This document shows, piece after piece, positions 1 to 64,000 of a stretch of 64,000 bases of DNA. How positions within the stretch are numbered: position 1 is the stretch's first letter; the number at the start of each line of letters is the position of its first letter. Position numbers and translations under genes: made by a program. Location: NCBI GenBank assembly GCA_951406725.2, contig OX597839.1:5332001-5396000 (forward strand). Reading direction: 5' to 3'. Below the pieces are notes generated by a model that saw nothing but the letters and a program-made list of their open reading frames with translations, searched no databases and was not told where the DNA came from. Origin of the DNA: Octopus vulgaris (lineage: Eukaryota).

Positions 1-440
1 CATGATTCGTTATTTACTATGAATGCTATCCAAGGTTGTATAAAACTTTTATACACAGAGACCGACAGAATACGTCGCAGGTTTTCGAAGAATAATTCTC
101 GGATCGATTCGTTCGATTAAAATTCTTCAAGGTGGTGCCTCGGCATGGCCACAGTCTAAGGACTGAAACAAGTAAATAATAAAAGGTAAATTCTATTGGC
201 TTTCTTGAACTATAACTAAATAATCGCACACACACCCACTCGCACATACACACACTCACACACCCCACACACACATAAAAATATATATACATATAAATTT
301 TGTGTAAAGAAATGTCGGGATGCTTTGCGTTCAGTTAAATGAAAACTGCATTAAATACTACAAAACGTACACGTAGGACAGATACAAAAGGACTGTATCT
401 CTTCATCAGTTATCGACTGAAAAATATACATATATATATA

Positions 441-748
441 TATAAACAACTTATAAAATAAGGGCAAAAGAAAAATTCTAATGCCAAATATGCCGAAAAA
501 AAGACAAAATACAATGGGTATGAGTAAGTATTTCATTTATGTTTTACGTATTTATCGCTGACGAGGAGAAAATTCTTATGAATTAACTCTGAAATTGGGA
601 CCAATACTGTAAGAACGGATTTTTTAGAAATTTATATCGGCTTGTTTCGAGACGCCTTAATTATAATGATTATTGACAATTTTGTCTTTTTTTCGGATTA
701 TTTGGCATTAGAATTTTTCTTTTGCCCTTATTTTATAAGTTATTTATA
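441..748 (+). mobile_element. Non-autonomous Penelope-like/retrozyme-type element, family H1, with inverted arms (441-510 / 679-748)
   Basis: About 70-bp inverted arms beside (TA)n; contains a hammerhead core; homologous copy in the opposite orientation at 12271-12528. Confidence 0.7.
552..612 (+). ncRNA. Type I hammerhead ribozyme motif (H1)
   Basis: ttatcg-CTGACGA-GGAG...CTCT-GAAA-TTGG-ga-CCAA-TA-ctgtaa: complete core with stems I-III, one mismatch in stem I. Confidence 0.75.
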
Positions 749-835
749 AATTTAACCTTTAAAGGTATTTTTTGATATGCTGGCCATTGCTAAAAATTTT
801 TTTTCGAAAATAAAAATTTTGTCCTACATTAGTTG

Positions 836-867
<32 letters not shown>

Positions 868-868
868 T

Positions 869-1027
869 ACGGGCTTCATTCAGTTTCCGTCAAACAAATC
901 TATTCACAGGGCTTTCGTCAGGTGAGGCTATAGTAGAAGGCACTTGCCCAAGGTGCAATGCAGTGGGACTGAACCCGGATGTATGTGGATGGGAAGCAAG
1001 TTCCTTACCACACAGCCATACCTGCGC
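869..1027 (-). mobile_element. tRNA-derived SINE family A, 5' half (degenerate)
   Basis: Reverse complement of the family A head (…ccgggttcagtcccactgc…cttgggcaagtg…acggaaactgaa). Confidence 0.8.
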
Positions 1028-1279
1028 ATGTTTGGATGGGAGAGGCGTAAATGTCACAGTTGGAAGTGCTTTTAATATGTCTATTCGATATAAAGAATGA
1101 GCAACATCAGCATCAAAAGTAATTACAACAGCAGCAACAACAACAACAATGAGAGCATGTGTAAGATTAGCTAAAGAACCATCAGTGAGTAGCGACAGAT
1201 GTGACAACCAGAGGCACCGGTAGAAATCGGTGCATGTGGAAGAACGGATGGAAATTCAACGGCAACAGCGCCAACAGCA

Positions 1280-1335
1280 GCAGTAAGACTAGCAGCAGCA
1301 GCAGCAATAGTAGTAGTAGTAGTAGTAGTAGTAGC

Positions 1336-1366
<31 letters not shown>

Positions 1367-1508
1367 CTAGTGGCATTGCCAGCATCATCATCATCAATAA
1401 CAATAGCATAAGCAGCTGCTAAGAGCAACAGCATCCACAGCTGCAGCAGCAGCTACAACAGCTGCAATAGCAGTAGCAAAAGTAATAGTAGTAGTAGTAG
1501 TAGTAGTT

Positions 1509-1545
<37 letters not shown>

Positions 1546-2013
1546 CGACAGCGGCGGCGGTGACTGTGGTGGTAGTAGTACTAGCAGCGTCAGTGGCGGT
1601 GGCGGCTGTGGTGGTGGTGGTGGTAGTAGTAGTAGTAGCAGTAGCGGCAGCGGCGGCGGCGGCGGCGACTGTGGTGGTAGTAGTACTAGCAGCGTCAGTG
1701 GCGGTGGCGGCTGTGGTGGTGGTGGTGGTAGTAGTAGTAGTAGCAGTAGCGGCAGCGGCGGCGGCGGCGGCGACTGTGGTGGTAGTAGTACTAGCAGCGT
1801 CAGTGGCCGTGGCGGCTGTGATGGTGGTAGTAGTAGTAGTAAAGGTAATAGTATTAGTATTATTATTATTATTAGTAGTAGTAGTAGTAGTAGTAGTTGC
1901 GGCAGCGGCGGCGACTGTGGTGAGTAGTAGTAGCATTAAAGGTAATAGTAGTAGTAGTAGTAGTAGTAGTGTTAGTAGTAATGTTAGTAGTAGTAGTAGT
2001 AGGAGTAGTAGTA

Positions 2014-2057
<44 letters not shown>

Positions 2058-2113
2058 TTAGTAGTAATGTTAGTAGTAGTAGTAGTAGTGTTAGTAGTAA
2101 TAGTAGTAGTAGC

Positions 2114-2144
<31 letters not shown>

Positions 2145-2264
2145 TTAGTAGTAATGGTAGTAGTATATTACCTTATAACTAAGCGAGTGTAACAACTGTA
2201 ACACCAGCCACCACAAGAACACGTAGAACGTTGTCATTGACAGCAACTACAGCTGCGAAATGAA

Positions 2265-2331
<67 letters not shown>

Positions 2332-2489
2332 AGCTACAACTACCACCACAACTACCGCTACTACTACCACCACCACTCCTACTAATAATAATAATACTGC
2401 TGCTGCTGCTAATACGACAACAACAACAACTACTACTACTACTGCTTCTATTACTACAGTTACTACTACTACTACTACTACTACTACTG

Positions 2490-2529
<40 letters not shown>

Positions 2530-2658
2530 CACTACTACTTCTATTACTACTTCTACTACTGCTTCTCTTACTACAGTTACTACAACTACAACTACTACTA
2601 CTACTACTACTACTACTGCTACTACTACTACTACTGCTGCTGCTTCTATTACTAGAGT

Positions 2659-2706
<48 letters not shown>

Positions 2707-2778
2707 CACTACTACTACTACTTCTATTACTACAGTTACTACTACTACTACTACAACTACTACTGCTGCTGCTTCTAT

Positions 2779-2819
<41 letters not shown>

Positions 2820-2900
2820 TTACAACTACTGCTGCTGCTGCTACTACTACCACCACCACCACCAATGCTACTAATGCTATTACAACTACAACTACTACTA
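1280..2900. repeat. Compound trinucleotide microsatellite (AGT/GGT/GCG/CTA) including a ~105-bp unit repeated three times at about 1520-1830
   Basis: Direct reading; accounts for the poly-V/T/S ORFs. Confidence 0.9.
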
Positions 2901-3280
2901 CTAGTACATCTGCAGCAGCAGTAACAGAATCTACTGCAAAATTGCAGCAATGCTAGAATATAACGTATAACAGCAGCAATGAGTCCCTATGCGGACGCTC
3001 AATTTGCCTGAAAGAGTAGCCAAAAAACCCTGAAATTGCTAACTATTATTTAAAAAAAAAAACAGGAGATTATAGATCAGATCGTATGATCTTATAAGAC
3101 CTCAACAACTGCATTACCAAACGCAACAGCAGCACTGAAAAAGAGCAAGCTTTAAGGTAGCAACACAACAGCAACATTGCTAAACAGTAATATTAGTAAA
3201 AGCAGGCGCGTCAACAGCAAGATCAGCAGTAACGCAATCGAAGCAGCAGTATTAGTAGACCCAGTAGTATTGACAGCAAC

Positions 3281-3324
<44 letters not shown>

Positions 3325-3889
3325 CAGCACTAGTAGTGGCTTCAGAAATAGCAACAGCAGCAACAAACTCAGCAGCATATCAGCAACAACGGAATCGATA
3401 ACATCAATAATGTAGTCTTTGATATGCTATGTCTGGAAAAATAAAAGCGATGGTCACGGTTGGAATGCTTTGATCATAAATGTGCTGTCTAGTCTGTTTT
3501 GGAGGTTGAATTGCTCGAACAATAACGTAGGGCTAACAATTCTGCACTGTATCTGTCCTCAGAGATGTTAGAAATAGCAACCAAAATTGCCTCAAATGAA
3601 ATCTCATTGTTTTTAAAATCGAAGCCACTGCAGTTGGAAATTTAATCGATGATATAACATTACAGAAAAAGTAAACATCAATACCTAATAATGATATTAA
3701 ATCGGCAGTCACACTTAATAGGATAAAACACGCATGCGCACACGCACACACACAGAGACAGACGCAGACACACAACTGCATGATGAATTACAACGCTCGT
3801 AACATCAATATTATAAGTCGCTACAACAAAACAACAACTACAACAAGAATATTGGTATTAACACACCAGTTACTGCAGCCTTAAAATAG

Positions 3890-3990
3890 CAATAGCAATA
3901 ATAATAACAATAATAATAATGATAATGATAATAATAATAATAACAATAATGATGATGATGATGATGATGATGATGATAATAATAATGATG

Positions 3991-4064
<74 letters not shown>

Positions 4065-4077
4065 AATGATGATGATG

Positions 4078-4126
<49 letters not shown>

Positions 4127-4159
4127 TGATGATGATAATAATAATAATAATAATAAAAC

Positions 4160-4216
<57 letters not shown>

Positions 4217-4221
4217 TGATG

Positions 4222-4285
<64 letters not shown>

Positions 4286-4290
4286 TGATG

Positions 4291-4354
<64 letters not shown>

Positions 4355-4382
4355 AAATAATAATAATGATAATAATAATAAT
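3890..4382. repeat. (TAA)n/(TGA)n microsatellite
   Basis: Direct reading. Confidence 0.95.
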
Positions 4383-4868
4383 AAATGCCCTGATGCAGTA
4401 CCAGGCAGTGGCTCTCATGGCTTCTGATCTTAACTGATTGGAAGTGTTATCATGTACATTGTTTTGTCTGGGTATAACAGATGGCCTACAGCAAATACCA
4501 TAGATTTGCTTGTCAGCTGTTTGTCATTAACCAGTTGAGCATTCCCTTAGTGGTTGACGATATGTGCATCTCTGATCACGAGCAGAAGTAGTGGGGGAGT
4601 ATCAGCCATGTGTTGAGAGGGATTCTTTGAAGTTTGAATAATTCGCCTCTGGAAACAACCCTTATTCAGGGACTTTTTGAGCGGGATGGGTCCCACCTGC
4701 AATGTCATGTGCTGTTTATCTTGATATGAGATCACCATGTCGCGCACATATGGTTGTGATACATGTGTCTAGTGTACTTTTATCAGACAGGTAGTCATGA
4801 TGGGTGTACTGGGCTTTGAATTTTTTAATCCCAGTGTCACTTTGATGGCATGCACTGTTCTCTCAATC
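4383..4868 (+). mobile_element. Non-coding (TAA)n-targeted retroelement segment (probable 3' UTR or non-autonomous derivative of a Dong-like element)
   Basis: Flanked by (TAA)n on both sides; two 5'-truncated copies with the same 3' end at 40386-40723 and 40829-40972. Confidence 0.65.
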
Positions 4869-4912
<44 letters not shown>

Positions 4913-4917
4913 TAATA

Positions 4918-5233
4918 AGACTAAAGCAATACCTGTTGTTATAGGTGCCCTTGGGAATGATAGCAAAAGGGGCTGATTGTTACCTAACTCAGATACCAGG
5001 AAACCCTCAAATGGCAGAAATTCAAAAGATAGTGCTCATGTGAACTGCTCATATCCTACGCAAAATACTTTCTATGTAATCTCAAGTTTTAAAACACATA
5101 ATTTTCGTATGGTTTTTTTAGGCATTCACTAGTATGGCACCCTAGGGTTAACACTTCCAACTTGTTGTCTCTTGAGGTCTCTGGGTGAGACTGGGAGTCA
5201 ACTTGTACAAATGTAAAGCAAAAGTTAAACATA
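4918..5233 (+). mobile_element. R4/Dong-clade non-LTR retrotransposon, 5'-truncated 3' end
   Basis: Encodes KTKAIPVVIGAL…YLTQIPGNPQMAEIQKIVLM*TAHILRKILSM*; homologous to 33932-34330; preceded by (TAA)n. Confidence 0.85.
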
Positions 5234-5398
5234 GGCGCAGGAGTGACTGTGTGGTAAGTAGCTTGCTAACCAACCACATGGTTCCGGGTTCAGTCCCACT
5301 GCGTGGCATCTTGGGCAAGTGTCTTCTGCTATAGCCCCGGGCCGACCAGTGCCTTGTGAGTGGATTTGGTAGACGGAAACTGAAAGAAGCCTGTCATG

Positions 5399-5442
<44 letters not shown>

Positions 5443-5645
5443 AATTTGTGTCTATGTTTGTCCCCCTAGCATTGCTTGACAACCGATGCTGGTGTATTTA
5501 CGTCCCCGTCACTTAGCGGTTCGGCAAAAGAGACCGATAGAATAAGTACTGGGCTTACAAAAGAATAAGTCCCGGGGTGGATTTGCTCGACTAAAGGCGG
5601 TGCTCCAGCATGGCCGCAGTCAAATGACTGAAACAAGTAAAAGAA
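5234..5645 (+). mobile_element. tRNA-derived SINE family A (CORE-like body), full length
   Basis: A-box/B-box-like head (tgtgtggtaag; ggttcagtccc), cttgggcaagtg CORE-like motif, internal (TA)n, tail ending aagtaaaaga; many copies in the window. Confidence 0.9.
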
Positions 5646-5657
5646 TAGAATAATAAC

Positions 5658-5729
<72 letters not shown>

Positions 5730-6024
5730 CGCATCAACAACAGTAGTCACAGCATTAACTTCGTAATACAGAACAGCGAAATATCAGTGTCAACAACAGC
5801 AACATCAGTCACAATATTAGCAACAGCAATAACAACAACATAAATTACGGCAGTCAAAGGATCGCGGTGATAAGATACAGCGTCATGGTTTATGTCACAA
5901 GAGTATGACATAACAGGAATCAAATGCTCCTGTAACAAGAGCGACAGCTGTGGTAGCAGCTGTAGCGGTCGTCTCAGCGTAGACATTATAAGCAACATTG
6001 TTCTCCGTGTTTCGTTGGTTCTTC

Positions 6025-6585
6025 TTTTATCGACGCCGAAATTTTGCAAAGCAAAGTAAACCTTTGCTTTGCAAAATTTCGGCGTGGAATGTGAAATCAG
6101 AATATAAAGACAGAGGAAATGTCGCCGCCTAGGGTTTTATCCAGTGTGCTAACGATTCTGCCAGCTCTCCCGCCTGAGAGCAAGAATATAAGATTGCTTT
6201 CAAATTTTGGCACAAGGCCAGCAATATCGGATGAGGGATAAGTCGATTACATCAACCCCTGTGTTCAGCTGGTGTGTTTACGCCCCCGTAACTTAGCGGT
6301 TCGGCAAAAGAACCGATAGAATAAGTACTAGGCTTAGAAAGAATAACTCCTGGGGTCGATTTGCTCGATTTAAATTTTAAGAACATTAAGGTAGTAGAGT
6401 TTATCTTCTGACTATATATATATACATATATACATATATACGACGGGTTTCTTTCAGTTTCCATCGGTCAGGTCCACTCACAAGGCTTTGATTGGCCCGA
6501 AGCTAAAGATTGGCCCAACTGAGACTGAACCCGGAACCATGTGGTTGAGAAACAAACTTCTTACCACACAGCCACTCTTGTGCCT
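6025..6585. mobile_element. Cluster of degenerate SINE B and SINE A fragments
   Basis: Reverse-strand SINE B head (ctaacgattctgccagct), family A 3' part, and reverse-strand family A head. Confidence 0.7.
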
Positions 6586-7171
6586 ATGGTGTAAAATCGC
6601 TTTAGGAGAAGGGAGATAATTTGCGCGCCAGTAGGTTAAGTTACCGAGTCACGTGTTGGATTTCTACAAATATCCAGGAAGCTAAGGTGAGGTATGGTGA
6701 GAAAAAAAAAGGAAGAGTTATTGCTGTAGCCATGATGGTTGTGGTATAACCGCTGGTTATGAAAAAGCTGAGGTTCCTAGTGATATTATTGGTGAAGGTG
6801 GTCGAAACGTATAGGGTGTCATTTGCAGGAAAGATGTCAATCATTGTGGTGGTGGTGGTGGAGGAGGTAGTGGTGGCGTGGTGGCGGTGGAGGAGGAGGG
6901 ACGACGACGTTGCCTTCCAGTTACAACGGTGGAGGTATTAATAGCATGTGATTGGCTGTCAAGGAATCTGGCAGCTGTTGGAATTGGCGACATAAACCGA
7001 AGTTGACACGAAACCAACAAAACCACAAAGATACCACCGAATGTGAGTTTCACACGCAATCACTGAAACCATAACTATAGCCTGAGCTACGAAACGATTG
7101 GTGTATTTGAGTATATTCTATGCATAGATGGATACGCATAAATATATATATACATATATATACGTATGTAA

Positions 7172-7239
<68 letters not shown>

Positions 7240-7508
7240 ACAGACTCACACGTTCATACACACTCACAAAGGCTATCACGATCACACACATGTGTGTGTG
7301 TGTGTACCGTGTGTGTGTAAATGTGAGTGTGTTTATGTCTAAATGTTCATAGGAATATCTGTCTATATAGCATTACAAGTAAACACACGTACACACAAAC
7401 ACACACACAAATATATATATATATATACATATACATGTGTGTGTGTTTGTATAAAGATAAAAATTTTCCATTCTTCACTTTATACATATATGTCTGTGTG
7501 TATGTATG

Positions 7509-7592
<84 letters not shown>

Positions 7593-8151
7593 ATTATGAA
7601 TGTGTGTGTATATATAGATAAATGCGGATATATATATATATGTGTATACATATATATATCTACATATGTAGGTATGTATGTAAGCATGTGTACATACACG
7701 TACAAAAACACGTACGCCTATGAATATATAGACATATGTATATACAATATATACATACATATATATATGTGTGTGTGAGTGTAATCAGGAGAAGGGGTTC
7801 TGTGTGCGTAGATATTAATGATGCATAAAGGCATTGTAGCTAAGATGAATGGATGGATGAATGAGAGATTATTCGTACGCACACGCACACACACACATAT
7901 GTATGTATACATACATACACATACACACACACACATATATATATAAGTGACTGTATGCATGTATGTGTGTGTATATTCTAAAATGTATATACTGCCATGA
8001 ATTACTGCACATACACAGAAATATGCAACAGCATGACGGATTAAGTCATCATACAACAGTTGTTATAAGGAAAAACACATGTATATATATAATTATACAT
8101 ACAAACACACACAACACATGCGCGTGCATATATACACACACACATATATAT

Positions 8152-8252
<101 letters not shown>

Positions 8253-8377
8253 TATATATATATAGACACATATATATGTATGTATTTATGTATGTATAGA
8301 AATGTGTTCAACACTGGCGTGTTAAGATAGTATCTAACTTTATATTTATAGTTTCCATAAAGATATTGTATATGTAC

Positions 8378-8408
<31 letters not shown>

Positions 8409-8449
8409 AATATATATATGGTATATAATATGTATTGTATATATTCATA

Positions 8450-8487
<38 letters not shown>

Positions 8488-8840
8488 TGCATCGGCTCTT
8501 ATACATATATAAGCACACTTACAGACACACACATGTGTATGTATGTATGTATGTAGGTATGTATGTATATATGTGCATATGTATCTATAGCGAGATGGAG
8601 AGAGGCAATTAGACAGAGACAGAGAAAGAAAGGGTGATGGAGAGAGCTGAGTCAATACATTAACACAAAAAGATGGACTAAAGTATAGAGTGTACAGAAA
8701 TGAAGTGAGGCAGAGAGGTGTAGTCGGAGCAAAGACGAGCCAAAGAGTGAGAGATCTATACACACACATATCTATATCTATATATATATATATCTATCTC
8801 TACAGACTCACACATTCACACGTAAACACGCACACACATA

Positions 8841-8880
<40 letters not shown>

Positions 8881-9126
8881 ATCACGACGACCACAGAAAT
8901 AAACGTCGGCGGTTGTGATTGATGATCTGAAAGCCTCGTTCATATATTTTACGTGCGCTTGTTTTCCTATTCGTGTTTACGGAGGGAGGAGATGGTCTCG
9001 ATATACGTCCGACATAATCACATAGCGAACAGTGTGACGGCGTCCAGTAAGATTTATGAATGCTCACATAAGCGAAGGTGCGTCTTTCTGTTTGGAGCCG
9101 ATGTTTATGTAAGAATATATATCTGG

Positions 9127-9178
<52 letters not shown>

Positions 9179-9222
9179 CGTGTGTGTGAGTGTGTATGTA
9201 TATATATGTATATATAATATAC

Positions 9223-9339
<117 letters not shown>

Positions 9340-9344
9340 TATAC

Positions 9345-9397
<53 letters not shown>

Positions 9398-10106
9398 ATA
9401 TACATATAATATATATATATATGTATATATATATAATATACATATAATATGCCAATATTCACACATGTGTGTATGGGTATGTGTGTATATTGGTGTATAT
9501 GTACAAGTATATATATGCATATGTGTGAATGGGTGTGTGAGTATATTTATATTGGTGTATATGTACAAGTATATATATATTTATGTGTATATATATATAT
9601 AATATGCCAATGTTCACATATGTGTGTATGGGTGTGTGTGTGTGTATATTTATATTGGTGTATATGTACAAGTATATATAAACATATGTGTATACATGTT
9701 TACATATATATATATATATATTATATCTTATCCATGTATCGATGCCAATGTACACTTACTTAAATTCCACTACACAAGCGCGGATAACATACCTAAACAT
9801 ATTTATCAACCTCCCTTCAGTGCATATCTCTTGTGCATATATGCTTACGTGTTATCCCTTGAAGGAAATGGGCGTGCACGCTAGCCTTGTGAGGTTTCTC
9901 AGGCTGGTAGGGAAAGGTGTTTGTCCTTAGACGCAATCCCCGTCCGATTCTCTGCAATTGTGTTCACTGTGCATACGGCATCAATCATGGTACTTATGCT
10001 AAACCTGATATAAGCGATATATACACGCTCGTCTGTGTAAATAGACACAGACACACTCAAATATATATACATACATATATACATTACATATATATACATA
10101 TGTATT

Positions 10107-10160
<54 letters not shown>

Positions 10161-10273
10161 GTAGTAACAGAAAAGAGGAATTTCGATTATCCCCACGTGG
10201 TGGGTTGTATTGTATTTAAGAAATTAAAAAAGGAAAATATGTACACGTACATGCTTGTAATATAATTTTTAAT

Positions 10274-10308
10274 ATATCGACCGGTTTCGCTATCACTATT
10301 CATGATAT
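10274..10308 (-). ncRNA. Decayed minimal type I hammerhead motif
   Basis: Reverse complement atatc-ATGAATA-gtgatagc-GAAA-CCGG-TC-gatat; perfect stem I and GAAACCGGTC signature, two core substitutions. Confidence 0.45.
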
Positions 10309-10321
10309 GTTTTATTTATTA

Positions 10322-10377
<56 letters not shown>

Positions 10378-10391
10378 ACACACACATATAT

Positions 10392-10533
10392 AGGAGTGAC
10401 TGTGTGGTAAGTAGCTTGCCTACGAACCACATGGTTCCGGCTTTAGTCCCACTGCGTGGCATCTTGGGCAAGTGTCTTCTACTATAGCCTCGGGCCGACC
10501 AAAGCCTTGTGAGTGGATTTGGTAGACGGAAGC

Positions 10534-10535
<2 letters not shown>
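10392..10535 (+). mobile_element. SINE family A, 5' half
   Basis: Matches 5234-5390. Confidence 0.85.
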
Positions 10536-10566
<31 letters not shown>

Positions 10567-10971
10567 ATGTTTGTATGTATGTGTTTATTATCATCATCAT
10601 CATTATTATCATCAGCATTATTATTATTATTACTATTATTATACATATAATGAGAACGACATTTGGTTGCAATTCTTAGTTTTATTACTACATCATAAAT
10701 TACATGAAGTGTACACGTGTTTCACTAGTATAGACAAGGAAACCAATGCCTGATTAACAAAAGAAAAGATTAACTTATTCTGTTGTTTGGTAGCGACGGG
10801 AGTTGGAACGCAGCAAATAACTAAGGACTGTTGATTTATTCATTAGCATCTTCTGAAACAAATAAAAGATATAATGAATTCTAGTACCATAATGTTACCC
10901 AATGTGTAATGTGCAGCCATTACTAATATGCTACACTAAACTTTTCCTTTTACCAACGACTATTTTTCGTC

Positions 10972-11185
10972 GCACGCCGGGTGAAATGCGTAACCGTATT
11001 TCGTCTGCCGTTACGTTCTGAGTTCAAATTCCGCCGAGGTCGACTTTGCCTTTCATCCTTTCGGGGTCGATAAATAATAAATTAAGGACCAGTTACGCAC
11101 TGGGGTCGATATAAGCGACTTAATCCGTTTGTCTGTCATTGTTTGTCCCCTCTATGTTTAGCTCCTTGTGGGTAATAAAGAAATA
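10972..11185 (+). mobile_element. tRNA-derived SINE family B (MetaSINE-like)
   Basis: B-box gagttcaaattcc followed by a Meta-domain-like gactttgcctttcatcctttcggggtcgataaa…accag. Confidence 0.85.
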
Positions 11186-11507
11186 TATTTTTAGTAGAAG
11201 GCTGAAGTGAGACACCCGAAGTTAATCGATTCAAAAGTTAATCATTGAATGTCTACATCTTAAAATATAGATAATTGAAAAGCTAAGATAGGTCACAGCT
11301 GAGGTCATGATTTAAGAAATATATAAATTCGTTGTACGTTAGCTGAAAGCATGCAAACTCACTTTTTAGCGAGACAGATCTACATAATGAATCGTATTTG
11401 AGAATTTCGGTATGATCCCGTTCTACTTCAAAATCCATCATACGACGTTCCGTAACCCTGTTTGTTCTCAAACTTTATTAGTTGATTATATCTGTCGTGA
11501 ATAGCAT

Positions 11508-11670
11508 TGGCTGTGTGGTAAGTAGCTTGCTTACCAACCACATGATTCTGGGTTCAGTCCCACTGCGTGGCACCTTGGGCAAGTGTCTTCTACTCTTGCC
11601 TCGGGCCGACCAAAGCCTTGTGAGTGGATTTGGTAGACGGAAACTGAAAGAAGCCCGTCGTATATATGTA

Positions 11671-11720
<50 letters not shown>

Positions 11721-11937
11721 TGTGTCTGTGTTTGTCCCCCTAGCATTGCTTGACAACCGATGCTGGTGTGTTTATGTCCCCGTTACTTAGCGGTTCGGCA
11801 AAAGAGACCGATAGAATAAGTACTGGGCTTGCAAAAGAATAAATCCCGGGGTCGAGTTGTTCGATTAAAGGCGGTGCTCCAGCATGGCCGCAGTCAAATG
11901 ACTGAAAACAAGTAAAAGAGTAAAGAGTAAAAGAGTA
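11508..11937 (+). mobile_element. SINE family A, near full length
   Basis: Matches 5234-5645; tail (agtaaaag)n. Confidence 0.9.
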
Positions 11938-12220
11938 TTGATATAAGAGATAAATTTTTCTTGTTTTGTAAAATCTCAGAAAATAATTAAAAATTCACAT
12001 TTTTTGTAAAAATTATTTTGTTATATTTATGTTATATTTATCTATCTATCCAACTGTAAACATTTTAAATATTTCATTAACTTTTTGTTATAACTTGGCA
12101 AAAGGGTACATATTTTGCCAAAAATTGCTAAATTTGTTCCGACAGTCTTCTTTATCCACAACCAGACTCGTAAACTTTGTCTTGAAAATATGCATCTATT
12201 GTATATATTGTATATACATA

Positions 12221-12270
<50 letters not shown>

Positions 12271-12272
<2 letters not shown>

Positions 12273-12524
12273 AACAACTTATAAAATAAGGGCAAAAGAA
12301 AAATTCTAATGTCAAATATGCCGAAAAAAAAATACAAAATTGTCAATAACCATTATAATTTATGCGTTTCGAAACATGCCGATAGACATTTCTAAAAAAT
12401 TTCGTTATTACCGTATTGGTCCCAATTTCGGGGTTAATTCATAAGAATTTTCCCCTCGTCAGCAATAAATACGTAAGACATAAATGAAATACTTACTCAT
12501 ACCCATGGAAAAATATAAAGTTCT

Positions 12525-12528
<4 letters not shown>
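12271..12528 (-). mobile_element. Family H1 hammerhead-bearing element inserted in (TA)n
   Basis: Reverse-complement homolog of 514-748, flanked by (TA)n on both sides. Confidence 0.75.
12408..12468 (-). ncRNA. Type I hammerhead ribozyme motif (H1), intact
   Basis: Reverse complement ttattg-CTGACGA-GGGG-aaaattcttatgaattaa-CCCC-GAAA-TTGG-ga-CCAA-TA-cggtaa; all three stems pair. Confidence 0.85.
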
Positions 12529-12581
<53 letters not shown>

Positions 12582-13359
12582 CCGTGCACACTACTATGGG
12601 CGTACGTCTACCTTACATGTGCAAATGCCGCACAGAGAAGACTGGCAGTTAAACACCCAACAACGTGCATACCCCCATACCCACAAAGAGACATGCACAC
12701 ATGCCCCTAGAGATGCATACCCTATGCATACACTTCCGCACGCACAAACACACACAGATGCAAAATCACGCATGCTCAAAGGAGAAGAGAAAAAAACCCA
12801 CAAACAAACCAAACATGCATACCAACACGCATGCGCGTTACACAAAGCAATTTGATGAGAAACTCAGAAGGGGATGAAAAAGTACAAGTAGCAAGCGAAA
12901 AAGAAAAAGGAAATGAAAAGCAAAAAGGCACGGCAAAGAGACACAGGCGTTCGATCTCACCCTCTTTCTTTCATTTTATTCTTTCATTCTTTCCTTATTT
13001 GTTTTCTTTTTTTTTTTTCTTTCTTTGTGTCTCTACTTTCATCTGTAAAGTTCTCGTGGTTGATGTTACGACTACAGTGAAATAGCGGGAGGAGAAGTGA
13101 GAGGAGGTGATGGAACGGTGGGAAGTTTATTACACTTCACGTATTAACCTATGCATAAGACTGGATGTGGAATAGCAAAAGACTACAACTGCATCATGCA
13201 TGTATGCATGTTAAAACATGTAGGCTCATGCACATGAATGTAGCCGAAAGTCTACGCTTCTTTCTCTGTGTGTCTGTGCGTGTTCGTGCGTTTGTAGGTA
13301 CGTATGCGTGTGCGCACGTGTTTGTGTGTGTGTACGTGTGTGTATTTTTGTTTATGTGC

Positions 13360-13469
13360 GTTTGAGTGTGTGTGTATGTGAGTTACATTGCAGTTATATG
13401 TATGCTAATGTGTGTATGTGTTTGGAAGTATGTTTCGGTATGAGTATATTTACATGTACGCATAGGTGT

Positions 13470-13521
<52 letters not shown>

Positions 13522-13773
13522 TTGAGTGTGTGTGTATGTGAGTTACAATGCAGTTATATGTATGTTGATGTGTGTATGTGTTTGGAAGTATGTTTCGGTA
13601 TGAGTATATTTACATGTACGTATAAATGTACGTGTGTATTTGTGTGTGTGTGTGTGTGTTTGTGTGTGTGTGTGAGTGTGTGAGTTGCATTGCAGTTATA
13701 TGCATGTTAATGTGTGCATGTGTTTGGAAGTAGGTTTCGGTATGAGTATATTTACATGTACGCATAGGTGTAC

Positions 13774-13805
<32 letters not shown>

Positions 13806-14056
13806 TTGTGTGTATGTGTGTGTGTTTGTGTGTGTGTGTATGTTTGGAAGTATGTTTCGGTATGAGTATATTTACATGTACGTATAAGCTGCGTGTGTCT
13901 GTGTGTTTGTGTGTGTGTGTGTCTTTGTGTGTTTGTGCGTTTGAGTGTGTGTGTGTGTGTGTGTGAGTTACGGTACTAGTATATGTATGTTAATGTGTGT
14001 ATGTATTTAGAAGTATGTTTCGGAATGAGTATATTTACATGCACGTATAAGTGTGC

Positions 14057-14088
<32 letters not shown>

Positions 14089-14648
14089 ATGTGTGTGAGT
14101 GAGTTACGGTACTAGTATATGTATGTTAATGTGTGTATGTATCTGGAAGTATATTTCGGTATGGGTATATTTACATGTACGTATAAGTGTGCGTGTGTCT
14201 GTGTGTTTGTGTGTGTTTGTGTGTGTGTTCGTGTGTGTGTGTGTGTGTTTGTGTGTATGTGTGTGTTTGTGTGTCAGTTACGGAACTAGTATATGTATGT
14301 TAATGTGTGTATGTGCTTGGAAGTATATTTCGGTATGAGTATATTTGCATGTACGCATAAGTGTACGTGTGTCTGTGTGTTTGTGTGTGTGTGTGTGTGT
14401 GTGTATGGTACTAGTATATGTATGTTAATGTGTGTATGTATTTGGAAGTATGTTTCGGTATGAGTATATTTGCATGTACGCATAAGTGTGCGTGTGTGTT
14501 TGTGTGTGTTTGTGTGTGTGTATGTGTGTGTATGAGAGTTACGGTACTAGTATATGTATGTTAATGTGTGTATGTATTTGGAAGTATGTTTCGGTATGAG
14601 TATATTTACATGTACGTATAAGTGTGCATGTGTGTGTGTGTGTTTGTT

Positions 14649-14691
<43 letters not shown>

Positions 14692-14900
14692 GTTACGGTA
14701 CTAGTATATGTATGTTAATGTGTGTATGTGTTTGGAAGTATGTTTCGGTATGAGTATATTTGCATGAACGCATAAGTGTGCGTGTGTCTGTGTGTGTGTT
14801 TGTGTGTGTGTGTATGAGAGAGTTACGGTACTAGTATATGTATGTTAATGTGTGTATGTGTTTAGAAGTATTTTTCAGTATGAGTGTATGTTTGCATGTA
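13360..14900. repeat. Minisatellite: conserved ~90-bp core plus variable (TG)n, about 12 copies
   Basis: Recurrent ttggaagtatgtttcggtatgagtatatttacatgtacg. Confidence 0.9.
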
Positions 14901-15320
14901 CGAATGAAATTGTGTGTGCATGCGTGCGTATGTATGTGTATGTGTGTGTGTGTTAATGCCTGTATGTGTTTCGGTATTAGTGTGTGTGTGTATGGGGTGC
15001 GTCTACATGTTAACATGCATTTACATGTGTGTCCCAGTACAAATATGTGTGAGTGTATGGGTTCATGGGTGTGTATGCGTGTGTTAACATGTGTATGTAT
15101 GTGAAAGAGAGAGAGAGAGAGAGAGAAAGAAAGGAAGAAAGAGGTGAGCGAAAGAAAGGGAGAGAAGAAAGAAAGAGAGCAGGTAGAGAAGGAAGTTGCA
15201 GGTGTATGCGTGTAAATGTATGTCTAGATCTATTCATGCATTCGCATGAGTGAGTATGTATGTGTATCTGTATGTGAGTAAATGTGCGGGTATATCTGTC
15301 TTAGTATGTGTGTATGTTAA

Positions 15321-16333
15321 GGCGGCGAGCTGGCAGAATCGTTAGCACATCGGGCGAAATCCTTACAGTATTTCGTCTGCCATTACGTTCTGAGTTCAAA
15401 TTCCACCGAGGTCGACTTTGCCTTTCATCCATATGGGGTCGATAAATTAAGTACCAGTTACGCTCTGGGTTCGATGTAATCGACTTAATACCTATGCCTG
15501 TCCTTGTTTGTCCTCTCTGTGTTTAGCCCCTTGTGGGTAATAAAGAAATAGGTATTTCGTCTGCCGTTACGTTCTGAGTTCAAATTCCGCCGAGGTCGAC
15601 TTTGCCTTTCATCCATATGGGGTCGATAAATTAAGTACCAGTCACGCACTGGGGTCGATGTAATCGACTTAATACCTATGCCTGTCCTTGTTTGTCCCCT
15701 CTATGTTTAGCCCCTTGTGGATAATAAAGAAATAGGTATTTCGTCTGCCGTTACGTTCTGAGTTCAAATTCCACCGAGGTCGACTTTGCCTTTCATCCAT
15801 ATGGGGTCGATAAATTAAGTACCAGTCACGCACTGGGGTCGATGTAATCGACTTAATACCTATGCCTGTCCTTGTTTGTCCCCTCTATGTTTAGCCCCTT
15901 GTGGATAATAAAGAAATAGGTATTTCGTCTGCCGTTACGTTCTGAGTTCAAATTCCGCGATGTCGATTTTGTCTTTCATCCTTTTGGGGTCGATTAAATA
16001 AGTACCAGTTACGCACTGGGGTCGATTAAATAAGTACCAGTTACGCACTGGGGTCGATGTAATCGACTTAATCCGTTTGTCTGTCCTTGTTTGTCCCCTT
16101 TGTGTCTAGCCCCTTGTAGGCAATAAAGAAATAAGAAACGTTAGCACGCTGGGCAAAATAATTAGCGATATTTCGTCTGTTTTTTACGTTCTGAGTTCAA
16201 ATTCCACCGAGGTTAACTTCGCCTTTCATCTTTTCGGTATCAATAAAGTAAGTACCAGGTACGTACTGGGGTCGATGTAATCGACTGGCCCCTCCCCCAA
16301 AATTTCGGGCCATGTGCCTAGAGTAGGAAAGAA
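15321..16333 (+). mobile_element. SINE family B with an internal 184-bp tandem array
   Basis: Head ggcggcgagctggcagaatcgttag; units start at 15367, 15551, 15735 and 15919, then a partial fifth unit. Confidence 0.9.
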
Positions 16334-16494
16334 TGTATGTATGTTTGGATGGGTGCATGCGAGTATGTGAATGAAAGAGAGGAGAGAGAGAGAGAGACAG
16401 AGAGACAGAGGGAAAGAGAGAGAGAGGGAAAAAGAGAGAGAGAGAGACAGACAGACAGTCAGAGAATGAATGTATGTTGTGGATCCATTCATAC

Positions 16495-16542
<48 letters not shown>

Positions 16543-16869
16543 AAGACAGACAGACAAGTAGAGCTTGACACAGAGAGAAGGGAAACAGACAGACTGACAG
16601 ACAGATCCAGAAGGAGAAAGACAGAGAGAGCGAGAGAGACAGACAGACAGACAGACAGAAGAGCTACAGAGAGAGGGAGAGAGAGAAAGCGAGAGAAAGA
16701 GAAAGTGAGAAAGACAGAGAGAAAGGGAGAAAGGCAGAAAGAGACAGACATACAGAAAATATTTGTGTGTGCAGATATGTGCCTAAGTCGATTTATGCAA
16801 GTTTGGGAGTATGAGAGAGAGGGTGGGTGGGAGAGAGAGAGAAAGGAAGAGAAACAGAGAGATGGATAT

Positions 16870-17327
<458 letters not shown>

Positions 17328-17837
17328 CTGTGTTTCTGTCTATGACAGTAGATATGTATATGTGTATCCATTCATTCGTGTGCGTTGGAGAAAGAAGGAG
17401 AGATAGAAAAATGTGTATGAACTTGCAAGCGTACGTTTGTGTGTATGAGTGTATGAGTGTATGGGTGTATGCGTGGGTGTAATTCTGTTGTTATAACTAC
17501 ATGCATATATGTTTGCATGTGTATATGTTTGCATATATCCGTGTGCATAACCGAATGGTGTGTATGTGTATGTGTGAGAGAAACAGAGTTGGAGAGAGAG
17601 AGTTTATGTGTCTATGAATATACCTGTGTGTGTTAGGGTACAATTATGCCGGTGTGTGTTTTGTGTGTTTGCGTGAATGTATGTAGACATGTGTTTACGA
17701 ATATATATTATGTTGGTTGGTGGGGTTTTGTGATGTGTGTGTGAGCATTTGTATGTTTGTGCGTGCGCCAGTATACGTGGGTAGCTTTCAGTGTGCACTC
17801 TACCTGCGTGTAATTCGCCAAGCCTGTGTCTATGTGA

Positions 17838-17897
<60 letters not shown>

Positions 17898-17986
17898 TTA
17901 GATAGATAGATACATAGCTCGATATACAAATAAATACACAAACACATATATGCATAAGTACAAATAAATATATATAAATATATATG

Positions 17987-18073
<87 letters not shown>

Positions 18074-18159
18074 CTAATTATACGTATTTGTCTAAATTTT
18101 CTATTATATATGTATATCGTCCCGCATGGCTACAGCCTTTAGGCTGAACGCATAAAGGC

Positions 18160-18243
<84 letters not shown>

Positions 18244-18246
18244 CAT

Positions 18247-18324
<78 letters not shown>

Positions 18325-18392
18325 TCATATATACATACAATCAAACATTCATACACATAACAACACTATTATATATCTGTGTAGTTAAGTAA

Positions 18393-18473
<81 letters not shown>

Positions 18474-19128
18474 TGTATGTATGTATGTATATACAGCATG
18501 TAGCATGCCTCTGCATGGTGGTGCCTGTGCATGTTGGCTTCGCAGTCAGCCAGTGTATCGTTGGATCATTTGTTGCTGTTGTGAATGAAAAACTATATCC
18601 TTCAGAATCGTTAACGTCATAGCTGTTGTATAACCATCGGTCAACTCTCAAGACGGGTTAGGGTTATCATTGAGGTATTCACTCCAGCCGTGACCATCAC
18701 GTCTTTTTCGCGTATCTAGTACTACTACACAATCTATTATATACCATTCCTTCTAAGACGGCAGTGTGTGTCACTTGAGGGCGATTTGGCTACTACTTCT
18801 CACAGGTCTAAAGACGAAGCAGAAGCCATCTTATGAGGCCAGTTATGTCTGTCGTTGTGGGTCTTTAGTAGTAGTAGTAGTTGTAGTATTAGTTGTAGTA
18901 GTATTAGTAGTAGTAGTTTTCGGTTGTAGTATTTCGATTCCGTCATGCTATTGAATATCACGTGATCATCTATGACTAAACATTTGACCTAATTCACTTT
19001 GCCTCTAACCTCTCCGTCTTTCGCTCTCGCTTCTCGTTTCTCACTCATGCTCTCCATCTCTCTTTCACTATATTTGCGACTGTATGCATACACACGTACA
19101 TATACATTTATATGTACATCTATATCTA

Positions 19129-19198
<70 letters not shown>

Positions 19199-19204
19199 AC
19201 TATA

Positions 19205-19327
<123 letters not shown>

Positions 19328-19473
19328 GGATAAATAGATAGATGGATATATATATATATATTTGTGGTGTTCTATACTCACGTATATATATTTATATATG
19401 CATATATATATACATGTAGATGTAGGTACGTACATATATGTATGTATGTATGCATATATTTTATTTATTACAC

Positions 19474-19519
<46 letters not shown>

Positions 19520-19550
19520 CATAGATAGATGGATGGATAAATAGATATAT

Positions 19551-19620
<70 letters not shown>

Positions 19621-19669
19621 TGATTGATAGATAGATAGATATAGATATACATATAGATGTACATATAAA

Positions 19670-19715
<46 letters not shown>

Positions 19716-20401
19716 CATATATGTATAAAATGCTTCTTGACTTCACTTGTTGAATCTTCGATCGCCCCGTCATCTTTGCTTTACACACTTGCTAATTTTC
19801 TCTCTAACTCCCTAGGTCTCTCTTTTCTGCCTTTCACTTCTTCTCACTCTCTCTCTCTTCCCCCTCTCTCTTTCTACTATACACGTACAACTCCACCTCT
19901 CTCTCTCTCATTTTTTAAAGCATTGCTCAATCACTGTCTCTCCTTTAGTCAATCGTTGCTCACACCTCACACCACACACACATATATTACAGACATATAT
20001 AAACACATACAGACACACATATATTCCAATATCTTCAATATCAGACATGCTCAAATATAACAGTACTCAATGCATTACATTCAAGCACACATATTTGCAC
20101 TATTCACCTCTAGTCTCATTCACTATCACTCTCGCTTCCCTGCTCTCCCTCTCTCCATCTCTATCTCTGTAGTTCCGACTCACCTCATTCTGTTTTCTTA
20201 TTCCCTCTCTAAACGTCTCCTTGTCTCTAGTAATTTCTATCTCCTATTCATATCTTATATCTATTATATTTCCATTCATATTTTTACTCAACTAAGTTCT
20301 TCTTTTATCTAAGTTTTTCCTACAACTCACCATCTATCTATATATATATTTGTATAAATATATACATACATATATACATATGTGTATATATATATATATA
20401 A

Positions 20402-20433
<32 letters not shown>

Positions 20434-20718
20434 ATGTATATATATGAATATATATGTATATATATGTATATATGTATATGCATATATATGTGTATATGCA
20501 TATATATATATGTATATATATATATGTATATATATATATGTGTGAGTATATATAAATGTGTGTGTGTATATATGTATATATACAAATATGTATATATATA
20601 TATATGTATATATGTATATATGTATGTATATGTATATATGTATATATATTTATATATATATGTACATATGTATATATATATTTATGTATATATATGCACA
20701 TATGTATATATGTGTGTG

Positions 20719-20751
<33 letters not shown>

Positions 20752-20953
20752 GTGCATACATATATGTATGTACATGCATATACATATATGTATATACATA
20801 CATATATATATATATAATATCGTAATATGTACATACTCAAAGACACACAGACAAACACACAGGAATGCATACAGGCAGATGCCCGAATATCCGCATACTC
20901 ATTTGCACGGATACTTAGGCATAGGCACATACACATGCATATAAATATATCTA

Positions 20954-21017
<64 letters not shown>

Positions 21018-21387
21018 GTCTATCTATCTGTCTGTCTATGTGTCTGTCTGTCTGTCACTTGCTCTCTATCTACACACACATACACGCATATAGAAACATA
21101 TGTATATATATATACAAACATATGCGTATACATTTATGTGAAAGTACGTGTTTCTGTGTTTGTGTGCGTGCGTGTGTGTGTGTGCATGTATGTATGAATA
21201 TAAATAAATGTAAAGTCCCATATAGATAAGTTCAGAGCAAAGAGTGCAAGTGATCACCCTATGTAATGAACCGAATAAAAAAACTGGACTAAATTACTCA
21301 GGGATTACAATGAGTCAGCGTTGTATGTGTGTATATGGATAAATATATATATATATATATACGTATTTCTCCTTTTCTCTCCCTCTC

Positions 21388-21457
<70 letters not shown>

Positions 21458-21628
21458 TATACATATGTATATAATATACGATATATATATAATATATATA
21501 ACATATGATATATATATATATATATATAGATACATATACATATAAAAAAATATATATTTATATGACATCTATATGTGCAGATATATTATATATATATTTA
21601 AATGCATATATATACATATGTACGTATG

Positions 21629-21683
<55 letters not shown>

Positions 21684-21709
21684 ATATATATATATATATA
21701 GAGAGAGAG

Positions 21710-21751
<42 letters not shown>

Positions 21752-21796
21752 TTACTTACATATATACATAGATATATATAAATATACGTATAAGTG

Positions 21797-21845
<49 letters not shown>

Positions 21846-21851
21846 ATACAC

Positions 21852-21908
<57 letters not shown>

Positions 21909-22397
21909 GATATATATATGCATATATATATGCACATATATATATATATATATAGACAGATAGTTATTGATATCGTTTGTGTGCACATACAAAGAAAAAT
22001 TACAAGAAGACGAAAAGAAAAAGCAGAAAGGAAGGAGACGACCACGACGATGCTGATGGCGATGGTAAAGGTGATAATGATGCTGGCAATGATGATGATG
22101 TAAAAGGAGGTGGCAGATGAGTTAGAAAGCCATATGAGGAGATGGAGAGAAAGGAGACTCAATGTAACTCAGCAGAAAGATGTTCGAAGTTTTAAAGTGT
22201 GCAAGACTGATACATATCTATATTTAGCTAATTCGCAGTATGTATGTGTGTCTGTGTGTCTGTGTTTAAGTAGGCACGTAAGTCTTACGTAACTGCGTGT
22301 AAGGAAAACATATATGTGTATGTATGCGATTGTGTGTGTGAATGTGTTTATCTCTCTCTCTCTCTTTCTCAATCTGTGTACACACGCACTGATTCAT

Positions 22398-22431
<34 letters not shown>

Positions 22432-22535
22432 GTATATATATTAACCTCTCTGTCTATATATCTACCCTCATGGTAATGTTGGCAAATGAAATAAGTATAA
22501 AAATTTACATTGTTCATTTAATTAAAAAATTCTAT

Positions 22536-22626
22536 ATGTGACTGAAGATTGCTCGACACTTTAAAACTGATGTAATACTTACAGTGTTTAATAAAATGAA
22601 GTAGCATGAAACGATTGTACTACACT
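22536..22626 (+). ncRNA. Degenerate type I hammerhead motif (H2)
   Basis: CTGAAGA-TTGCT…AGCAT-GAAA-CGATTG-TA-ctacac; stem I damaged. Confidence 0.55.
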
Positions 22627-22654
22627 ACCTTGGATTTCCTTCTTCTTATTTGAG

Positions 22655-22746
<92 letters not shown>

Positions 22747-22801
22747 TATATACATATATATATATACATACATACATATATACATATATATACATATATA
22801 C

Positions 22802-22869
<68 letters not shown>

Positions 22870-22871
22870 AT

Positions 22872-23115
22872 GGTGAATAAAATCAAATAAGCAACAGGAT
22901 GTCCAGAGGTGATGCAGTACGACCGTTTCAAGCGGCTCCATTTGATTGAACAATGCAATCATTACATCAATTTAAATGCAGGGCTATCTTCAGCTGCGGA
23001 TAGCCGTGCATTTAAATGATGTAATTATTGCATCAATCATTTAAATGGAGTCGCTTGAAACGGTTTTACTGCATCACCGCTAGATATCCTGTTGCTTATT
23101 TTGACTTTATTCACC
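22872..23115. mobile_element. Family H2 element forming a ~244-bp near-perfect palindrome centred on CAGCTG (22991-22996)
   Basis: ggtgaataaaatcaaataagcaacagga… / …tcctgttgcttattttgactttattcacc; adjacent to (TA)n. Confidence 0.8.
22914..22997 (-). ncRNA. Type I hammerhead ribozyme motif (H2) with long stem II
   Basis: Reverse complement gcag-CTGAAGA-TAGC…GCTT-GAAA-CGGTCG-TA-ctgc. Confidence 0.75.
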
Positions 23116-23379
23116 TTTTTTGAAGTTGTACGGATAATACCGCACTAACTCTTGGTGCTTCAACTTAAGTACCTAATTCATCTGAATCTGAATTATTTTC
23201 CTTATATATTTTTAGGTATATATATCGATAAACTGAGCGTTTTCTCGCGTTCACGTGGTAGAAGGCTCAATATTACTGTCCTAGTATAGAGACTGACGTG
23301 TTGTCCACAAGGTTGTGGCTTTCGCAGCACTTTTGGTAAGTCTATGACCAGAATTTAACTTTTTGTTTCATAATTACTG

Positions 23380-23430
<51 letters not shown>

Positions 23431-23439
23431 GCCATGATA

Positions 23440-23611
23440 GATCGCTAGCCACTACACACATTTTTTCTCTCCTTGTTTCTCTCCTTGTATGTTTCTGTAT
23501 TCATTTCTGTGGAAGCGCGTAGGCTCGAAATGTTAAAGACTTTTTCAATTCCCGAGCGTTATACTAATACATCTCTTTGTTTTCTACACCACCTGTCTTT
23601 GTCTGAACTCT

Positions 23612-23614
<3 letters not shown>
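23440..23614 (+). mobile_element. Family H4 element in (TA)n with a degenerate hammerhead-like motif (23504-23538)
   Basis: Homologous to 43860-44035 (reverse complement); ctgtggaa-gcgc-gtag-gctc-gaaa-tg-tt-aaag. Confidence 0.6.
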
Positions 23615-23680
<66 letters not shown>

Positions 23681-23731
23681 TACATATATACATATGTAAT
23701 ATGTATATATATATATGGTATATATATATAT

Positions 23732-23786
<55 letters not shown>

Positions 23787-23834
23787 ATATGGCAAATGAA
23801 AGATGGAAGATGGTAGACACGAAAATTTTTATCA

Positions 23835-23938
23835 ATCACGACAATTGTTTCGATACGTAGTATCAATCCCTGACGAGTGATATACTTAGCAATTGGTTCA
23901 GAAGCATCGGACGGTAGACATGTGTCTCTTCAGGAGAT
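23835..23938 (-). ncRNA. Type I hammerhead ribozyme motif (H3) with ~80-nt stem II domain
   Basis: Reverse complement atctc-CTGAAGA-GACAC…GTATC-GAAA-CAATTG-TC-gtgat; palindromic stem III; host element about 23790-24040. Confidence 0.7.
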
Positions 23939-24589
23939 AAATAGATATAACTCGTTAAAATTCCTGTTCCGCAGTAATATCTTCTCGTTTCGTGTAAAGA
24001 AAATCAGCAAAACAACGAATATATCTTCATTTATATAGATTAAACATATCTTTCTATCTCCTTTTGTGTGTTTATGTGTGAGTCTCTCTCTCACTCACTC
24101 TCTCTCACTATCTGTGAACGTTTTTGTGATTCTCTTTCTCTTTCTGTCTCTCTGTCTCTCCTTCTCTTTATTTCCCTCTTTATCTATCTCTCCCTCTCAT
24201 TCTTTCTCTCTTTGTCTATCTCCCCCTCTCTCTTTCACACTCTTTCTGTCCTTTTATACGTCTCACTATTAGTATCTCTCCGTCACTGTCTCTGTCTCTC
24301 CCTCTCACTCTTCCTCTTTCTCTGTATCTTCCTCACTCTCCCGCTCTCTCCCTTTCTTTCTCTCTCTCTCTGTATCTCACTGCCTTATTACTCTCTCCTC
24401 CCTCTCTCTCTATCTCACTGCCTTATTACTCTCCCCCCTCTCTCTCTCTGTATCTCACTGCCTTATTACTCTCTCCCCCTCTCTCTCTCTCTGTATCTCA
24501 CTGCCTTATGACTTTCTCCCTCTCTCTCTCTCTTTCTCTCTCTCTCTGTCACTGTGTCTCCGTCTTTCTGTTTCTCAGTTTATCTCTCT

Positions 24590-25097
24590 CTCACTCTCTC
24601 ATTTTGCACGTCTCACTCTTTGTATCTCCCTGTATCTCTCCCTCTCTCCTCCTCTCTCTTTTTCCCCTCTATTGTTTTGCCTTATTTCTCTCTCTTACTC
24701 TCTCATTTTGCACGTCTCACTCTTTGTATCTCCCTGTATCTCTCCCTCTCTCCTCCTCTCTCTTTTCCCCCTCTATTGTTTTGCCTTAATTCTCTCTCTT
24801 TCTCTCTCATTTTGCACGTCTCACTCTTTGTATCTCCCTGTATCTCTCCCTCTCTCGTCCTCTCTCTTTTTCCCCTATATTGTTTTGCCTTAATTCCCTC
24901 TCTCACTCTCTCATTTTGCACGTCTCACTCTTTGTATCTCCCTGTATCTCTCCCTCTCTCCTCCTCTCTCTTTTTCCCCTCTATTGTTTTGCCTTAATTC
25001 CCTCTCTCACTCTCTCATTTTGCACGTCTCACTCTTTGTATCTCCCTGTATCTCTCCCTCTCTCCTCCTCTCTCTTTTCCCCTCTATTGTTTTGCCT

Positions 25098-25100
<3 letters not shown>
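24590..25100. repeat. CT-rich minisatellite, ~104-bp unit x5
   Basis: Recurrent attttgcacgtctcactctttgtatctccctgtatc. Confidence 0.9.
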
Positions 25101-25134
<34 letters not shown>

Positions 25135-26329
25135 CTCTCGCTTACATTGTCTGTCTCTCAGTACTCGTGTTTCTCTTCCATTTTCTCTCTTCAACAAGTT
25201 GAAGAAATATGGTTTCTCTTGGATGGATGGACTGAGGGATGGGGTGTGGGGTGAACAGATGAATGCTTGGATGAATAAATACTTGCATGCATGACTAAAT
25301 ATAGGGTTGAATGACTAAATGCATAGTAGATGGATGGATGGATGGTTAAATGAATGAATAGATGGAGAACTGGATGGATAGATGGATGGATGGATGAATG
25401 GATGAATGGGTGGGTGGCTAAATCGTTTCATGCATGACTGAAAGAAGGATAGATGTATGAATGAATGGATAGATTGCTGGTTAAACGAAAGAATGAATGA
25501 ATGAATGAATGCATGCATGGATGGATGGATGGGTGAATGGATGGATGATGGATGGATGGATGGATGGATAGATGGACGGACGGACGGTTGGACGGACGGT
25601 TGGATGGATGGATGGAAGCATAGATAGATGGATGGATTCTTGAATAGGTGGAGGAATGGATCGATGGATGAATGGATCGGTGAATGGATCGGTGGAAGAA
25701 TAGATGGATGGATGGATGAACAAAAGGATGGATGGATGGATGAATGGATGGATTGATAGAAGCTAAATGAATGAATGGATATCTGAAAAGATCAGTGTAT
25801 GATAGGATGATTGGACGGTTTGATTGTTGCATGCATGATTGAATGCCCGGAGGAATGAATAGGTAACTTCATGACTGACTGGATGGATGGATAGATGATT
25901 AAATAAATGATTGAACAGATAAGTATATGGAAGGGCATAAGGGTAAATGATTGAATTAATAAACGGATGGGTAGATGAAATAATTACAAGACCGCTGTTG
26001 ATGCTGTTGGTGTTGCTGTGGTTTAGACCGAGGTTAAAATTTAACTGAAGAATCCTATAACAGAAAGCAGTCCTCTGAGACTGTCCTGTGACAGTCTTTT
26101 CATACCAAAGTGAACTGCTGTATTTTTTTTCAAGGCTTTTATGCAAAACGAAAATTCAAAATATTGTCCATTTTCACCACAAGTGAAAAGAATGATCCCT
26201 TACGAAAAGAAAAAGAAGAATACTTTATAAGAATTTTAAATTCGTTACTAAAGCAGAAATAGTCAACACTACAACTAATGTGTTGTTTCTAGTATCGTGA
26301 AGACTTATCGAGCTCAATTTGATTTTTTT

Positions 26330-26585
26330 CCAATTCAATTCAATTCAATTTTTATTGACTCAAAAAGCAAAAACAAGGCCATATAGGGGGACAGGAACTT
26401 ATGTACAGGGAGGGTGGTCATACAAAGAGTTCAGGCCATTTCTGGTCAAGAGAGACTTTGAACCGAGCGGTCGTCGGCATCTTCACTATCTCGTCCGGCA
26501 GCTTATTCCACGGATCCGCAACCCGGACGGAGAAAGTCCCTCTCTTCGATTGAGATGAAATCGTCGTAGATAGAGCTTTTCGGAT
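26330..26585 (-). mobile_element. CR1-clade LINE 3' end
   Basis: Reverse complement encodes FSVRVADPWNKLPDEIVKMPTTARFKVSLDQKWPELFV*, the typical CR1 ORF2 C-terminus, followed by AATAAA and an (ATTGA)n tail. Confidence 0.8.
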
Positions 26586-26919
26586 ATTTTGCAGAGGGGG
26601 AGTCAGAATTCATTCCTGGTTTTAATGTTGAGTAGGGAGCAATTGCTTTCGGATTGTTATTTATGACTGAGTATGGGAATATTTAGTGTATGAGATTTTT
26701 GTGTTGTGTTTTGTGCTATCGGGGACAATTGTCTCTATACAGTTTACCCACATAACATATGTGTCTGAAAAAATTAACAGGCAAAGCACTTACATATACA
26801 GAATATGAAAACTTCCCCACAAAAAGTTCGTGTTATTCAGTGCTAAGATTTTTTAAACATTTCTTTCAAGCGAGGCTGTCTTCAAAGGCGTTGTTGTATA
26901 CACACACACACATACACAC

Positions 26920-26967
<48 letters not shown>

Positions 26968-27520
26968 GGATAAAATCTACACCACCACCGCTCGACAACC
27001 GCTGTTGGCGTATTTACGTCCCCGTAATTTTGAGAAGTACCAGGCTTTAAAAGATAAGTCCTGTGGTTGATTTGTTCGACTGAAACCCTCCCGGGTAGTG
27101 CCCCAGCATGGCCGCAGTCAAAAATGACTGAAACAGATTTAAGATAAAATATCAATTCCACTGACGTAAGTAAGTTGATGTAGAAGATTTTCAAAACTCG
27201 ATTAGGATAAACGCTGGAGCATTGCCAGAGTACTCTCCCTTGATAATGTACTCTCCTTTTGAAGATAGTCAATAAACATTTTGGCATTCCAAACAACTGA
27301 GGCCATCTTTGTCCCTGCGAATGAAAAGGCATTCGCCTTATTTGGAGCAGCTGAAGAGGGGTGTTTCCAAAGAATGGATTTTGTCTTTGTTTCTGGCTCA
27401 AAGTGATGGCTTAGGAAATACTTAAAGGGTATTTCCTACTGGCTTAGGAAATACTCAAAGAAGCCAACTGGATATCCCAGAAATAATGTCAGATTTTCTC
27501 GCAGTATAACCAACCTAACC

Positions 27521-27752
27521 TATTTCTTTATTACTCACAAGGGGCTAAACATAGAGGGGACAAACAAGGACAGACATAGGTATTAAGTCGATTACATCGA
27601 CTCCAGTGCGTAACTGGTACTTAATTTATCGACCCCGAAAGGATGAAAGGTAAAGTCGACCTTGGCGGAATTTGAACTCAGAACGTAACGGCAGACGAAA
27701 TACCGGTAAGCATTTCACCTGGCGTGTTAACGTTTCTGCCAGCTTGCCGCCT
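27521..27752 (-). mobile_element. SINE family B, full length, inside the mariner relic
   Basis: Reverse-complement match to 15321-15550. Confidence 0.9.
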
Positions 27753-28251
27753 TGTTGCGCTTTTGATCAGGTTTCAGTAGATGTGGGAACCCATCGAGTA
27801 CAAACCTTCGTCATACCAAGTGCATTGAGCAATATTCTTAACTCTCTCACGGGATATGGGAATAGCTTTGACTATTTTATGTACAGTCAGTTGCATGTCA
27901 TCCATTACTAAGTGGAGAAAACGATCAACGTTTTCCTCGGGGATAGCAGTCGCAGGACGTCCACACTTTGGATCAACTTCAGAGGCCCACTTTGGACCGT
28001 TGATAAAGCTGGAACGTCATCCTGTAATGTAGTGAGCATGTGGGCATGAATGTCCTTGGGGGCTAACTCCTTTTTCTCCAGGTACATGATAACAAAACGA
28101 TGCCAAATTTTGTCGATTTTCAAGAGAAGCTGCCACTAGTTTATACTTCTTTGTACAGTCAGTTGTCATTTTACCTGGAACGCAACAACAAAGTTATCAA
28201 GAAGAAGGGCTGAAGTTGATACATGAACGATTTCACAACTCTAGAATCACT

Positions 28252-28656
28252 GCGTCCCCAAAGTCCATCCCCTCCTCACCATGGTGGGGACGCAAGCAAC
28301 GGGTAGTACCAGAGCTATGCCGTCGGGAACTTCGGTTCCTGGTAGGGTCAACCAAGGCGGATTGGTCTGACACCGCGTGGTATTAGGACCAAAACCCGGC
28401 AGACGGGACTCTGGTGAAAATCCTCGGAGTGTCTGTTTCGGCAACCGACGGCTCCTCGGTCGTTCTGTCTCTGCGTCTGCGGACAATCTGCGCCAAACAG
28501 GATGTCTCTACATGCGGGATTGTTGGGGACCACTTGTGAAATTCATATTCCCACGAAACTTCTTCCACCGCCATGGTTCGAGATGCTTCGAGTGTGGTAG
28601 AAGAAGCCGACTCAACCCGCCCAGGGTAAATGTCGCCACAAGTACAAGTAAGCAAG
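28252..28656 (+). mobile_element. Bipartite non-autonomous RTE-derived retroposon with a 12-bp TSD
   Basis: TSD tctagaatcact at 28240-28251 and 28657-28668; 5' part resembles Expander/Rex3-type RTE 5' UTRs (gagctatgccgtcggg…cctggtagggtcaaccaaggc); 3' part …ADSTRPG* plus a (caagta)n tail. Confidence 0.75.
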
Positions 28657-28729
28657 TCTAGAATCACTCCTCCATACTCAGCATCTGAATTTTCCAGCCC
28701 ATCTTCGTATATATATATATGGATGGGAA

Positions 28730-28910
28730 GCACTCCGTCGGTTACGACGATGAGGGTTCCGGTTGATCCGAATCAACGGAACAGCCTGCTCGTGAAATTA
28801 ACGTGTAAGTGGCTGAGCACTCCACAGACACGTGTACCCTTAACGTAGTTCTCGGGGATATTCAGCGTGACACAGAGAGTGACAAGGCCGGCCCTTTGAA
28901 ATACAAGGTA
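28730..28910 (-). mobile_element. tRNA-derived SINE family C, 3' part
   Basis: Homologous to 41330-41617 and 55245-55503. Confidence 0.8.
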
Positions 28911-28942
28911 CAACAGAAACAGGAAGTAAGAGTGAGAGAAAG

Positions 28943-28982
<40 letters not shown>

Positions 28983-28987
28983 TACAA

Positions 28988-29018
<31 letters not shown>

Positions 29019-29169
29019 AAAGGCTACGCTTTTATGGACGTAAATACATTGGTTAGTCTATTACCGGCCATGCCATTAACTTCCTATAAACAGGTTACTG
29101 CTCGAACGTTTAGAGTGTGCTTCTTTTTTCGGACAGACAGACAGAAAGGGAGAAAGAGAGATGCAAGTG

Positions 29170-29206
<37 letters not shown>

Positions 29207-29298
29207 CTGTGCGTGCGTGTAAATATATATATGCATAATAATAGATGTATTCGTATATGAATATTTCTAAATTTCACACATACACATCTACCTTGTTC

Positions 29299-29371
<73 letters not shown>

Positions 29372-29375
29372 CTCG

Positions 29376-29437
<62 letters not shown>

Positions 29438-29440
29438 TTA

Positions 29441-29503
<63 letters not shown>

Positions 29504-29553
29504 CTTTCACTATCTATATATCTACCTATCGATCTATCTATCTATCTGTTTAT

Positions 29554-29627
<74 letters not shown>

Positions 29628-29659
29628 CTTTCCTATCTACCTATCGATCTATCTATCTG

Positions 29660-29744
<85 letters not shown>

Positions 29745-30250
29745 CTATCCCTATAGGTGCATACGCTCACACACACACACGCACACACTCATACGCACAC
29801 AAGAAATACAAGAGCAAGATAAAAGCAAAAACAAAATCAAAAATGTAGTGCAAAACGACTGGATGCACCTTTGCACCACGAATGGAAATATGTTATGAAA
29901 GTGCTCATGTGCATAAAAATTGCAATTAACATGTGCACGTGCCTTCATTGTGTCTATAACAACACCAGCTGACAGTTGCACTAGGGTCCATCCTATTTTA
30001 ATCATAATTTATTATTTTTCTGTTGACTTCCATTTTGTTTTGCTGTAGTTCACGTTGTTGATTTCCTTGGTTTCTTTTTTTCTGTCGTGTTTGCGTGTTG
30101 CTTGTTGTTGTTGTTGTTGTTGTTGTTTTGTGTTAAGAGAACTAAATGTGTGTAAGCTTGTACACACACACACATAAATACATATATATGCATATGTATA
30201 TATATATATATTCATAGGTGCATATACATATATACACATATATACATATA

Positions 30251-30284
<34 letters not shown>

Positions 30285-30513
30285 CATTGCGCATATGTAT
30301 ATAAATATACAGATACATATATATACTTATACAAATATAGCCATATATACCTATACATGTATATACATGTATAAGCATATCGATATATATATATATATAT
30401 ATATATAAATATATACACATATATATTTCTTTATATGTATATACATATACATATATACCTATACATATTCATATACATGTATATACATATATATAAATGC
30501 ATATATATATATA

Positions 30514-30574
<61 letters not shown>

Positions 30575-30889
30575 ACATGTGAACGAGAGAAAGATACCGC
30601 GAAAGAGAAAGGGGGAGATAGAGAAAGTGAAAGTAGAAGCATTAAAGTGTCGGAGCGTGTGTGCTCATGTGTATTCGTGTTCGTGCTTCTGTCTTGTGTG
30701 TCTCTCAGGTTCAGTTCGGCGAGAAGAGGCTCTTCTCTTTTTCCCGTCTAATTTATAAGGTTGTTATGAGTTTGTTGTGCTTCGAAGGTGTTTTTGCATT
30801 TTGTTGAGATTTCTATATTGGTGTTTGCCGCTTAGGAGCGAAAAAGGAAAGAATAGAATGCGATGCCTGAAATAAGGAAAGGGTTAAAG

Positions 30890-30933
30890 AGAAAGAGATA
30901 ATAATAATAATAATGTGAAAAGAGGGAGGGTGG

Positions 30934-30965
<32 letters not shown>

Positions 30966-31105
30966 AATAATAATAATGTGAAAAGAGGGAGGGTGGGAGA
31001 GAGAGAGAGAGAAAGAAAGAGATAATAATAGTGTGACAAGAGGGAGGGTGGGAGAGAGAGAGAGAGAGAGAGGAGATCATGATAATGTGAAAAGAAGGAG
31101 GGTGG

Positions 31106-31137
<32 letters not shown>

Positions 31138-31161
31138 TAATAATAATGTGAAAAGAGGGAG

Positions 31162-31206
<45 letters not shown>

Positions 31207-31340
31207 TACTAATAATGTGAAAAGAGGGAGGGTGGGAGAGAGAGAGAGAGAGAAAGAGATAATAATAAAGTGAAAAGAGGGAGGGTGGGAGAGAGAGAGA
31301 GAGAGAAGAGATAATACTAATGTGAAAAGAGGGATGATGG

Positions 31341-31374
<34 letters not shown>

Positions 31375-31572
31375 TAATAATAATGTGAAAAGAGGGAGGG
31401 TTGGAGAGAGAGAGGGAGAGAGAGAGAAAGAGAAAGAGATACTAATAATGTGAAAAGAGGGAGGGTGGGAGAGAGAGAGAGAGAGAAAGAGATAATAATA
31501 ATGTGAAAAGAGGGAGGGTGGGAGAGAGAGAGAGAGAAAGAGATAATAATAATGTGAAAAGAGGGAGGGTGG

Positions 31573-31606
<34 letters not shown>

Positions 31607-31960
31607 TAATAATAATGTGAAAAGAGGGAGGGTGGGAGAGAGAGAGAGAGAGAAAGAGATAATAATAATGTGAAAAGAGGGAGGGTGGGAGAGAGAGAGA
31701 GAGAAAGAGATACTAATAATGTGAAAAGAGGGAGGGTGGGAGAGAGAGAGAGAGAGAAAGAGATAATAATAATGTGAAAAGAGGGAGGGTGGGAGAGAGA
31801 GAGAGAGAAGAGAGATAATAATAATGTGAAAAGAGGGAGGGTGGGAGAGAGAGAGAGAGAGAAAGAGATACTAATAATGTGAAAAGAGGGAGGGTGGGAG
31901 AGAGAGAGAGAGAGAAAGAGATAATAATAATGTGAAAAGAGGGAGGGAGAGAGACAGAGA
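30890..31960. repeat. GA-rich minisatellite, ~55-65-bp unit, about 18 copies
   Basis: Recurrent gataataataatgtgaaaagagggagggtggg(ag)n; accounts for the 564-aa pseudo-ORF. Confidence 0.9.
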
Positions 31961-32368
31961 GAGAGAAAGAGAGAGATAGAGAAAGATCTGCATGAAGAAC
32001 AATTGTAAGTGATGAGTATAAAACTGAAGAAGTGAGCGAATGAGAGAGAGAAAGAGGGGAAAACTGACAGAGACAAAGCCAGAGAGATACAGAAAGTGAC
32101 ATTATACACACATAGAGAAATTGCAAGAGAGAGAGAGAGAGTAAGTGAAATGTTAGAAGAGAGAGAGACAGGGAGAGATATATAAGTGTTAAGCAGAGAC
32201 AGAAAGTGATAGGCAAAGAGAGACTGCGCAGAGAGAAAGAGACAGTGAGATGTTAGTTTAGCAGTGAGCAATCTAAAGGCGGAAGTGAATGGCGAAGGTA
32301 AAACTAAAACAGTGTAAAGTATCTGCGAAGAGATAATGCGTTTCAGTTTAGAGGAATGAAATTTGCGA

Positions 32369-32403
<35 letters not shown>

Positions 32404-32542
32404 TATAAATAATAGTGTAATAAATAAAATATATGCATACATAAAAACATATATGTACGTACCTACATCTACATGTATATATACATGCATATATAAATAT
32501 ATATACGTGAGTACAGGAAACCACAATTAGACGTAGAACTCA

Positions 32543-32633
32543 ACCTTGGGCAAGTGTCTTCTACTATAGCCTCGGGCCGACCAAAGCCTTGTGAGTGGAT
32601 TTGGTAGACGGAAACTGAAAGAAGCCCGTCGTA

Positions 32634-32701
<68 letters not shown>

Positions 32702-32926
32702 TGTGTGTATTTGTGTGTCTGTGTTTGTCCCCCTAGCATTGCTTGACATCTGATGCTGGTGTGTTTATGTCCCCGTTACTTAGCGGTTCGGCAAAAGAGA
32801 CCGATAGAATAAGTACTGGGCTTACAAAGAATAAGTCCCGGGGTCGATTTGCTCGACTAAAGGCGGTGCTCCAGCATGGCTGCAGTCAAAATGACTGAAA
32901 CAAGTAAAAGAGTAAAAGAGTAAAAG
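32543..32926 (+). mobile_element. SINE family A, 5'-truncated
   Basis: Matches 11570-11937. Confidence 0.9.
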
Positions 32927-33173
32927 ATATGTATATATATATATATATGTACGTACGTATGTATGTATATATACCAATTATATACATTTTAATTATTTTT
33001 TTTTTTGCAATTTACATAATCATTGATATGTTATTGTTATTTTAATTTTAATATTTCTATTATAGGTAATTTTCTAGATGGTGTAATTTAATTGTTCACT
33101 TTGAATTGATAAAAGGTGGGTTTTTTTTCTAATTTATATATATATATATATATATATAATCATAATAATAATA

Positions 33174-33204
<31 letters not shown>

Positions 33205-33223
33205 TACACACACACATATATAT

Positions 33224-33254
<31 letters not shown>

Positions 33255-33655
33255 CATACATACATTCATACATACATACATACATACATACATACATACA
33301 TACATACATGCATGCATACATACATACATACATACAAACATACATATCATGTATTTCCTACAGTATGCTCTGTTGACGAGCAAAAGCCATTAGGCTAATC
33401 CAGAAATTGATCAATCCAGAGATAACTGTACTTTTATGAATTCCCATTAGCTTACTCCCTCGATTTCAGCAGATGCGTAATTTTGGTGATGATTTAAAGT
33501 GGTTAGATGATTTAGCGTCTCTTTTCAGCATATAGGCAACATTTTTCTATGCCTTTAATTATGATTATACATATGCTTTCACCTTACTTGGTCTATTTTT
33601 ATTATATACTGGATACTGATGAAACTTTTAACGATTTTATCCATTATTATTATAA

Positions 33656-33698
<43 letters not shown>

Positions 33699-33785
33699 TT
33701 GTGTAACATTGTCCGTTTTTTCCCGTGCTTGTTCCCAAGTAATGCCAACTTTTGCAATACATCTAGATTGCAAGGTAACTCTCAG

Positions 33786-33880
<95 letters not shown>

Positions 33881-33931
33881 CATCATCATCATCATTATCA
33901 TTATTATTATCATTATTATTATTATTATCAT

Positions 33932-34998
33932 TCTATGTTTGACTTTTGCTTTATGTCTGTACAAGTTGGCTCCAAGTCTCACCCAGAGACCTCAAGAGAC
34001 AACAGGTTGGAAGTTCTGTGCCATATATTTGGGGGTTTTTTTTTGGGGGGGGGGGTGTTGTACTAGTGAATGTCTAATACATAAAAAAAAAATTTTTAAA
34101 TAAATAAATAAAAAAATAAAAAGAAATTAAATAAAAAAAAATTTGTTTTAAACCTTGGGATTACATAGAGAGTATTTTGCGTAGGATATGAGCAGTTCCC
34201 ATGAGCACTATCTTTTGAATTTCTGCCATTTTGGGGTTTCCTGGTATCTGAGTTAGGTAGCAATCAGTCCCTTTCGCTATCATTCCCAGGACACCTATGA
34301 CAACAGGTATTGTTTTAGTCTTCAGCTTCCACATTTTGCTGATCTTTATATTTCAAGATCTTTATATTTGCTCAGTTTTTGGTAGGTCTTGACAGATACG
34401 TTTATATCGATTGGGACAGTCATATCAATGAGGAGGCATGTTCTTTGTCTGAAGTCTTTCAATATGATGTCTGGCCTATTTGCATCTATCTTCCTGTCAG
34501 TTTTAATGGTGAAGTTCCAGAGGAGTGAGATGTGGTCATTTTCAAGCACTGGAGGTGGATTGTGTCCCCACCAGTTTTTTTCATGGGGCAAATCCAGGTT
34601 TTTGCAAATTACCCAGTGAATATATTGTGCAGCTCTATCATGCCTGTTGAGGTACTCTGTAGGCGCTAGAAGACTGCATTTGGAGACAACATGATCAATG
34701 GTTTCATTTTGTTGTCGGCATACACGACATGTTGGGCTACTGCCGTTCTTTAATATGTTGGCCTGGTAGTTTCTTGTTGGTAGGCATTGATCTTGAACTG
34801 CTATGATAAACCCCTCTGCTTCAGATTTTAAGCCATATGCCATTAGCCATCGATGGGTCAGGGCTTTGTCAATATCTGCATTATTCGCTCTCTTTGGGTA
34901 TTTGCCATAGAGAGGTTTTTCTTGCCATTTATTATTCAGAATAACTAAGGCCGCAGTTTTGGCACGGGTTTTCATGCGCCTAGCTTTTTCTGTGCTTG

Positions 34999-35000
<2 letters not shown>
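33932..35000 (-). mobile_element. R4/Dong-clade non-LTR retrotransposon, 5'-truncated, inserted in (TAA)n
   Basis: CCHC knuckle CRVC…ETIDHVVSKC, RHD motif and restriction-like endonuclease RPDII…IDMTVP…KLSKY; (TAA)n on both flanks, the known Dong target. Confidence 0.92.
34161..34999 (-). pseudogene. Dong-like ORF C-terminal fragment (zinc knuckle plus RLE endonuclease), in-frame stop at 34346-34348
   Basis: The frame continues past the stop: ISKMWKLKTKTIPVVIGVLGMIAKG…ILRKILSM*; RT domain absent. Confidence 0.88.
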
Positions 35001-35078
<78 letters not shown>

Positions 35079-35098
35079 CATCATTATCATTATTATTA

Positions 35099-35165
<67 letters not shown>

Positions 35166-35199
35166 CATCATTATCATCATCATTATTATTATTATCATT

Positions 35200-35234
<35 letters not shown>

Positions 35235-35432
35235 TATTATTATTATAATTATTATTATTATTATTACTATTATTATTATTATCATAATTATCATTATTAT
35301 TATCATTATTATTATCATTATCATTATTATCATTATTATTATCATTATTATTATTATTATTGTTATTATTATTATCATTATTATTATTATCATTATTATT
35401 AGCATTATTATTATTATTATCATTATTATTAC

Positions 35433-35463
<31 letters not shown>

Positions 35464-36134
35464 TCTGTTGTTATTGTTATTTTTGTAGTAGTAGTAGTGG
35501 TGGTGGTGGTGGTGGAGGTGGTGGTAGTGGTGGTTGTAGTGTTGATGTTGGGGTGGGGCGGGATCGGTACTGGTGGTGCCGGTGGTTGTGGAAGCCGTGT
35601 CAGTGGCGGCGGTGGATGTGATGGTGGCAATATTTAATATTAGTTGATGTAGCAGCAGCAGCATTATTACGATTGTTCTTGGTGTTGTCACTAATTCTAT
35701 TCAATACACATTTCTATTCCAAAGAATATATTTCGTTTGTCTTTTATATAATTCGAGACATTTTCATTGGTGCTTTATTTAAAGTCGTCCTTTAAATAAT
35801 CTTAGGTTATTTCTGAGATTTCCTTTCTGTATAGAAACAGAGAGAAAATAGCTAAGACTTTTGTCAGCCGTTGGTTCTTTTAACAATGGTGTATGCCTTT
35901 ATGGATTCTTCGATTGGTTGCTGTCGTCTCTTTGTCTTCACGAAGTGCCTTGCCCTCTTTTCTGTCATACACAGACAATCATTACACCACAACAACGTTG
36001 TCTGTCACATCGTGACTAACAAGCAAATCCTCGCTTCTGTAAAATTCGGTTTCTCTTAGTTATACTCGTATTAGACAATAAAGTTATGATAAATATATAG
36101 ACTAAATATTGTTTATTTATGTATACAGAAGCAG

Positions 36135-36293
36135 CGCGGGCGTGGCTGCCTCGTAAGAAGCTTGCTTCCGGATCACAAGGTCCCCGGTTCAGTCACACCG
36201 CATGGTACTTCGGCCAAATATCTTCTGCTATAGCCTCGAGCCAACCAAAGCCTTGTGAGTGGATTTTCGTAGACAGAAAATGAAAGAAACCCG

Positions 36294-36386
<93 letters not shown>

Positions 36387-36775
36387 GGTACAAAAATTCA
36401 GGGTGAATACTTGATAACTGTAAGCACCTGTATATGCCAGTTAGTGGTGTAGGTGATAGGGTATATTTATCAAAAGAAAAACAGGATGCAAAGGATTTAG
36501 CGGTACATATGTTTCTGGCTTTATTGGACAGTTTACATCAATTATGCATTGATATAAACTGTCCAATAAAGCCAGAAACATATGTACCGCTAAATCCTTT
36601 GCATCCTGTGTGTCTTTTGATATATATATATATATATACATATACATATGTATATATATATGTATATGCTGATGTGTTTACGTCCCTGTACCTTAGCAAT
36701 TCGGTGAACAGACCAATGGAGTAAGTACTAAACTTAAAATGAACAAGTCCTGTGATCGACTTGTTCGACAAGAAC
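36135..36775 (+). mobile_element. Old SINE family A copy whose internal microsatellite hosts a palindromic insert
   Basis: Head at 36135-36296, 3' half resumes at about 36665. Confidence 0.7.
36468..36622. repeat. Near-perfect palindrome (~75-bp arms, 5-nt loop) containing a hammerhead 3' half
   Basis: acaggatgcaaaggatttagcggtacatatgtttctggc… / …gccaGAAACATATGTAccgctaaatcctttgcatcctgt. Confidence 0.9.
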
Positions 36776-37005
36776 ATTTCGATGATGACGATGATGATGA
36801 TGTTACTAACGGGAAACTTTGACGATGATAATGAATATAATGATAATGATGACGAGGATGGTGATAATGAAGATTATGTGGATAATCACGATGACAAGGA
36901 CGACAACGACGACGACGATGACGATGATATCGATGATAATGCCGATGATGACAATGATGGTGATGATGATGGTGAACATGATGATTTTGATGATCACGAT
37001 GATGG

Positions 37006-37019
<14 letters not shown>

Positions 37020-37043
<24 letters not shown>

Positions 37044-37679
37044 ACGAGGGTGGAGATAACGGAGAAGAATATGATGATGATGATAATTACGAGATTTGTG
37101 ATAATGAAGTTGTTGATTATGTTGATGATGATGGCGACGATGACGACGGTGATGGTGTTGATAATGATGATTATGATGATGATTATAATGATGATGATGA
37201 TGATGAGGGTGACTATGATAAAAGTAAATGGAAACGAGGATTATGATGACGACAATGACGGTGATGGCCATGTTGATCAAAATGATGATGATGTAATAAC
37301 GATGATGATGATTAGCAAGCCTATGGTGCTGAAGTTGATGAAGATTATGATGATGATGATGATGATGATGATTACGAGGGTGGAGATAACGGAGAAGAAT
37401 ATGATGATGATGATAATTACGAGATTTGTGATAATGAAGTTGTTGATTATGTTGATGATGATGGCGACGATGACGACGGTGATGGTGTTGATAATGATGA
37501 TTATGATGATGATTATAATGATGATGATGATGATGATGAGGGTGACTATGATAAAAGTAAATGGAAACGAGGATTATGATGACGACAATGACGGTGATGG
37601 CCATGTTGATCAAAATGATGATGATGTAATAACGATGATGATGATTAGCAAGCCTATGGTGCTGAAGTTGATGAAGATT

Positions 37680-37700
<21 letters not shown>
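37020..37700. repeat. ~330-bp direct tandem duplication of a (GAT)n-rich block
   Basis: attacgagggtggagataacggagaaga at about 37041 and 37371. Confidence 0.9.
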
Positions 37701-37715
<15 letters not shown>

Positions 37716-37910
37716 GTGGTGATGATGAGGATGGTGGTGATGATAATGACGACGACGACGACGGCGAATGTCAGGTACAGGTTTTTCACTTTCTATTTTG
37801 CATTCTTACATTCTATTAAATTCTTCATTCTTTTAGTCTTGTAAAAATTTCATTTCTAACCAACGACGTCATCATAAATTTCAAACGTTAGTAATTTTCG
37901 AAATAATAAC

Positions 37911-37971
<61 letters not shown>

Positions 37972-37994
37972 GTAATGATAATGATAATAATAAT

Positions 37995-38053
<59 letters not shown>

Positions 38054-38194
38054 CAACAATATTACAACAATAGGAAGATAATAATGATAATAATAATAAT
38101 GATGATGATGATGATGATAATAATAATAATAATAATAGTAATAATAATAATAATGATGATGATGATAATAATAATAATAATAATAATGATGATG

Positions 38195-38255
<61 letters not shown>

Positions 38256-39137
38256 CAACAACAATATTACAACGATAGGAAGAATCGCAATAAACTCTCA
38301 GCATAGCATATTTTGTCTCTCAATTTAATGACCAGGATTCAGGCCACGACAGAAAGCATTGTTGGCAGATGTATATATATTTGTGTGTGTGTGTGTGTGT
38401 GTGTGTGCATGTATGTGTGTATGTGTGTGTATATATGTATATGTATATATATATATCTATATATATATATTTGTATATATATTTGGATATATGAACTCAT
38501 ATATACGCATAGATATATATGCATACATATGTGTGCGTCTCACAGTATGTTGATATATATATATATGTGTGTGCGTGTGTGTGTCTGTGAGTATAGGTTA
38601 ATCACAAAAAAATAAATATTAAAAAGCCATCAGCAGCAACAACAGCGACGATGAGGTCGACGTGGATGATGCTCAAGATGACGACAATGATCATGACGAT
38701 GATATAAATAAACCGAAAGAAAAAACATATATACAAAATAATTATATATATATATATGCATAAATGGGGAAAAAATAAGAAAATGAATATCAGACAGAAA
38801 AATATTAGGAGATAAAAAAAAACTGAGATATAATAAACAAAAACAAAAGCAAAATTAGAAAAGGAAAAAGAATTTTACCGCCAAAAGACACCAAAACAAA
38901 ATGTCCGCCATAATACATTCATTGACAGAATAGATTTCTTGATTTTTCATTCTGTGCTGTATTTCATGTCTTTTTATAAATGTGAGTGCCATTATGATTC
39001 TAACCACAGAATCGTGATGGTTAGTTCCAAGTAATTTGGCATGATGAAAGTCATGGAGAATCGCAGACTGCAAAACAATAGAAATTCCCACAAATGCACC
39101 ATATTCGAGAATCGCACATAGAGGCATACATATATAA

Positions 39138-39174
<37 letters not shown>

Positions 39175-39507
39175 CACACGTACTCTCACAGATATATATA
39201 TGTATATGCATGTATGTATGTATGAAGATAAAAATACATACATAGAGGCATACATATATACATATACAAAGTGCATGACATCTTATGTACGTGAGTGAAT
39301 GAATGTATATATATATATATGATATGATATACGTATGTATATGTATGTATATGATTGTACGGATGTATATGTGTATGCACATATTCATCTATGCATATAT
39401 ATACATCCATGCAGACAGATGTGCACACGCATACACACACATGAAGACGTGTTAGATTCCATGTCTGTATGAATTTATGTTTTCGCTGATGAGTATATAT
39501 ATACATA

Positions 39508-39575
<68 letters not shown>

Positions 39576-39736
39576 GTGCGTGGTGTGTGCATGCATGCAT
39601 AATGTATATTTTATATATTATATATATGTGTGTGTATATACGAGTGTGTGTGTGAGCGTGTATGCGTATGTGCATGTGTGAGTGCGCATATATATATATA
39701 TATATATGCATGTACATATGTATGCATGCTTGCATG

Positions 39737-39770
<34 letters not shown>

Positions 39771-40385
39771 TGTATGTATGCATTACGCATGTATACGTTC
39801 GCATGTTGTGCGTATATTTTCTGTACATGTATGCGTATGTGCATGGTCAGCACAGATGCTATGGCTAATATTTTTGTTGGACAAAAATTGATGACTCACG
39901 CATTTGTTATTCAGAGTTCGTTGTCAGTGTTTTCATTCAGAAACGATCAAGAAAATTGGAATATGTTTATGAGACACCAGTTGAATGGAGTTGCATCGTT
40001 TAGCAGCGATCAGGCTGTCGGACTGTTGCGATCTGCGAGATATGTTGGTACTGTTACCTAACACGAAATATAGTCATCATACTTATCATTCATGTTTTAC
40101 CCATTGCTCGTTTCAGTCGTTAGACTGCGGCCATGTTGGAGCACTTCCTTTGAGAATTTCTAGTCAAAAGAATCGACCTTAGTATTTATTTTAATCTTCT
40201 TCTTCTTCTTCTTCTTCTTCTTCTTCTTCTTCTTCTTCTTCTTCTTCTTCTTCTTCTTCTTCTTCTTCTTCTTCTTCTTCTTCTCCTTCTCCTCCACCTT
40301 CTTCTTCTTCTTCTTCTTCTTCTTCTTCTTCTTCTTCTTCTTCTTCTTTTTCTTCTTCTCATCATTATTATTATTATTATTATTA

Positions 40386-41049
<664 letters not shown>

Positions 41050-41079
41050 TGGCAAGTATCTATTATAGCCTCGAGCCGA

Positions 41080-41325
41080 TAGCACGCCGAGCGATATGCT
41101 TAGCGGTATTTCGTTTGCCGTTACGTTCTGAGTTCAGCTTCCGCTGGGGTCGACTCTGCCTTGCCTCCTTTCGGGGTCGATAGATTAAGTACCAGTTACG
41201 CACTGGGGTCGCTGTAATCGACTTAATCCGTTTGTCTGTCCTTGTTTGTTCTCTCTGTGTTTAGCCCCTTGTGGGTAGTAAAGAAATAGGTATTTCGTTT
41301 ATCTTTACGTTCTGAGTTCAAATTC
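41080..41325 (+). mobile_element. SINE family B with the start of a second tandem unit
   Basis: Matches the 15340-15590 architecture. Confidence 0.85.
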
Positions 41326-41329
41326 TGGC

Positions 41330-41617
41330 TCATGGTCATTAGGTCGTGATTTCGATTCCCAGCTGCGTGTTGTCTCCTTAAGCAAGACACTTTATTTTCC
41401 CTTGCGCCTATTCACTCAGCTGGCGAAAATGAGTTGTAACTGTTTTTCAAAGGGTCAGCCTTGTCACACACTGTGTCACGCTGTATCTCTCTGAGAACTA
41501 GGTTTAGGGTACGCGTGTCTGTGGAGTGCTCAGCCACTTGGAATGTTAATTTCATTGGCAGGCTGTTCCATTGATCGGAATAACTGGCACCCACGTCGTC
41601 GTAACTGACGGAGTGCC
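41330..41617 (+). mobile_element. SINE family C
   Basis: Degenerate tRNA head, ccttaagcaagacactt body, 3' part shared with 28730-28910. Confidence 0.8.
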
Positions 41618-41685
41618 AATTAAATACGGGAACCGAGAATACTCCTATTTTCTAAATCTAGTACGTAAAAGACATGCAGTCTATA

Positions 41686-42083
41686 GGCGCAGGAGTGGCT
41701 GTTTGGTAAGTAGCTTGCTAACCAACCACATGGTTCCGGGTTCAGTCCCACTGCGTGGCATCTTGGGCAAGTGTCTTCTGCTATAGCCCCGGGCTGACCA
41801 ATGCCTTGTGAGTGGATTTGGTAGACGGAAACTCAAAGAAGCCTATCGTATATATGTATATATATATGCGTGTGTGTGTTTGTGTGTCTGTGTTTGTCAC
41901 CCCACCATCGCTTGACAACCGATGCTGGTGTGTTTACGTCCCCGTCACTTAGCGGTTCGGCAAAAGAGACCGATAGAATAAGTACTGGGCTTACAAAGAA
42001 TAAGTCCTCGCGTCGATTTGCTCGACTAAAGGCGGTGCTCCAGCATGGCCGCAGTCAAATGACTGAAACAAGTAAATGTAAAA
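41686..42083 (+). mobile_element. SINE family A, full length, with a 17-bp TSD
   Basis: gtaaaagacatgcagtc at 41665-41681 and 42084-42100. Confidence 0.92.
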
Positions 42084-42492
42084 GTAAAAGACATGCAGTC
42101 CTTCACATCGATAAGACGAATAAACTTAGAAAGTCAGTTTCAACACAGTTTTAAACACGAAAGCAGGAAAATCTAATATGTTGACAATGTAAGCTATTGA
42201 CGGAATAGCCATACGATGTTAAAGCGTAAGATAATTACGTAATCACTGCACTCCGGATATGTTATACAAGTTAATATAAGCCTACAATAGAATTGATTAT
42301 AAGTTGCAAACGGAAGAGATTATTTATCCTACATATGTTTCGCTCGGAAATTATTACACCTCGGAAGATTCAAACCACAAATAAATCGGAATACCATTTT
42401 ATTAAAATTACTGCTATACTATTATCGCACCCTGGTTTTAAGTATCTATAGTATGGCCTCTAAACGTGACGACCCCTTAGGAATGATAAAAG

Positions 42493-42538
<46 letters not shown>

Positions 42539-42953
42539 CAGTAACATTCATGATATGCACCAAGTGGGCATAAGTGCAGGCATAGCTATGTGGTTCAGAA
42601 GACGTTTTGCAACAAGGTGGGTCTGGGTTCAGTCCACTCTGCGGCGCTTTGTGTGAGTGTTTTCAAATTTCGCCACAAACCCAGTTACACGCACATATAT
42701 TCATAAGAATACACACATATTCTCTATTAGTGTTATGTAGTGTTATATAACAACATTCAAGCGCTGCCATTATTTATATATTATCATATATAATTTAAAG
42801 GGCTCAATACGTGTATCAAAGCGTTACAAGTAGTTTCGTATGCTGTGAAAATTCAAACATGGCGCAAATAATTTATTGTGCCTTTTAAATAATTAATATG
42901 TCTAGATGGACTACTTGACTACTTTTGTTGTTGAATTCTAGCACGGAACAGTT

Positions 42954-43000
<47 letters not shown>

Positions 43001-43008
<8 letters not shown>

Positions 43009-43129
43009 AGGGATGACCTGTAAGTGGAATTTGCTAAATTTTCTTAACATTCCTTTCTTAGCGGTATGACCATAGCGGATCTTCTTCTTGCATAATGGAT
43101 TTCCACTTACAGGTTATCCCTCTTATATG
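43001..43129. repeat. Inverted repeat (~30-bp arms, ~70-bp spacer) beside (TA)n
   Basis: catataagagggatgacctgtaagtggaa / ttccacttacaggttatccctcttatatg. Confidence 0.85.
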
Positions 43130-43385
43130 TATGTAATATAATTTTTTCTGAAACTTCAGAATGTATGAATGCATATATATGTATATGTAAATGCATACAT
43201 ACATATGCACACACGCGTAATAGTTTATACTTCTTTGTCTTAAACACTTATGTAATCCCAGATGTTGTTCTTCAAAGAAATTGTGTGTAAGTAGATATAA
43301 CTATGTAAAGCATGTATGTATGTATGTATGTATGTATGTATGTATGTATGTATGTATGTATGTATGTATGTATGTATGTATGTAT

Positions 43386-43802
43386 TACTCTTACTCTTTT
43401 ACTCTTTTAGTTGTTTCAGTCATTTGACTGCGGTCATGCTGGAGCACCGCCTTTAGTCGAGCAAATCGACCCCGGGACTTATTCTTTGTAAGCCCAGTAC
43501 TTTTTCTATCGGTCTCTTTTGCCGAACCGCTAAGTGACGGGGATGTAAACACACCAGCATCGGTTGTCAAGCAATGCTAGGGGGACAAACACAGACACAC
43601 AAACATATACACACACACTTATATATATATACATATATACGACAGGCTTCTTTCAGTTTCCGTCTACTAAATCCACTCACAAGGCATTGGTCGGCCCGGG
43701 GCTATAGCAGAAGACACTTGCCCAAGATGCCACGCAGTGGGACTGAACCCGGAACTATGTGGTTGGTTAGCAAGCTACTTACCACACAGCCACTCCTGCG
43801 CC
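43386..43802 (-). mobile_element. SINE family A, full length
   Basis: Reverse-complement match to 41686-42083. Confidence 0.92.
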
Positions 43803-43954
43803 TATTGTATGTATGTATATATGTATGAATGTATGTATGTATGTATGTATGCATGCATGTAGGGAGAGTTTATGAAAAAACAACAAAAGACGAAGACAGG
43901 TGGTGTACAAAACAAACAGATGTATTAGTATAACGCTCAGGAATAGAAAAAAGG

Positions 43955-43990
43955 CTTTTACGTTTCGAGCCTACGCTCTTCTACAGAAAG
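43955..43990 (-). ncRNA. Minimal hammerhead-like motif with non-canonical core (H4), in element 43860-44035
   Basis: Reverse complement cttt-CTGTAGAA-GAGC-gtag-GCTC-GAAA-CG-TA-aaag. Confidence 0.55.
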
Positions 43991-44778
43991 GAACACAGAA
44001 AAAAAAACAAGGAGAGAAACAAGGAGAGAAAGTATTATGTATATAGCCACGGATATTGAGCCCTTGTAAATTATGATACAGCTATTGGTGCCAACAGAAC
44101 AGAGGTAATCTGTGGAATGGTCTGCCGTCTAGTTGGAGGATTAAAATGACATAGCAATAGTCTTAATACTACGGCACCTGTTTGTTGTGCCAGCCAGCGC
44201 AACTGGACATTATGCAATAAAATATGTAAATCTTTGCTGGAACTCAAAAGTCATATAAGGGACTCACATTGCATTATCAATGACTCATGTCAATGACTCT
44301 TTCTAGCCATGACTTTGATCGTGTATGGGTAAACAACCACTATGTATGCATGCATGCATGTACACCGTTTCGTTTCCTTATATAAATACGATATATTTTT
44401 AGTATTTCCTTTATCTTAGATGAGTTCTACTCTCAATGTGTAAATTATTTTCGTTTCATCACATCATCCTATTTATCTATATATCTATAAATATTGTGTG
44501 CATGTGTGTGTATATAAAGAGAGAAATAGAGAGAGACAGAGAGAAAAACAAAGTGAAAAAGAGATAGATGAAGCAAGAGATTGATAGATAGATTGAGAGA
44601 GAGAGAGGGAGAGTACACAGACTCATTACGTTTGTTTCTTTACAGAAGCTTAATATATTTCGCCTGTCCCTTTCATTAGTTCACATGACAATTCAATTAA
44701 CTTGTCAATAGCAAAAACAAAACGAAAAAATACACAATAATACTAAAAATAATGTCAATAATAATAATAATGGTGATG

Positions 44779-44842
<64 letters not shown>

Positions 44843-45206
44843 CAATAATAATAACGGTAACAACAACAGAGAAAAGAACGAAATCCTTTCATCTGCATCT
44901 GTTTTATCCAAGATTCACACTGTTATCTTGTCTTCATAACTTTTCGTTGTTTTTACTTCTTGCTTTTTTTTTCTTCTTTTTGTTTGTGCTTGTGGTGGTT
45001 ATTTTTTTTTTTTTTCGATTTTGTATTTGTTGCCTTGTCTTTGGTTTTTGACTTCTTTTTTTATTATGTTTCATGAGTTGTCTTCTCTTGTACACGTATG
45101 TGTGTGCGTGCGTGTGTGTGTGTGAGTTTGTATGTGAGCGTGTCGTTTCATCAGGAAAAACAAAAAGAATATGATCTCCATTAAATTGGTCTTTTTTCTA
45201 CATGCA

Positions 45207-45237
<31 letters not shown>

Positions 45238-45395
45238 CTTCTTCTTCTTCTTCTTCTTCTTCTTCTTCTTCTTCTTCTTCTTCTTCTCCTAATTCTTCTC
45301 CTCCTTCTTCTTCTTTCTTCCCCTTCTCCTCATCCTTCGTCGCATTCTTTTTCTTCCTATTTGATTCATTTCCTCTCTTCCTTTTAGTTCTACTA

Positions 45396-45446
<51 letters not shown>

Positions 45447-45571
45447 CATTATTATTATCATTATCATTATTGTCATTATCATCATCACCATTGTCATTAT
45501 CATCATCATCATTGTTATTATTATCATTATCATTATCATCATCATCATTATTATTATTATCATCATCATCA

Positions 45572-45605
<34 letters not shown>

Positions 45606-45610
45606 CATCA

Positions 45611-45675
<65 letters not shown>

Positions 45676-46089
45676 AATCATAATTATTCACGGCTGATAT
45701 AGATTTGCAGAATAAATAAAGTGGCCGAAAAGAAAAATGCTACATGCCAGTTATTCCGGCTCTTTATGTTTCGTGTTCAAATGTCGCCTTGGTCAACTTT
45801 CATTTTATTCGGTCGGCGTAAAACAGGACTGACAGAGTCATGAAGCAGACCTGAAGAAAATAGGACATGTCATTGAAGGATTCTCGAAGAGTTCTCATCA
45901 CAAAATTTAAATCCGAAGAATCTATTAGAGTAGATGAAAGCGCTTATATGTGATTTATAAAAACATATGACATGTTAAGAAATATTTATATATACAACCA
46001 TCCAGATCTCTGAAAACCTTTTTTCTAATATATAATATCTGTACATCACCTCCAAACCTTCAAATATATATATATATATATACACACAT

Positions 46090-46147
<58 letters not shown>

Positions 46148-46206
46148 GTATACATATATGTGTGTATATATTACACACAACAAACACACAAACATACAAA
46201 CATATA

Positions 46207-47095
46207 CGTGGTCTGATCAATAAATATCCGGACTGTTGCCATAGTAACGAATCTAAAGCACGTAGAGTAAAGCCGCTTGGCAAAGATTGACCGTGGAATC
46301 TGTTGTGCACTCGCACTGGGATTTACCGTTCTAGGCCACTTCTACTGTTTACAGCAATGCTTGGAATGAAGGTATGTAGCATGTGATCGTAGCATTGACT
46401 ATGACAAGAGAAAGTTTTAATGGTGATACCTGCTTAGAGGCCTACGCAAAGTTGCAGAAAGTGTATGGAGAGGAGTGTATGAGCCGCACACAATTGTACG
46501 TGTGTTTCAAAAGTTTTCCTGATATCCGAAAAAATGTCGATATTAATCAATGTTCTGAGACAACCGCAACCAGCAGTACTGAGAAAAACATCGCAGATGT
46601 GCTTGCAGCTGTGAGGGGAAATCGTCGAATCACCATCCGTGAGTTATCAGGAGGTGTTGCAGATTAGTTGGGTTCAGTTCAGTCCATTATAACTAAAGAT
46701 TTGGGTATGAGACGCATGTCTGCTAAGTTTGTGCCAAGACTCCTTTCAGCTGAGCAAAAAGACACTCGAGTTCCAGGTGTACAAGATTGTGTCCAGATCG
46801 ATGAAAATACTTTTTAAAAACTTTGCGTAGGTCTCTGAGCCGGTATCTCGAAGCTTTTGGCAAAGTTTGATGAAGATTTCCTGCTCAACATTCTCTGTCA
46901 TGGTCAATGCGACGATCACACGCTACACACCTTCCTTCCAAGCACTGCCGTGAATAGCAGAAGAGGGATAGAGCGTTAAAACTTAGTGCGCATGCACAGC
47001 AGAGTTCAAGATCAATCTATGCCAAGTGACTTCACTCTGCATGCCTTAGCTTTGTTACTATGGCTACAGTCCATATACTTATTGATCAGACCTCA
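46207..47095 (+). mobile_element. Mariner deletion derivative with ~210-bp terminal inverted repeats and TA TSD
   Basis: TA|cgtggtctgatcaataaatat … atacttattgatcagacctca|TA; internal HTH remnant AYAKLQKVYGEECMSR…NRRITIRELS and DLGMRRMSAKFVPRLLS. Confidence 0.9.
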
Positions 47096-47101
47096 TATAC
47101 T

Positions 47102-47189
<88 letters not shown>

Positions 47190-47192
47190 GAG

Positions 47193-47242
<50 letters not shown>

Positions 47243-48257
47243 GAAAGAGAGAAAGAGAGAGATATATACAGATAAATATATACATATATACACGTACAAA
47301 TATATATATATATATAGAAGCCCAGCTTATTCCCGCATCTTTATATTCACATACACGTGTGTGCTTATCTATTCATACACACACACCAATTACTTTCACA
47401 GATGCTCTCAAATTTTTTTGACTCTCTTTACGCTCCCCTCCTCCCCTGCCTGTTCCTCCTCCTCCTCCATCTCTCCTTCATCCTCTTCTTCCTCCTCTTC
47501 TTCCCAAAACACCTTTGACGTTTCCTATATGCGTCGACATCTTCTTTTCCGTCTTTCTCCGAAATCACACAATTAAATTGTCAATCGATAGTCTATCTTC
47601 CACCAAAAAGGTAATATATTTGTTATATCTCCTGCATATCCTTTTGAATTCTTCCAATCAGTTGTGGTTGTGATCTATCATAGCAAAAGCTCATTTCCAG
47701 GTACCTGGTCGTAATAAATACCACGTGTTCAACAAACTACCTAGACTCATTGATATAAAATAGCTGCACCAGTAACAACATCAAAAGCCAAGCAGTTATA
47801 GAAATACCAAGACTGAGCAGAATAATAATGATTTTAAACTTTGGCCTAATGCCAGTAATTTCTAGAGAAGGGATATGTCGATTATATCCAACCCAGTGTT
47901 CAGCTGGTACTTATTTTATCTACCCAGGGGCAAGTTGACCTCGGCGGAATTTCAACTCAGATGGTAAAGACGGAAGAAATACTATGGTGTATATAAGGCG
48001 GCGAGCTGGCAGAATCGTTAGCATGCCGGGCAGTGAGTGATTGCAGACAATCTGTATCAGGAATAATACTAATCAACATAATGGTTTCAAATTTTGGCTC
48101 AAGATTAGCAGGTTCGGGTACGGGTTAAGTGTGTTGTGGTGACACCAGTTCTCAATTGCTTTTTTTATTTCATCGATCCCAAAAGGATGAAAGGCAAAGT
48201 CGACCTCGGCGGAATTTGAACTCTGAACGATAAGACGGAAGAAATGCTTCTAAGAAT

Positions 48258-48311
<54 letters not shown>

Positions 48312-49300
48312 TAGTAGTAGTAGAAGAAGAAGAAGAAGAAGAAGAAGAAGAAGAAGGAGGAGGAGGAGAAGAAGAAGAAGATGATGATGATGATGATGAA
48401 GACGGAGGAGGATGAGAAGAAGTATGGTGGGGAGGAGGAGGGAAATGACGAGGGAGGTGAGGAACAGGAGCAGGACGAGGAGGAGAAAGTGTTGGAGGAG
48501 GTGGCGAACGAGGTGAAGAGCTGAAAGTGGAAAAAAAACATATGAGGAAATAAAATCGCAAAACAAAAAACAAAACAAAACAAAGAATATACGCCCCCCC
48601 CCCCGATCCCCCCCCCGACCCCCCCCCCCCCCCGACCCCCCCCCCCCAAAAAAAAACATATATGGACAAAAAACAAAATCAGCATCAACAACAAGAAGTC
48701 CAACAACAGAAAATAATAAACAAACATAAAAAAAATAGCAAAAGCATTATTATCAAGAAGAAGAGGAACAACAACAACAACAACAACAATTACAACTACT
48801 ACAACAGCAATAGCGACATCAGCAGCAGCAGTAGTAGCAATAACACCAGGAGAATGATGAAGTCCTAAAATAAATAGGCAATAAAGCGCGGTCATTGGTA
48901 TTCTACGTGGATTCTGTTCCCGATAGACTCAAATTAAACAGATTCGCGACAGTAAAGCAGTGGGTGCTTTTAATGAGAAGCTATAAGACAATCGATACTG
49001 ATCGATATTGTTCATACTGGAGATTTATCTATCTGTATCAGTCTATCTGTCTATTTATCTGTCAATTTGTTTCTCTATCTATCTATCTAACTTTCTTTCT
49101 ATGTTGCCTATGTATCTATGTATCTATCTATCTATCAATCTATCTATCTATCTAACTTTCTTTCTATGTTGCCTATGTATCTATGTATTTGTCTGTATGT
49201 GTGTCAATATACCTGTATACCTATCTATCTAGTGCTTGATTGATCTCTCTATTTATTTGTGTGCATCTCTATATACGTAGCTACATAGAAAAATAGATAA

Positions 49301-49358
<58 letters not shown>

Positions 49359-49438
49359 GGATAAATAGATAGATAGATAGACAGATAGATAGGTATATAG
49401 ATAGAGATAAATAGATAAATAGATATAGATAGATAGAT

Positions 49439-49514
<76 letters not shown>

Positions 49515-50228
49515 GATAGAGAGATAGGAAAATAGATATATAGATAAATTGACGCAGCAAGCATCAATTTGTATTCAAACAATTGCACACAAATACATAC
49601 ATATATACATACATACAGATACTTACATGCATACCTACATGCATACATATTTACGTATATATACATATATGTATATACATATGCATGTGTATTTATATGC
49701 ATTTATATTCACACACACACATGTATATATATATATATATACACGCACTCACACACACATGCACACATGCATAACTATATATATTTATACATGCTAATTT
49801 ATAGATAGACACATATATATTTGTTATGAGTCTATTTGTCGATGTATATATATATATATATATATTCACATACATATATATGTGTGTGTGTATATGTGTA
49901 TATGTATATATACGTGTATGTGTGTGTGAGCGTCGTTGCATGTCAAATGTATGTATACATATATATGTGTGCGTATATTTACGTATATTGAGAAAGAAAG
50001 GTAGATGGAAGGATAGAGAGATAAATAGACAGGTAGGCACGTAGGTAGGAAATAGGTAGGCAAAGGAATGGATGGAGGTTTAAATGTATGTGAGGGTTTA
50101 AGAGACGCAGATGTGAATGAATAAGTTCTCGCTAAGCCAAGTCAGTAATAGGATTCGCATTCGATCATACCACCCGATCTTCCCCCTCTTTTGATGCACA
50201 CACAAACACTCATACACACACACACACA

Positions 50229-50281
<53 letters not shown>

Positions 50282-50665
50282 ACTCTTTTTACTCTTTCAC
50301 TTTTTTACTTGTTTCAGTCATTTGACTGCGGCCATGCTGGAGCACCGCCTTTAGTCGAGCAAATCGACCCCAGGACTTATTCTTTGTCACTTTTGCCGAA
50401 CCGCTAAGTGAAGGGGACGTAAACACACCAGCATCGGTTGTCAAGCAATGCTAGGGAGACAAACACAGACATACACACATACTTATATATATATACATAT
50501 ATACGACAGGCTTCTTTCAGTTTCCGTCTACCAAATCCACTCACAAGGCATTGGTCGGCCCGGGGCTATAGCAGAAGACACTTGCCAAGATGCCACGCAG
50601 TGGGACTGAATCCGGAACCATGTGGTTGGTAAACAAGCTACTTACCACACAGCCACTCCTGCGCC
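50282..50665 (-). mobile_element. SINE family A (small internal deletion)
   Basis: Reverse-complement match to family A. Confidence 0.9.
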
Positions 50666-51056
50666 TATATATATATATATACAAGATAAGAAAATGGAGA
50701 AATACATCTAAATCAAATATCAATTACCAGATAATACTCGATCACATACTTTATGAAACCACCACATAAGAGACTGTAGGGTTCAACATAAAAAAGCAGA
50801 ACAAATCAGTGTACATAAAAGTGTACTGTTGTATAATAAGTAGAGTATAAATAAAAAATAGATAAATATAAGTAAATATAAATATAAGTATAGATTACAT
50901 CTTACAGCTGTTTCGGCCATGTAGATAAATATGTCTCATTTTACCAATATTAGCCTTTTATGGTAGGTCATATATATATATATATATATATATATTTATT
51001 TATTTATAGCAAAAATAAATCTCTGAACGAGATGTAAACAGTAACCGCTCGACAAC

Positions 51057-51331
51057 GTAAAGTATACTAGCCATCTCAATATGGCTAACCACTAAGGATG
51101 GGTTTTACTGTAGCTTTTAGCCCCAGGAGATCATCGTCTCCAGCTGGCTTTAGGCACACTTTCTGTGCCTTTATGATATTTGCAAAGGGAGGTCATCCCT
51201 CTCTCGTAAACCTAAGTGATACGCACTTAGCTGACTAAAGCCAGCTGGAGACGATGATCTCCTGGGGCTAAAAGCTACAGTAACACCCACCCTTAGTGGT
51301 TAGCCATTTTGAGATGGCTAGTATACTTTAC
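51057..51331. repeat. Foldback element with ~97-bp inverted arms and a hairpin-rich spacer
   Basis: Arms 51057-51153 / 51235-51331, nearly perfect; adjacent to (TA)n. Confidence 0.9.
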
Positions 51332-51455
51332 ATATATATATGTATATATATATATATAGAGAGAGAGATGAGAGAGAGACAGAGACAGAGAGAGAGACAG
51401 AGAGACAGAGAGACAGAGAGAGAGAGAAACTGAGTGAGAGAGAGATACATCTGTA

Positions 51456-51960
51456 CGAGCTGGCAGAAACGTTAGCACGCCAGGCGAAATGCTTAGCGGT
51501 ATTTCGTCTGCGTTACGTTGTGAGTTCAAATTCCGCCGAGGTCGACTTTGCCTTTCATCCTTTCGGGGTCGATGTAATCGACTTAATACCTATGTCTGTC
51601 CTTGTTTGTCCCCTCTGTGTTTAGCCCCTTGTGGGTAATAAAGAAATAGGTATTTCGTCTGCCGCTACGTTTTGAGTTCAAATTCTGCCGAAGTCGACTC
51701 AGCCTTTCATCCAATCGGGGTCGAATAAATAAGTACCGGTTACGTACTGGTCCGATGAAATCGACTTAATCCGTTTGTCTGTCCTTGTTTGTCCCCTCTA
51801 TGTTTAGCCCCTTGTGGGCAATAAAGAAATAAAAGAGACCGATAGAATAAGTAGTAGGCTTACAAAGAACAAGTCCTGGGGCCGATTTGCTTGACTAAAG
51901 GTGGTGCTCCAGCATGGCCGCAGTCAAATGGCTGAAACAAGTAAAAGAATAAAAGAAAAG
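51456..51960 (+). mobile_element. SINE family B dimer fused to a SINE A 3' tail
   Basis: Two B units to 51831, then aaagagaccgatagaataag…aagtaaaagaa. Confidence 0.85.
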
Positions 51961-52022
51961 AAAAAATACATAAGTGGTTTATATGCGCCTGTTTAAAAAT
52001 GCTTTACGTCGTTCGTGGATGA

Positions 52023-52606
52023 GGGATCTTTTCAGTTTGAACGGCAGTTTTTTTCTAGCGGTGTCATATGAAATTGTCGCCCATGATTATGACCCTAGAA
52101 TCGATATATTGCATTTCAATCTGTTTTAGGGTTAGGGTTAGGGGTGGGGGTGTCTTTTTTTCTTCACAAATGTAAACAAACCCAATCTGTTTCTGTATCT
52201 TTTCGGTTTGAACGGCAGTTTTTAACATAATTTCTAGGTAACTAAAACATTTTAAACTTCGTATACTGGTAGAATGTGTTTATAAAACATCTTTTTCTCT
52301 TGGCTTTATTGAGAAAATTCTATAGTTTGTATGATATTTGTTGTTTTTTTTCTTCAATTTCTGCGATTTCAACCGATCAATGACGTCTATTGAGGTGAAA
52401 ACATTCCGTGCCGTATGAATATGTCCCTCGTTTAAGAAACAGATAAATACCCTTCCCCACCCCTAACCCTAACTAACCCTAACCCTAACTAACCCTAACC
52501 CTAAAACAGATAGAAATGCAATAGATCGATACTAGGGTCATAATTATGGGTGACAATTTCATATGGCATCGCTAGAAAAAAACTGCCGTTCAAACCGAAA
52601 AGATCC
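52023..52606. mobile_element. Two fused, oppositely oriented copies of the TTAGGG-containing MITE (52023-52194 +, 52195-52606 -)
   Basis: TIR gggatcttttcggtttgaacggcagtttt occurs three times; ttaggg and ccctaa tracts. Confidence 0.8.
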
Positions 52607-52953
52607 TGATTTTGTGGTGCAGTGTGCTCTTTTGTTATTTGAAATGGATACATTCGTTTTGATACATTTTTAGCTGCTATTTCATGCAGTTCCAGCGACA
52701 CCTTAGACTACCATTCAGTAGCCTCACTTTATATCTGGCTGCACTGAAAATACTTCCGACATAACACGTCTAATAGTGTCCAGACTTCCTATTAAATGTC
52801 TGTGAAGGAAATTCTTGTCAACACAAGTGAGTTATATCGCTGAATTTCATACGCATGTATACGTATAAATGCCTATTTACTTATTTATATATATATATAT
52901 GTAGATGTGTATAAAGGTTTGTATGTATGTATGTGTGTGTGTGTTTGTTTGTG

Positions 52954-53002
<49 letters not shown>

Positions 53003-53137
53003 TATGTGTATGTTTATGCTCACTTTGAGGTTTCCGTTTTACGCTGCACTGAAGCTGATCACGAAGTGACAACACTATTTTGGTTGTCTTGAGAATAGAA
53101 GTACACACACAGAGACACACACACATACACACACCTA

Positions 53138-53181
<44 letters not shown>

Positions 53182-53473
53182 CGTATATACATACATACAT
53201 AGATACATATGTGTGTGTATATATATATATATATTGGCCTGCTCGCTTAGCCAGCGGGGTGGCGTCATTTCAAGGCTAAAACAATGCGAAGCGCATTGTG
53301 ACCAGCGATGTGTAACAACATCTGATAGCCTGGTCGGTCACGGTGATCACGGTGATATATATATGTATGTATGTGAGTATGTATGTATGTATGTATGTGT
53401 GTGTGTATGTATGTATGTATGTATGCATGTATGTATGTGTGTATGTATGTATGTGTGTGTGTATTTATGTAAG

Positions 53474-53504
<31 letters not shown>

Positions 53505-54194
53505 GTATGTGTGTATGTATGTATGTGTGTATGTATGTATGTATGTATGTGTGTGTGTATGTATGTATGTGTGTATGTATGTATGTGTGTATGTATGTAT
53601 GTATGTATGTATGTGTGTATGTATGTATGTATGCATGTATGTATGTATGTATGTATGTATGTATGTATGTGTATATGTATGTATGTATGTATGTGTGCAT
53701 GTATGTATGTATGTATACACACACAAACGAACACACGTATAACTGAATGCTTGAATAAACTTGCATTTATGTAATAGGTGCACCTGTTAATTCTCTTTAC
53801 GCATGTGTATACAGCATATGAATATATATGTCACTGCGTATATATGTTCCCTCCCGGAAGACGAAACGGAAAATTATTGGAATACTTCATTGTAAAACTA
53901 ATCATTAAACCAAATAATGATTCACATTGTACGGACGCAAGTCAGTTTGTTTTATACTTTCTCGAGTAAATTCGTGATTGAGAAGCTATAGCCAGGATAC
54001 AAGAGCCGCACATTCCGCATAATTAATTGAAATTTGTGCTCTTTTCCTCAACTGTAGACAAGGCATTTCCATCTGCTTGGCAGCTATACAAAGAATACAG
54101 AGATTTGAAGGCGATGAGCTGACAGAAACGTTAGCACGTCGGGCAAAATAAGGTGATTAAAATCAAAATAAGCAACAAGGATATCCAGAGGTAA

Positions 54195-54286
54195 TGCAGT
54201 ACGATCGTTTCATGCAACTCCATTTAAATGAGCAATGCAATCATTTCATTACATCAATTTAAAATGTAGAGCAATCTTCAGCTGCA
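54195..54286 (-). ncRNA. Type I hammerhead ribozyme motif (H2), in element ~54151-54310
   Basis: Reverse complement tgcag-CTGAAGA-TTGC…GCAT-GAAA-CGATCG-TA-ctgca; palindromic stem III. Confidence 0.8.
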
Positions 54287-54704
54287 CAAAGACATAGAAT
54301 TTAATTAAATTAGAAGGACCGGCCTTGTCACTTGTTTACATTTGCATAATTTTACCTAAAATCGCCAAGAGGATAAGGAGATAGATAAAGAACATTTTTT
54401 ACCAACAACATCATAGTTGTAACTGAAATTGTTTTCAAGAAGACACTGCCTATCACTGATTTTTCTAATATTTAAATTTATTATGGGATCAGTTTTAATT
54501 TATAGATCAGTTTATCAAATCCTACGTTTATATATTTGTTATGCAAGATTTTTTTTTTATGTGAAGTAGTGTGTTGAAACAGATATTGTTATATTTCGGA
54601 ATGGTCATTTTGCCAGTTTAGTCAATAAAAACACACGCACTATATATTTGGTGTTATTTTGCTTCGGTCTTATTTATTTTTTACATTAATCTTAATCTTA
54701 TTTC

Positions 54705-54748
54705 GGCCAGAGTTCTTTCGTCACACTCCTGTGACCGCATCAGTGGTC
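54705..54748 (-). ncRNA. Minimal type I hammerhead motif (H5) with one core substitution
   Basis: Reverse complement gacca-CTGATGC-G-GTCACA-ggag-TGTGAC-GAAA-GAAC-TC-tggcc. Confidence 0.6.
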
Positions 54749-55055
54749 CTTTGTTTTCTTCTTTCTTATTTGTGTCTCTCCTTACTAACCGTCAGCCATT
54801 TTGTATTTCTAATGTATGTCTTTATTTGCGCATGCTTATATCTCTATGTGCGTCTATGTTTATTTAGTGTCTGTGTGTGTGGGGGGGGGTGCTTGTAATA
54901 TTTGTATCTTCTGTTTATATACGTTCATGTAATTTGTATTTTGTTTTTGTTGTTGTTGTTTTTGTTTACTCTTATATTTTGTTCATGTGTTTACATCCAC
55001 TTATTATTATTATCATTACGTATGCTTGTATGTATGTATGTATAACAACAATACT

Positions 55056-55100
<45 letters not shown>

Positions 55101-55244
55101 CAAATCCTTTCTATATTTAAGGCTGAGAGAAGACAGAGGGTAGTGTCTGTTTGGGGTAGAGTTGGTGGAGTAGACAGACATTCTAAATGGCGCAGTCATA
55201 AAACTAAGATTTATTTGAAGCAATGTCATGAGGTTTAGAATTGT

Positions 55245-55503
55245 TTGCTCGTTAAATCAACGTGCATGTTGCTGAGTAGTCCACAAACACATGTACCTTC
55301 AACGAAGTTCTCGGGGAGATTCAGTGTAACAAGTGACATGGCCGGCCCTTTGAATTACAGATACAACTAATTTTTGCCAGCAGAGAAGACTGGAGCAACG
55401 TGAAATAAAATGTCTTGCCCAAGGATACAACGTACCGTCGGGAATTAAACTCACGGCTTTACGATCATTAGCCGAATACCCAAACCACTTAACCAGCTCC
55501 TTC
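55245..55503 (-). mobile_element. SINE family C with tRNA-like head
   Basis: Reverse complement tggttaagtggtttgggtattcggct…gagtttaattccc…ccttgggcaagaca. Confidence 0.75.
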
Positions 55504-56085
55504 ATGCCTGTCTACATAATGAAATAATAAGCCATGTGGAAAAGCCACGAGGTTTGAAATATACACGTACCTCCTTACTTGGAGTTCAGTTCCACTGCCT
55601 GGCACTTTGTGCAAGTGGCTTCTACCATACGTGAGGCTGATTAACGCATACCAAACGACACACACGCGTACACAGACACTTTTATATACAGATATATATT
55701 ATAAAGTATACACATACACAGTCACATACGTACACAGACACACATACGCACACATATATACATATACAAATGTCTCATAATTACACACACACACACATAA
55801 ATGTTTGAAGGTGCGTATCATGGTTGTTAGGATGTCGCACCCACGATCCCTAAATCGTGTTTTCGCATTGTTCTGAAGTAAAATACTTCATTTCCGGTTG
55901 CTCTAGTTCACACACTTGAATAACTCTGCGACGGAACAATCTTCCACTCCGGGGGAATGGTGGCATACTCGCATGTGTGTGTAGTTTGGCATGCCATTAA
56001 TCAGCGTCACCTATCGTAGAAGACACTTGCACAAGGTGCCAGGCAGTGGAACTGAACTCCAAGTCACAAGGGACGTGTGTATTTG

Positions 56086-56393
56086 ATTAATATGAAAGAC
56101 GGAAGGTGGAACATAGAGAACCTTTATTGATCACTACAATTGTTTCGACTCGTCTAGCATCGATCACGCGTAGTTGAGATACTGAACTTCTGGTTTAGGC
56201 GTATATCTCGGTGTAGATGTGTTTTCTCAGTTGATTTCAAGCGGTATCTCGTTAAAATAAATGTAAAATTTCTTCTTGCTCTTCGTGTATAGAAATGGTA
56301 AATTAAGGTATACATCGATGCTAGATGGTTCGAAGCAACTGTAGTGATCACTAAAGATTCTCGTATTTTCCACCTTCCGTTTTACATATTAAT
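56086..56393. mobile_element. Family H3 element with ~80-bp inverted arms and a decayed hammerhead (56130-56235, minus strand)
   Basis: Homologous to 23795-23960; GAAA-CAATTG-TA-gtgat retained, core reads CTGAGAA. Confidence 0.7.
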
Positions 56394-56552
56394 TACATAC
56401 CTAACGAACACTGAGCCAGTGACCGTACTTTACCAGCAAACTACCAGGTGTATACCATAAGATTTATCGACTTATAATATATATGTCTGTGTGTCTGTGT
56501 GCGTGTTTGAGAGTGTGTGTATGTGTGTGGGGGCGTATCTGTATGTATGTGT

Positions 56553-56754
56553 GAAAACGAGGCAATTTCTACTCTTCTCTAGAAGCCATCTACTCGCAAT
56601 ACCAGAGGGCGCACACTCTCCTACCTTGATGTAATCGCCAGGGATACAGGTATCCAGCAACAGGACCTCCGTAATGCTATGATGGACCGTGAAGTCTGGC
56701 GTAGCATAGTAAATTCCATTGTATCGACCACGGTCGAACAATGATGATGATGAT
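56553..56754 (+). mobile_element. RTE-type LINE 3' end
   Basis: ENEAISTLL*KPSTRNTRGRTLSYLDVIARDTGIQQQDLRNAMMDREVWRSIV…* followed by a (TGA)n tail. Confidence 0.8.
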
Positions 56755-56995
56755 GTGTGTGTGTATGCGCAGAATGTAACTGAGGTAAAAAGTATTACAA
56801 AAAGAAAATTAAAATTATATCTCTAACATTTATCATATATCTCATATTATATAAATTTATGCGCAAACAGTGATACAGTAGATGATATAGAATTATCGCC
56901 TTCTAAACATTATAACAACAACAGCAATAGTAACAGTAATAATAATAATAATAAATAATAATAATAATAATAATAATAACAACAACAACAACAAC

Positions 56996-57054
<59 letters not shown>

Positions 57055-57268
57055 CAACAAAATCAACGACAATATTAATGATAGCGGTAATAGCAATAAC
57101 AACAGCAATATTAATAACAATAATAGTAGTCTTAGTAATATAAATAATAGTAATAATAAGAATACTAATAATAATGAATATGGTAGTAATAACATTAATA
57201 ACAATAACTATTAACAACAACAGCAGCAGCAGCGACAATAACAACAGCAAAAGCCACGATATCACCAG

Positions 57269-57391
<123 letters not shown>

Positions 57392-57869
57392 ATATCAGAT
57401 ATAGCAGAATACAAAATGTCTTGCAAGAGAATGGAATCACCGATAGCATCTCTAAATTCATTGTGCTATTGGGAGAAGGAGGTATGTGATAACATTGTAT
57501 ACGATAAAGTTTTATACCATGGAACACAATATCAACAGTCTGTGTATAGAAAGTGAATTGATTTGGAGATTTGCATTTGTTTGTTTTTTTTCGTTTACTA
57601 TTTTATTTATATTTATTTATTTATTTATTTATTTATTTTTTGAAGTGTTTGTCGTGTGAACTGACCTGGATATTAAAGCTTGTTCAACTGATGAACAATG
57701 TACGTGTGTATGTATGTGTGTGTATTATGCTTGTGTGTTTACTTAAGTGTGTGTGTGGATGTGTGTGTGTGTGACGAGAGAGAGAAAGAGAGCGGTTTTA
57801 TATTTTTTCTTTCTATTACCGGTATGTTTTTTCTTCTACTGATGCGACACACGTACATCCATCGAACAT

Positions 57870-57903
<34 letters not shown>

Positions 57904-58717
57904 GTGTGTATATATATGTGTGTGTATATATATATATATGTATATATATATGTGTGTATATATGTATATATATATATGTATATATATGTATATATATATA
58001 TATATATATATGTATATTTGTATAGTCTATATACATGTGTGTGTGCGTATATATATATGTGTGTGTGCGTATATATATGTTGTGTGCGTGTAGTGAGAAA
58101 GAAATCAATTTACGAACAGATTCTCATAATTCTATTACTTTATTCCTACCAATATTACAACTGCCAAGTAGTAGTAGTAGTAATAGTAGTAGTAATAGTA
58201 ACAGCAGCAGCAGCTGCAGTAGTAGTAGTGGTGGTGTTGGTTTTGGTGGTGGTGGTAGTGGTGTTTCTCTTATAATATTTTCTTTATTAACCGCAAGGGG
58301 TCTAAAAATAATACAAAGATGCGTAAATTTCACTGCGTTACAAAGCAAAGTGGGGTGTGAACGACACGTTTTGAAATGAAGAAGGGTGTTTGGTGAGAGA
58401 CGGTATAGAATATGAGTTTGGATGGAGTAAAATGCGAAGCACGTTTATTTGTGGGGAAATAAATACGATGGAAGACGATAATTAAAACAACAGCATGAAA
58501 AATGAATGGGGTTTGAATCTGGGCCCTTCAAGTCCTTTCTCGTTAATGATCTCTTGAATTGTATACGAGTGCAATCAAATGTACTAGTAAGCATATTTAG
58601 GGTCATTGACTCTTTTTTTTTTTTAAAGCCGAAATTTTAGAATATTCTCTTTCAAGTTCGGTGTAATATCTTAGTTTGAATTTTGATTGCAACCTATATG
58701 TCGATCGTAACAATTTT

Positions 58718-59148
58718 GGGATCCTTTCGGTTTGAACGGCAGTTTTTCTAGCGGTGTCATATGAAATTGTCACTCACAATTATGACCCTAGTATCGATCT
58801 ATAGCATTTCAATCTGTTTTAGGGTTAGGGTTAGAGTTAGGGTTAGGGATGGGGGGAAGGGTATCTTTTTTTCTTCAGAAATGTAAATAAACCCAATCTG
58901 TTTCTTAAACGAGGGACATATTCATACGGCACAGAATGTTTTCACCTCAATAGACGTTAGTGATTGGTTGAAATTGCAAAAATTGAAGAAAAAAAACAGC
59001 AAATATCTTACAAACTATAGAATTTTCTCAATAAAGCCAAGAGAAAAAGATGTTTTATAAACACATTCTACCAGTATTCGAAGTTTAAAAGTGTTTAGTT
59101 ACGTGGAAATTATTTTTAAAAAACTGCCGGTCAAACCGAAAAGATCCC
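58718..59148 (+). mobile_element. MITE with ~29-bp TIR, internal (TTAGGG)n and 6-bp TSD aatttt
   Basis: GGGATC…GATCCC termini; TSD at 58712-58717 and 59149-59154. Confidence 0.9.
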
Positions 59149-59593
59149 AATTTTGTGTCATAAAACTCTTAGCACATTTATTTCCGTAACCATATATAAA
59201 AAGAAGTTCGATGAAATAATTAATCGAAAGAAGATATAAAGAAAAGAAATAACGATATAAAGAAATTACAGGCCAGGCTCAGTTTAGGTTCTCCAAGATC
59301 CTCCAGTTCAATTATTTCTCAAACTGTGCGAATGTAACCAAATTCTCTAGTAAGGATATTCTTGGGTCATTCAGCCTTCTAGAAACGCCAAAATTTTAGA
59401 TTATTCTCGTTCAAGTTCGGTGTAATATCATAGCTTGATTTTTACTTTAAACGTATCTTTCGAATAATGCATTCTGATCGTAAAATCTTTGTGTTATACA
59501 CTTCATAGAGCGTTTATTTCCGTAGAACTATACAAACAGAAGTACGAATAAATACAATAATCAAAAGAAGATATATACGTAAAATAAATAACA

Positions 59594-60016
59594 GGGATCT
59601 TTTCGGTTTGAACGGCAGTTTTTTCTAGCGGTGTCATATAAAATTGTCACTCATAATTATGACCCTAGAATCGATCTATTGCATTTCAATCTATTTTAGG
59701 GTTAGGATTTGTTAGGGTTAGGGTTAGGGTATGTTTTTTTCTTCAGAAATGTAAATAAACCCAATCTGTTTATTAAACGAGGAACATATTCATACGGCAC
59801 AGAAATGTTTTTTACCTCAATGGACGTCACTGATCGGTTGAAATTGCAGAAATTGAAGAAAAAAAACAACAAATATCTTACAAACTATAGAATTTTCTCA
59901 ATAAAGCCACGAGAAAAAATGTTTTATAAACACATTCTACCAGTATACGAAGTTTAAATGTTATTAGTTACGTGGAAATTATTTTAAAAAACTGCCGGTC
60001 AAACCGAAAAGAACCA
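59594..60016 (+). mobile_element. MITE (same family), 6-bp TSD ataaca
   Basis: TSD at 59588-59593 and 60017-60022. Confidence 0.9.
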
Positions 60017-60391
60017 ATAACAGTATAAAAAATTACGGGCTTGATTGAATTTATGTTTTCCAAGATCCTTCTCATTAATTACTTCTCGAACTGTGAACGG
60101 GTGTAACCAAAATGACTGGTAGACATTTTTATGAGACATTTTGTGTTCAAAAATACTAAATCTTCAGAGTATTCTCTTGTAAGTTCAATATAATGTATTA
60201 GTCTGATTTTTACTAATGATCTACCTTTCACACTTTCTATACTAATCGTAGCAGTTTTTATGCTATAAGATTCATAGCACGCCTATTTGCGCAGAAATAA
60301 TTACAAAAGAAAAACGTATATGTATGCATATGTATATATATGTATATCTATGCATATGTATGTATATGTATGTATATATGTTTTGAATGCA

Positions 60392-60736
60392 CGATCTATT
60401 GCATTTCAATCTATTTTAGGGTTAGGGTTGGTTAGGGGTGGGGGGAAGGGGATCTTTTTTTCTTCAGAAATGTAAATAAACCCAATCTGTTTCTTAAGCG
60501 AGGGACATATTCATACGGCACAGAATGTTTTCACCTCAATAGACGTCAGTGATTGGTTTGAATTGCAGAAATTGAAGAAAAAAAACAACAAATATCTTAC
60601 AAACTATAGAATTTTCTCAATAAAGCCAAGAGAAAAAGATGTTTTATAAACACATTCTACCAGTATACGAAGTTTAAAATTGTTTAGTTACGGGGAAATT
60701 ATTTTTAAAAACTGCCGTTCAAACCGAAAAGATCTC
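60392..60736 (+). mobile_element. MITE (same family), 5'-truncated
   Basis: Right TIR present; 3' flank nearly identical to that of the 58718 copy. Confidence 0.85.
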
Positions 60737-60790
60737 AATTTTGTGTCATAAAACTCTTAGCACATTTATTTCCGTAAACATATTTAAAAA

Positions 60791-60847
<57 letters not shown>

Positions 60848-61103
60848 GTGTGTATCTGTGTTTTTTGCTACTATCGCATGAGAACCGATGTTGGTGTGTT
60901 TACGTCACCGTAACTTAGGGATTCGTCAAAAGAGACCGTTAGAATAAGACCTGGGTTCGATTTCTTCGACTAAAATTCGCTTTAAGCCGGTGCTCCATCT
61001 TGGCCGTAATCAAATTACTGAAACAAGTTAAAAGAAAAATAGAAGAATAAAAGTATATATATTCATATGTATAATATATAATCGTGTGTATGCGTGTGTA
61101 TAT

Positions 61104-61156
<53 letters not shown>

Positions 61157-61947
61157 CTTGTCTATAAATATATAGGCGTGCGCATAAGTATGATCACATA
61201 TACATCGTTGGTAAAATGTGCGCCTTTGACATGACAGAATGTGTACATATATTTCCTTAAATGTGAACGTATCTATGTTAGCAATTCTGTATATATGTGT
61301 GCATATGCTTAGAGGTATCTGTGTGTATGTTTGGAAGTTTAAGAAGCCTCCTGCGCATGTGTATGTGTCTCGAGATTCCTCTGTACGATAGTCTTCCTGT
61401 ACGATAGTCTACAGAGCCAATAAAATCCATTTTTTTTCTAAATTCCCGTCACGTAGCTTTGTAAGAAATGATGGCGGTTTCACAGTCTATTTACACCCTC
61501 AGCCAAACCGTGCTACATTATGTTTCCCCTATGTCTATCCTGTATGACACTGTGACACTTATTGCATACATACGCACGCACACACATGCACAAGCATATA
61601 CACATATATTTGCATCCCCTTTCTTCCTCTCCTCCATCTCTCTTTCTCCCTATCTCTCTCTCTCTCTCTCTCTCTCTCTTTGTGTCTCTGTCTCTGTCTC
61701 TGTGAGTCTTCCCTTTCTCTCAATAAGGCTTCCTTCCTTGGTCTCTCTCATTTTTGTTTAGTTATTCACATATACATACACTCACATTTGCATACATAAC
61801 TGCTTACCAATTGATCTATATGTACGGCTATATATATGCGCATACACATTCTCATATACATACATATATAAGTATGAATTTACAAATAACCACACAAGCA
61901 CATACGCCTAGATACAGCTTTGTGTGTGTGTATATACATATAAGAGA

Positions 61948-61993
<46 letters not shown>

Positions 61994-62546
61994 ATATATA
62001 TATACATGTATATGTATATACATATATATATACGTATATATGTATGTATATATATACGTATATATGTATATATATATATATATTTATATATACGTATATA
62101 TGTATATATATATATATACGTGTATATGTATATATATCCAAGTCTATATACAGGTATCAATTTATGAAGGGTTTTCTTTTCTCCTTATGGTTTCCATCAG
62201 CAACGCTCCTGCCAGAAGGGGGTTCTACTGCTAGGGAATTCATATATATGTGTATGTGTGACCGCATTTGTGTGAGTGTGTGTATGCATGTGTGTGTACT
62301 TGTGTGTGTGCGTATGCATGTATTTGTAGTTAAAAATATAAGTACGTAGAAATATTCACATAAATACCCACACACATATATATATATGTGTACATGCACA
62401 CATATACACATATATGTACGTATGTGTTTGCATCTATACATACATTCATATATAGATACATATATTATATATATATATATATATATATACATATATATAT
62501 ACATATATATATATACATATATATATATATACGCATATAAATATAC

Positions 62547-62745
<199 letters not shown>

Positions 62746-63434
62746 GTGTATGTATGTGTTATAAATGCAATCACAAATATGTTATATGATAACAAGTGTT
62801 CGTCCTTAAATAGCTAGGTAAGAAAATTTACCTCGCTCTCCTTATTCAAGTTACATTTCCCGAGCGAACGGCAACACGATCGATTTACAACAGACAATAC
62901 TGTAAAGGTTAGTCTTAGCTGCGTGCAGAACATGTTCAGAATTATCATTGGATATAATATCAGAAAAGTTCGTGAACAGACCGAAATTGAACATGGTGAA
63001 CATGCAATTGTTGGAAGTACAGTTTTTGTCCTTTAGGAATGCCTAGAGAAATGAGGATTCTTTATCACACTGACGTCAATATAAAATGAACACTTTGACC
63101 AGGATAGGGAAAATCACTGAGCGTTCATTCAGAAATCATCTACACCAACAGGGGAGATAATTTATTTCTAACGCTTAGGGAAAGAAATTCGAGAAATCAC
63201 AATTCATCTTTATCTTTTATTGTTTGTTTCAATCGTGTGATTGTGGCCATGCTGTATTACCAACTCAACTCATATAGCAAAAACTGGTGATCCGGCGCGT
63301 CCAGATAAGGAATATATACGTTATGGAAACCTGAAAACTGACCCTATGAATCAATATGACTCGGGAAGGAACTTTAATGATTTTGTTTTCTCTTACTCTA
63401 TTTGTCTCATTCACGGGGACAGAGACAGATCATA

Positions 63435-63474
<40 letters not shown>

Positions 63475-63556
63475 ATAATAAATATTAGGGAATAAATCCA
63501 AAATTACAGGGAAAAAAATCAGATTTAGGATTAAATCCAATTTTATAGTAAATTAT

Positions 63557-63738
63557 TATATAATATTAATTCGAGACAAAACCACTATTTTGCAAATCAA
63601 ACAAGGAAAGACTTAATCAATACATAAAAAATTTATTTATTTATTTATTTATTTATTTTATATTAAAATTTTTTTATGTATTGATTAAGTCTTTCCTTGT
63701 TTGATTTGCAAAATAGTGGTTTTGTCTCGAATTAATAT

Positions 63739-63743
<5 letters not shown>
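63557..63743. repeat. Inverted repeat with ~77-bp essentially perfect arms beside (TA)n
   Basis: taatattaattcgagacaaaaccactattttgc… / …gcaaaatagtggttttgtctcgaattaatatta. Confidence 0.9.
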
Positions 63744-63781
<38 letters not shown>

Positions 63782-63794
63782 ATTATATATATGT

Positions 63795-63835
<41 letters not shown>

Positions 63836-63867
63836 GCATCTATATTTGCGCAAGTATACGTATACTA

Positions 63868-64000
63868 TTTCTTTACTATCCACAAGGGGCTAAACACAGA
63901 TGGGGCAAGCAAGGACAGACAAACGGATTAAGTCGATTATATCGACCCCAGTGCGTAACTGGTACTTATTTAATCGACCCCGAAAAGATGAAAAGCAAAG
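63868..64000 (-). mobile_element. SINE family B (runs off the window)
   Basis: Reverse-complement match to the family B 3' half. Confidence 0.85.

Follow-up and report, generated by a model that had tools for sequence, protein, structure and literature searches.

Non-LTR retrozymes have been described in several animals, with units of 220-245 nt in Acropora, 350-390 nt in Mytilus and 330/350 nt in axolotl (PMC7229834; bioRxiv 10.64898/2026.07.22.740005), and the published families often have no more than 7 units (bioRxiv 10.64898/2026.07.22.740005). RNA circles and Penelope-driven insertion have been proposed for retrozymes by Cervera and de la Pena (PMC7229834) and likewise by Li et al. (bioRxiv 10.64898/2026.07.22.740005). 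Hammerhead ribozymes have also been reported in the pseudo-LTRs of Penelope-like elements (Cervera and de la Pena 2014, PMC4209133), and a palindromic helix III that favors dimers is a known pattern of metazoan type I motifs (PMC4209133, PMC7229834). The anole Poseidon element PAc (Frangieh et al. 2024) was found to use two internal start sites and to extend both strands in vitro, and its ribozyme cleavage was protein-assisted and dispensable for insertion (PMC11167929).

Here, a 64-kb window of Octopus vulgaris DNA (the whole stretch of 64,000 nucleotides that was analyzed) has been examined. We consider it probable that the insertion at 12263-12513 is a truncated, passively decaying copy of a ~470-nt non-coding non-LTR retrozyme, which was mobilized by a Penelope-like element and whose hammerhead was likely selected in the source RNAs. 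This kind of element is already known from the animal retrozymes; no publication on the ~470-nt family was found in the literature, article supplements and repeat databases aside.

The octopus family resembles metazoan non-LTR retrozymes in that the genome also holds Penelope-like elements and that its unit is short, AT-rich and non-coding, is repeated head-to-tail, carries a single type I hammerhead and has a self-paired predicted circle. Unlike those retrozymes, it has a unit of ~470 nt, a stem II with an internal loop and a 5-bp extension, and no arrays above about two units in the sample. Its strict targeting of (TA)n and its pair of fixed 3' ends are not among the features given for metazoan retrozymes in the accessible parts of those reports. 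Type I topology, a palindromic stem III suited to dimers, scattered single copies, opposite-strand pairs 100-700 bp apart and families with compensatory changes are shared with the pseudo-LTR hammerheads of Penelope-like elements, from which the octopus repeat differs by its canonical 6-bp and 4-bp helices, its 4-bp stem III and a unit without an ORF (PMC4209133). The minimal Penelope-type features are absent, as helix I has 6 bp, no bulged base lies between A9 and 10.1 and helix III has 4 bp. Internal initiation of reverse transcription at two sites, with both target strands cut and extended, recalls PAc (PMC11167929) and other Penelope-like insertions (Craig et al. 2021, PMC8557442), and so do the AT-rich or (TA)n targets, the 5' truncation, the inverted 5' copies and the 'tail'. 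Unlike PAc, the octopus template is non-coding and its sites lie ~90 nt apart instead of 30-40; moreover, opposite octopus arms nearly always use different sites, whereas the accessible PAc data give no start-site difference between strands (PMC11167929).

The hammerhead motif at 12408-12468

In agreement with the sequence-only reading of this DNA, a type I hammerhead motif occupies 12408-12468 on the minus strand; it is the single match to a type I descriptor in the whole window. Stem I (6 bp) is formed by 12468-12463 and 12413-12408. The core strand C3-A9 (CUGACGA, 12462-12456, with position 7 at 12458) leads into stem II (4 bp), whose strands GGGG (12455-12452) and CCCC (12433-12430) flank an 18-nt loop II insert (12451-12434) consisting of a 2x2 A internal loop, a 5-bp helix and a 4-nt loop; in the extended stem II as a whole (12430-12455), the terminal A at 12434 is present in all 202 copies for which the whole ribozyme was compared. 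The GAAA core (12429-12426) is followed by stem III (UUGG-GA-CCAA, 12425-12416), U16.1 (12415) and A17 (12414), and the region from A15.1 to U16.1 (12415-12426) is self-complementary, with a predicted weak hairpin and a strong duplex between two ribozymes. By hammerhead numbering, cleavage is predicted after AUA at the 12414/12413 bond (12413-12414), where the earlier reading had also placed it. The core (C3 U4 G5 A6 N7 G8 A9, G12 A13 A14 A15.1 and U16.1 H17) is intact in this copy, and each fixed core position is retained in 192-202 of the 202 copies. An Rfam search of 12340-12525 returned no hammerhead family at E<=10, which may be due to the 18-nt loop II insert. A tertiary contact between stem I and loop II, involving an unpaired U1.7 and a terminal loop A, has been described (PMC11875169); as the unpaired U1.7 (12407) is found in 198/202 copies and the terminal loop II A in 202/202, the same pair is a candidate contact in this extended-loop family.

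The claim that all helices are paired is correct in that pairing is complete, but two of the stem I pairs are adjacent U.G pairs next to the predicted cut and the innermost G-C of stem III would enclose a 2-nt loop, which is impossible in a hairpin. One of the U.G pairs arises by a private C-to-U change at stem I position 2.2 (12464, in a CpG), found in only 11/202 copies; 174/202 have C-G there.

The window contains a second ribozyme copy at 552-612 on the plus strand. It belongs to the GGAG/CUCU subfamily, lacks U1.7 and has a C/U mismatch in stem I, and its insertion aligns with that of the first copy over 244 bp at 90% identity. Core and stem III are the same in both copies and stem II is GGAG/CUCU in one and GGGG/CCCC in the other, as had been noticed. 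Of the compensatory changes proposed from this comparison, that at pair 10.3/11.3 is truly two-sided (A-U vs G-C) and that at 10.1/11.1 is one-sided (G.U vs G-C). The two copies alone do not prove selection, because their difference is one inherited event, and since the 10.3/11.3 alternatives occur in hundreds of copies, the stem II difference is an inherited subfamily marker and no peculiarity of the 12408-12468 copy.

The 12408-12468 motif had further been regarded as the best candidate for an active monomeric ribozyme. It is the better of the two copies within the 64-kb window only: an intact core with all stems paired was found in 116/202 copies, 60 of which exceed it in Watson-Crick pairs, and it carries seven rare letters within the element, including the C-to-U at 2.2. 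It is thus an ordinary family copy, truncated and slightly decayed. That it is nevertheless an efficient monomeric ribozyme appears doubtful to us. The predicted share of the full hammerhead fold in 12380-12500 is 0.0003 (rank 49/73, median 0.0008), a value that ranks copies and says nothing on inactivity, as folding models ignore tertiary contacts; stem III has a computed free energy of +0.5 kcal/mol in hairpin form and of -12.3 in a self-duplex, which leaves the monomeric part of the claim unsupported; the two neighboring U.G pairs adjoin the cut, and among four triplets in the ELVd hammerhead, AUA gave the slowest cleavage (PMC1636495). On the other side, the helix sizes are canonical, G10.1-C11.1, U1.7 and the terminal loop II A are all present, and conservation of the latter two makes monomer activity possible. 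The centroid fold of 12380-12500, from models that omit tertiary contacts, has all three stems formed, stem III (3 bp plus A15.1-U16.1) exceeds the 1-2 bp usual in metazoan motifs (PMC4209133), and single motifs from coral and mussel cleave at ~0.8 and 0.1 per min (PMC7229834). When natural dimers were folded, a double hammerhead was cheaper than two monomers in 4/6 cases and than either single monomer in 2/6.

Family size and covariation

In the 2.8-Gb genome, an exact 32-place pattern over stem II had 675 matches and a divergent form had 227 more, giving at least 902 copies, whereas reversed-pattern controls had 0 matches genome-wide. A position-ordered sample comprised 95 loci out of 100 listed stem II pattern matches, in which pair 10.3/11.3 was A-U in 47, G-C in 40, G.U in 2, A/C in 2 and other in 4. 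The 202 whole-ribozyme copies combine the best BLAST hits to three queries with this sample and are not a random draw. In addition, the unit with the same variant letters was seen in contigs (of uncertain kind) of four other organisms, and a unit end joined to a unit start in contigs of two other organisms.

Subfamilies differ on both sides at six pairs, which are spread over all three stems. Pair 2.1/1.1 and a distal stem I pair are G-C or A-U depending on the group, pair 10.3/11.3 and one stem II extension pair are A-U or G-C, pair 10.1/11.1 passes from G-C via G.U to A-U, and pair 15.3/16.3 from U-A via U.G to C-G; the distal stem I and stem II extension pairs were picked after the data had been seen. 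Core variation between groups is confined to N7 (C, A or G), and core invariance by itself is not significant (P about 0.1). In an alignment of 100 of the 202 copies, 96.6% of cells were paired and 103 cells had a two-sided change, where shuffles gave 33 +/- 6 and slid controls 4-37; the number of pairs with a two-sided change in these 100 copies was not above shuffles (133 of 500), and related rows, as these copies are, can beat shuffles without structure. When events were counted instead, 14 group-level changes fell on 21 pairs and broke none of them, an outcome that random placement of 14 changes gave in 839/200,000 trials (0.4%) with transitions only and in 7/200,000 (0.004%) with 70% transitions. 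In a FastTree tree of the non-ribozyme columns, there appear to be ~3 flips of pair 10.3/11.3, with small G.U clusters nearby, a count that is given without branch support and that template switching could mimic. RNAalifold, applied to six group majorities, recovered stem II, stem IIb and the distal pairs and placed stems I and III out of hammerhead register; it is not counted in support of the latter two.

It is conceivable that such a pattern arose without selection, if the stems had stayed paired owing to the letters of subfamily founders, to decay at CpG sites and to correction on the hairpin as template during reverse transcription. The C11.1-to-U change does lie in a CpG, the events are few and were inherited by hundreds of copies, and related rows would outdo shuffles even without structure. 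However, six separate pairs in three stems are involved, some with partners 50-70 nt apart, N7 varies and all other core positions do not, and a long helix flanking the ribozyme has several broken pairs in the same groups; we therefore regard this explanation as very improbable. The sequence comparisons support selection of the type I hammerhead fold in the source elements, as had been suggested from the two copies alone, and it is likely that the hammerhead in the source RNAs was kept working by selection.

Predicted defects are also shared among copies. G17 is found in 10/202 copies and A10.1/C11.1 in 8/202; L147, L163, L177 and L178 share G17 (predicted non-cleaving), and both units of L147 have A10.1/C11.1, G17 and a stem I mismatch. 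These G17 copies and the shared damage within L147 indicate that dead ribozymes were probably also copied.

The repeating unit and its insertion ends

The whole insertion at 12263-12513 (minus strand) is a single 5'-truncated arm with ~250 bp of the 470-nt unit and one ribozyme; its 3' end lies at fixed site 1 and runs into (TA)n, and a second (TA)n tract is found at ~12530-12579. The second copy belongs to a two-armed insertion (435-834), in which an inverted arm (435-510) reaches site 1 and a forward arm (514-834) reaches site 2, both ending in (TA)n. The unit closes on itself head-to-tail with a length of 456-477 nt, and two ribozymes 456-477 nt apart were found within one arm in 15 cases. 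Arms map entirely to the unit and end in (TA)n, with no LTR/PBS/PPT organization, and no long ORF common to the unit was present among the reading frames listed. Identity is 94.5% between repeated parts of one arm (53 arms) and 94.4% between opposite arms of one insertion (median of 61), compared with 90.1% for random pairs.

Among 307 arms, 207 end in three 10-nt bins followed by TA repeats. The two fixed 3' end sites are AGT|TA-like, are separated by ~90 nt and lead into (TA)n. Of the single arms, 56 end at site 1, 51 at site 2 and 22 elsewhere, whereas two-armed insertions comprise 56 with site 1 and site 2, 2 with site 1 twice, 0 with site 2 twice and 38 with at least one end elsewhere, so that one of each site is used in 56/58 two-armed insertions ending at fixed sites. 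The 5' ends of 310 arms are spread with no peak at the predicted cut, and 0/30 copies chosen by the sequence just 3' of the cut start there; a linear cleaved monomer was thus rejected as the template of reverse transcription. The copied RNA would rather have been uncut or re-ligated. Read-through of the cut site and the stable period favor a circle, whereas the short arms and mixed dimers count against a simple circle.

The two ribozymes of one arm are alike at five diagnostic letters in 9/15 arms (0.12 by chance) and differ in 6/15, two of these at four of the five letters. L029, L223 and L008 are head-to-tail dimers that mix ribozymes of different subfamilies, in both orders, which suggests that the template was switched between RNAs; mixed dimers (6/15) could not arise from two readings of a single circle unless such switching took place. 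When folded as a circle, one natural unit had z -6.1 and a second natural unit, with deletions, z -0.7. A long helix is also predicted on both sides of the ribozyme (unit ~62-110 with 330-385, in L076 numbering), which would bring the ends of the cut monomer together; its changes are mostly one-sided and some pairs are broken.

A non-autonomous Penelope derivative, that is, an orphan pseudo-LTR copied from linear, uncut read-through RNA with a hammerhead that is slow, protein-assisted or dispensable and with no circle involved, could give similar insertions. The longest of the 307 arms (from top-scoring or first-listed copies) measures 968 bp and arrays beyond about two units were not seen among them, a limit that such a linear template would explain, and both the mixed-haplotype dimers and the shared, probably dead ribozymes fit it. 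The anole element offers a precedent, since its ribozyme mutants still insert in vitro, its main template is unprocessed RNA and its cleavage requires protein (PMC11167929), and only 1/9 Xenopus retrozyme dimers was cleaved (bioRxiv 10.64898/2026.07.22.740005). Such a template, however, should shorten the family in every round, but several subfamilies have kept a precise period of 456-477 nt; in addition, repeated stem compensation implies that cleavage mattered for propagation, and no parent ORF was found in the unit. This explanation is accordingly considered unlikely, and a retrozyme mobilized by a Penelope-like element is preferred.

Under the retrozyme explanation, an insertion long enough to hold two ribozymes would be transcribed, and the ribozymes would cut after AUA, probably aided by palindromic stem III pairing in a double hammerhead. 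The unit would then likely be ligated into a circle. A reverse transcriptase/GIY-YIG protein, presumably Penelope-like, would nick a (TA)n tract, and copying of the RNA, across the ribozyme junction, would begin at two fixed internal sites, each serving one DNA strand. The products would be 5'-truncated single arms, such as 12263-12513, or two outward-facing arms, such as 435-834.

Penelope-like elements as candidate helpers

A young Penelope-like element is present in many near-identical copies (150 scored out of 17,635 candidates) with a period of ~4.5 kb. Its ORF matches RVT_1 above cut-off (E 1.4e-7) and GIY-YIG weakly, below cut-off, its protein has a CX4CXXC linker such as has been described for Neptune/Nematis, its pseudo-LTR carries a minimal hammerhead-like motif, and its 3' ends are GT|TA in (TA)n. 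Intact ORFs with 1000-1200 codons between stops were found at L185 (G000:C6:117390500-117403000), L188, L189 and L190, where the 4.5-kb copies stand in tandem with 99.7% identity; judged from these sequences, the family is probably still active.

The retrozyme unit showed no similarity to the pseudo-LTR of this element, the one Penelope-like family compared (best local match E 0.26), and in this comparison the ribozyme repeat does not flank an RT/GIY-YIG ORF in the same unit. The possibility that the unit is the pseudo-LTR of the young family was rejected, as they share no sequence and the unit repeats with itself. The young copies examined have one fixed 3' end and no inverted arms, which, together with the lack of shared sequence, indicates that the main helper may be an older or sister family.

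At L091:4769-6713 (G000:C4:64212768-64214712), an inverted site-2 retrozyme arm directly adjoins a 5'-truncated young Penelope-like copy, with no spacer between them, at one (TA)n site. This is possibly a two-template insertion, or else the result of a deletion after two separate insertions. It is the only direct fusion. A TA tract separates the retrozyme and the Penelope piece in L092, and most other 5' junctions examined abut TA-type repeats; Penelope ORF pieces near the L071, L075 and L083 copies are at least partly explained by common (TA)n targeting.

A more far-reaching interpretation, which we put forward only tentatively, is that the copies of this family record past rolling-circle insertion of a retrozyme into the genome. 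Both strands of a (TA)n break would be primed by a dimeric Penelope-like protein at different fixed sites of an RNA circle made by the ribozyme, a second, different RNA possibly serving for the other strand (as L091 and the mixed dimers may suggest), and this cycle at the RNA level would have driven repeated compensatory evolution of the hammerhead, with 10.3/11.3 flipping ~3 times via propagated G.U.

Other repeats in the window

No host gene was found in the 64-kb window. Its 34 non-repetitive frames gave only weak fragments of mariner transposase and LINE zinc finger, below Pfam cut-offs (27205-27435, 34349-34999 and 46380-46664), and a Penelope ORF is absent from it. An Rfam search of the whole window returned, among 150 of 381 matches, only microsatellite-driven miRNA-like and similar ones, all below gathering score.

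At 43860-44000 on the minus strand, a Penelope-like pseudo-LTR has its 3' end, which carries a minimal hammerhead-like motif and ends in a microsatellite. The core of this motif is CUGU-GA (U6), with the same U6 in 31 copies of the young family, whereas relatives have CCGACGA or CUGACGA. A separate, abundant SINE-like repeat at 860-1000 on the minus strand ends in (TA)n and has CUGA-GA and GAAA-like words in an order outside the type I descriptor. Isolated CUGA-GA words at 39486 and 23870, both on the plus strand and one running straight into (TA)n, may belong to truncated ribozyme repeats from other families. Short telomere-like runs of CCCTAA occur in three related repeats at 58878, 59746 and 60467 on the minus strand.

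Biological significance

The single copy at 12408-12468, truncated and slightly decayed, is of little weight among the 900 or more in the family. The family itself is of modest importance: its copies form a natural set of mutants of a type I hammerhead whose stem II is extended. Its insertion ends predict that copying starts at two sites, each serving one strand, that the target is (TA)n and that the ribozyme junction is read through. These predictions bear on the copying of retrozyme circles into DNA by Penelope-like proteins, which the accessible literature presents as proposed and not as demonstrated.

Follow-up and report, generated by a model that had tools for sequence, protein, structure and literature searches.

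The Hydra clade of Penelope-like elements (PLEs) is defined by the motifs RWK, DKT, CxCX5C and CxxC/CxH, and the parts of its description used here (Craig et al. 2021, PMC8557442) report (TA)n targets, a hammerhead in sense orientation at the 3′ end, a two-armed layout with a 5′-truncated inverted partner and, in a table, an octopus member, Hydra-1_Obim. By our own count in File S2 of that paper, 14 of 25 listed Hydra families have a U after the core CUGANGA and a U before GAA, often followed by the pairs UGC/GCA. The minimal type I hammerheads of metazoan PLEs, in the portions of Cervera and de la Pena (2014, PMC4209133) drawn on, have a short stem I and a palindromic stem III region (dimer type), and occur as opposite-strand pairs 100–700 bp apart and as many single truncated copies; evidence for their cleavage in vivo is stated there to be absent. 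PAc, a Poseidon element of Anolis belonging to another clade, has its hammerhead at the border between pLTR and ORF and a tail bounded by two fixed RT starts; both target strands are cut and extended, cleavage was not needed in vitro and, in the sections concerned, no RNA-seq reads ended at the hammerhead cut (Frangieh et al. 2024, PMC11167929). A natural U10.1-U11.1 hammerhead, whose stem II opens with the U·U mismatch, was reported by Perreault et al. (2011, PMC3088659) and called the most active mispair; it is a rare variant, presented in the passages used here without a retrotransposon family or a long stem II. Animal non-LTR retrozymes, as far as the part of the preprint used here describes them (Li et al. 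2026, bioRxiv 10.64898/2026.07.22.740005), carry a type I hammerhead of PLE ancestry in tandem units of 170–400 nt.

We analysed a window of 64,000 nucleotides of Octopus vulgaris (contig OX597839.1, positions 5,332,001–5,396,000) that holds three hammerhead loci of one family. The octopus element shares with the Hydra clade all of the features named above, including the two U residues. It differs in its unit of ~4.65 kb (<3 kb in the Hydra clade), its stem III of the form AC-NNNN-GU, its tail of ~90–110 nt (30–40 bp for PLEs in general) and its stem II domain of 57–63 nt, which on sequence is a variant longer than in any Hydra hammerhead listed in the material used (~10–26 nt; PMC8557442). 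The short stem I, dimer-type stem III and opposite-strand pairs of metazoan PLE hammerheads recur here, but the consensus given in PMC4209133 has G10.1-C11.1, an extra base after A9 and a helix II of 7–8 bp. The position of the hammerhead and the two fixed points bounding the tail are as in PAc, whose two-strand priming fits the octopus layout; in contrast to PAc, insertion ends pile at the cut. Most copies are dispersed, variably truncated ends of a coding element, unlike the tandem units of retrozymes. The layout and the U·U pair are already in print and the long stem II is a variant; the new point is the footprint of arm ends at the predicted cut, and we found no paper in the open-access literature that reads hammerhead cleavage from insertion ends. 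We consider it about 75% probable that a Hydra-clade element inserted its hammerhead-bearing 3′ end here in two arms, now decayed, to give the palindrome at 22872–23115, the arms being made from two cDNAs joined at CAGCTG, and that a few percent of the templates in the family were cut RNAs.

The palindrome, its hammerheads and other features of the window

The palindrome at 22872–23115 has two arms of 122 nt that are identical in 105 of 123 aligned columns, about a centre CAGCTG at 22991–22996, as the initial annotation of a 244-bp palindrome had it. The right stop at 23115 does not stand: the right arm continues through a constant ‘tail’ (23116–23203, + strand), bounded by two fixed end points and present on one arm only, to ~23203, making the whole insertion (22872–23203) asymmetric. 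The inverted, tail-less arm (22872–22996, − strand) is a 5′-truncated subfamily A pLTR/3′ end spanning about −3 to +121 from core C3 (L031: i = −4, m = 120), and the direct, tail-bearing arm (22991–23203, + strand), also 5′-truncated, spans −3 to ~+210 (L031: j = −3, n = 212). The CAGCTG common to both is the element's own palindrome, formed by the stem I 5′ strand CAG and C3U4G5, and we read it as junction microhomology. The insertion site is a (TA)n-rich microsatellite (22650–22871), a context found at most copies, and TA-rich sequence also lies directly beyond 23203. A sequencing fold-back artefact is excluded, because the arms differ by 15%. The locus has no ORF and tblastn of the window gave no match; it is an old, decayed stub of a Hydra-clade element, neutral and ordinary debris.

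The minus arm carries a type I hammerhead (22914–22997, − strand) with an intact core CUGAAGA (22993–22987), U10.1 at 22986, a stem II domain of 57 nt, U11.1 at 22930, GAAA at 22929–22926, stem III ACGGUCGU and a 4-bp stem I; the predicted cut falls between 22918 and 22917. A ribozyme copy on each strand had been proposed, the plus-strand core having decayed to CTGCGGA, and this holds; the commonest core in subfamily A, however, is CUGAGGA (G at N7 in 43 of 52), so that CTGCGGA is one change (A6C) away and the CUGAAGA of the minus arm is a minor variant. The plus-strand copy (22994–23073) additionally lacks G16.2 (G16.2U), differs from the subfamily majority in 13 per 100 columns and is predicted to be inactive, A6C being a low-activity change in the part of Perreault et al. 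(2011, PMC3088659) used here. The inverted arm has 3 differences per 100 columns, though we do not take 3 against 13 as a real contrast, since with clustered change counted once the figures are ~3 and 9–10 events. A cluster of changes at 23028–23045 makes the stem II hairpin of the plus arm more perfect and resembles one local template-switch event.

The other two loci belong to other subfamilies. A subfamily B copy at 22482–22659 (+ strand; 92% to L097) has its core at 22542, the U·U pair, a 59-nt stem II and a damaged stem I. A subfamily C copy at 54149–54503 (− strand; L001) has its core at 54281, the U·U pair, a 63-nt stem II, ACGAUCGU and the stem I UGCAG/CUGCA; its tail is missing and a different repeat adjoins at 54108–54149. 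The three (A, B and C) are 74–84% alike. The description given of them earlier was accurate for all: a U follows CUGANGA and a U precedes GAAA, the next pairs covary (AGC/GCU at 22993 (−), UGC/GCA at 22542 (+) and 54281 (−)), and the stem II domain is long (57, 56, 59 and 63 nt in the window copies). An Rfam scan of the window gave no hammerhead among the best 150 of 381 matches, nearly all of them microsatellite or miRNA noise.

Folded as RNA, the palindrome is predicted to form a hairpin of −159.1 kcal/mol (z −25) with 108 pairs on the plus strand and 106 on the minus strand. The initial annotation supposed a dsRNA of ~120 bp that masks the ribozyme; in the predicted fold the ~108-bp hairpin of a read-through transcript would cover both motifs. 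Contigs from four RNA runs represent paralogues only, none crossing the junction at 22991–22996. The formation of such a hairpin would suit a functional source of dsRNA, an ADAR or Dicer substrate maintained by the host, but about half of the sampled copies in the genome (41/77) have a similar partner, the arms here have drifted 15% apart, and no host-gene domain occurs in the 71 of 102 screened window frames that were scanned, which gave only weak transposase matches and noise. We regard such a function as extremely improbable.

Three further palindromes in the window, at 36462–36628, 51057–51331 and 63557–63744, are of unrelated sequence, have arms 82–92% identical and each end at a TA run; a core scan of the three found no hammerhead, and they are probably the two-armed footprint of other Penelope-type families. 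Other CUGANGA...GAAA motifs occur in two interspersed repeats at 921 (−), 558 (+) and 12462 (−), the latter two being one family. A 217-aa frame at 34349–34999 (−) with a zf-RVT match (E 5e-5) is the C-terminal piece of a LINE-type element. Weak mariner-type transposase matches (Transposase_1, HTH_48) lie at 27205–27435 (−) and 46380–46664 (+), the second within inverted ends at 46210–47092.

The element family and its hammerhead variants

Searches of the octopus genome (2.8 Gb, rich in microsatellites) gave 625 and 2694 first-look family candidates. Exact-core matches with U·U number 2866, against 0 for a reversed-pattern control, and a further 2230 matches have another base at 10.1. The copies have a common constant 3′ end, variable 5′ truncation and (TA)n surroundings. 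Decayed RT genes are joined to family arms at L061, L097 and L099–L102, and a search with one decayed RT-linked piece recovered many long open frames. Intact frames occur in the sister subfamilies D and E (L085, 976 aa; L089, 1091 aa), each followed, beyond the 3′ UTR, by a related sense-oriented hammerhead, and L085 has another just upstream of the ORF. RT and a C-terminal endonuclease of the GIY-YIG type share a single ORF, intact in D and E and decayed at A-, B- and C-linked loci.

The motifs of L085 and L089 are IRWKT/IRWRT (RWK/RWR), LVPADKTGN (DKT), the linker CKCRIKSKC (CxCX5C), CQLCSME (CxxC..E) and N..CVH (N..CxH). Further Hydra-clade traits are the (TA)n flanks, a sense hammerhead in the pLTR, partial tandems, an inverted 5′-truncated partner and a tail at one end. 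Pfam and PDB searches with the intact ORFs gave no family match, and we therefore assign the element to the Hydra clade by its motifs rather than by a tree that includes published Hydra sequences. The CX2-5CxxC linker is absent from the intact L085 and L089 frames, which ruled out our first guess, the Neptune clade; no CCHH motif was seen when the intact frames were read by eye. A non-LTR retrozyme was also rejected, as copies are single or head-to-head and upstream run into the 3′ UTR and ORF instead of forming tandem non-coding units. A hammerhead antisense to the ORF, which L021 seemed to present, proved to be the inverted partner, intact elements carrying the ribozyme in sense.

The young D and E loci (L085, L086, L087, L093, L094, L089 and L090) have intact frames of 976–1091 aa, long Asn-rich inserts and near-identical copies, and include tandem and inverted arrangements; from their sequences, these subfamilies were probably active recently. 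Beside one Hydra element lies a second, Penelope/Poseidon-like RT frame of 565 aa (L091:192–1886). Head-to-head hammerhead pairs of another family, in which stem II opens with a G and its domain spans 45–50 nt, are seen at L093:8371–8555 and L101:7843–8008.

The sequence agrees with the type I hammerhead in its core (CUGANGA, GAAA, UH) and its stems I–III; the core columns are 97–98% modal, compared with 93–96% overall. Among 12 real copies drawn from all subfamilies, both sides have changed in 13 of 27 pairs, a number reached in 0 of 500 shuffles and compared with 2–7 in slid controls. The stem II pairs have an advantage in this test, having been predicted from that alignment. Covariation in stem I takes the forms UGCAG/CUGCA, UGUGG/CUACA, UUUAG/CUAAA and UUCGG/CCGAG, and stem III has two pairs and a near-palindromic loop, of the dimer type. 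The hammerhead has a U·U pair, a long stem II and a 2-bp stem III, and dimers of it are predicted to cleave after GUA.

Both U residues (10.1 and 11.1) are kept in 51/52 segments of subfamily A, 41/41 of C and 3/3 of B, counted among best BLAST matches and hence biased to intact copies, so that the conservation proposed for them is confirmed in these three. A canonical G10.1-C11.1 pair, which the family had been taken to lack, is indeed absent from the consensus of A, B, C and G (all U·U), but F and E have G-C and D has G·U. Nor is the U·U pair atypical, as had been claimed, given the published natural example and the 14 of 25 listed Hydra families. A tree of 68 of 174 hammerhead segments, built on 121 columns and with many open forks, is ladder-like, running from A, C, B and G (all U·U) through F2 and F1 (G-C) and a few side copies with U·U to D (G·U) and then E (G-C). 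Subfamily A has the longest terminal branches and E the shortest, and in an RT tree restricted to this genome (13 rows and an outside family) A and C fall outside a supported B+D+E clade (97/97); for both reasons U·U probably predates G-C.

Junctions between the arms and the origin of the insertion

An adjacent inverted arm was found in 41 of 77 sampled copies (90 loci minus 13 duplicates). Five with a partner derived from elsewhere in the element were excluded, which left 36 mapped junctions, four of their start values being taken from a separate analysis; the subfamily E rows in this mapping are mostly microsatellite noise. In 30 of the 36 the inverted arm has its outer end at +98 to +125, and in 21 of 26 head-to-head pairs the arms diverge at +108 to +124, the tail being on one arm. 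Across the family we thus observe an inverted tail-less arm beside a direct tail-bearing one, a TA context, a hammerhead linked to RT and endonuclease, two fixed ends and scattered junctions. A pile of 5′ ends near −120 to −130, considered as a transcription start, is partly an artefact of subfamily differences from the references. At the 5′ side the tail-less arm extends further than the tail-bearing arm at 14 of 36 junctions, less far at 17 and equally, within 5 nt, at 5. Near-symmetric junctions (within 20 nt) number 15/36 where 6.2 are expected, a figure reached in 0 of 20000 permutations. The arms are therefore coupled, and there may be some fold-back component.

The initial annotation placed palindrome centres at the junction of stem I and core. 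This does not hold for the family: junctions centred on CAGCTG were found at 2 loci genome-wide (with at most one mismatch) and at 1 of 36 mapped junctions, namely the window locus itself.

Our reading of the insertion takes its mechanism from the end positions of the arms. Two cDNAs would be primed by the enzyme of the element at a cut in the TA repeat, from both of its sides, and the ends of the cDNAs would be joined through the element's own CAGCTG by putative microhomology. The two fixed ends would correspond to two internal RT start sites, by analogy with the anole element, for which such sites were demonstrated in vitro, and coupling of the arms would be explained by both cDNAs extending to one and the same end of the RNA. 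For a few percent of insertions the templates were probably ribozyme-cut RNAs, with arms beginning at the cut bond.

Fold-back during reverse transcription had been suggested for the window locus. An origin by retrotransposition is most likely, but simple fold-back of one cDNA cannot explain the family, because at 14 of 36 junctions the two arms are not nested. A broader form, in which one cDNA folds and copies itself, either unaided or prior to encountering a second, short cDNA that was primed from the opposite end, would account for the 15 near-symmetric junctions; a hairpin-like form looped by AGTAC or GTAC is common to 7 of 11 near-symmetric D junctions, the geometry of a snap-back is seen at the recurrent D junction, and L323 reads as the fold-back of a cDNA ending at the cut. 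The longer 5′ end of the tail-less arm at the 14 junctions refutes the pure form, and at the recurrent D junction the tail is on the long arm at 4 loci but on the short arm at 3. At the window locus a zero-spacer centre on a 6-bp palindrome would also leave the snap-back without a loop, and we judge this origin unlikely. Still less probable is the loss of a spacer once present between two CAGCTG hexamers, which, because the hexamer is palindromic, form a direct repeat whose collapse would leave a zero-spacer palindrome. In its favour, the locus is old, with arms ~15% apart, and most junctions are asymmetric or contain filler; if easy, however, such a collapse should be commoner than 2 loci genome-wide, and tight junctions are already present in young D and E insertions.

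Arm ends at the predicted cleavage site

Among tail-selected copies, 5′ ends are heaped just behind the predicted cut in 9 of 29 for subfamily A and 11 of 30 for C, against 0 of 30 for D. A genome-wide end count was based on 2024 arms that match the 22 bases directly after the cut. At position 0, 106 arms have a base other than A before the cut; 13 of 30 inspected were flagged as truncations and 11 remained after curation, which removed one internal deletion and one doubtful row, giving ~39 arms. Position +1 gave 8/30 of 161 (~43) and position −1 gave 8/30 of 80 (~21), the latter as would arise when some ends at 0 happen to follow an A. Control positions, hand-curated in the same way, gave 1/27 at −4 (all rows inspected), 1–2/30 of 118 at +2 (~4–8) and 3/30 of 58 at +5 (~6; the pattern leaves out A); the count covers these control positions together with −1, 0 and +1. 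Fisher tests on the curated rows gave p values of 0.003, 0.01 and 0.03. Partners were read by eye: for arms starting at the cut, the partner also starts downstream in 9 of 11, far upstream in 1 and is complex in 1, and for arms starting at +1 it starts downstream in 7 of 8. Of 213 tail-pattern matches, the first 90 (one of them read twice) served as an unbiased sample, in which 17 ends fall within 0 to +20 and 7 within −1 to −21. Against the peak, only 1 of them is at 0 and 1 at +1; this is a modest step, in line with a few percent.

Junction centres point to the same place. Zero-spacer palindromes centred on TGCA at +1 to +4, one base behind the cut, occur at 27 loci, compared with 1 locus (at most one mismatch) for a control TGCA in stem II, whose own control also gave 1, and 2 for CAGCTG. 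The hotspot of palindrome centres is the predicted cut and not, as supposed, the stem I/core junction.

The footprint is not seen in every subfamily, which counts against reading it as cleavage. In subfamily D no arm is truncated at the cut, the single match there being a point change, and at −5 it has 11 of 12 non-matching rows, mostly one recurrent junction; its weak stem I could explain the blank. Subfamily E has the textbook G-C pair and looks like the best ribozyme, yet its peak is not clear: 4 ends at the cut among an estimated 690 copies (from 31 of the first 100 rows of 2230 matches), near background.

The likeliest reading of the excess of arm starts at the predicted bond, and one we hold with somewhat more than even confidence from the end positions, is cleavage in vivo by the U·U ribozyme. 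The main rival is pausing of RT at the GC-rich stem I together with joining at TGCA, and no cleavage, which we consider possible though doubtful. It gains from the distribution of the peak, which appears in the subfamilies with TGCA in the 3′ strand of stem I (C and A), is absent in D and not clear in E, and from D having a hotspot of its own in which one arm starts 4–5 bases upstream of the cut. If RT stalled at the foot of stem I, however, ends would be expected near +5, where there are ~6, and not at 0 and +1, where there are ~39 and ~43; the same ATGCAT centre in stem II was used once as against 27 times; and in 9 of 11 arms starting at the cut the partner too begins downstream of it.

With cleavage as the preferred reading, the genome may hold a fossil record of hammerhead cutting, a proposal we hold with a little better than even odds: ~5% of arms in subfamily C (U·U) start within one base of the scissile bond, their partner usually falling short of it too, both copied from cut RNA, and the 57–63-nt stem II was kept while U·U gave way to G-C and G·U as its closing pair, the younger forms being without the mark. 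The footprint suggests activity of the long-stem U·U variant and continued use of cut RNA as a template, and makes the open question of cleavage in vivo testable. Ends piled at the scissile bond offer an inexpensive assay, needing genome sequence only, for any PLE-rich assembly; if the reading is true, cleavage can be compared across subfamilies from genome sequence alone, and the subfamily ladder (U·U, G-C, G·U) offers a natural mutational series for the bench.

In subfamily D, five independent insertions (G000:C2:54218281, C2:58148743, C5:6145768, C5:57623385 and C9:44562190) have one and the same junction letter for letter, lying 2–5 bases around the predicted cut; either arm may carry the tail.
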